Assembly: GCA_965218995.1 (NCBI GenBank)
Contig: CBDCML010000001.1
Coordinates: 376,943-408,942 of the forward strand
Length of the DNA: 32,000 bases
Direction of reading: 5' to 3'
Source of the DNA: Opitutales bacterium
GTDB lineage: Bacteria > Verrucomicrobiota > Verrucomicrobiia > Opitutales > UBA2995
Part shown: positions 1-32,000 of the stretch, piece by piece
How the letters are laid out: each line of letters begins with the position of its first letter
Numbering within the stretch: the stretch's first letter is position 1
Made by a program: the position numbers and the translations under genes
The notes under the pieces: model-generated
The model's database searches: none
What the model saw: the letters and a program-made list of their open reading frames with translations, nothing else
What the model was told of the DNA's origin: nothing

Positions 1-2401
1 CTACCGAGGAGATGAGTTTTTTGCCAAGCCACAGATAGGGGTGGGTGATTTGAATGGAGATGGTCTCACTGATCTTTGTGTTCAGGTGGAACGTGAGATT
101 TTCTATTTCAGGAAAACAGGACTCAATCCTGTAACCTGGGACCGTATAGTAATCCCCAAGCCTGCCTATACCCAATGGTTAAATCGGCCCACAAAGATAG
201 CCGACCTTAATGGAGACGGTCAGTTGGACATTGTGGGGATGCTTATCCATAATTTCGGCGATATGCCTGAAGGCAAGGCCTCTGTTTTCTGGATGGAGTA
301 TACCGGAGATGAACCGAGAGCGGACAATTGGGTCACTCACGTAATCAAATGGTCAAATGGAAACATCACAGGCCAAAACTTTCGGGGGGAGAAATGGGAT
401 CATTTGCGGTTCCTCGACATGGACCGTGACGGAGATTTGGACATCATTGGCAACTGCGAGGAACACTATGACTCGGTACGTCGTACCCAGGTTGGTGTCG
501 TGTGGTTCGAAAACCGACTCAATGAACCGGCCCATATTTTTACCGAAGATAGTAACGGCCTCACAGTTATCGAAGCCGAAAACTACTCAGGTATGAGTGA
601 TGGCGATTGGTTTATTCATACAGATCATGGGGGTTATATTGGAGACGGTTACCTGGTTGAGTTTCACTCGGAGGACCAGCCGGACCAGGATTGGAATCAG
701 AGTGGAGGAGTTAACTACGAAGTTAACCTGGAGGGAGGAGAATACGACATTTGGGTCCGTCGCTGGGTCCCGTCGACTTGGGGAAGACGCGGAGGTGAGA
801 GATCAAATTCCGTTTGGCTCGGAATCAATGGAGAATTGATGGGGGAATCCTTCTTCGACAACAGTTCTGAAGCTTTTGACTGTTGGACTTGGTTGAATCA
901 ATCTGAAGACGGGTTTCCACTTACGGTGTCTCTACCCGAAGGCCGCCACCTAATAAACCTACAGGGCCGTGAAGGTGGATATGCTATTGATCAGATGGTC
1001 ATTGCTCGGGTGGGTGCCAGATTCAATAGAGACGATATCTGCGATTGGCGCAGGCAAAACGCAGTCGTCAAAGTCGGCACACTCGTCCATCCGGACAACG
1101 TTGTCGTCAACAACACCGAGACTCCCTTGTACATCATACTCGGCAGCATTCCCATCCCCGCTGACGAGAAAACCTATGTTCGCGATGTTGATATATTTGT
1201 TGGTCAAAGCGGTTTGCCCATGAATGCGGACGGCACGCCCGTGGACCCGGCTGCGACCATGGAGGGACTCACCACGACGACCGATGACGGGGTCAACAAC
1301 AATTCGATTACCGGCATAGACAGTTGGAACATCAATAATGGCGCTGGACGCAATGCTACATCGCCGGAATGGGAAACCCGCATGTTCGGCGGTTTGGATA
1401 CCTTTACCAGCACCAATGGTGATGGTGTCGATTTTATCATGATCGAACAGGGCGGAAATGACGATTTGTGGGTACAACCGGTATTCCCGGACGGCACAAC
1501 CGGCCAATATGTCAAGCTGGCTGCCGGAGACGGAGTGGAGTGGGGTGACACCGGCCTGGTTACCCTGGACGGAGCGCCCGGCGTTGGCCAAAAGATCGTC
1601 GGTCTCGGCTGGAAAGTTGAAGACCTGCTGGATGCGGAGGGCAATAACCTGGCTCCGGACACGGAAATTTTGGGATTGCGTTTCAATGACCCTGCTCAGG
1701 GGGATGATCCTGCCCTTGATCCATTGTTGGTCGTCGCGGTCATTATTGGTGCGGATACTACACCGCGTGCAGTAGGTGAAATGGCTGGATCCAACACCAT
1801 AACTTTGGCAGCGGATCCTACTGCGGAAATTACAGTGGGCAAGTTGGTCCAGCTTGAGGATGGAACGACAGTGGGTAAGATCGCCTCTATTGCCGGTCGG
1901 GTGCTTACCTTGGAAGCTCCGCTGTCAGTGGCAATTCCAGGTGATGCGCCTCTATCCTTTGTTGACGACGTCTTCCAAATCGAAACTGCAGGAAATGTGG
2001 TCAACATTTCGACCCGTGGCCTGGTGGGCGCCGGTGATGAAGCTATGATTGGTGGTTTCATCGTTTTTGATGGCAATCAAACCGTGGTCGTTTTCGTTAA
2101 AGCCTCCGAGCTCGCTGCAGCTGGGGTGCCCAACTTATTGGCGGACCCGGTGCTCACGATCGAGAATCAGGCAACCGGGGAGGTCATTATGGAAAACGAC
2201 AATTGGGAAGACGATCCTGCTCAGGCCCAATTGATAGCTGACCTTTGGGGAGGTACAGCTCCGCTGACCCTCGGAAGTACCAGTTCAGCCGCTGTTCTTA
2301 CGGTCCCACTAGGCAATTGGACTGCTAGAGTGAACGCCAAAGAAGGAACCGCCTCAGGTGGCATTGCTCAAATCGAAGTATACGAAGTACAAGACAACTA
2401 A
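1..2401 (+). CDS. FG-GAP/VCBS-repeat protein with CBM-like middle domain; 5' end lies outside the window
   Basis: The frame stays open from nt 2 up to the listed GTG at 41, so the gene is 5'-truncated. Repeated Ca-binding FG-GAP loops are present (DLNGDGLTD, DLNGDGQLD, DMDRDGDLD). A 'VIEAENYSG...GDGYLVEF' segment looks carbohydrate-binding. Stop TAA at 2399-2401. Confidence 0.7.
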   Translation, partial: YRGDEFFAKPQIGVGDLNGDGLTDLCVQVEREIFYFRKTGLNPVTWDRIVIPKPAYTQWLNRPTKIADLNGDGQLDIVGMLIHNFGDMPEGKASVFWMEYTGDEPRADNWVTHVIKWSNGNITGQNFRGEKWDHLRFLDMDRDGDLDIIGNCEEHYDSVRRTQVGVVWFENRLNEPAHIFTEDSNGLTVIEAENYSGMSDGDWFIHTDHGGYIGDGYLVEFHSEDQPDQDWNQSGGVNYEVNLEGGEYDIWVRRWVPSTWGRRGGERSNSVWLGINGELMGESFFDNSSEAFDCWTWLNQSEDGFPLTVSLPEGRHLINLQGREGGYAIDQMVIARVGARFNRDDICDWRRQNAVVKVGTLVHPDNVVVNNTETPLYIILGSIPIPADEKTYVRDVDIFVGQSGLPMNADGTPVDPAATMEGLTTTTDDGVNNNSITGIDSWNINNGAGRNATSPEWETRMFGGLDTFTSTNGDGVDFIMIEQGGNDDLWVQPVFPDGTTGQYVKLAAGDGVEWGDTGLVTLDGAPGVGQKIVGLGWKVEDLLDAEGNNLAPDTEILGLRFNDPAQGDDPALDPLLVVAVIIGADTTPRAVGEMAGSNTITLAADPTAEITVGKLVQLEDGTTVGKIASIAGRVLTLEAPLSVAIPGDAPLSFVDDVFQIETAGNVVNISTRGLVGAGDEAMIGGFIVFDGNQTVVVFVKASELAAAGVPNLLADPVLTIENQATGEVIMENDNWEDDPAQAQLIADLWGGTAPLTLGSTSSAAVLTVPLGNWTARVNAKEGTASGGIAQIEVYEVQDN

Positions 2402-2421
2402 GGTTTCTGAACCATCTTAGA

Positions 2422-2934
2422 ACTTTCACTGTTGGCGACGATGGCGCCACCACCCGCATTCCGGCCGGTCTGGGTGATAATACGGGTCACGGCTCTCGTT
2501 ACGACGCCCAGTTGACTCGAGTAGAGGATCATCCCATCCACGCGGGGTTCCCACGCCAATGGGTTGCCGCTGACATCGAAGTCTATCGTTATGCTCGCGG
2601 ACCGGCGGAGAACCTGACCGTATTATCCTATGCCAAAGATCGCGATCTGGACATCAACTTTCCGGTCGAATGGGTGGTGGAATTCGGGCAAGGCCGCGTT
2701 TACAATTCCACGCTGGGTCACGTATGGAAAGACCAATCGGAGCCATTGGGTATACGGTGCGTCGGCTTTCAAACCTTGCTGCCGCGAATCGTTCAGTGGC
2801 TTGCGGGACGTGAAGTGGACAAAACACTTCCGGATGATTTCCCGGATCAGACCTCGGCTCAAATCCGCCCCTACGATGTGTCCATAGGCCGCCAACCTCA
2901 GAGTCAATTCTCCGGCCCCAAACACCCAAACTGA
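2422..2934 (+). pseudogene. ThuA-domain-like gene fragment lacking its N-terminal part
   Basis: The open frame begins right after an in-frame TAG (2419-2421), and the only start candidate is a TTG at 2512. 'HPIHAGFP...VYRY...GQGRVYNSTLGHVW' resembles the C-terminal half of ThuA-like proteins (recognised from memory). The stop TGA lies inside the repeat module CCCAAACTGAAGCATTCCTAATTCC. Confidence 0.4.
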
Positions 2935-3307
2935 AGCATTCCTAATTCCTAATTCGTGAGCATAGCGAACTTCCCTCCCTTCCTCCGCGACCCTCCAATA
3001 AGAAATAGGATAAATAGCCACAAAAGGCACAAAAACACAAAATTGTAGGAGCGGCTTCGACACGCCGTTGCACGTCTCGCCGCTGCATAGCTTTGCGACG
3101 CACGGTAGCAACTTTGCGACGAACGGTGCAACGGCGTGTCGTCAGGATCATGATCAAGATCACGAATTACCTCTGCATGCCACGCCGTAGGCCTTGGCCT
3201 AGACGGGCGCCTTTGCGCCTTTGGCGCTCTTCCCCTCTGTGCGTCCTCCGGGAGCTTTGCCTGCCTGTGCGTCCGCACGCAGACAGGCGAGATCCAACTC
3301 CTAATAC
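2927..3307. repeat. Mosaic of short interspersed repeat modules
   Basis: Contains a CCTAATT heptamer run (2944-2957), a degenerate GGCACAAA-like run (3024-3044), a GTAGGAGCGG REP-like word (3046-) and a GATCATGATCAAGATCACG word. Modules at 3076-3105 and 3255-3277 recur at 29640-29672 (inverted) and 29408-29430. Confidence 0.6.
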
Positions 3308-3351
3308 TGGTCTTCCCCCGATTTTGTGGACACGAACAGCGTAGCGTATGT

Positions 3352-4544
3352 TCATGTTAGGTTATGGTTTTGATTTTGGAAGTGTTTTTGAAGAAATGCT
3401 TCTGGTGAAAGGTATCCCAGGGTGCTGTGCCTTCGACGTTTGTTATAAAAAGTCTCGAGGTAATCGAAGATGGCCAGGCGGGCCTGCTGCTTGGATTCGA
3501 ACACGCCGTTTTGGGGAAAGCATTCGCTTTTGAGGGAGGCAAAGAAGCTCTCGCAAGCGGCGTTGTCGTAACAGTATCCTAGCGCGCTCATGCTCTGAAT
3601 CCAACCAAAGTCGTTCAATTGCTGCCGCACTTGGTGACTGGTATACTGGCAGCCACGATCTGAATGAAAGAGGGCTTTGTGAAAACCTCCCACTCGATTC
3701 CTGGTCTGGTGAAGGGCTGAAACGACCAGACCGGAGGCCAGGCTCTCGGCCACCTTGTAGCCCTGAATTACGCGGCCGAAGAGGTCCATCACGACCGCTA
3801 GATACAACCAGCCTTGCCGAGTGGGGATGTAGGTGATGTCGCTGACCATGATTTGGCCGGGCCCGGTCGGGTCCGGAGCCTCGGCCAGACGGTTGGGCGC
3901 TGGGAGGCTGCGGGGATCCTGCCGGGTCGTCTTGGGCCGGAAGGGGCTACCCCTACAGGCTTTTAGAGCATTTTGCTTCATCAGCCGGGCCACCCGGTTA
4001 ACCGAGCAGCGAAAACCCCGCTGGTTGAGCTCCACGCTCATGCGAGGACTACCGTAACAGCGGGTGTGCCGGTCGGCATGGATCCGTTTGATTTCGCTCA
4101 GGAGGAGCCGATTTTGGCGGCGGCGCGCTCCCGCCTTACCCCTGCGCCATCGGTAATAACCACTCCTGCTCACAGCCAGCGCCTGACAAAGTTCAACCAC
4201 TCTATAGATTGCCCGCATTTGATCGATCAGCGCATACCCAGCTGCGGGTCCTCGGCCAGTATGCTCGCGGCTTTTTTTAAGATCTCTCGCTGGCGACGCA
4301 GGTAAGCGTTTTCCCGGTTTAGCCGACGGATCTCGCGGGCCATCTCTTCGGGATCGTTCAAGGGGCGGGAAAGTCCCTGCTGGTCGGAGGGGTCCCCGAA
4401 GAGATCCTTGCGCCACTTCCTGAGGCTCCCATCGGAAATCCCCAGTTCACGGGCCACCTGCTTGAGGCTGTTGTTACTGTGCAAATAGAGTTCAACGGCT
4501 CGACGTTTGAACTCCTCATCATAGGTTCTGTGGGTTCTTGGCAT
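3352..4544 (-). CDS. IS3-family transposase OrfAB (orfA 4227-4544, orfB frame 3352-4416, -1 frameshift)
   Basis: OrfA is an HTH protein ('EEFKRRAVELY...LKQVARELGIS...LRKW'). OrfB has an rve/DDE core ('SDITYIPT...LAVVMDLF', 'HSDRGCQYTS', 'ESFFASLKSE'). Confidence 0.9.
4272..4278 (-). promoter_or_regulatory. A7 slippery heptamer for programmed -1 ribosomal frameshift (orfA to orfB)
   Basis: The minus strand reads TTA AAA AAA GCC in the orfA frame. A shift to -1 continues as 'KKSREHTGRG...' in the orfB frame. This is the typical IS3 arrangement. Confidence 0.7.
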
Positions 4545-4731
4545 GTCTAATGATCTCTCTCAGACTGCGCTGTTCGTGTCCACAAAATCGGGGGAGGTTC
4601 ATACCTCATCCGTGCCCAACCACGTACCCTGTCCTGCCGTAGCCTCTTGACCTGCGTAGCATTGCGAAGCACGGTTTGGGCGAAGCGGGATCTGTGGTTA
4701 ATCTCTCTCAGCACTTTCAGCCTTTTTAACC

Positions 4732-4787
4732 TTTGTGCCTTTGTGCCTTTGTGCCTTTGTGCCTTTGTGCCTTTGTGCCTTTGTGCC
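4732..4787 (-). repeat. (GGCACAAA)7 octamer tandem array (reads TTTGTGCC on + strand)
   Basis: Seven perfect 8-bp units counted directly. Same unit as the arrays at 24687-24742 and 31538-31721, in opposite orientation. Confidence 0.95.
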
Positions 4788-4803
4788 TTGTCTTTCCTAA
4801 TCC

Positions 4804-6459
4804 CTAGGATTCCGATATGCAATACAGGTAGTCGTGCCCCCGCAGGAACAATTCGTTTTCCACGATGGCAGGTGAGGCGTCGAACCCGTCGCTCAATTTA
4901 TTCTCGGCCACGATCTCAAAGGTATCCGCGTCTTTCAAAACCAGGGTAGTGCCCTCCCGGCCTACCACGTAGATATAACCATTGGCGGCAATGGGGGAGG
5001 CGTAAATCCCCCGGATCCCCTCCAGGGATTCATCGCGGAAAATTTCTTTCCCGGTTTCCGCGTCCAGGCAGGTATAATAGGCGTCGTTACCTTTGTTCAC
5101 GTACAACCTGCCATTGGACAATACGGCCGACGGAACGTAGGGAGCGCTGTGGCGGACACTCCACACTATGGCGTCGGAATCGGACACATCCCCCTTGGCC
5201 GACAACTCGATGGCCTGAATGGATCGTCCCTGATATCCACTCATTACGTAAACCTTATCGTTTCCCACCACGGGTGTGGGGATTACATTGCCGGTCAAGC
5301 CGCTGGCCTCCCATATGAGGTCCCCCGTGGCCGCGTCGTAACTGCGGGTCGCGTTGGTGCCTGGCAATATGACTTGTTGTTGTCCTTCTACTTCCACCAC
5401 CGTGGGGGTCACCCAGGAGGTTCGCTCGTCCCGCTTCACCCTCCAGACCTCCTCGCCGTTGCCTTTATCCAGCGCTATGAGGTAGGATTGCCCCTCGTTA
5501 TCCCAATTGATGAAGAGATGGTCTCCGGCCAGGGCAGGAGAGGCTCCTTCCCCGAAGCCGGCCCGTGACTGGAGGTTGCCCAGGTCTCTCTCCCATTTCA
5601 GGTTACCCTCCAAATCGTAACAATACAAGCCCCTGGACCCGAAGAAGGCATACAAGTGTTCCCCATCCGTAACGGAGGAGGCCGAAGCGAAGCCATTGGT
5701 GGGATGGTGTCCCTCGTGGGGCACTTCCGCCCGGGCCGTTTTTTGCCAGAGCACTTCTCCCGAGGCACGATCCAGCGCCATGACGGAAAATTCCTGCGCC
5801 ACGGTTGGGACGGCTCCTCCACGACCTCCGCGCCCGGGCCCGCCGGCTTGACCCCCACGACCCCCACGACCCCCGCGCTGGCCGCCAAAACTGGCTCGCA
5901 AGGCAGCCCGCTCCTCTTCGTTGAGCTGGCCGTCACCGTCCTTGTCGAAACGCTTGAGCATCTCTTCCCGGTTTTCTCTACCTCCCGGTCCTCCACCGAA
6001 TCCGGCCCCGGCTTCCCCGCCGCGGGCTTGGGCCCCTCCTCGCGGGCGTTCCCCGCGGGCTTGGGCCCCTCCTCGCGGGCGATCATCTCCTGCCTGGACC
6101 TGTCTTTGCGGGCGATCACCTGCCCCGGACAGGGCTCTCCTCTGGGTGTCGACCTGTCCGCTTGGCTCCTCTCCCTGGGGAATGGCGGTGAGCAGAAAAA
6201 TCTGGTCGCCCCATATGATGGGTGTTGCCAACCCGGCCCCGGGGATCCTGGTTTTCCACTTGATATTGGAATCATCGCTCCATTGCAACGGTGGTTTTTC
6301 TCCCTGGACCACCCCGGTTTGGGAATTTCCGCGCCAAGTCGGCCAGGATGCCGTGTCGGCCGCGCTGATCCGGGATGCGAGGCAGAGGAGCAAAGTAAAG
6401 GTAAAAAAGAAGTGGTGCATTACGTTATTCATATTGAGAGGGGATTGGAACATTCTCAT
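4804..6459 (-). CDS. PQQ-like beta-propeller repeat protein with Gly/Arg-rich EF-hand insertion
   Basis: Signal-like N-terminus (FFFTFTLLLCLASRISA). 'WPTWRGN...' and repeated propeller blades ('YVVGREGTLVLKD', 'LYCYDLEGNLKWE'). Low-complexity insert at residues ~95-217 with an EF-hand loop DKDGDGQLNEEE (5911-5946). Confidence 0.75.
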   Translation of the reverse strand: MRMFQSPLNMNNVMHHFFFTFTLLLCLASRISAADTASWPTWRGNSQTGVVQGEKPPLQWSDDSNIKWKTRIPGAGLATPIIWGDQIFLLTAIPQGEEPSGQVDTQRRALSGAGDRPQRQVQAGDDRPRGGAQARGERPRGGAQARGGEAGAGFGGGPGGRENREEMLKRFDKDGDGQLNEEERAALRASFGGQRGGRGGRGGQAGGPGRGGRGGAVPTVAQEFSVMALDRASGEVLWQKTARAEVPHEGHHPTNGFASASSVTDGEHLYAFFGSRGLYCYDLEGNLKWERDLGNLQSRAGFGEGASPALAGDHLFINWDNEGQSYLIALDKGNGEEVWRVKRDERTSWVTPTVVEVEGQQQVILPGTNATRSYDAATGDLIWEASGLTGNVIPTPVVGNDKVYVMSGYQGRSIQAIELSAKGDVSDSDAIVWSVRHSAPYVPSAVLSNGRLYVNKGNDAYYTCLDAETGKEIFRDESLEGIRGIYASPIAANGYIYVVGREGTTLVLKDADTFEIVAENKLSDGFDASPAIVENELFLRGHDYLYCISES

Positions 6460-6978
6460 TTTTAAACGGTTAACGCGCGGATGGAACGTCCGAGTTACAA
6501 AATTTGTCCCGAATCAGGAATTGACCACGGATTACAGTATGCCGTGCAAAGCCACGGGACTCCAGTGGGAGAGTCAACTAAAACCCACCCGGGAACTGGT
6601 CGCTCCACCCGGTACCACCTGGAGGGACGTTCAGAGGTAACGATGAAAGTTCAAGTTCTTCAGGAAAAGGCCCCGAGAGGGGGTCAGGGAGCACCTAGGC
6701 CGTAACATGCGTGAACACCGAGCAGGCCTCGAAAAGGTCAATGCGGACGCCGATCCTGCTGTAATTAGGAGAAGGCTGACACGGCACACCGAACATGCCG
6801 AGTCCGGGAAGAGAGGACGTAATGAGCGACGATAGACGTGTGCTGGTTCGCCGGGGTAGTGGTGACGGCATGGGAGCAAAGGAGTCCCGTAGGAACACGG
6901 GAAGCCCTGGTAAGCAGAGCGTGAAGGCTCAAAGTGGTCTTCCCCCGATTTTGTGGACACGAACAGCGTAGCGTATGT

Positions 6979-8171
6979 TCATGTTAGGTTATGGTTTTGA
7001 TTTTGGAAGTGTTTTTGAAGAAATGCTTCTGGTGAAAGGTATCCCAGGGTGCTGTGCCTTCGACGTTTGTTATAAAAAGTCTCGAGGTAATCGAAGATGG
7101 CCAGGCGGGCCTGCTGCTTGGATTCGAACACGCCGTTTTGGGGAAAGCATTCGCTTTTGAGGGAGGCAAAGAAGCTCTCGCAAGCGGCGTTGTCGTAACA
7201 GTATCCTAGCGCGCTCATGCTCTGAATCCAACCAAAGTCGTTCAATTGCTGCCGCACTTGGTGACTGGTATACTGGCAGCCACGATCTGAATGAAAGAGG
7301 GCTTTGTGAAAACCTCCCACTCGATTCCTGGTCTGGTGAAGGGCTGAAACGACCAGACCGGAGGCCAGGCTCTCGGCCACCTTGTAGCCCTGAATTACGC
7401 GGCCGAAGAGGTCCATCACGACCGCTAGATACAACCAGCCTTGCCGAGTGGGGATGTAGGTGATGTCGCTGACCATGATTTGGCCGGGCCCGGTCGGGTC
7501 CGGAGCCTCGGCCAGACGGTTGGGCGCTGGGAGGCTGCGGGGATCCTGCCGGGTCGTCTTGGGCCGGAAGGGGCTACCCCTACAGGCTTTTAGAGCATTT
7601 TGCTTCATCAGCCGGGCCACCCGGTTAACCGAGCAGCGAAAACCCCGCTGGTTGAGCTCCACGCTCATGCGAGGACTACCGTAACAGCGGGTGTGCCGGT
7701 CGGCATGGATCCGTTTGATTTCGCTCAGGAGGAGCCGATTTTGGCGGCGGCGCGCTCCCGCCTTACCCCTGCGCCATCGGTAATAACCACTCCTGCTCAC
7801 AGCCAGCGCCTGACAAAGTTCAACCACTCTATAGATTGCCCGCATTTGATCGATCAGCGCATACCCAGCTGCGGGTCCTCGGCCAGTATGCTCGCGGCTT
7901 TTTTTAAGATCTCTCGCTGGCGACGCAGGTAAGCGTTTTCCCGGTTTAGCCGACGGATCTCGCGGGCCATCTCTTCGGGATCGTTCAAGGGGCGGGAAAG
8001 TCCCTGCTGGTCGGAGGGGTCCCCGAAGAGATCCTTGCGCCACTTCCTGAGGCTCCCATCGGAAATCCCCAGTTCACGGGCCACCTGCTTGAGGCTGTTG
8101 TTACTGTGCAAATAGAGTTCAACGGCTCGACGTTTGAACTCCTCATCATAGGTTCTGTGGGTTCTTGGCAT
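6979..8171 (-). CDS. IS3-family transposase OrfAB (orfA 7854-8171, orfB frame 6979-8043)
   Basis: Translation identical to copy 1. Confidence 0.9.
7899..7905 (-). promoter_or_regulatory. A7 slippery site (-1 frameshift), IS copy 2
   Basis: Run of 7 T on the + strand at the orfA/orfB overlap, as in copy 1. Confidence 0.7.
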
Positions 8172-8482
8172 GTCTAATGATCTCTCTCAGACTGCGCTGT
8201 TCGTGTCCACAAAATCGGGGGAGGTTCAAACAGGACTCCCGCGAGGGACAGGTCTGGCCTGCGAGGGTGGCGGAGAGGCCCGTAGTAGTGAAGACGCGCG
8301 TAACGAGCGCCGAGCAAAGGGGCCTCAGTTCCAAGGCAACGCGACAAGTGGGGTAAGAGTGGAGAGTGACGAGAGTCTACCACCTCCGGAAAAGCTCTGG
8401 AAACTGCAAGAAACGTTGCATGCCAAAGCGAAGGGAAGTCAAGTAACTTCCCGTGGGCGAAAGCATGAAATCACCTTGGTCC

Positions 8483-8519
<37 letters not shown>

Positions 8520-8708
8520 TGAGCGGGGGTGTGGAAACGGATCCTTTAATGGACACCGCGCCACCCCTCGACTCTACCCGAGAGCACAGAAGGGGGAGAA
8601 TTAGGAATGATTGGCCACAAAAAGCACAAAAGGCACAGGAGCAAAGGTCACGGTCCAGGACCCAGGATCCGTGCCCATCCGTGTAATCCGTGGTTAAATT
8701 ATCAGTGG

Positions 8709-10439
8709 CTAGGTGGCGATCCAGACAAAGACGGCGATCAGGCTTATCACCCCGATCCAACCGGCGGTGAAACCGAGGACGGAAACTTTGGAAGGCATGG
8801 GGATTTCCAGGCCGAATGCGGTGGTGAGCATTTTACGTTGGGCGGGCAATACCCCTTCGGGCAATCGGCAGGGGGTGACAATTTCCTCACCCTGAGCGAT
8901 CGGCGTCCGGGTGAGTTGATAGTAGCGATCGAGCCGTTCTTTGTCTACCGGGCGGGTGATAAGACTGACCACAATTCCGGCAGCGATGGCGGAGACCATG
9001 TAGAAAACAATGAGCCAGGGCTCATACATCTCGAGATTTCCCGGCGGTCCATGGGTGAGGTGCAGCGCTTCGGCAAAGGGGAGAGAATTCAACCATTCGG
9101 CAAAAAAGGTTCTTTCGGCCAACCACCAGGCCGCGAAGGCGGTCAAGGTGCTGGCCCATGCCCCGGAGGGGGTGGCTTTCCTCCAAAGCAATCCCATCCA
9201 AAAGGCGATCCCCATCATGGGCAGGATCTTGAGCCAGATCATGAGGCCGGCTATAACCCCGGACAGCCAGAAGGCGAAAACCACCCCGGCAACAACAATG
9301 GCGACCGCTCCGAGGCGACCGACCCACAGGTAATGCGGGATGCTTTCGTTCTGGCGAAAGGGTCGATACAGGTTTTCGGTGAAAAGCGCCGCGGCCGATA
9401 TCATGAAGGAATCACAGGAACTCATGATCCCGGCCAACAGGGATGCGATGAATACCCCCAACAGACCGACCGGGAGAAACTGCCGGGCCATATCGCCGTA
9501 AACGCTGTCGGGATGGATCGAATCCAGTTGCACGCCCTGCTGAATATACAATGCCAGCGCCCCGATACCGGTCAGGCACCAGGCTACCGTGCAAATGCGC
9601 TTGATGAAGGTGCCAGTCATGTAGCCGAGGCGTCCTTCCATTTCCGTTTTTCCAGCGGCCGAATTCCCCATGGCGCTGGGGAGAGCCACGATGCCGACAA
9701 TGACCTGGAAGGAAAGCATGAGGATCCAAAACAGTCCGATCTCACCGGGCGCGACCAGAGAGAGCTTCTCCTGATGATCCACGGCCAGGGTGGCTTTGAC
9801 CCCGCTCAGCCCTCCCGCCGCGGCCAGGACGTAGGGCAACAGCATGAAGGAGAAAAGCAGGGTGAGCACCCCTTGGATAAAGTCTGTCACAACCGCCGCC
9901 CCCAGCCCTCCGGCCAAGCCATATGTGACGAATAAAACCGAAGTGACGACGATGGCCAGATTGGCGTCGATAGCTCCGCCCGTGCCGGCATCGATCAATG
10001 CGCCCGTGCCCTTCAACAACAGGCCGATCTTGGCAATCATGCTGAGAATGCCAACCAGGGAAAACAGGATCGATACGCTTCGGTCATAACGGAGTTCAAA
10101 CACGTCGGCCGTAGTGGTGGCCCGGAACCTCCGCATGATGGGGGCAATGATCCAGAAAAATGGCGTAACCAGGAGCCACAACCACTGGTACCAGATTCCG
10201 GAGAGGCCGTTGCGCACCGTGCCCGAGGCCACCGTTACGGCCTGGTCGGAGGCGGTGCCCGTGCCAAAGGCATGCATGATCATCATGACTTTTCCGAAGC
10301 GCCGGGGCATGAAAAAATCGGCCGACCGTTTCACCTGCTTGCCCGTGTGAACCCCCAGGAGGGTGATCCCGAGCAGGTAGACTACAATTACCGTACCATC
10401 TAGCCAGTGGATGGTGGCGATGGGGAAGGAAAGGGACAC
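8709..10439 (-). CDS. Sodium:solute symporter (SSS) family transporter
   Basis: 576-aa polytopic membrane protein. The N-terminus 'VVYLLGITLLGVHTGKQVKRSADFFMPRRFG' is typical of SSS-family transporters. Confidence 0.8.
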   Translation of the reverse strand: MSLSFPIATIHWLDGTVIVVYLLGITLLGVHTGKQVKRSADFFMPRRFGKVMMIMHAFGTGTASDQAVTVASGTVRNGLSGIWYQWLWLLVTPFFWIIAPIMRRFRATTTADVFELRYDRSVSILFSLVGILSMIAKIGLLLKGTGALIDAGTGGAIDANLAIVVTSVLFVTYGLAGGLGAAVVTDFIQGVLTLLFSFMLLPYVLAAAGGLSGVKATLAVDHQEKLSLVAPGEIGLFWILMLSFQVIVGIVALPSAMGNSAAGKTEMEGRLGYMTGTFIKRICTVAWCLTGIGALALYIQQGVQLDSIHPDSVYGDMARQFLPVGLLGVFIASLLAGIMSSCDSFMISAAALFTENLYRPFRQNESIPHYLWVGRLGAVAIVVAGVVFAFWLSGVIAGLMIWLKILPMMGIAFWMGLLWRKATPSGAWASTLTAFAAWWLAERTFFAEWLNSLPFAEALHLTHGPPGNLEMYEPWLIVFYMVSAIAAGIVVSLITRPVDKERLDRYYQLTRTPIAQGEEIVTPCRLPEGVLPAQRKMLTTAFGLEIPMPSKVSVLGFTAGWIGVISLIAVFVWIAT

Positions 10440-10539
10440 TTTGGACGGGTGGCTAGACTCGGCTGCTCAGCGGTCGGTTGATCCGATCGGCAATGCAAGT
10501 GACCATAAAACACCATATCCCGGAAAATAAATGAAAAAA

Positions 10540-10652
10540 GTAACAACTCAGGTCTCCATAGCCTGGATCGTCCGAAAGTATGAGAATGAAATGGGGCTTT
10601 GCTTCAAAGATAAAGGCAGAAGGATAATAATAAGAAACGAGAAAATTTTCAT
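10540..10652 (-). pseudogene. Sulfatase N-terminal fragment (signal peptide plus 'ILILSDDPGYGDLSCY' motif), frameshifted and truncated
   Basis: ATG at 10650-10652 (minus strand) gives 'MKIFSFLIIILLP...'. After a frame change, 'KPHFILILSDDPGYGDLSCY' matches the conserved sulfatase N-terminal metal-binding block. No sulfatase sequence follows. Confidence 0.5.
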
Positions 10653-10809
10653 GGGATGGTGATCGAGAGAACTGTAGGAGGGGGTTTATCCCCCGATTGC
10701 GGGGAGGCCATTTGGAAGATCGGGGGATAAACCCCCTCCTACAGTTTCGTAATATGTTATCAATATAACATCCATGCGGACGATTGTTCAGGATACCTGA
10801 GTAGTTACT
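10653..10809 (+). repeat. REPIN-like element copy 1 (hairpin core 10672-10744)
   Basis: CTGTAGGAGGGGGTTTATCCCCCGAT, a 20-nt spacer, then the reverse complement ATCGGGGGATAAACCCCCTCCTACAG. About 160 bp are conserved with the copies at 20707-20865 (inverted) and 29142-29298. Confidence 0.85.
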
Positions 10810-11280
10810 GAAAAAAGGCATAATGGGCTGAAAATTCCCTATTTGGTCAGAGCCATGGCAATCAGGGTGAAATATGGGATAAATCCACAATATGGCTTGA
10901 AATTCGGCGGTGATTTCTATCAGGTCGGAACGTTGCAAACGCCATTTTCTCCCCGGTTTTTTGAGGGCGCATCGGTGGGCAATTTGAATGAATGAGGTTA
11001 AGGTTCCCAGTGGCTCATTTTTTGGAATACTACGTGCGAAAGAGACTTCTCACCGTTCTGCTGACTCTTTTTATCCCGGCCCATCTGCCAGCCGTGGTGG
11101 GGCCCCGATCGGAGGCGGTCGATCCGGGACAATATGGACAGGTCTTTTATGTCGATATAGGGTCCGGGGACGACGTGGTTGGGGATGGCTCGAAATCCAA
11201 ACCCTGGGCCAGCATCATTCACGCGCTGGAGCATTCTGGTCTTCCCCCGATTTTGTGGACACGAACAGCGTAGCGTATGT

Positions 11281-12473
11281 TCATGTTAGGTTATGGTTTT
11301 GATTTTGGAAGTGTTTTTGAAGAAATGCTTCTGGTGAAAGGTATCCCAGGGTGCTGTGCCTTCGACGTTTGTTATAAAAAGTCTCGAGGTAATCGAAGAT
11401 GGCCAGGCGGGCCTGCTGCTTGGATTCGAACACGCCGTTTTGGGGAAAGCATTCGCTTTTGAGGGAGGCAAAGAAGCTCTCGCAAGCGGCGTTGTCGTAA
11501 CAGTATCCTAGCGCGCTCATGCTCTGAATCCAACCAAAGTCGTTCAATTGCTGCCGCACTTGGTGACTGGTATACTGGCAGCCACGATCTGAATGAAAGA
11601 GGGCTTTGTGAAAACCTCCCACTCGATTCCTGGTCTGGTGAAGGGCTGAAACGACCAGACCGGAGGCCAGGCTCTCGGCCACCTTGTAGCCCTGAATTAC
11701 GCGGCCGAAGAGGTCCATCACGACCGCTAGATACAACCAGCCTTGCCGAGTGGGGATGTAGGTGATGTCGCTGACCATGATTTGGCCGGGCCCGGTCGGG
11801 TCCGGAGCCTCGGCCAGACGGTTGGGCGCTGGGAGGCTGCGGGGATCCTGCCGGGTCGTCTTGGGCCGGAAGGGGCTACCCCTACAGGCTTTTAGAGCAT
11901 TTTGCTTCATCAGCCGGGCCACCCGGTTAACCGAGCAGCGAAAACCCCGCTGGTTGAGCTCCACGCTCATGCGAGGACTACCGTAACAGCGGGTGTGCCG
12001 GTCGGCATGGATCCGTTTGATTTCGCTCAGGAGGAGCCGATTTTGGCGGCGGCGCGCTCCCGCCTTACCCCTGCGCCATCGGTAATAACCACTCCTGCTC
12101 ACAGCCAGCGCCTGACAAAGTTCAACCACTCTATAGATTGCCCGCATTTGATCGATCAGCGCATACCCAGCTGCGGGTCCTCGGCCAGTATGCTCGCGGC
12201 TTTTTTTAAGATCTCTCGCTGGCGACGCAGGTAAGCGTTTTCCCGGTTTAGCCGACGGATCTCGCGGGCCATCTCTTCGGGATCGTTCAAGGGGCGGGAA
12301 AGTCCCTGCTGGTCGGAGGGGTCCCCGAAGAGATCCTTGCGCCACTTCCTGAGGCTCCCATCGGAAATCCCCAGTTCACGGGCCACCTGCTTGAGGCTGT
12401 TGTTACTGTGCAAATAGAGTTCAACGGCTCGACGTTTGAACTCCTCATCATAGGTTCTGTGGGTTCTTGGCAT
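11281..12473 (-). CDS. IS3-family transposase OrfAB (orfA 12156-12473, orfB frame 11281-12345)
   Basis: Translation identical to copies 1 and 2. Confidence 0.9.
12201..12207 (-). promoter_or_regulatory. A7 slippery site (-1 frameshift), IS copy 3
   Basis: Run of 7 T on the + strand at the orfA/orfB overlap. Confidence 0.7.
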
Positions 12474-13987
12474 GTCTAATGATCTCTCTCAGACTGCGCT
12501 GTTCGTGTCCACAAAATCGGGGGAGGTTCATTCCGGCTTTGCCGCCTCGAACCACCGGGTGGCCGTGCTCGTTTCCAGAGGCCGCTACCTGCAACCGACC
12601 TTTGTATTGCGCCCGCATGTTCACTTGTATGGAGGCTACGCAAGGCCGGGAGGCGAACGCGACGTCTACGCCCACGCTTCGGTATTGGATGGGAATGGGG
12701 ACCGGCGGATCGTTTTCGGGGCCGATCGGGTCAGGCTGGACGGTTTTCATTTGGTGGATGCACGCATTCGCGGGAAAGGGGCCGCCCTACATTGCGACGG
12801 TGTTTCTCCGACCATAACCAATTGTGTCTTTGTCAACAACCGTACCCTGATCCCGGATCCCTGGGACCCGCCTCTCATCCACGAGACCGGAAATGACGGG
12901 GGAGCCGTCATGATCCTGAACGGAGCCAGGCCCCAAATTTCGCACAACTACTTTTTCAACAACTCCACCGAGTGTGGTCGAGGGGGCGCCTTGGCGGTGG
13001 ATATAGGGGCCAATCCGGTGGTGAAGAACAATGTTTTCGCCAACAACCGTGCCGGCCTGGACGATCCCATGCGCAGTAGCGATGGCGGGGCGGTATCCTG
13101 GTTCGATGGGTCGGGCGGGGAATTTTCCGGGAACGTTGTCGTAGCCAATTCCTCCCTGGCCGACAACGACGCGGGCGGGGTCTTCGTGGCGCTGTGGGCC
13201 GCGCCCGTAATTTCGTCCAATGTCTTTGTGGGCAACTACAGCGACGACGATGCGGGCGGGCTCTTTATCGGAGGGCAGGAACACCGTTACGATGCCCCCC
13301 TGGACCCTTATCCGGCCAAAGAACTGTATAACCTCCTGGTCAAGGGCAATGTGTTTGTGGGAAACCGCAACTCCGTGGACAACTCCGGAGCCATGCGGAT
13401 TACCATGGAGTCACGGCTTCATTTTGTCGGAAACGTAATAGCTGAGAACAAAGGCGGCATGTATCTGCAACGTTCCGAGATCATGGCCGAGAACAACACG
13501 GTCTGGCAGGATTGGAAGTTTCTGGAGGACAAGGAATCCCTCGGGCCCAGTTTTTTTTCGGGAAACATGCTCAAAGGACCGGTGGGGCCGATTGAAGCGC
13601 GGGTTAGGTTTGAGGGAAACATGGTGGAGTCTTCGGTGGGGGATGGGAGTCGAATACCCATTGAGGATATATTTCTGGATGATGCTCTAAGCGGCGAAAT
13701 TCTATCCCTTTCCTTCAATTCTCAAACTTACTCGACCGTTCTGGAAACGGCGGAGCCCCTGTCGGCCGATTTGGCCGGCCGCCCCGTGCGCCTGAGTGAA
13801 GATCACGAGGATGGTCAGTGGGGAGTGATCAAGTCTTGCCGCGGCCGGATGATGGAAGTCTGGGGGGCGGTCAAAGCCACTACTGTCGGGGTGAACGCCT
13901 TCGATGTTATCCGCACCTTTACTTTGAAAGAGGACGCGCCCAAAGGTATGGGCGCCGGGTCCCCTTAATCAACCAACCCCGCCTTCC

Positions 13988-14977
13988 ATGATGTCACGCT
14001 TATATCGAGTTTCCTGTTTTCTGGCTGCTTTGGCGGCGGCTTCCTGTTTTGGGGCGGAGTACTCCGGTCCCAAGCGCATCAACAAAGCCATTGAGTTGTT
14101 GGAAGCCGGCCAACCCATTTACTATACCTACGGCGCTCGTGGAAGTGATGCGCCGCGCACCCTTGAAGAGATGTTCGAGCTGGGGAAATCCCTTTCCGGG
14201 ACCTGGGCCGATCTGATCATGTACGACATGGAGCATTCCGCCCTGGATTTTAATCTCCTGCGGTCTTTCATGTCCGGGTTGCTCGAGGGAGGACCCACTC
14301 CGAGTGGACACCGCACCCCGGCCGTGGTCGTGACTCTGCCCTTGATGGGCCTGGATCCCCCATCGGTGAAAATCAATGGCTGGATGGTTCAGCAGGCCCT
14401 CTCGGCCGGCATCCACGGCGTTCATTTGTGCCGGGCCCGCGATCCCGAGGCGGTGCGGGAGTTCGTCCGGCAAGCCCGTTACCCCGTGCATCGACAGGGA
14501 CTCGATCTGGAAGGGGGGCTCGAGGAAGGTGTCCGGGGCATGGGCAGTGATGGTTTTGCCAGAAAGATCTGGGGGCTTACCCGCGAGGAATATTTTACCG
14601 TGGCCGATACCTGGCCCTTGAACCCACAGGGGGAAATCATGCTTGGGGTGAAAATCGAGGATCCCCATGCCCTGCGCAACTGCGAGGCGACTGCGGTGGT
14701 GGCGGGACTGGCCTTTGTCGAGTCGGGCCCGCGCGATATGGGGTTGTCCTACGGTTACCTGGAAGGCCGGGCCGATCCCCCCTTGCCTCCGGAGGTCATG
14801 GCGGCCAATGAACGTGTTTTGGCCGCGGCCGATGCGGCCGGGGTGGCTTTTCTCAATAACGTTCTGCCCGACAACGTAATTTCCGGTATCGATGGGGGAA
14901 TTGACATAGCGGCTGGAGGCAGCCGGGAGGCCGCGAAGATCGGTCGTAAACACACGGGGCGGGTGATGCCCTGGTAA
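13988..14977 (+). CDS. HpcH/HpaI aldolase / citrate-lyase-like family protein with signal-like N-terminus
   Basis: 'LIMYDMEHSALD', 'GVKIEDPHAL' and 'FVESGPRDMGLSYG' resemble the HpcH/HpaI aldolase fold (from memory). The N-terminal 22 aa look like a signal peptide (VSCFLAALAAASCFGA). Confidence 0.55.
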   Translation: MMSRLYRVSCFLAALAAASCFGAEYSGPKRINKAIELLEAGQPIYYTYGARGSDAPRTLEEMFELGKSLSGTWADLIMYDMEHSALDFNLLRSFMSGLLEGGPTPSGHRTPAVVVTLPLMGLDPPSVKINGWMVQQALSAGIHGVHLCRARDPEAVREFVRQARYPVHRQGLDLEGGLEEGVRGMGSDGFARKIWGLTREEYFTVADTWPLNPQGEIMLGVKIEDPHALRNCEATAVVAGLAFVESGPRDMGLSYGYLEGRADPPLPPEVMAANERVLAAADAAGVAFLNNVLPDNVISGIDGGIDIAAGGSREAAKIGRKHTGRVMPW

Positions 14978-14996
14978 GGAAGTCGAGGATTATATC

Positions 14997-16610
14997 GTGG
15001 AGTTAGCTGTTATCGACTGGGTGGTAGTGCTCATCTACCTGGCGAGCATAGCCAGTATCGGTCTTTACGTCTCCCGCGGACAGCGGACCGTGCGCAAGTT
15101 TTTCACGGCGGACCGTTCCATCCCGTCCTGGGCGGTGGGGTTTACCCTGATGGCTACCATCGTGGGGAGCGGCACCTTTGTCGGGCACCCCGGCACAGCC
15201 TACGGCAAGGGGATGATTCTCTTTCTTCCGCACATGTTGCTGCCGTTGGTGCTCCTGATAGTCGCGGTGTGGATCGTGCCCTTTTACCGGCGGGTGGTGC
15301 AGATGAGCGCCTACGAATTTGTCGGGCGACGATTCGGGCTGGGCGGTCGCATCTATACCTCGCTGGGATTTCTGGCCGACCGCACCTTTGACCTCGGGGT
15401 GACGCTGGTGACGACGGGCATAGCCCTGTATGTCTTTACCGGTTGGGATCCCAAGCATGTCATTCTCGGCACCGGTCTTTTCACCTTGATTTACACCATG
15501 ATCGGGGGCATCACGGCGGTGGCCTGGACCAATGTGGCTCAGGGAATCATTCTGTCGGCCGGGGCGGCGCTCATTCTGATCCGGGTCCTGTTTGCTCCGG
15601 AGATCGGGGATCCTGTGGGCATCATCAAGTCTTCCTGGGAAGCGGGCCGTTATAGTTTTGGTTCCTGGGAGTTTTCCTGGCGCATGCTCTTCGACCGGGA
15701 GACCACCACCATCTGGATCTTCTTCTTCGCTTACTTCATTCAGTGGAGCCGGCGCTATATTACCGATCAGCACATCGTGCAAAACTACCTCATCGGCGAG
15801 TCGGACAAGGCGGCCAGTCGCGGCGCCTTGATGGGGGCGTTTTGCTGCCTGCCCATATTTTTCGCCTTCATGTTCATTGGGGGCAGTTTCTACGGTTTCT
15901 TCGATCTGATGCCCGGTGATGCCGGACCCGTGAAGGCGGATGAGGTCATGCCCTACTTTCTTTCCCGCTACATTCCGGCGGGGGTATTGGGGCTGATTTT
16001 GGCCGCTATCCTGGCGGCGGCCATGTCCTCGGTGAGCGCCGATCTCAACAGCATCGCAACCGTCCTGACCACCGACTACTTTGGAAATATCTTTCCCAAA
16101 GTGAAGGAGAGAACCCGTCTGATATGCGGGAGGCTGTTCGTAATGCTGGGGGGATTATCGGCCTCCACCATAGCGATATTGCTGCTTCCAAAGGATGGAT
16201 CGGTCCCCCTCATGGAACGGGCCATAACCATTGCCACCATCATATCGGGTGGTACCCTGGGTTTGTTCTGTCTCGGTTTTCTGACCCGGCGCGCCACCCG
16301 CACCGGGGTCTACTACGGCATTGGGGCCTGTGTCATTTTTACCTCCTGGGCCCTCTTATCCAAGCCCGACGGGGAGGGCCAGCGCATCTTCGATTTCGGG
16401 TTCAATTGGGAAATGAACTCCATGCTCATCGGGCTCTTTGGTCACTTCATTCTCTTTGGCGTGGGTTACCTGACCAGCCGCCTCTTTGGAGGTTACCGGC
16501 CGGCCCATGTGGAGGAGTTGACCATTCACCAAGTGTATAGATTGAGAAAGGCCGGGAAGGGCGAGGAGGCAAACGGTTCCCGATCCGATCATGGAGAAAT
16601 AGGTGATTAG
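14997..16610 (+). CDS. Sodium:solute symporter (SSS) family transporter
   Basis: GTG start. 537-aa polytopic protein with 'VVLIYLASIASIGLYVSRGQRTVRKFFTADRSIPSW', a typical SSS N-terminus. Confidence 0.8.
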   Translation: MELAVIDWVVVLIYLASIASIGLYVSRGQRTVRKFFTADRSIPSWAVGFTLMATIVGSGTFVGHPGTAYGKGMILFLPHMLLPLVLLIVAVWIVPFYRRVVQMSAYEFVGRRFGLGGRIYTSLGFLADRTFDLGVTLVTTGIALYVFTGWDPKHVILGTGLFTLIYTMIGGITAVAWTNVAQGIILSAGAALILIRVLFAPEIGDPVGIIKSSWEAGRYSFGSWEFSWRMLFDRETTTIWIFFFAYFIQWSRRYITDQHIVQNYLIGESDKAASRGALMGAFCCLPIFFAFMFIGGSFYGFFDLMPGDAGPVKADEVMPYFLSRYIPAGVLGLILAAILAAAMSSVSADLNSIATVLTTDYFGNIFPKVKERTRLICGRLFVMLGGLSASTIAILLLPKDGSVPLMERAITIATIISGGTLGLFCLGFLTRRATRTGVYYGIGACVIFTSWALLSKPDGEGQRIFDFGFNWEMNSMLIGLFGHFILFGVGYLTSRLFGGYRPAHVEELTIHQVYRLRKAGKGEEANGSRSDHGEIGD

Positions 16611-17961
16611 GCGTCCCAACATATTACTGGTCATCGTGGATGATCTGTCGTCCTACCAGTTGGGTTGTTACGGCAGCGGCTATTACGAGACTCCGCATCT
16701 CGATACCTTTGCCGGCCAGGGAATCCGCTTCGACCGTGCCTACGCCACGGGACCGGTCTGCTCTCCGGCCCGGGCCGGGATTTACACGGGGCGCCATCCG
16801 GCCCGTCTGAATTTGACCAACTACATTCCCGGCACCGTTCCCGACAATCCCCGTTTGATTACCCCGGATTGGCAAAAAGGTTTGCCGGTTTACGAGCAAA
16901 CCTTGGGAGATGTTTTCAAGGCTCATGGCTACGAAACCGCTCACATGGGGAAATGGCACCTGGGGAAGGATTACCATTACCAACCGCACCGGCCCATGGA
17001 TCCGGAATCCCATGGCTTCGACGAGGTTTTTGTCACGCGAAAGCCAAAGCCCCACTTCGATCCCGAGGACGATGCCCACAACGTGCAGAAACTGACGGAC
17101 CGCACCATCGAGTTTCTCCGGCGTCCCCGCGACAAGCCGTTCCTGTGTGTGTTGGCTCACAATACCATTCACCGGCCCGAGATGGCTCCCTCGACTTACC
17201 TGAAACGCTTTCAAAACAAGCTTCCTCGGGAGATGGAGTGGATTCATCCGACCCAGGCCGCCATGGTGGCGGAGCTCGACCATACCTTTGGCCGGCTCAT
17301 GCAGGCTCTGGATCAGTCGAATCAGCGAGAGGATACCATTGTGGTTTTTACGGCCGATCACGGCGCCTATGCCGACAGCGGGGTTCGCAAGCCCTGGCGA
17401 GGGGCCAAATCCGACCTATACGAGGGCGGGCTCCGCGTGCCCTTCCTGGTGCGGTGGCCCGGGGGTTTGGATGGGGGCCGCGTCTTTGAAGGGCCCGTTT
17501 CGCTGGTTGACCTGCTTCCCACTTTGGCGGACATGACCGGGACGAGTTTGCCGGAAGTGGAATTGGATGGGCAAAACCTGCTTCCCGCTCTTTTCGGTGG
17601 GAGGGGAAATAATGAACCGGAAGCTTTTTTCTGGCATTATCCTCACTATCATCACACCGGTCTGGGGCCTTGTGGTTCGGTGCTCCGGGGAAGGCACAAA
17701 TTGATTGAGTGGTTTGAAGGAAGTATGGGCAACTCAAATGCGGTCTCGGCTTTTGAACTCTTCGACCTGGAGGAGGATCCCTGGGAGAAAAACGATCTGG
17801 CCGGGGAATATCCGGAGTTGGTGGAGGCCCTGTCCGCGAGTTTGCGGGGCTGGCGCCGCCGGGTCGGGGCTCAGGAAATGGCGCCGAATCCCGCATTTGA
17901 TGAAGGAAGCGGGGGGCAACGGGCCGAACCTCCTCCCGGGGATGGAAGGGTAACCCTTTGA
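16603..17961 (+). CDS. Cys-type sulfatase (arylsulfatase family), no signal peptide
   Basis: 'PNILLVIVDDL' and the formylglycine signature 'CSPARAGIYTGRHP' (C-x-P-x-R) are present. The start overlaps the symporter stop by 8 nt. Confidence 0.85.
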   Translation: MIRRPNILLVIVDDLSSYQLGCYGSGYYETPHLDTFAGQGIRFDRAYATGPVCSPARAGIYTGRHPARLNLTNYIPGTVPDNPRLITPDWQKGLPVYEQTLGDVFKAHGYETAHMGKWHLGKDYHYQPHRPMDPESHGFDEVFVTRKPKPHFDPEDDAHNVQKLTDRTIEFLRRPRDKPFLCVLAHNTIHRPEMAPSTYLKRFQNKLPREMEWIHPTQAAMVAELDHTFGRLMQALDQSNQREDTIVVFTADHGAYADSGVRKPWRGAKSDLYEGGLRVPFLVRWPGGLDGGRVFEGPVSLVDLLPTLADMTGTSLPEVELDGQNLLPALFGGRGNNEPEAFFWHYPHYHHTGLGPCGSVLRGRHKLIEWFEGSMGNSNAVSAFELFDLEEDPWEKNDLAGEYPELVEALSASLRGWRRRVGAQEMAPNPAFDEGSGGQRAEPPPGDGRVTL

Positions 17962-20423
17962 AAGGAAGAGGCACGGGGTCAGCCCTGGTATTGAAGCGCC
18001 GGCGCTTCAATACCAGGGCTGACCCCGTCTTTCTTCTGGCGGCGTTGCTCCTGTTGTCCGGCACCGTGGCCAGGGCCGAGACGGTGGCACTGTGGTTGTT
18101 TGACGAGCAGGAAGGCCTTTATCCCAGTTGTCCGCTGTCGGACGCAACTCCCCGGGGCTTGCATTTGATATTGGGGCGGGGTGGGTCCATCGTGCCAGGG
18201 AAGTTTGGCGGGGCCCTTGGCGCGGTCGAGCCGGAGGATTGGGAACCGGTTTATGAACCCTCCAGTGAGGAAACGCTCATCCGCTTCGGTCTGGAGGCTC
18301 CGGAGCTCCAATCGGGCCGCACGGTGGAACCTCTGACTTGGTTCAATAACCGCTTTGCCGCCCTGTTTACCAATGGGAATGGCCACTTGCGGCGGCTCAA
18401 GTTTAAAAATGCCACCCAGACACCTCTTAATCTCGGGTCTGATGACTGGACGGTGGAATTCTGGTTGAAGCTGGACGAGAGGGCCGATGGGGAGGGGGTA
18501 GTATTCGAAATTGGCAGTGGACCGCGGGGAGAAAATGATCGGGTGACCCGGCTTTCCGTCATTCCGGAGATGAATCTGCTCCGTTTCTACAACCGGGCTG
18601 GAGGTGAGACGGCGGAACTCCGTTCCAAGGAAACATTGGGAAAGGGGTGGAATCACCATGCCCTCACCCATGAAAATAGTCGGCTGATTTGGTATCTCAA
18701 CGGTGAAGCTGTGGCCGAAGCATCGGCCCAGTTACAGGCGCTATCCGTTGGGGAAGAGGCCTACTTTACCGTGGCCCGGGACGGACATTGGAACCGACCC
18801 CTACCCGGGGCTATGGATGAGTTCCGGTTTTCTGACAGTGTCGATTATACCGGGTCTTTTACTCCTCCCGACAGTTACTCGCGCCTGCACAAGTCAGGCA
18901 GGAAGCCTTATTCCTTAAAGAAAGGAGGGGAACTCCTCTATCCGGACAACAGGGCTCCTTATGGAGTGGTGGAAATGGGGACCCGCAAGCATCTCTTCCT
19001 CGATGACGTCCTTCTGGCCGAGAATGATGGGGTGCGGCTGATCCCGCATCCGGCCAGATTGGAAGAAATTGTCCTGGATAGGGGAATCGGTTGGTCCACG
19101 GTGATTGAGGGGGAAGACGGACTCATACGGCTTTTCGGTGAAGGTGCAGGAGGGGTCGCCGTTTGGACCTCCCGGGATGGACTTCATTTCGAAACTCCGG
19201 ATTTGGGCCATGGCCGGGGCAACCAAGTCATTCCTGGGCCGGCCAAAGCCGGTTCCGTTTTCATTGATCCCAATGGTCCGCCTGAGGAACGATGGAAAGC
19301 GCTGGTAGGGCTGCACGATCGGGGGGGCTGGTACATTTGGACGTCACCCGACGGGTGGTCTTTTCAACGCGGCGAAACGGCCGCACTGCCCTTCTGGCCC
19401 GGATCTGCTTCGACCCTTTTCTACGATGACCAGCGGCAAGTGTATGTGGGGCATCATCGGTCCGACTACGGTTCGACTCCCTCAGGGCGGACCGAGCGGT
19501 ATTTTGTGCTGACGGAAGTCACGGACCTTTTCGGGGCTTGGGAATTTGAGCCGACCACACGGGAAAAGGCTTTGCGAATGCACCGGGACCGTCCCCTGAA
19601 GGTGGAGCAATGGGATCCTTGGTGGTTGGACAATGGGCCTCTGGCGCCTCCGGGATTCGGTATCGAGTTTCCCATAGCCATGGGCCGGGATCCGGACCTG
19701 GATCCGGTGGCGACCGATCTCTACAACACCCGGGCCATGAAATACCCATGGGCGGAGGACGCTTACCTGGCCTTTCCGCTCTGGTTTTTCCATTACCAGG
19801 GAGACGGGCCGCAGGCCCGGCAGATTCTGGCCCATCCCAGCCGGGAAATGGGTACCGGCATGGTGGAACCACAGTTGGCGGTCAGCCGCGATGGATTGAA
19901 CTGGAAACGGTATCCGCGGCCGGCCTACCTGCCCATTGGAGACCATAAAGGTTTCCCGGTAAGGCGGCCCTATCTGGCCCATGGCATGGTTCGCCGGGGA
20001 AATGAAATTTACCAGTATTCCTATACGCGGGCCTCCTATCACGATGCCTGGACCAATGATGCGCCCAGCCCGGTAACCCATCGGCTGACCCAGCGATTGG
20101 ACGGGTTTGTTTCCCTTCGCACCCCTTACACGGGAGGCAGCTTCACCACCATTCCCCTTACCTTCACGGGAAGTGTTTTGGTTTTGAATATCGACACCGG
20201 GGCCACTGGTTATGCCCAGGTGAGTATCCTCGATGAAAGGGGGAATGCCATCCCGGGATACGCTTTGGAGGATTGTATCTACATTAATTCCAATTCGGTG
20301 GCCCAACCGGTGGAGTGGTTGGAAAAGGGAACGGATCTCACCGCCCTGGCCGGAAAAACGGTCCGGCTGGTTTTCCACATGCGGGGAACGGATCTCTATT
20401 CCCTGCAGTTTGTCGAGAAATGA
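17958..20423 (+). CDS. LamG-domain plus Asp-box (BNR-like) beta-propeller protein, putative glycoside hydrolase
   Basis: TTG start overlapping the sulfatase TGA. Signal-like 'VFLLAALLLLSGTVARA'. LamG hallmarks ('DDWTVEFWLKLD', 'MDEFRFSD'). Asp-box-like 'TSRDGLHF', 'TSPDGWSF' and 'VSRDGLNW'. The exact start is uncertain because of the palindrome. Confidence 0.7.
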   Translation: MKGRGTGSALVLKRRRFNTRADPVFLLAALLLLSGTVARAETVALWLFDEQEGLYPSCPLSDATPRGLHLILGRGGSIVPGKFGGALGAVEPEDWEPVYEPSSEETLIRFGLEAPELQSGRTVEPLTWFNNRFAALFTNGNGHLRRLKFKNATQTPLNLGSDDWTVEFWLKLDERADGEGVVFEIGSGPRGENDRVTRLSVIPEMNLLRFYNRAGGETAELRSKETLGKGWNHHALTHENSRLIWYLNGEAVAEASAQLQALSVGEEAYFTVARDGHWNRPLPGAMDEFRFSDSVDYTGSFTPPDSYSRLHKSGRKPYSLKKGGELLYPDNRAPYGVVEMGTRKHLFLDDVLLAENDGVRLIPHPARLEEIVLDRGIGWSTVIEGEDGLIRLFGEGAGGVAVWTSRDGLHFETPDLGHGRGNQVIPGPAKAGSVFIDPNGPPEERWKALVGLHDRGGWYIWTSPDGWSFQRGETAALPFWPGSASTLFYDDQRQVYVGHHRSDYGSTPSGRTERYFVLTEVTDLFGAWEFEPTTREKALRMHRDRPLKVEQWDPWWLDNGPLAPPGFGIEFPIAMGRDPDLDPVATDLYNTRAMKYPWAEDAYLAFPLWFFHYQGDGPQARQILAHPSREMGTGMVEPQLAVSRDGLNWKRYPRPAYLPIGDHKGFPVRRPYLAHGMVRRGNEIYQYSYTRASYHDAWTNDAPSPVTHRLTQRLDGFVSLRTPYTGGSFTTIPLTFTGSVLVLNIDTGATGYAQVSILDERGNAIPGYALEDCIYINSNSVAQPVEWLEKGTDLTALAGKTVRLVFHMRGTDLYSLQFVEK
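17975..18026. repeat. Perfect 52-bp palindrome (26-bp arms, no loop)
   Basis: GGGGTCAGCCCTGGTATTGAAGCGCC followed directly by GGCGCTTCAATACCAGGGCTGACCCC. It lies 14 nt after the sulfatase stop and inside the predicted N-terminus of the next ORF. Confidence 0.95.
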
Positions 20424-20491
20424 CCCCTTCCCTCGCGCTTAAAAAATTACCACAGAGAACCCAGAGGACACAGAGGGGGGTGTAGAATGAT

Positions 20492-20539
20492 GGAGTAATG
20501 GAGTAACGGAGTAATGGAATGATGGAATGATGGAATGAT
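20492..20539 (+). repeat. Octamer tandem array (GGAGTAAT)3 drifting to (GGAATGAT)3
   Basis: Six consecutive 8-bp units read directly from the sequence. Confidence 0.85.
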
Positions 20540-20613
20540 GGGACAAAGGTTGAAGAGATAGACCACGGATCCTGTTTCGCCCACGGGCTACGGCAGGACA
20601 AGTTACACGGATG

Positions 20614-21024
20614 AGGAACGAGGGTGGGAGATCAAGATCACGATCAAGATTACAGGTTGTACAGGATCCAGGAATTTTTTGCTTTTGTGCCTATTAATCC
20701 TAGAAAAGTAACTACTCAGGTATCTTAAACAATCGTCAGCATGAATGTTTTATTGATAACCTGTTTCGCAACTGTAGGAGGGGGTTTATCCTCCGATCTT
20801 CCAAATGGCCTCTCCGCAATCGGGGGATAAACCCCCTCCTACAGTTCTCTCAATCACCAACCCCCAAACTGAAGCATTCCTAATTCCTAATTCCTAATTC
20901 GCGCCCTTGGCGCATTCTTCCCCTTCTTGGCGATCTAGTAGGCTTCCGCCTTCATGGATTACGGCCTGACAAGTGGCGAGAGCAAATCCGGACGCTTGTC
21001 ACGCCGTAGCCTTGAGCGTAGGCG
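20614..21024. repeat. Left arm of an imperfect ~400-bp inverted repeat (partner 28987-29385)
   Basis: By eye, the reverse complement of 29084-29385 aligns with 20614-20935 at roughly 85-90% identity, and 29028-29083 aligns with 20974-21024. The arm contains a REPIN-like hairpin and heptamer modules. Confidence 0.8.
20707..20865 (-). repeat. REPIN-like element copy 2 (hairpin core 20772-20844), inverted relative to copies 1 and 3
   Basis: Same GTAG-headed arms; the spacer is the reverse complement of that in the other copies. One arm mismatch (CCTCCG versus CCCCCG). Confidence 0.85.
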
Positions 21025-21077
21025 AAAGCCATCCAACCCTCCGAAACGATGATAACTTATTCAGGGTCGACTAAATA

Positions 21078-22829
21078 ATGCGATTGATATTCTCCATATC
21101 AGGAATGGCGCTGGTTTTGCTTGGCCCGGCTTACCCGGAGGTGGACAAAGCGGGCGAGACGAGGCCGCAGACGGTAGAGGAAATTAAAGCTATTGCCGAG
21201 AACTATGGGCAATTCGCTCCCGAGGATGCCTGGGTGGAAGATCCTGATTTCGCCTATTACGGCAGCGAAAATGAATGGACCCGGCGGCAATTTTCCGCGG
21301 TGAGGGCGGAAATGCTCTACAAGCGCCGGGGGCAGCGGCAGCTACTGGAGATTCTGAAAGGGGATATCGATGAAGCCATCTCTTTGGCCGAATTTCGCTT
21401 GGAAGAGGATACCGAGGAGGCGGAATCCTGGTTCATCCTGGCGGTGGCCCATTCGGTAAAGGGCGAGGTCGGGGAAGCCATGGAATCCATGCACCGGGCC
21501 TTGCATAACGGCATGGAGTTTTCCCGCTTTCTGGCCGGTCCCAGGGATCTTATGAAGAACCTTACGGATTCCCCCGAATTTCGGGCTGTGGCCGAGGAAA
21601 AGGGGGTCGGTCTGATCCACGGGCCGATCTTGGGATCGGTAACCAGTGAAGGAGCCAATTTCTGGTTCAGGACTGTGGGAGAGGATACGGTGGAGGTTCG
21701 CTGCTACGACCAAAGCGGGCGCTTGTCCGGCGTGGCCTCGGGTCGAGGCGATGCCGCGGCTGACTACACCGTGGTGGTGATGGTGGAAGACCTGAATTCC
21801 GGCACGGAGTATCGCTATGAGGCGCTGGTAAACGGGGCCCCTGTCCGATGGGATACCGGGCTCACCTTTCGCACCTATCCGGAGAAGGGTAGTTCCGGTT
21901 CTTTCAAAGTCGGTATAGGGGGATGCGCCGGCTACACCCCCAAGTATGAATACATGTGGTCCACCCTGGCGGCGCGGCAATTGGACGCCCTGTTGTTGCT
22001 GGGGGACAACGTCTACATCGACCTGCCCGTAATGCCGGGGGCCTTTCACGACTACACTTACTACCGTCGGCAATCGCAACCGGATTTCCGGAAGCTTGGG
22101 CAATCCACCGCCCTCTACGCCATCTGGGATGACCACGACGCGGCCACGGATGATGTCTGGATGGGGCCGTATAGGGACAGGCCGGTCTGGAAGCAGCACA
22201 TGGTCGAAGTATTCCAGCGCAACTGGGCAAATCCGGGGGGAGGCGCGCCGGTCTGGCCGGGTTGTTGGTTCCAATTCTCCCTGGGTGACGTGGACATATT
22301 CATGCTGGACGGACGAACTTACAGGACAAATCCGCACAAGGAGGATAAGACCATGCTGGGCCCGGTTCAGAAGGAATGGTTGTTGTCGGGTCTGAAAGCC
22401 TCCAAGGCTACCTTCAAGGTTATCGCCTCACCTGTGGCCTGGGCTTCTGCAGCCAAACCCGGAAGCAAAGATACCTGGAATGGATTCATCGATGAACGGG
22501 AAGGAATCTTCCACTATCTCGGCCAGAACCGGATCGAGGGCGTGCTCCTGCTCTCCGGGGACCGGCATCGCACCGACTTTTGGATAAACCATCGGGAGGG
22601 GGATTATCCCCTCTATGAAATGTCGAGTTCCAGGTTGACCAATATCCATACGGCCGACTTGATGCCGGGGGCCATCTTCGGCTACAACGCGAAGCCCTCT
22701 TTCGGAGTCCTGAATTTCCATACCGGGTTGGAGGACCCCGAAGTTCGGTTCGAGATCGTCAGCATCGACGACGAACTGATTTATGCGCACACTATCAGGC
22801 TGAGCCAATTGTCATACCCCGATCGGTGA
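21078..22829 (+). CDS. PhoD-like alkaline phosphatase (metallophosphatase) with helical N-terminal extension
   Basis: 'GPILGSVTSEGANFWFRT', 'LLLGDNVYID', 'AIWDDHD' and 'LLSGDRHRTD' are characteristic PhoD-like/metallophosphatase blocks. Confidence 0.8.
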   Translation: MRLIFSISGMALVLLGPAYPEVDKAGETRPQTVEEIKAIAENYGQFAPEDAWVEDPDFAYYGSENEWTRRQFSAVRAEMLYKRRGQRQLLEILKGDIDEAISLAEFRLEEDTEEAESWFILAVAHSVKGEVGEAMESMHRALHNGMEFSRFLAGPRDLMKNLTDSPEFRAVAEEKGVGLIHGPILGSVTSEGANFWFRTVGEDTVEVRCYDQSGRLSGVASGRGDAAADYTVVVMVEDLNSGTEYRYEALVNGAPVRWDTGLTFRTYPEKGSSGSFKVGIGGCAGYTPKYEYMWSTLAARQLDALLLLGDNVYIDLPVMPGAFHDYTYYRRQSQPDFRKLGQSTALYAIWDDHDAATDDVWMGPYRDRPVWKQHMVEVFQRNWANPGGGAPVWPGCWFQFSLGDVDIFMLDGRTYRTNPHKEDKTMLGPVQKEWLLSGLKASKATFKVIASPVAWASAAKPGSKDTWNGFIDEREGIFHYLGQNRIEGVLLLSGDRHRTDFWINHREGDYPLYEMSSSRLTNIHTADLMPGAIFGYNAKPSFGVLNFHTGLEDPEVRFEIVSIDDELIYAHTIRLSQLSYPDR

Positions 22830-23109
22830 ATGACCATGCTTTGCTCTCGCTAAGCTCACTATGAACCACCGATTACGCGGATGGACACGGATTTTCAAAA
22901 AATAACGCTACGCTTGATCCTGCTTCACCGGAATTGGTTTTTCAGGAGGGCATGTTTTCCTACTCTCCGTATGAAGACAATGGCGGATAGGAATGTGGAG
23001 GAATGTTTGGCCACATAAAGGACAGAATTCACAAGACGACCACGGATGAGGAATTGACTCTCGCAAAGAACGCGAAGAACGCGGAGATGGGGAGAATTAG
23101 GAATTAGGA

Positions 23110-23153
23110 ATGAAGGCTGAAAATCCGATACAGGCCAAATCTTACGCGTTTGG
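23110..23153 (+). pseudogene. Remnant (first ~15 codons) of a type-A four-helix-bundle gene
   Basis: ATGAAGGCTGAAAATCCGATACAGGCCAAATCTTACGCGTTTGG matches 30539-30582 at about 40 of 44 nt. It is preceded by the same GAATTAGGAATTAGGAATG leader (23094-23112). The homology then stops. Confidence 0.7.
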
Positions 23154-23172
23154 ATTGGGGTATTTTTTAAAA

Positions 23173-23246
23173 CCACAGATTGCGCAGATGAACGCAGATG
23201 GAAAAACCAAAAAGATAATCTGCGGACATCTGTGTCATCTGCGGTT
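23173..23246. repeat. Imperfect hairpin built from CGCAGATGA-type words
   Basis: CCACAGATTGCGCAGATGAACGCAGATGG ... ATCTGCGGACATCTGTGTCATCTGCGG. The arms are about 21 of 27 nt complementary. Confidence 0.6.
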
Positions 23247-23289
23247 AAATTCTCTGTCAGTAGAGCAACAAAATTGTTTATGAATTCGC

Positions 23290-24683
23290 ATGACGAGAAT
23301 TGATTCCATTCGGGCTCGAACCATTACCCTGCCAGCCGATTACCGTAATGCCACGGTCAGTTTTGCCGGGATGACGGGATCGCTTGTGGCCACCCTGGCC
23401 AGAGGGGATGATGGATCCATTGAGACCGGTTACGGCTTCGGGTCCATCGGCCGTTACGCCCAGACTGAAATGATCCTGGAACGCTTTGCCCCGCGCATTT
23501 TGCGAGCGGATCCTTCTGCATACGACCGGGATGGATTCCCGGATCCCGTTCGGTTGAATCGGCTCATGCGCCGCAACGAAAAGCAAGGGGGTCATGGCGA
23601 GCGATCGGTCGCCATCGGAGCGATCGACATGGCGGCCTGGGATCTCTACGCCAAACTCCATAAGAAACCGCTCTTTCTCTGCTTGGCGGAGCGTTTTAAC
23701 GGGGCCCAATTCGATCCGGCGGTCGAGTTGTATGCGGCGGGGGGATACTATTATGATGAAGGCGGACCGACCCGGTTGCGGCGGGAGTTGGAGGATTATC
23801 TCGAAGCGGGATTTCGGTCGATCAAGATCAAAATTGGCGGCGCATCCCTGGAAAGGGATCTGCAACGAATAGAAACCGCCATAGCCGCGGTGGGTTCTCG
23901 GGTTTTGTAGCGGTAGACGCGAACGGGCGCTTCAGCGGGGAGGAGGCGCTGGAATGGGGCAGGGCCCTGGAGGATTTGAACCTGCGTTGGTATGAGGAGC
24001 CGGTCGATCCACTGGATTTGGAGGCTTACAAACAATTGGGTTCAGCTTATGGGCCGCCCTTGGCAACCGGGGAGAACCTCTTCTCCCTGCAGGAGGTAAA
24101 AAACCTGATCCGTTACGGGGGGTTGCGTCCGGATCGGGATATTCTGCAGATGGATCCGGGCCTGGCTTATGGGGTCCCGGAATATTTGGACATCCTCCAT
24201 GCCTTGGAAACTGCCGGTTGGTCGCGGAGAAGCTGTTTCCCACATGGAGGGAATTTGTTCAACCTTCACATCGCCCAAGGCCTGCAGATCGGCGGAACGG
24301 AAGTCTATCCCGGAGTTTTTGCCCCCCTCGGCGGATTTGGGGAGTCGGTTGAAATCGAGAATGGACGGGCCTCCGCTCCCGACTTTTTCCAGATCGATGC
24401 GGTTTGGGAAAGTTTCCGTTGGATCAAGCGCCATTACACGGATCTCGGGTTTTCCGCAAGGGCCGACATTTTGGAGAACAACGCGGGTCACAATTATAAT
24501 CGCACCCAGCGGGAGGCGGCCCTTCGTTGGTTCAATCAGTGGTTGAAGGGACGGGTGGAAACCATACGGGAGCCGAGGATCGATTTGTTTACCCCGGAAG
24601 AGCTTTGGGCGACCCCCGGCGGACAGGTTTTGGAGGTAGAAGGCGCCAGGGGGCGCCAATTAGGAATTAGGAATTGGGAATGA
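23290..24683 (+). pseudogene. Enolase-superfamily (mandelate racemase/muconate lactonizing type) gene with internal frameshift and foreign 3' end
   Basis: Part 1 (23290-23910) ends '...IETAIAAVGSRVL*'. The family continues in another frame from 23910: 'AVDANGRFSGEEALEW...WYEEPVDP...ATGENLFS...PHGGN...VEIENGRASAPD'. After ~24385 the ORF switches to an alpha/beta-hydrolase-like C-terminus ('AGHNY...AALRWFNQWLKG') and ends in the heptamer repeat (LGIRNWE*). Confidence 0.7.
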
Positions 24684-24686
24684 AAA

Positions 24687-24742
24687 GGCACAAAGGCACA
24701 AAGGCACAAAGGCACAAAGGCACAAAGGCACAAAGGCACAAA
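24687..24742 (+). repeat. (GGCACAAA)7 octamer tandem array
   Basis: Seven perfect units, immediately upstream of the type-B four-helix-bundle remnant. Confidence 0.95.
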
Positions 24743-24823
24743 GTAAGTGGGGTTAAAGCATATCGAGATTCGATCGTTTGGCAAAAGGGGATCGACCTGG
24801 TGACAATAATTTATGAACTGAGC
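24743..24823 (+). pseudogene. Remnant (27 codons) of a type-B four-helix-bundle gene, start codon lost
   Basis: 'VSGVKAYRDSIVWQKGIDLVTIIYELS' compares with the intact 'MSGVRTYRDLIVWQKGIDFVTKIYGLT' at 31722. ATG is replaced by GTA, and homology ends at about 24823. Confidence 0.75.
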
Positions 24824-24874
24824 GAGGACCGGCTGCAGGCAAAGCGGCAAGTACCATAATTGATGATGAACCCA

Positions 24875-25756
24875 TCAACGCATGATTTCGGGATTGTCTG
24901 AATAAGCCATGGGTTTGGGATCGAGCAATTTCACCAGGGCATCCTTGGTGGCGAATGCGCAAAAAAAGTTCCCCCGTGGGTTGTAATGACCCACAAAGAA
25001 TTGTTTCAGATAATCGTTAAAATCCATTTTGTAGTTCTCCGCATGGTCTCTTATGTGTTCCTCTGCCATATCGATAACCGGATGCGTTCTTTTTTTTAGA
25101 AAGTCTACAAAGGCTTTATCCCATCGTGGATCATCTTCCCTTATCTGAGCAATTCTCCCGGCAGAGTAGGAGATGTTTACCCGGATATTTCTCCAGGCAT
25201 CCAGGTTTCGGGAATGATCGTCGTGATAGATGTTGAAAATGATAACATCGGACGGCGTTCTTTCCTCCTCCTTTAACATGCGGCGGTAAGCCTGGTAAAC
25301 GGACCATCCGCCGATACCGAAATTGCGAACCGGTTCGTGAAGGTGAGCGGCTAGAACTTCCTGCCAGGTTTCTCCGTCGCTCACCTGGTGACATTGTGTA
25401 AAGCTGTCACCATAGGTGTTTATCCGGCAAGGCTTGCCAGCGTAGTTTACTCGTATCCGGGGTCCGTCGTCTTTTTCATATCGGTATTGGGATACCGAAT
25501 TATCCACCCCGTCCCTGAAATAGGCATCGGGCAGCAACCATCCAAACTCGGAACTGTATCTGGCAAAGGGAAAGGCTTCTCCCGCAAGCCAAGCTCTAAT
25601 TTCCCCGGGAGTATAAATGATCGAACGAAGGTAGTTTTCGGCAGTAATAATCGGGTTGTTTTTGGCTTGGCCTCGAAGCTGTGCAGCGAGTAACAGACCC
25701 ATACTTGATGTAAGGGATTTCTTTACGAAGGTTCGACGTTTATAAGTTTGTGGCAT
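24875..25756 (-). CDS. SGNH/GDSL-type hydrolase with Tat-like signal
   Basis: 'RRTFVKKSLTSSMGLLLAA' N-terminus. Block I 'NTYGDSFTQC' and block II 'FGIGGWS'. Confidence 0.6.
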   Translation of the reverse strand: MPQTYKRRTFVKKSLTSSMGLLLAAQLRGQAKNNPIITAENYLRSIIYTPGEIRAWLAGEAFPFARYSSEFGWLLPDAYFRDGVDNSVSQYRYEKDDGPRIRVNYAGKPCRINTYGDSFTQCHQVSDGETWQEVLAAHLHEPVRNFGIGGWSVYQAYRRMLKEEERTPSDVIIFNIYHDDHSRNLDAWRNIRVNISYSAGRIAQIREDDPRWDKAFVDFLKKRTHPVIDMAEEHIRDHAENYKMDFNDYLKQFFVGHYNPRGNFFCAFATKDALVKLLDPKPMAYSDNPEIMR

Positions 25757-25830
25757 TTCCTGAGCCAGGCTTTGCCGAAAAAAACGCTCCGACGCAAGGG
25801 TCGGAGCGGTTGATCCAAAAAGTAAACGAC

Positions 25831-28740
25831 TTACTCTAAACTATTACCAATTGTAACGGATACCGGCGCGTACATAGGAGCCGTAGAATTCGCGCGGCGC
25901 AGGCGTTGGGTGCCCCGACCGTATGTGCGAATCTTTTCCGCCTCGAATATGTTCTGCCAGTTCACGTAGATGGTGTAATTATCACTGATGGCGTAACTGG
26001 CCTGAACGTCCGTATAGTCACGTGTGTCATCCCAGCGGTCCTCGTCTGCCGCGCCTGACAGTTCACGCACGCTTTCGTCCTGGTAGTTGTAGGCGATCCT
26101 AGCTTGAAGTTTGTGCTTTTGGTAGTACAATGCGACATTGTAGATGTTCTCCGGTTGACGAAAGAAAGGCAGGTCGTCCTCCAAGCGGTCAAAAATCGTG
26201 ACATCCGAACTGATGAAGGTGGCGTTGACATCCAGCCCGAAACCATCGAGGAAACCTTCCTCTAGAAAGCTGCTGAACGGAATCTGCGCGGCGAGCTCGA
26301 AACCGGTAATGGATCCTTTATCGGCGTTCCTGAACTGGACCCTTGACAAGGTGTCAAAGCCAATACCATGCCGGGTTACATTTCTCAGGCTTTCCGAGAA
26401 TGGATAAATGGGGTTGTCGATTTCCTTTTGGAAAATGCCGGCTGAGAGCAGGCCCCCTGATTCGAGATAATGCTCGATACCGAGGTCCCAGTTGATAGAC
26501 TCGTAGGGAGACAACTCCGGATTTCCCAGCTCAACTTCCCCGATAAATGGGAAGTTGGGATCCAATTGGTCCTCGGGATCCAGTTCTTCGTACTCGAAAA
26601 CATTGTTGGGTGAGGCCTTTTCATAGGGAGGACGTCCAATGGTTCCGGTGAAGGTTGCTCTCAGAAGGGTGTTGGCGCCGATTTCATACCGGAGTTGCAA
26701 GTTGGGAAGGAAATTACTGTAATAGAAATCGCCTTCCGTTTCGACCAGGTTAAAGACATCTCCTTGGGCGGTTTCCCCTTCTTGGAATTCGAATGATTTC
26801 AGACTGGCATCGGTATCTTCCCAGCGGACTCCGGCCAGGACGGTCAATTTCTCCGAGGCCTGGATAGTGGCCATGAAGTAAAGGGCCAGGATATCTTCCG
26901 AGATGTCGTAGTCGTCTTCCACCGAGTTGGAGGCGGATTCAACCGGGTCCACTTCAAAGGAGCTGCGGTTGGCATTGAGGTAGTCCAGGGCGGTCAACAC
27001 GTCCAGAGTGGAAGGGTAGTGGTAGCGCCCGCCATACATGGGGAATCCCGAATTGGGGGCGGGAGGGGCGATCTGAACCATGTTGAAATCCCCGACCGGG
27101 CGGGTGGAGTTGTCGTCCACGAAGCGATCCCGTGAGGTAATTTTTGCCCCGGACTTGAAAGTAGTCCGTCCGCCCAGGAAATCATCGTTTTCCCACTCGA
27201 AATCCAGCCGAGGGGCATAGGTTTCTTCCTTGGAATAGGAATCGTCCTCGCGGAAGCGACGCAGGTTGAATTCGTCTTGTTCCTGGGTAAGAAAACCTTT
27301 GTCATCAAAATTCGGGTAGAGACCACTGAACTCGTAGAAGAAGTGGTTGGGAGGAAGGAAGTTCTCATTTCCAGTGCGGAACTGAACGGTTTTGATGAAA
27401 GGGACCTCTTCTTCGGCCACCGAATAGGTGACGTCTCCGGAAACGCGCATATTATCGTATTGACGGTGCCCACCCACCGAGATGTTGAACAGGCCCTGGT
27501 CAATTTCCCGGCGGAAGTCCCGTTGCTCCATGCGCATCCGGTTGAAGTCCGCCGCAGTGGGGGAGAGGAACATGGGATCCCGGCGGGTATCCATGATCAT
27601 TTCCTGTTGACGCTCACTTTCGTCGAACTGGTTGAAGATACCGCGAATAAAGAACTCGGAATCAGGATCCGGGAGGAATTCGATGTTATAATTGAATCCC
27701 ATCCTGGTCCGTTCTCCTTCGGCGGGTTGGAGTTCAAAGGTTTCAACGAAGTAGCGGCCATCCTCATTCCCATAATTGGCCTGAATCTCATGGGAGGTAA
27801 AAGGCCGTTCCGAATAGTGGGCGGAAAGGGAGATCCCCACGGTGCCGTCGTTGAAGGTATCCCCCCAGGTGATATCCCCGTCGAAGAGGGTTCCGCTGCG
27901 ATCGCTGTTTTCGCCCAATTCAACTTTACCGAATACGAATCTGTCCGGTTGATCGAAAGCGCTGACGCTTTTGATATTAATGGTTCCACCGAGGGCATTG
28001 CCGTCCATATCGGGGGTTACCGCCTTGATGACTTCGATCTGATAGATCTGACCGGATCCCACCACGTCCAAGGGCATGGCCCGACCTTCCCGTCCACCTG
28101 CGGCGGGGGCGGCCACGATGGCGCCATTGAAGGTCACGTTGTTGAAATTCGGCTCCAGACCCCGGATGCTGACGAAGCGGCCTTCACCGGCGTCCACGTC
28201 CAGGCTGACGCCGGGAATTCGGGCCAGAGCTTCCGCCACATTCCGGTCGGGCAGGGATCCCACCGAGTCGGCGGAAATGATATCGAGGATGTTGTTGGCA
28301 GTCCGTTTCTGTTGCAGGGCCAGGGCACGGGCTTCACGGTAACCTTCGACGCGGAAGGCGGGGAGTTCCACAAATTCCAAACCAACTTCAACGGACAAAG
28401 TGGCCGATCCGGTTTCGGGAACGTTAACCGATTCGCTGATGGGGCTGTATCCGATATAACGAACTTGCACGGTATAGGTCCCGGCGGGAAGATCGGGAAT
28501 GCGATAACTGCCATCGCGGTTGGTAATGGCAATGCGGCCTTCTCCCAGGACGACCACTTCAACCCCGGGCAGATATCGTCCCGTATTGGCGTCGATAATA
28601 AAGCCTTCGATGTCTCCGGCTTTCAACCCGGGTGTGGCCAGGGCCAGCATCAGGGCCAGGACGGGCAAACCGAAACGGTGGCGATAAAAACGGGCGAAGA
28701 ACCCCGAGGAATTGTTTCTGAGAAGCTGATTCGTGTTCAT
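25831..28740 (-). CDS. TonB-dependent receptor with N-terminal carboxypeptidase-regulatory-like domain; probable frameshift near the 3' end
   Basis: 'GFIIDANTGRYLPGVEVVV...DGSYRIPDLPAGTYTV' (CarbopepD_reg-like). Plug motif 'DRNVAEALARIPGVS'. The canonical C-terminus '...REFYGSYVRAGIRYNW*' is encoded in another frame and ends at 25844. Confidence 0.85.
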   Translation of the reverse strand: MNTNQLLRNNSSGFFARFYRHRFGLPVLALMLALATPGLKAGDIEGFIIDANTGRYLPGVEVVVLGEGRIAITNRDGSYRIPDLPAGTYTVQVRYIGYSPISESVNVPETGSATLSVEVGLEFVELPAFRVEGYREARALALQQKRTANNILDIISADSVGSLPDRNVAEALARIPGVSLDVDAGEGRFVSIRGLEPNFNNVTFNGAIVAAPAAGGREGRAMPLDVVGSGQIYQIEVIKAVTPDMDGNALGGTINIKSVSAFDQPDRFVFGKVELGENSDRSGTLFDGDITWGDTFNDGTVGISLSAHYSERPFTSHEIQANYGNEDGRYFVETFELQPAEGERTRMGFNYNIEFLPDPDSEFFIRGIFNQFDESERQQEMIMDTRRDPMFLSPTAADFNRMRMEQRDFRREIDQGLFNISVGGHRQYDNMRVSGDVTYSVAEEEVPFIKTVQFRTGNENFLPPNHFFYEFSGLYPNFDDKGFLTQEQDEFNLRRFREDDSYSKEETYAPRLDFEWENDDFLGGRTTFKSGAKITSRDRFVDDNSTRPVGDFNMVQIAPPAPNSGFPMYGGRYHYPSTLDVLTALDYLNANRSSFEVDPVESASNSVEDDYDISEDILALYFMATIQASEKLTVLAGVRWEDTDASLKSFEFQEGETAQGDVFNLVETEGDFYYSNFLPNLQLRYEIGANTLLRATFTGTIGRPPYEKASPNNVFEYEELDPEDQLDPNFPFIGEVELGNPELSPYESINWDLGIEHYLESGGLLSAGIFQKEIDNPIYPFSESLRNVTRHGIGFDTLSRVQFRNADKGSITGFELAAQIPFSSFLEEGFLDGFGLDVNATFISSDVTIFDRLEDDLPFFRQPENIYNVALYYQKHKLQARIAYNYQDESVRELSGAADEDRWDDTRDYTDVQASYAISDNYTIYVNWQNIFEAEKIRTYGRGTQRLRRANSTAPMYAPVSVTIGNSLE

Positions 28741-28986
28741 GCGGATAGTTTTGTGGAGTTTACGTTGCGTGGATCGTTCAAAGAGGGGGGGAATAGCGGT
28801 TAGGCGGATAAATTATCCGGAGCATGGGCCAACGCCCGAAGAAAAGGGAGGAAAGCGACCTCAAGGAATATTCCCTAGTTAGAGTCGATAAATTTTGCGG
28901 AGCATATGTCTAAGAGTAACCCTTGACTAACGTCAAAGGTAAACACTGTCAATTTTCCCAATCAGTCGACCTTAAAAACCTCCGCG

Positions 28987-29385
28987 TAGTAGGATGGCTC
29001 CGCCTTCATGGATTACGACGTGACAGGTCCGCCTACGCTCAAGGCTACGACGTGACGGGCCTGACTGGATTTGCTCTCGGCAAGATCGCCAAGAAGGGGA
29101 AGAATGCGCCAAGGGCGCGAATTAGGAATGCTTCAGTTTGGGGGATGGTGATTGAGAGAACTGTAGGAGGGGGTTTATCCCCCGATTGCGGTGAGGCCAT
29201 TTGGAAGATCGGGGGATAAACCCCCTCCTACAGTTGCGAAATAGGTTATCAATAAAACATCCATGCGAACGATTGTTTAAGATACCTGAGTAGTTACTTT
29301 TATAGGATTCATAAGCACAAAAACACAAAATTCCCAGATCCTGTACAACCTGTAATCTTGATCGTGATCTCTCACCCTCGTTCCT
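28987..29385. repeat. Right arm of the imperfect ~400-bp inverted repeat (partner 20614-21024)
   Basis: See the left arm. One ~40-bp module (28987-29027, TAGTAGG..CCGCCTTCATGGATTACG..TGACA) has the same absolute orientation as its homologue at 20936-20973, so it is flipped and relocated relative to the rest of the repeat. Confidence 0.8.
29142..29298 (+). repeat. REPIN-like element copy 3 (hairpin core 29161-29233)
   Basis: Same arms and spacer as copy 1, with one spacer substitution. Confidence 0.85.
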
Positions 29386-29826
29386 GATTCTTCCCCCTCT
29401 TTGCGTTCTTTGCCTGCCTGTGCGTCCGCAAAATCGGGGGAATACCACCTCTTGACCTGCGTAGCGTTGCGCAGCACGGTTTAGGCGAAGCAGGATCCCT
29501 GGTCAAAACCTTCTACTGAATTAGCTCTCGCCAAGCAGGCCAAGAACGCCAAGATTTTTTCTTTTTGACTAACCCGCATGTCTCACAAAATTCGTAGCGA
29601 GCGAACGGAGGTCGAGTGCTGGTGTGGGTTTCGCGCCGACCGTGCGTCGCAAAGTTGCTATGCAACGGCGAGTCGTGAGCGGGTGAAGCTGGGTCGACAC
29701 CCTGCAAAGTCGCGAATCCAACGAAGTCCGCACCAGTGCCGGCATCCCGGAGCGCAGTAGAAGATTTGTGAGACATGCGGGCTAACTCCTTTCTCTGCGT
29801 CCTGGGCGCTCTTTGCGAGATTCCTC

Positions 29827-29882
29827 CCCTTCTCCCTTCTCCCTTCTCCCTTCTCCCCCATTCCCCATTCCTAATTCCTAAT
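29827..29882 (+). repeat. Heptamer tandem array with motif drift (CCCTTCT x4, CCCCCAT, TCCCCAT, TCCTAAT x2)
   Basis: Eight consecutive 7-bp units. The array ends in the CCTAATT-CGCGCC..GGCGC module just upstream of the leuD ATG. Confidence 0.8.
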
Positions 29883-29905
29883 TCGCGCCCTCGGCGCCTC
29901 CCCCC

Positions 29906-30529
29906 ATGCCCTTAGAACCCATAACCCTAGTGTCGGGTCGCGCCCTTTATGTTCCCGGGGACGACATCGATACCGATCAGATCATTCCGGCCCGTTTCCT
30001 CAGGTGTATTACCTTCGACGGTCTGGGTGAATTCCTCTTTTACGACGTGCGCAAGGAGGGAAAGGGAAGGCACCGGCCCCATCCCCTGGACGACCCTCGG
30101 TTTGCCGGAGCCAGCATCATGATCAGCGGGAATAATTTCGGCTGTGGAAGCTCCCGGGAACATGCCCCCCAAGCCATCTCCAAAGCGGGTTTTGCCGCTA
30201 TCATTGCCGAGGGATTTGGCGAAATATTCTTCGGAAACAGCGCCACCCTCGGGCTTCCTTGCCTCCGGGCTTCCCGGCAGGATATTCAATCCATCGCCGC
30301 CGCCGTGCAAGCGGACCCCTCCATCGAGATAACCGCCGATGTGGTCAACGGGGAAATTCGCTTTGGGGGCCGGATCATTCCCTGTCAACTGCCCGAGGCG
30401 GCCCGTGCGGGGTTCATTGCCGGCACTTGGGACCCGATTGCCGAGCTTCTGCAGGGCGACTCCGCCATCCATGCCATGGCCCGGTCCCTTCCCTACAACG
30501 ACCCCGCTGGGGTCGGAATTAGGAATTAG
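29906..30529 (+). CDS. leuD: 3-isopropylmalate dehydratase small subunit
   Basis: 'DDIDTDQIIPARFL', 'GNNFGCGSSREHAPQAI' and 'GFGEIFFGN' are classic LeuD/aconitase swivel-domain blocks. The last codons (G-I-R-N) and the stop lie in the AATTAGG heptamer array. Confidence 0.85.
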   Translation: MPLEPITLVSGRALYVPGDDIDTDQIIPARFLRCITFDGLGEFLFYDVRKEGKGRHRPHPLDDPRFAGASIMISGNNFGCGSSREHAPQAISKAGFAAIIAEGFGEIFFGNSATLGLPCLRASRQDIQSIAAAVQADPSIEITADVVNGEIRFGGRIIPCQLPEAARAGFIAGTWDPIAELLQGDSAIHAMARSLPYNDPAGVGIRN

Positions 30530-30544
30530 GAATTAGGAATGAAG
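30515..30544 (+). repeat. Left arm of the four-helix-bundle cassette: (AATTAGG)n leader containing the ATG
   Basis: GGAATTAGGAATTAGGAATTAGGAATGAAG. Positions 30529-30544 are the perfect reverse complement of 30919-30934. Confidence 0.9.
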
Positions 30545-30916
30545 GTTGAGAATCCAATACAGGCCAAATCTTACGCGTTTGCTTTGCGGATGGTTAAGCT
30601 GTATCGGTATCTCTGTGCTGAGAAAAATGAATACTTGGTTTCCAAGCAGGTCGCGCGTAGTGGCACATCGATCGGCGCTAACGTAGAAGAAGCCATTGGG
30701 GGACAATCGAAAAAGGATTTCCTTTCCCAGATGGGCATCGCCTACAAGGAAGCCCGAGAGACGCATTACTGGCTTCGGCTGCTTCGCGATTCCAATATTC
30801 TGGACGCCAAACAGGCCAAATCCATTATGGAAGAATGCGAAGAGCTTTTGAAACTTTCCGGCACCATCATCCGAACCACAAAACCCAAAGTAAAGGAAGG
30901 CGCCGACGGCGCCTAA
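30539..30916 (+). CDS. Four-helix-bundle protein (23S rRNA intervening-sequence protein / Avd-like family), type A
   Basis: 125 aa. 'SKQVARSGTSIGANVEEAIGGQSKKDFLSQMGIAYKEARETHYWLRLL' matches the hallmark of the TIGR02436/PF05635 family (from memory). Confidence 0.85.
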   Translation: MKVENPIQAKSYAFALRMVKLYRYLCAEKNEYLVSKQVARSGTSIGANVEEAIGGQSKKDFLSQMGIAYKEARETHYWLRLLRDSNILDAKQAKSIMEECEELLKLSGTIIRTTKPKVKEGADGA

Positions 30917-30957
30917 TTCTTCATTCCTAATTCCTGATTGGCGCGCCTTAGCGCGCC
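30913..30957 (+). repeat. Right arm of the cassette (CTTCATTCCTAATTCC) plus GC hairpin GGCGCGC-CTTA-GCGCGCC
   Basis: 16-nt perfect complement of the left arm at 30919-30934. A 7-bp GC stem at 30940-30946 / 30951-30957 has no following T-run. Confidence 0.85.
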
Positions 30958-30964
30958 TCGCGCC

Positions 30965-31534
30965 ATGATTCAAATTATCGAAGGTTCGGGGATCTTCATC
31001 TACCCCCTCGGGTTGTGTTCCCTTTTGGGCATTTTCGTGATTTTTGAGCGGGGCATATCTTTGAGAATCGCCAACATTTTGCCCAAATCCCTGGTGGATA
31101 AGGTAATTGTCGGGCAAATCGACGATCCCCCGGAAAAGGAATCCGTCCTGGGACGCATTCTTGAATTTTTTAACCAACGTTCCCAGGATGCCGATAAAAT
31201 CCGGGCATTCACCAACCTCGAAGTCAACCGGATGGAACGGGGCCTGGTCATCCTGGAAATTGTCACCGGGGCGGCTCCCCTTTTGGGCCTGTTGGGAACG
31301 GTCACCGGTTTGGTCCAGGTATTTGCCAATATGTCCTTTGAAACCGGCGTGCCCGAACAAACTGCCTTCATCTCCGGTGTGGCCCTGGCCCTGACCACCA
31401 CCATGATTGGCCTTTCCGTGGCTATTCCCAGCTTGGTGGCCTACAATATCTATCAACGCCGTATCGATACCTATACGGTTCAACTCGATGCCATGATCGA
31501 ACGACTCCTTTCCCTCAACCAACCCAATTCCTGA
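30965..31534 (+). CDS. MotA/TolQ/ExbB proton-channel family protein
   Basis: 'IFIYPLGLCSLLGIFVIFER' and 'APLLGLLGTVTGLVQVF...ALTTTMIGLSVAIPSLVAYN' are typical ExbB/TolQ blocks. The ATG at 30965 is preferred over the upstream TTG at 30938, which lies in the repeat. Confidence 0.78.
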   Translation: MIQIIEGSGIFIYPLGLCSLLGIFVIFERGISLRIANILPKSLVDKVIVGQIDDPPEKESVLGRILEFFNQRSQDADKIRAFTNLEVNRMERGLVILEIVTGAAPLLGLLGTVTGLVQVFANMSFETGVPEQTAFISGVALALTTTMIGLSVAIPSLVAYNIYQRRIDTYTVQLDAMIERLLSLNQPNS

Positions 31535-31537
31535 TTA

Positions 31538-31721
31538 GGCACAAAGGCACAAAGGCACAAAGGCACAAAGGCACAAAGGCACAAAGGCACAAAGGCACAA
31601 AGGCACAAAGGCACAAAGGCACAAAGGCACAAAGGCACAAAGGCACAAAGGCACAAAGGCACAAAGGCACAAAGGCACAAAGGCACAAAGGCACAAAGGC
31701 ACAAAGGCACAAAGGCACAAA
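31538..31721 (+). repeat. (GGCACAAA)23 perfect octamer tandem array
   Basis: 184 bp, equal to 23 uninterrupted units. It starts 3 nt after the ExbB-family stop and ends exactly at the ATG of the next gene. Confidence 0.97.
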
Positions 31722-32000
31722 ATGAGTGGGGTCAGAACATATCGAGATTTGATCGTTTGGCAAAAGGGAATCGACTTCGTCACAAAAATCTATGGACTGA
31801 CCCGCAATTATCCTGCCTCAGAAGTCTACGGCTTAACTTCACAAATCCGCCGCTGCTCTGTTTCGATTCCAAGCAACGTTGCAGAAGGTTACGGACGAAG
31901 GTCCACTCAAGAATACATTCGGTTCCTTCAAATCGCGTCCGGCTCCTTATTTGAACTTCAAACCCAGTTGCAGATTTCCGCCAATCTTGATTTCATCGGG
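31722..32000 (+). CDS. Four-helix-bundle protein (23S rRNA IVS / Avd-like family), type B; 3' end outside the window
   Basis: Not in the supplied ORF track because it is open-ended. My translation is 'MSGVRTYRDLIVWQKGIDFVTKIYGLTRNYPASEVYGLTSQIRRCSVSIPSNVAEGYGRRSTQEYIRFLQIASGSLFELQTQLQISANLDFIG', the canonical TIGR02436 pattern. Confidence 0.85.
   Translation, partial: MSGVRTYRDLIVWQKGIDFVTKIYGLTRNYPASEVYGLTSQIRRCSVSIPSNVAEGYGRRSTQEYIRFLQIASGSLFELQTQLQISANLDFIG

Follow-up and report, generated by a model that had tools for sequence, protein, structure and literature searches.

An IVS-family gene enclosed by inverted arrays

What is a gene of the rRNA intervening sequence (IVS) family doing between two protein-coding genes, leuD and exbB, and what are the inverted repeats that enclose it? 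The founding members of the PF05635 family sit inside 23S rRNA IVSs, whose flanking stem is excised by RNase III. The nature of these IVSs and of their conserved ORF (transposon relic, mobile element or neutral sequence) has been debated for more than 30 years and, to our knowledge, has so far been studied inside rRNA genes only. Meanwhile PF05635 'four helix bundle' genes have been annotated by the thousand, without assigned function. The window analysed here is a 32,000-nucleotide stretch of an Opitutales genome, and the features around the gene, called fhb1, are as follows.

29827-29897, + strand: pyrimidine-word arrays (CCCTTCT, CCCCATT, ATTCCTA) and GC hairpin GCGCCCTCGGCGC (inverted arrays I1, I5)
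29906-30529, + strand: leuD, host gene (PF00694)
30500-30514, + strand: left outer GC hairpin GACCCCGCTGGGGTC (sequence; local fold)
30515-30544, + strand: left arm, (GGAATTA)3.7 followed by ATGAAG (Tandem Repeats Finder; inverted repeats I2-I4; paired in the minimum-free-energy fold)
30539-30916, + strand: fhb1, 125-aa four-helix-bundle protein, PF05635/TIGR02436 (Pfam, TIGR02436 and PDB matches)
30899-30913, + strand: GC palindrome GGCGCCGACGGCGCC within the 3' end of the fhb1 ORF
30917-30939, + strand: right arm TTCTTCATTCCTAATTCCTGATT, complement of the left arm (repeat finding, inverted repeats, minimum-free-energy fold)
30940-30957, + strand: right outer GC palindrome GGCGCGCCTTAGCGCGCC (sequence)
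30965-31534, + strand: exbB, host gene (PF01618), starting 7 nt past the element

The 125-aa gene, its inverted arms, the GC hairpin and the placement between leuD and an ExbB-family gene were all found where the preliminary description had put them. From left to right the cassette consists of a GC hairpin, an array of tandem words, the PF05635 ORF, the complementary array and a second GC hairpin. The (GGAATTA)3.7 array spans 30515-30540, and its end overlaps the left-arm sequence GGAATTAGGAATGAAG at 30529-30544. The exact reverse complement of the latter, CTTCATTCCTAATTCC, lies at 30919-30934, 2 nt past the TAA stop (30914-30916). Together the arms form inverted repeats, perfect over 16 nt and near-perfect over 21-24 nt, in which the non-repeat portion ATGAAG/CTTCAT is also complementary; CTTCATTCC occurs a single time in the window. 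Folded as RNA, the cassette is predicted to be closed by a 22-bp stem that includes the ATG (minimum-free-energy fold, z = -5.0), in keeping with the long-range stem suggested earlier.

The left arm holds both the stop codon of leuD and the start codon of fhb1. As had been proposed, the inserted element supplies the end of leuD: its last 9 codons and TAG stop (30527-30529) derive from it, and the protein ends in ...LPYNDPAGVGIRN in the window versus ...LPYV in relatives. At the other end of the cassette, GGCGCCGACGGCGCC encodes the C-terminal tail of fhb1, and most homologue alignments stop there (about 94% query coverage). No promoter-like site was found on the + strand of the cassette. Since no T-run follows GGCGCGCCTTAGCGCGCC, this palindrome is not a typical intrinsic terminator, and a terminator at the cassette was rejected because its GC palindromes lack such a run. 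The Rfam gathering search returned no known RNA family at the cassette, and neither the window nor the paralogous locus L082 described below gave an rRNA match; fhb1 is placed between leuD and exbB and not in an rRNA helix. The GC content of fhb1 is 49%, that of the window 55%.

The gene product is clearly a member of the family. fhb1 scores 90.2 bits against PF05635 (E = 1.2e-25, cut-off 33.8) and 101.4 bits against TIGR02436 (E = 3e-29, cut-off 24), and its residues 4-115 match the solved structure PDB 2RLD (E = 7e-28, a sequence match). The match to this structure assigns fhb1 to the four-helix-bundle fold.

Paralogues, remnants and empty sites

The exbB-exbD spacer holds a second cassette, whose arms consist of octamers, and partial copies are found upstream in the window.

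31537-31721, + strand: (AGGCACAA)23 array, left arm of the second cassette (repeat finding)
31722-32000, + strand: fhb2, second PF05635 gene, between exbB and exbD (Pfam E = 1.3e-33; gene order)
23094-23157, + strand: remnant, heptamer array and first 16 codons of an fhb1 copy (tblastn, 87.5% identity)
24658-24830, + strand: remnant, heptamer and octamer arrays with about 29 codons of an fhb2 copy (tblastn, 65.5% identity)

The whole of fhb2 (123 aa) is seen in L001:11192-11563, and the complement of its left array, CCTTTGTGCCTTTGTGCC, follows its stop at L001:11630-11648. The protein scores over both cut-offs (PF05635, 115.9 bits; TIGR02436, 132 bits) and also exceeds that of NF008911. A search of viral contigs with fhb2 gave no relatives.

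A paralogue of fhb1 lies 19 kb off, behind a tRNA-Ser gene (L082:10001-10378). It is 91% identical, at 93.6% nucleotide identity, and carries the same arms, with an outer hairpin GGCGCCAAGGGGCGCC where fhb1 has GACCCCGCTGGGGTC and a predicted closing stem of about 42 bp. That paralogues should have paired arms was an expectation of the preliminary description, and it holds for this copy, for fhb2 and for homologues in other phyla. Between fhb1 and this paralogue dN/dS is about 0.25; the fhb1 protein is under purifying selection.

In total, 59.6 kb of the source genome hold three intact PF05635 copies and three remnants. ORF-less derivatives that share the GC palindrome and the AATTAGG module, and in this resemble MITEs, are abundant in the genome, and the remnants have this outer module in common with them; the segment 29827-29897, immediately 5' of the leuD start, represents the right-hand half of one such cassette-like element that lacks an ORF. 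AATTAGG/CCTAATT arrays number 9 on the + and 16 on the - strand of the 59.6 kb, many of them away from any fhb gene, inverted arrays (I1, I5) also flank leuD itself, and array copy number is unequal between two versions of the source contig. The region further contains three IS3 copies and, about 22 kb from the cassette, a disrupted group II intron RNA, its sole retroelement trace (Rfam).

The preliminary description had asked what relatives carry at this locus. None was found with the gene in ordinary flanks. In L003 the site is empty (leuD-42 nt-exbB, and about 10-30 nt before exbD), and the leuD-exbB-exbD spacers are short and ordinary in most Opitutales; in L002, the closest relative, the locus holds repeat mosaics that carry no ORF. 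An iterative profile search found no PF05635 ORF in 80 related leuD loci (about 700 kb). Comparison of the filled site with the empty L003 shows no visible target-site duplication, the spacers being too diverged to align. The fhb1 protein is 75-76% identical to proteins from other phyla, whereas the identity of leuD does not exceed 57% outside Verrucomicrobiota.

Matching arms accompany the gene family across phyla

Because AATTAGG arrays are common in the source genome, an inverted pair is by itself weak evidence there. The complementary non-repeat part of the arms, the paralogue with the same arms and the arms found in unrelated genomes place them beyond chance. Among 58 metagenome loci (GC 27-55%), 53 have AATTANN arrays before and NNTAATT arrays after the homologue, the variable bases of the words agreeing between the two arms; AATTAGG arms also occur in a genome of 60-62% GC. 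The median exact inverted repeat is 12 nt around homologues versus 7 nt around neighbouring genes, and one of at least 11 nt encloses 40/56 homologues versus 1/58 neighbours (p = 1e-12). Arms are more complementary within a locus than between loci (median 12 versus 8, cross-locus permutation, p = 1e-9), and predicted closing stems, with a median of 30 end-to-end pairs, are longer than those of control windows (8.5).

Other words are used as well. Arms of the fhb2 type are AGGCANNN octamers in Opitutales, Ferruginibacter and one further taxon, and elsewhere we found GTCGGAG (Nostoc punctiforme) and GGAAAGN (Treponema). Arm words do not follow the protein subfamily strictly: the fhb1-type L138 has GTTCAGT and an fhb2-type copy, the second gene of L131, has TATTTGA, which weakens a one-to-one rule.

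The packaged unit was seen in Verrucomicrobiota, Bacteroidota, Cyanobacteria and Spirochaetes, and its carriers include the cultured Nostoc punctiforme PCC 73102 (gene NPUN_RS34315) and Treponema saccharophilum (gene AABB03_RS11730). At 44 of 45 loci the gene upstream points the same way as the cassette, and at 32 of 39 so does the gene downstream; the gaps have a median of about 46 nt. Among the few cassettes antisense to their neighbours are L109 and L168, the latter between cas2 and cas1. Packaging of this gene family between matching arm words thus spans phyla, nearly always behind a co-directional gene. In every case checked, the GC content of fhb is 6-16 points under that of the host locus. 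Some orthologous cassettes keep the same locus in diverged genomes, for example between membrane-fusion-protein and RND-pump genes. Two strains in sample ERZ25069326 differ in having two or three tandem cassettes, with ORF fragments between arrays, and L151 shows a tandem duplication. No transposase or recombinase was associated with the cassettes at any locus examined.

Proposed behaviour of the cassette, and alternatives

In the reading that we favour, and hold to be reasonably probable, the cassette is a compact promoterless unit of the IVS type that lies outside rRNA, inserted in sense in the transcribed leuD-exbB spacer. Its transcription would come from read-through of the host operon. 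Judging from the predicted folds, the arms would then pair as a double-stranded RNA stem of 22-42 bp in which the start codon is hidden. By extrapolation from the rRNA IVSs of Coxiella, Leptospira and Salmonella, RNase III might cut this stem, freeing the cassette RNA and splitting the flanking cistrons; we propose that the host can tolerate the insertion because of such release and separation. The cassette may spread as a selfish element. Its pentameric four-helix-bundle protein may bind the repeated arm words, a possibility raised by the tendency of arm words to go with protein subfamily. As neither a target-site duplication nor a recombinase was found, it is from the distribution of the cassettes only that we infer mobility.

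A DNA-level mobile or recombining element is a distinctly less probable account. The arrays would here be terminal inverted repeats or single-stranded DNA hairpins used by a trans-acting transposase or recombinase or, in a variant, would merely promote homologous recombination between ubiquitous arrays, with RNA pairing incidental. Multicopy units with identical ends, empty sites in relatives, the MITE-like derivatives and the tandem copies noted above agree with this, and the IS3 copies mark the region as tolerant of transposition. So do the arm mismatches, 23 of the G:U and 21 of the A:C type: the G:U-asymmetry test for sense-strand RNA pairing is neutral and, for lack of a G:U excess, DNA-level pairing fits the data equally well. 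The missing link to a transposase or recombinase, the lack of a visible target-site duplication and the variable length of the arrays, unlike classical terminal inverted repeats, speak against such an element. DNA transposition alone also leaves unexplained the sense orientation at 44/45 loci and the position of the arms around start and stop codons, although the orientation bias could come from selection to express an ORF that has no promoter of its own.

An ordinary vertically inherited gene, whose flanking hairpin serves translational or stability control and which belongs to no mobile cassette, is improbable. Purifying selection, strong conservation between phyla and an ATG sequestered in a predicted stem would suit it, and a domesticated gene would fit the cassettes that are orthologous at one locus in several diverged genomes. 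It is at odds with a locus that lacks the gene in relatives, the closest one included, with the lack of any PF05635 ORF in the related leuD loci against three intact copies and three remnants in 59.6 kb, with paralogues that have identical arms in unrelated contexts, with the low GC content, and with a protein better conserved in other phyla than leuD is.

Chance juxtaposition of the simple-sequence repeats scattered between the genes of this genome could draw on the many arrays away from fhb genes and around leuD, but is very improbable and was refuted as a genome-specific effect by the control genes, which lack arms, by the cross-locus permutation, by similar arms at homologues in genomes of 27-62% GC, and by the different arm words of two subfamilies in one genome. 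That fhb encodes Avd, the accessory protein of a diversity-generating retroelement (DGR), has next to no likelihood: the fold family is the same and fhb2 weakly matches PF22296 (bAvd) and NF033474, but the latter score is 28.6 bits against a cut-off of 80, fhb1 has no match, and 20 scanned ORFs and repeat searches revealed neither a reverse transcriptase nor a TR/VR pair, so this identity was rejected.

Returning to the cassette as an IVS-type unit, a wider synthesis may be sketched, one that we think rather unlikely. PF05635 genes would be carried as cargo by mobile IVS-type cassettes that form one class across phyla, with subfamily-specific inverted arrays of tandem words recognised by the encoded pentameric protein, which might, by analogy with its homologue Avd, work with a reverse transcriptase. 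Such units would insert in sense into any transcribed spacer, be it between cistrons, in a tRNA trailer or in an rRNA helix. Classical rRNA IVSs, ORF-bearing and ORF-less, would be insertions of this kind or their decay products, and at least some of the unexplained heptamer and octamer repeats between bacterial genes, among them STRR-like and TAACTGA-like arrays and the Opitutales repeat mosaics, would have the same origin.

With the same packaging seen in mRNA spacers and behind tRNA genes, the rRNA IVS would become one landing site among others for a general type of cassette, a very large gene family of unassigned function gains a testable context, and a source is suggested for enigmatic intergenic heptamer repeats. 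Cassettes that rewrite the 3' ends of host genes, as in leuD, and split operons also affect annotation and operon prediction. The cultured carriers offer tractable systems for RNase III processing, protein-arm binding and mobility.

Relation to known systems

In the literature searched, PF05635 cassettes with inverted arrays outside rRNA are undescribed, which does not disprove that a description exists. Several known systems share part of their features. Cyanobacterial STRRs are one class of intergenic heptamer repeats. TAACTGA repeats, to which no function is assigned, are another, known from Beggiatoaceae, Cyanobacteria and Bacteroidetes (PMC4679880). Like the cassette arrays they are tandem heptamers ending just before start codons and are patchy across distant phyla; unlike the cassettes, they are reported with a single indirect repeat, and '23S', 'four helix' and 'intervening' are absent from that text (PMC4679880). 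The GTTCAGT/ACTGAAC words of L138 make a connection to them a lead only.

Integron gene cassettes are likewise promoterless single-ORF units, co-directional and transcribed from upstream. They differ in having a single 3' attC, whereas fhb has inverted repeats at both sides of the ORF and its cargo is always one gene family. No integron integrase was found; the only integrase-like domains in the scanned ORFs are the rve domains of IS3 transposases. MITEs and REP/BIME resemble the cassette in being short, multicopy, intergenic and hairpin-forming, with inverted ends. The cassette departs from them in ends that are variable-copy tandem arrays of a 7-8 nt word, in a conserved non-transposase gene in the full-length unit, and in its strong preference for sense orientation behind a co-directional gene. 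With Avd, fhb shares a homologous four-helix-bundle fold (PMC10053308). Unlike Avd in a DGR, it has no reverse transcriptase, template or variable repeat nearby, and inverted arrays at the flanks have not been described for DGRs.

The closest likeness is to the rRNA IVSs themselves. In those of Coxiella and Leptospira, as in the cassette, a PF05635 ORF occupies the loop of a long stem of terminal inverted repeats. The Coxiella 23S IVS (helix 45) has a 28-bp terminal stem, within which RNase III cleaves, and tandem heptamers (GACAGAT) directly before the ATG of its PF05635 ORF (PMC4990558). Heptamers directly 5' of the ATG, in a copy number that varies between strains or contig versions, are thus common to both (PMC4990558), and the shared heptamers, ORF and terminal stem support the earlier proposal of an IVS-like cassette in an operon spacer. 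ORF-bearing rRNA IVSs are also alike in total length (about 430-480 nt), in GC content under that of the host, in sporadic distribution and, as we suppose for the cassette, in depending on host read-through for expression.

There are also differences. The words in the window are AATTAGG and AGGCACAA instead of GACAGAT. The window cassette has outer GC palindromes, and the source genome has several copies, remnants and ORF-less derivatives, unlike rRNA IVSs. The Coxiella ORF is reported as decaying and probably untranslated (PMC4990558), whereas fhb1 is maintained by selection. Above all the cassette differs from known IVSs in location: it occupies mRNA spacers and not rRNA, lying between cistrons (leuD/exbB, exbB/exbD) or behind a tRNA gene.

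The fhb1 cassette and its neighbours

The preliminary description had placed a four-helix-bundle gene, fhb1, in a self-contained unit between inverted heptamer arms. Every element that it listed is present (the ORF, the heptamer arm, the exact reverse-complement arm, the GC palindrome and the leuD end inside the array), and the cassette observation is confirmed. The features, all on the + strand and read from the sequence, are:

29906-30529: leuD, its C-terminal end within the heptamer array
30515-30540: left-arm array, perfect (GGAATTA)3.7, continuing into ATGAAG
30539-30916: fhb1 ORF, ATG start, 125 aa
30919-30934: right arm CTTCATTCCTAATTCC, exact reverse complement of 30529-30544, 2 nt past the fhb1 stop
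30940-30957: right outer GC palindrome GGCGCGCCTTAGCGCGCC
30965: exbB ATG, 3′ of the GGCGCGCCTTAGCGCGCC palindrome
from 31722, past the window end: fhb2, a second PF05635 member, directly 3′ of 23 copies of AGGCACAA

When one G:U pair is permitted, the fhb1 arms are complementary over 22 bp. The RNA fold of 30500-30964 is closed by this 22-bp arm stem, which includes the fhb1 start codon (z = -5.0 versus dinucleotide shuffles). LeuD ends in ...LPYNDPAGVGIRN in the window versus ...LPYV in relatives, the added codons being a small hairpin (GACCCCGCTGGGGTC) and heptamers. In profile searches fhb1 is an unambiguous PF05635/TIGR02436 member; among solved structures it has a match to 2RLD (E = 7e-28).

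A protein identical to fhb1 is encoded on L001, a 470-kb ENA metagenome contig that is another version of the window sequence and that belongs to Opitutales (Verrucomicrobiota) as judged by its LeuD relatives. The gene order there is leuD / fhb1 / exbB / fhb2 / exbD / malate synthase, and CCTTTGTGCCTTTGTGCC, the complement of the fhb2 octamer array, sits 3′ of the fhb2 stop. The octamer array (31537-31721) is open in the fhb2 frame, reading (HKGTKAQR)n, and an fhb2 homologue of a relative (P0125, L164:6001-6624) was called at 207 aa by the gene caller; over-long N- or C-terminal extensions may therefore be frequent annotation artefacts among fhb proteins. Window and L001 differ in length only through the copy number of arrays and through two indels of one base each. 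The window is without a single C at 23898 and 25892, both present in L001; the absence of one of them breaks a 513-aa gene of the enolase superfamily (MR_MLE) in two. Among the arrays at 24658, 24736 and 31585 the differences are one AATTAGG unit, about ten CACAAAGG units and one more octamer unit. Either variation between strains or errors of long-read assembly at 12x coverage could account for these differences.

Paralogue, remnants and ORF-less elements

Short tandem words are abundant in this genome: the 59.6 kb of contiguous sequence formed by the window, L001 and L082 (farther downstream on the contig) hold nine AATTAGG and 16 CCTAATT arrays, and leuD also has inverted arrays on both sides. 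The fhb1 arm pair therefore required outside support, which came from four lines: a paralogue, empty sites, other genomes and other subfamilies.

The paralogue lies 19 kb downstream, directly 3′ of a tRNA-Ser gene, with 91% amino acid and 93.6% nucleotide identity. Its left end, GGCGCCAAGGGGCGCC-(AATTAGG)3-AATGAAG, and right end, TAATTCTTCATT(CCTAATT)3-GGCGCGCCCCCGGCGCGCC, are the same as those of fhb1, as anticipated for paralogues of an arm-bounded unit. Similarity ends at the outer GC palindromes, and the RNA fold of the paralogue has a closing stem of ~42 bp (z = -7.8). dN/dS between the two genes is ~0.25, and the fhb1 protein carries the sequence signature of purifying selection.

Decay products were also found:

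23094-23157: fhb1 remnant, heptamer array and first 16 codons
24658-24830: fhb2 remnant, heptamer and octamer arrays and ~29 codons
L082:8930-9100: further fhb2 stump

The resulting density, three intact copies and three remnants per 59.6 kb, is unusual, since no PF05635 ORF was found in ~700 kb of relatives' leuD loci. All nine AATTAGG(+) arrays have a GGCGCC-N3-4-GGCGCC palindrome before them and GGAATG at their end. Downstream comes fhb1 or its remnant (three), an octamer array with an fhb2 remnant (one) or non-coding sequence (five, four of which share the same palindromic core). These five non-coding elements are ORF-less relatives of the cassette. ORF-less palindromic elements lie at L001:12472-13070 and L082:8013-8560, and at 33002, 37398, 44703 and 47237 in joined 59.6-kb coordinates. 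They have in common with the fhb1 cassette a module of GGCGCCnnnGGCGCC palindrome, (AATTAGG)n and GGAATG, but where the cassette has its ORF they have words in nested arrays (CACGGATGAA, GGGAGAG) and a hairpin, GGAGGGCGGG...CCCGCC.

An element of the IS3 family (rve, HTH_21) is also present three times within 9 kb of the window, the copies being 99-100% identical (3304-4580, 6931-8207 and 11233-12510). The second copy (354-aa transposase at 6979-8043, - strand) sits between the halves of a group II intron identified with Rfam, ~1.8 kb apart:

6563-6710, + strand: domains D1-D4
8483-8577, + strand: domains D5-D6

No reverse-transcriptase ORF was seen, and the intron seems to have been disrupted, or to have had its ORF replaced, by the IS.

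Empty sites in relatives

Comparison of leuD-exbB loci, proposed in the preliminary description as a search for empty sites, bore out its reading: cassette presence or absence differs by site between relatives. The leuD-exbB-exbD synteny is common in Opitutales, with short spacers. In L003, whose exbB is 87% identical, 42 nt separate leuD from exbB and at most a few tens of nt separate exbB from exbD, both spacers being of ordinary sequence and without the gene. In the closest relative, L002 (exbB 95% identical), the spacers at the fhb1 and fhb2 sites (6595-7036 and 7607-8018) reach 445 and 415 nt and are without an ORF. These are mosaics, with purine-rich words on the left and the complements of these on the right, and they also fold end to end (z = -2.3 and -7.7). 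They may be decayed cassettes, or they may be the substrate that received cassette insertions. The right end of the L002 exbB-exbD spacer (CCTAATT array and GC hairpin) appears orthologous to that of the window.

Arms around homologues in other genomes

Scanning metagenomes with fhb1 as query gave 80 loci, with proteins 53-77% identical and DNA of 27-55% GC. At 53 of the 58 loci analysed, at least two AATTANN words precede the ORF and at least two NNTAATT words follow it (AATTAGG, AATTACG, AATTAAG, AATTATG, AATTAGT and others), the stop codon frequently falling within the right arm. Around the homologues, exact inverted repeats (the longest per ORF) have a median length of 12 nt and are at least 11 nt in 40/56 cases, compared to a median of 7 nt and 1/58 for neighbouring ORFs of the same loci (Mann-Whitney p = 1e-12). 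Pairing left and right arms of different loci gives a median of 8 nt versus 12 nt within a locus (p = 1e-9); the variable word positions thus co-vary between arms, around a constant AATTA core.

One gut-metagenome locus has a tandem duplicate cassette. L171 and L172 (genomes of 60-62% GC, protein 80% identical) again have AATTAGG/CCTAATT arms, with outer GC hairpins whose sequence is not that of the window cassette. Their genomes are near-identical (3.96-3.97 Mb, single sample) and carry, at one shared locus between a glycosyltransferase gene and an EamA gene, fhb1-type cassettes in tandem: two (L171:3480-4520) versus three (L172:3300-5160). ORF fragments wedged there between arrays indicate recent recombination among arrays.

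Octamer arms (AGGCACAA, AGGCACGG or AGGCAGAA, complements downstream) enclose the fhb2-type genes of an Opitutales relative, of Ferruginibacter, where the gene separates leuA from leuB, and of a third taxon, where it separates a histidine kinase from a response regulator. The Ferruginibacter MAG cassette (L165:811-4495) is thus in a leucine operon and the window cassette directly after leuD, both operons being biosynthetic and highly transcribed; this common location is probably a coincidence. Distant members on plasmids of two cultured strains have (GTCGGAG)n...(CTCCGAC)n (Nostoc punctiforme PCC 73102) and GGAAAGN words (Treponema saccharophilum).

Within the window's genome fhb1 and fhb2 each retain their own words, and all three AGGCACAA(+) arrays in the 59.6 kb lead fhb2 or an fhb2 remnant. 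This tendency of arm words to go with the protein subfamily suggests that the fhb protein recognises the arrays; the correspondence breaks, however, in L138 and in the second gene of L131. L138:860-1400, of fhb1 type, has GTTCAGT/GTTCAAT upstream and ACTGAAC/CAACTGA downstream in place of AATTANN, words resembling the TAACTGA heptamers, as yet unexplained, that are repeated between genes in Beggiatoaceae, Cyanobacteria and Bacteroidetes (PMC4679880).

Plasmid pANACY.01 of Anabaena cylindrica PCC 7122 (L168) has at 155585-155932 a four-helix-bundle gene whose arrays are of the heptamer GTAAAAA. It lies between cas2 and cas1 in antisense to the two genes, one of few such placements. PF05635 was reportedly flagged as CRISPR-associated in earlier surveys, which this antisense cassette may explain.

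Orientation, probable spread and predicted pairing of the arms

Of the upstream neighbours at the metagenome loci 44/45 are co-directional with the homologue, as are 32/39 of the downstream ones, with gaps of median ~46 nt, in essence the arm length. No sigma-70-like site was found on the + strand within or before the window cassette, which is therefore promoterless and positioned for read-through transcription; its GC palindromes have no T-run. The fhb ORFs are 6-16 points lower in GC than their own locus. Proteins labelled Kapaibacterium, Thermodesulfobacteriota and Gammaproteobacteria are 75-76% identical to fhb1, whereas leuD identity outside Verrucomicrobiota is at most 57%, which points to horizontal spread.

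These data establish a discrete repeated unit of conserved architecture, with co-varying arms, sense orientation behind co-directional genes and decay products. The cassette would be transcribed by read-through and its arms would pair into a long double-stranded RNA stem concealing the ATG; predicted end-to-end pairs have a median of 30 in 47 cassettes versus 8.5 in control windows. By analogy with rRNA intervening sequences (IVSs), RNase III might cut this stem. Arm mismatches are near even between G:U-type (23) and A:C-type (21), so that complementarity could be kept as well in DNA as in RNA, via DNA hairpin or cruciform formation or conversion between arms.

Comparison with known systems

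The accessory protein Avd of diversity-generating retroelements has a homologous fold; it was rejected for the window cassette, which has no reverse transcriptase, no repeat pair and only sub-threshold scores. The experimentally studied IVS of Coxiella burnetii (428-444 nt, helix 45 of 23S rRNA) bears a PF05635 ORF, S23p, with 2-4 tandem heptamers (GACAGAT) immediately 5′ of the ATG, their number strain-dependent, and has a lower GC than the genome; older proposals make IVSs transposition relics or mobile elements (reviewed in PMC4990558). No description of PF05635 cassettes outside rRNA was found in the literature searched. With such cassettes in cultured strains, the old IVS question and a very large, functionally uncharacterised family become directly testable. 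The window cassette equals the Coxiella IVS in anatomy and size but differs in location: it sits in mRNA spacers, its paralogue behind a tRNA gene, and it is thus by definition not an IVS. The IVS-like interpretation is nevertheless supported by the Coxiella anatomy and generalised by the arms around homologues in other genomes: the cassette is an IVS-type element outside rRNA, a variant of the rRNA IVS.

Follow-up and report, generated by a model that had tools for sequence, protein, structure and literature searches.

The window analysed here, a 32,000-nucleotide stretch of DNA whose host genome is verrucomicrobial and Opitutales-like, contains a spacer that raises an immediate question: why should the sequence between two genes consist of almost nothing but one octamer, repeated up to the very start codon of the second? 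Read on the plus strand, the site comprises the TGA stop codon of exbB (31532–31534), the trinucleotide TTA, 23 copies of GGCACAAA (31538–31721, 184 nt), and an ATG at 31722 that touches the last unit. TRF scored the array as 23.1 copies with 100% matches, and a two-unit GGCACAAA probe matched 34 times in the window, versus 0.00 matches expected from 100 shuffles; the claim made in a preliminary description, that a perfect 23-unit array fills the space between the ExbB stop and the ATG, was borne out by both the sequence and TRF. The array is also found, with 24 units, in an independent assembly (L001; ENA ERZ25067264, a 470-kb contig) and is therefore no assembly artefact. Upstream, exbB (30965–31534, plus strand; called gene at 10427–10996 in L001) encodes a member of the MotA/ExbB family (PF01618, E = 5.5e-26), and downstream the array adjoins a gene for a four-helix-bundle protein, hereafter type B (31722–32000, plus strand), which runs past the end of the window: the first 93 of its 123 codons lie inside, and the complete gene spans 11192–11563 of L001. 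This ORF shares its strand with all three members of the surrounding leuD–exbB–exbD gene string, placing the cassette in sense orientation.

Our answer is that the array is probably the expanded 5′ arm of an IVS-type hairpin cassette lodged in an mRNA operon. Its layout—a purine-rich tandem arm, a promoterless PF05635 ORF, and a complementary pyrimidine-rich arm—is established; processing by RNase III, the mechanism of mobility, and any action as a switch are inferred. The design itself is known from IVSs of rRNA, and what is probably new is a cassette of this type outside rRNA with one hyper-expanded arm. The preliminary description had offered two readings, a cassette arm and an expression switch; the first is supported by the evidence below, whereas the second has a precedent in hmw1A of Haemophilus influenzae (PMC12721329) and no direct support.

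The type-B protein belongs firmly to the family expected of such a cassette, scoring 116 bits against PF05635 (cut-off 33.8; E = 9.8e-34), 132 bits against TIGR02436 (cut-off 24), and 153.6 bits against NF008911 (cut-off 137). It also matches PDB entry 2GSC (Xanthomonas XCC0516; E = 4e-26), which was deposited as five chains, and the 2GSC homologue has been described as a homopentameric four-helix-bundle toroid (PMC4990558). We considered and rejected the Avd protein of DGRs: scores fell short of both relevant cut-offs (NF033474, 28.6 bits versus 80; PF22296, 22 bits versus 40), and no reverse transcriptase is present among the window genes. The likeness to Avd is one of a related four-helix-bundle fold or family, and the difference is that no template or variable repeats lie nearby. 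A CRISPR array was likewise rejected, the units being contiguous and without spacers.

On the plus strand the array contains no T, and sigma-70-type hexamers are therefore impossible within it; a search for sigma-70-like sites on the plus strand from LeuD to ExbD found none, and, as read from the sequence, the GG-N10-GC spacing of sigma-54 is also unmet, so that a promoter reading of the array was rejected. Each GGCACAAA unit does hold a weak Shine-Dalgarno-like tetramer, AAGG, and nothing stronger. The earlier statement that there is no room for a conventional promoter or Shine-Dalgarno sequence thus held for the promoter, with the qualification of a weak AAGG in every unit.

An alternative that we regard as all but excluded is that the array is translated, as a (GTKAQRHK)n N-terminal extension of the four-helix-bundle protein. 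In its favour, the array is open in the frame of the type-B gene, and such extensions appear in the gene calls of several database homologues (P0094, P0102, and P0007 among them). Against it, the array lacks ATG, GTG, and TTG, and it is for want of a start codon that we reject this reading; in addition, an in-frame stop precedes the array in L001, each unit gained or lost alters the frame relation, and the conserved protein core begins at the ATG. As an observation on annotation, several database proteins called with “KGTKAQRHK”-type N-termini represent translated arms.

If the array is a 5′ arm, a complementary 3′ arm should follow the gene, and the preliminary description had predicted one roughly 100–200 bp past position 32000. 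This prediction held. On L001, three TTTGTGCC blocks of 2.5–3 units each, in the forms CCTTTGTGCCTTTGTGCC and CCTTTGTGCCYCTGTGCCTTTGTGCC, lie 66–400 nt past the type-B stop (11630–11651, 11773–11799, and 11959–11985), within a 470-nt spacer between that stop and exbD. In window-equivalent terms these are ~32160–32181, ~32303–32329, and ~32489–32515, placing the first block ~160–180 bp past 32000. The blocks are 88–96% complementary to the array, and the second and third arose through duplication of a ~185-nt segment. In the minimum-free-energy RNA fold all three pair with parts of the array, and outer heptamers of the ATTCCT/AGGAAT type are predicted to pair as well, so that the whole 1-kb exbB–exbD spacer is predicted to form a nested stem enclosing the ORF. 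In length the two arms are very unequal (184 nt versus three blocks of ~20–27 nt); because the downstream arm falls far below 23 units, most of the array has no simultaneous pairing partner. At Rfam gathering thresholds no known RNA family was detected at the cassette, the only hits being unrelated pieces of group II introns.

A second cassette of the same plan, built from different units, lies immediately upstream in the same operon. Its 5′ arm, (GGAATTA)3.7 (30515–30540, plus strand; TRF), holds the stop codon of the leuD-like gene (29906–30529, plus strand; aconitase C-terminal domain), which is the upstream host gene. The arm is followed by a type-A four-helix-bundle gene (30539–30916, plus strand; PF05635, E = 1.2e-25; TIGR02436, E = 3e-29) and by an imperfect (CCTAATT)4 3′ arm (30912–30939, plus strand) complementary to 30515–30540, and the closing stem has a z-score of −5.25 in the RNA fold. 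A stable stem enclosing the ORF, as expected of an IVS, is thus predicted for type B, for type A, and for a relative at another locus (L203, described below).

Two further GGCACAAA arrays occur in the window, each perfect and of seven copies, as had been claimed in advance. One (24687–24742, plus strand) begins right after the stop of an enolase-superfamily gene, is preceded by a heptamer block, (AATTAGG)3.4 (24658–24681, plus strand), and forms the 5′ arm of a decayed type-B cassette: the gene that follows, also suspected beforehand to be decayed, is a 29-codon truncated 5′ remnant (24743–24829, plus strand; tblastn, 65.5% identity over 29 aa, E = 3e-9). The other (4732–4787, minus strand) begins right after the stop of a minus-strand PQQ/beta-propeller gene and belongs to a gene-less nest whose interior is broken by an IS3-family element, with a weak complementary block beyond that element at 3019–3050. 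All three GGCACAAA arrays of the window share one placement, each starting just past the stop codon of a same-strand gene. More generally, intergenic DNA in this genome is a patchwork of several repeat modules.

Comparison with related genomes indicates that the cassette arrived in an operon that once lacked it. In a 4.5-Mb circular contig whose ExbB is 94% identical (L197), the order is leuD, 21 nt, exbB, 11 nt, exbD, without any cassette; since the exbB–exbD spacer is only 11 nt in so close a relative, we conclude that the cassette is an insertion. More distant relatives agree in lacking the gene: L201 (ExbB 72% identical) has spacers of 20 nt (leuD–exbB) and 19 nt (exbB–exbD) and no cassette, and L198–L200 (ExbB 87%) have longer spacers of 342 and 191 nt, respectively, and no PF05635 gene. 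The insertions replaced the last codons of both leuD and exbB, and both stop codons now lie in repeat-derived sequence. The leuD-like product measures 207 aa against 198 aa in L197, L198, and L201, with nine extra codons ending in the heptamer arm, and the final codons and stop of exbB are repeat-derived, giving a C-terminus unlike that of L197. No target-site duplication was found when the filled exbB–exbD junction was compared with the empty one, 23 nt of spacer and the last exbB codons having been replaced, and no integrase or transposase was seen linked to the cassettes.

The closest relatives of the type-B gene occupy different loci, with different co-directional neighbours on either side, and their unit is also GGCACAAA. 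The clearest case is L203 (92% aa identity), which reads, in order, ADH stop, GAAAGAAAA, (GGCACAAA)7, ATG…TGA, ACC, (CTTTGTGC)~5.5, AATTT, and the ATG of an SSF transporter gene; its 3′ arm is equivalent to (TTTGTGCC)~5.5 in the TTTGTGCC register, and the fold predicts a closing stem of ~45 bp (z = −9.15). In L204 (80% aa) at least six units touch the ATG and four complementary units follow ~100 nt past the stop. L202 (80% aa) has an acyl-CoA dehydrogenase gene on either side and an ORF broken by a palindromic element, and it belongs to a genome whose exbB–exbD site is empty. Arms in related cassettes usually comprise 5–7 units, and the 23–24 units seen here represent an expansion of one arm. 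Between the type-B ORF and its relatives dS is 0.33–0.78 and dN/dS 0.12–0.23, the latter indicating that the protein is under purifying selection. That the arm unit remains exactly GGCACAAA despite this divergence of the ORF points to selection on the arms or to concerted evolution.

The array is also unstable. The preliminary description had inferred ongoing slippage, and comparison of the window with L001—two separate assemblies of the same organism, 99.8% identical, with no read-level data—supports this, as far as two assemblies can. Over 11.4 kb only seven differences separate them: two substitutions, two 1-nt indels, and three repeat-unit changes. The last affect the main array (23 units in the window, 24 in L001), the remnant array at 24687–24742 (7 units versus 16 plus one variant unit), and the AATTAGG block, which differs by one unit; with three of seven differences being repeat-unit changes, the arrays are the fastest-changing sequence here. 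In a comparison intended to tell selection on RNA from selection on DNA, arm mismatches show no excess of G:U-compatible changes (65, against 86 of the A:C kind; p = 0.10), which suggests that complementarity is either kept at the DNA level or recent, and is not visibly selected in sense RNA. The lack of a G:U excess and the mostly unpartnered state of the array both speak against a reading at the RNA level alone, and from them we infer that its extra length, 23–24 units against 2.5–3 per partner block, is most likely a recent and probably neutral expansion by slippage.

A rival explanation is that the array is a copy-number-variable switch or rheostat, adjusting expression of the four-helix-bundle gene or of exbD through leader length or hairpin geometry. 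Several observations favour it: copy number differs between the assemblies, which meets the expectation of polymorphic repeat number at an SSR contingency locus; the array touches the ATG; hmw1A is expressed in inverse proportion to its count of ATCTTTC units (PMC12721329); and strains of Coxiella differ in the number of heptamers before S23p (PMC4990558). Against it, there are no promoter elements, no reading frame passes through the array (the exbB stop lies upstream and the array contains no start codon), related cassettes work with 5–7 units, GGCACAAA arrays occur beside no gene at all, and no expression data stand behind the reading. The usual forms of contingency locus, with the repeat inside an ORF or between promoter hexamers, were rejected, the array being intergenic, devoid of T, and without a frame through it. 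We consider the switch unlikely as the explanation of the locus, though the two readings are compatible and do not exclude each other: by analogy with the hmw1A heptamer arm, it remains possible that the expanded cassette arm additionally tunes expression.

To establish how general this arrangement is, we scanned metagenome contigs with an alignment of type-B relatives, recovering 80 loci at 44–62% identity. The plan of the flanks proved near-universal: an arm of tandem 7–9-nt units ends between a few and ~25 nt before the start codon, and a reverse-complement arm begins a median of 4 nt past the stop. The unit varies by locus (GGCACAAA, AGTTTCAA, GGGAATA, AGAGGTT, GGTGTCGA, CAGTGAA, AGGGAAAAG), with a period of 7 or 8 where periodicity is strong. 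Scoring arms by local alignment of the upstream flank against the reverse-complemented downstream flank, with a threshold of ≥30, we found inverted arms at 46 of 78 related loci (59%), leaving 32 of the 78 genes without strong arms at that threshold. The same score was reached by none of 78 gene-body and shuffled controls and by 3 of 148 complete neighbouring ORFs (2%). The earlier proposal that arrays associate non-randomly with four-helix-bundle genes is thereby supported. RNA duplex energies were low (z < −3) at 35 of 75 loci, and the last 60 nt upstream were purine-rich (>0.6) at 55 of 75, versus pyrimidine-rich at one. Neighbouring genes were mostly on the same strand (63/70 upstream, 50/58 downstream), at median gaps of 77 and 64 nt, and rRNA was found at none of the 40 related loci tested. 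The same architecture, with differing units, surrounds relatives of this PF05635 gene in many phyla.

The relation does not run the other way. Across representative genomes of many phyla, more than 114 stretches carry (GGCACAAA)≥3, and a PF05635 ORF is present at only 7 of 114 such loci; GGCACAAA arrays thus also live without the gene, and the idea that the array might serve as a marker of four-helix-bundle genes in other phyla met with a mostly negative result. Many of the arrays take the shape of a short (GGCACAAA)n-loop-(TTTGTGCC)n hairpin: a complementary block lies within 600 nt downstream in 29 of 129 arrays and upstream in only 5, from which we conclude that many are arm-only hairpins. 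Behind the array, Opitutales MAGs often carry 47 conserved nucleotides that correspond to codons 1–15 of the type-B gene and, after these, further repeat modules whose junctions are identical from locus to locus. Such array-plus-47-nt elements are dispersed, gene-less mini-cassettes, and they imply that the arms outlive the ORF or exist without it.

Such findings invite a second rival, namely that the arrays are a lineage-wide family of intergenic SSRs, with a role of their own or none, one of which stands beside the type-B gene by chance. The abundance of (GGCACAAA)≥3 stretches, mostly lacking a PF05635 ORF, speaks for this, as do the mosaic character of the genome's intergenic regions and the existence of convergent heptamer pairs and start-adjacent arrays in other bacteria (PMC4692102; PMC4679880). 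We nevertheless regard it as very unlikely: matched inverted arms flank 59% of PF05635 relatives and 2% of the ORFs next to them, arms and ORF have moved together to different loci, and the arms are absent from the empty site in the 94%-identical relative. The families just mentioned, GGGAATC in Xanthomonas and GGGGAYT in Nostoc (PMC4692102) and TAACTGA in Beggiatoaceae (PMC4679880), do resemble our arrays, comprising 7-nt intergenic arrays that often form convergent, stem-loop-capable pairs—such convergent pairs were described in Xanthomonas (PMC4692102), and arrays ending beside start codons in Beggiatoaceae (PMC4679880)—and are longer or shorter in different relatives. They differ in that the papers draw no link to PF05635 and in the roles proposed for them, G-quadruplexes or a post-transcriptional regulatory network; GGCACAAA contains no G-tracts.

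More difficult to set aside is a third rival, in which the arms act at the DNA level, as recombination or hairpin sites (cruciform or single-strand) that mobilise the cassette in the manner of attC sites or the terminal repeats of MITEs, RNA pairing being incidental. This is possible. Complementarity of the arms carries no sense-strand G:U bias, the same cassette occurs at several loci, Opitutales genomes contain scattered gene-less mini-versions whose junctions are identical, and GGCACAAA has stayed unchanged while synonymous sites of the ORF diverged (dS 0.33–0.78). On the other hand, a symmetric DNA site would need neither the observed orientation bias (63/70) nor the consistent 5′ position of the purine-rich arm (55/75 versus 1/75); no integrase or transposase is linked, and there is no target-site duplication between filled and empty sites. 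Of the traits of a MITE, inverted arms and dispersed copies are present at the cassette, and the filled and empty junctions show no duplication. Elements of the MITE/REP type are dispersed inverted repeats in operon spacers that are co-transcribed and have gene-less mini-versions, all of which is reminiscent of the present case, and Correia elements of Neisseria, which are intergenic palindromes of this type, are cut by RNase III. The exbB–exbD cassette differs in its tandem-array arms, its lack of a target-site duplication, and its conserved ORF, which does not encode a transposase.

The hairpin-cassette reading finds its closest parallel in the S23p rRNA IVSs of Coxiella burnetii and Leptospira (PMC4990558). 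In Coxiella, complementary borders form a stem that is cut by RNase III and encloses a sense ORF with a poor Shine-Dalgarno sequence, and two or three GACAGAT heptamers, variable among strains, directly precede the S23p ATG (PMC4990558). Likenesses to the present cassette include a sense PF05635 ORF in the loop of a long stem, the absence of its own promoter together with a weak Shine-Dalgarno sequence, variable 7-nt tandem units right before the start codon, and a sporadic distribution suggestive of horizontal transfer. The differences are that the host here is a protein-coding operon (exbB–exbD and leuD–exbB), that units are 8 nt long with 23–24 of them in the 5′ arm and a 3′ arm triplicated through the 185-nt duplication, and that RNase III cleavage, which is known for the IVS, is only inferred for the exbB–exbD cassette. 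Rfam detected no rRNA in the window or in L001, and with the cassette between exbB and exbD an rRNA location is unmet; for this reason we do not file it as an rRNA IVS. In the literature that we searched, which was largely open-access, there was no description of a repeat-armed PF05635 cassette outside rRNA, and an earlier one cannot be excluded. PF05635-type genes in other settings have been reported: 23S_rRNA_IVP genes lie wedged between cas genes such as cmr3 and cmr2 (PMC3936711; also PMC10910872), and in CPR bacteria an IVS ORF of this type occupies scattered insertion sites in rRNA (PMC11270868). These reports, like those on the heptamer repeats of Xanthomonas and Beggiatoaceae, make better sense on the cassette reading, although none of them connects tandem-repeat arms with PF05635 cassettes.

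On the hairpin-cassette reading, the cassette would be transcribed by read-through from its host operon, and the arms would pair in the transcript as a 20–45-bp duplex that closes the ORF in a loop. RNase III may then cut this duplex, releasing the ORF RNA and separating the exbB and exbD messages. This step rests on analogy, there being no transcript or cleavage data for this organism; cutting by RNase III has been shown experimentally for the rRNA IVSs of Coxiella, Leptospira, and Salmonella, and in hmw1A the ATCTTTC units form a hairpin arm that is cut by the same enzyme (PMC12721329). That system is similar in that an SSR of variable number forms one arm of a long transcript hairpin, and different in that it lies in a 5′-UTR with its own promoter, encloses no ORF, concerns another gene family, and involves no cassette. 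Arms made of tandem units could pair in many registers, and we propose that pairing would for this reason survive slippage. Our guess as to movement is that cassettes may spread when identical repeat arms recombine with arm-only hairpins that are already present.

The cross-phylum generality of the architecture is of greater interest than the single array and admits a bolder reading, to which we lend clearly less than even credence: PF05635 genes and their repeat arms may constitute one widespread class of promoterless, operon-dwelling cassettes, inserted in sense into any transcribed spacer and cut by RNase III, with rRNA IVSs merely their most visible landing site. Were this so, the pentameric, Avd-like protein would act on behalf of the element, through binding of the arms, protection, or mobility, and the reported “association” of 23S_rRNA_IVP with cas operons would reflect passive insertion (PMC3936711; PMC10910872). 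PF05635 genes inside cas or other operons should not be read as functional partners of those operons without caution, and the result could also account for some families of heptamer and octamer repeats between bacterial genes that have lacked an explanation. The origin, mobility, and purpose of bacterial rRNA IVSs have been open questions since about 1990: Ralph and McClelland reportedly suggested a role for the ORF in mobility, and Warrier et al. (2016) are reported still to call its function unknown. Now that a filled site, its empty counterpart in a close relative, and copies elsewhere are at hand, the question of IVS origin and mobility becomes testable. As to carriage by phages, only two relatives were found in 2.9 million viral contigs, and both possess arms.

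Insertion of the cassettes has remade the C-termini of two host genes, leuD (window 29906-30529) and exbB (30965-31534). The leuD product has gained nine codons at its C-terminus and that of exbB ends in ...QPNS in place of ...QPNIDL, with both stop codons lying within repeat-derived sequence.

Elsewhere in Opitutales MAGs, we found mini-cassettes that carry no gene (loci L031, L038, L044, L089, L093, and L096). These share a common order, in which the array is followed by a conserved stretch of 47 nt, corresponding to codons 1-15 of the type-B gene, and then by other repeat modules, including ...GACTCTCGCAAAG... and ...CGCGCCGGGCGCG... The junctions of the mini-cassettes are identical across different loci and different genomes, suggesting that non-autonomous derivatives have proliferated. 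A departure from the simple single-cassette plan is seen in MAG OZ242383.1 (L012), where five near-identical PF05635 genes of 115 aa lie on the same strand within 4.5 kb (900-5300), and nearby arrays of the GGCACAAA type are arranged opposite to the usual arms.

In two CRISPR gene-discovery studies (PMC3936711, PMC10910872), 23S_rRNA_IVP is among the genes linked to cas loci or to CRISPR arrays. Given the cassette behavior found here, this link might reflect cassettes that inserted passively into operons, or repeat arms having been confused with CRISPR arrays.

Comparison with L001, the separately assembled 99.8% identical contig, revealed single C residues that are missing from the window at 23898 and 25892. 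With the deletion at 23898, an enolase-superfamily gene that is a single gene of 513 aa in L001 is broken in the window into two ORFs, one at 23290-23910 and the other at 23976-24683; this deletion is either a frameshift or a mistake in the window's assembly.

The window also contains group II intron domains on the forward strand, with Rfam matches to D1-D4 (RF02003) at 6563-6710 and to V/VI (RF00029) at 8483-8577. Within the ~1.8 kb separating these matches lies, in place of a reverse transcriptase ORF, one of three reverse-strand copies of an IS3-family element with rve and HTH_Tnp_1 ORFs (~3316-4597, ~6979-8171, and ~11281-12473). The intron appears to be either ORF-less or struck by this element.

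Other dispersed repeats, ~70-300 nt in length and 91-94% identical, are present in both the window and L001 and bear no relation to the octamer arrays; they include an inverted pair (window 20635-20936 vs 29083-29370) and further repeats at 10653-10809 and 4632-4703. Separately, a REP-like palindromic element, CTGTAGGAGSGGCTTTACGCCSCGAT..., recurs at L202, the locus of a relative (~2840-2930), at L089 and L093, and in the window (~3045-3070). At L202, it interrupts the four-helix-bundle ORF.
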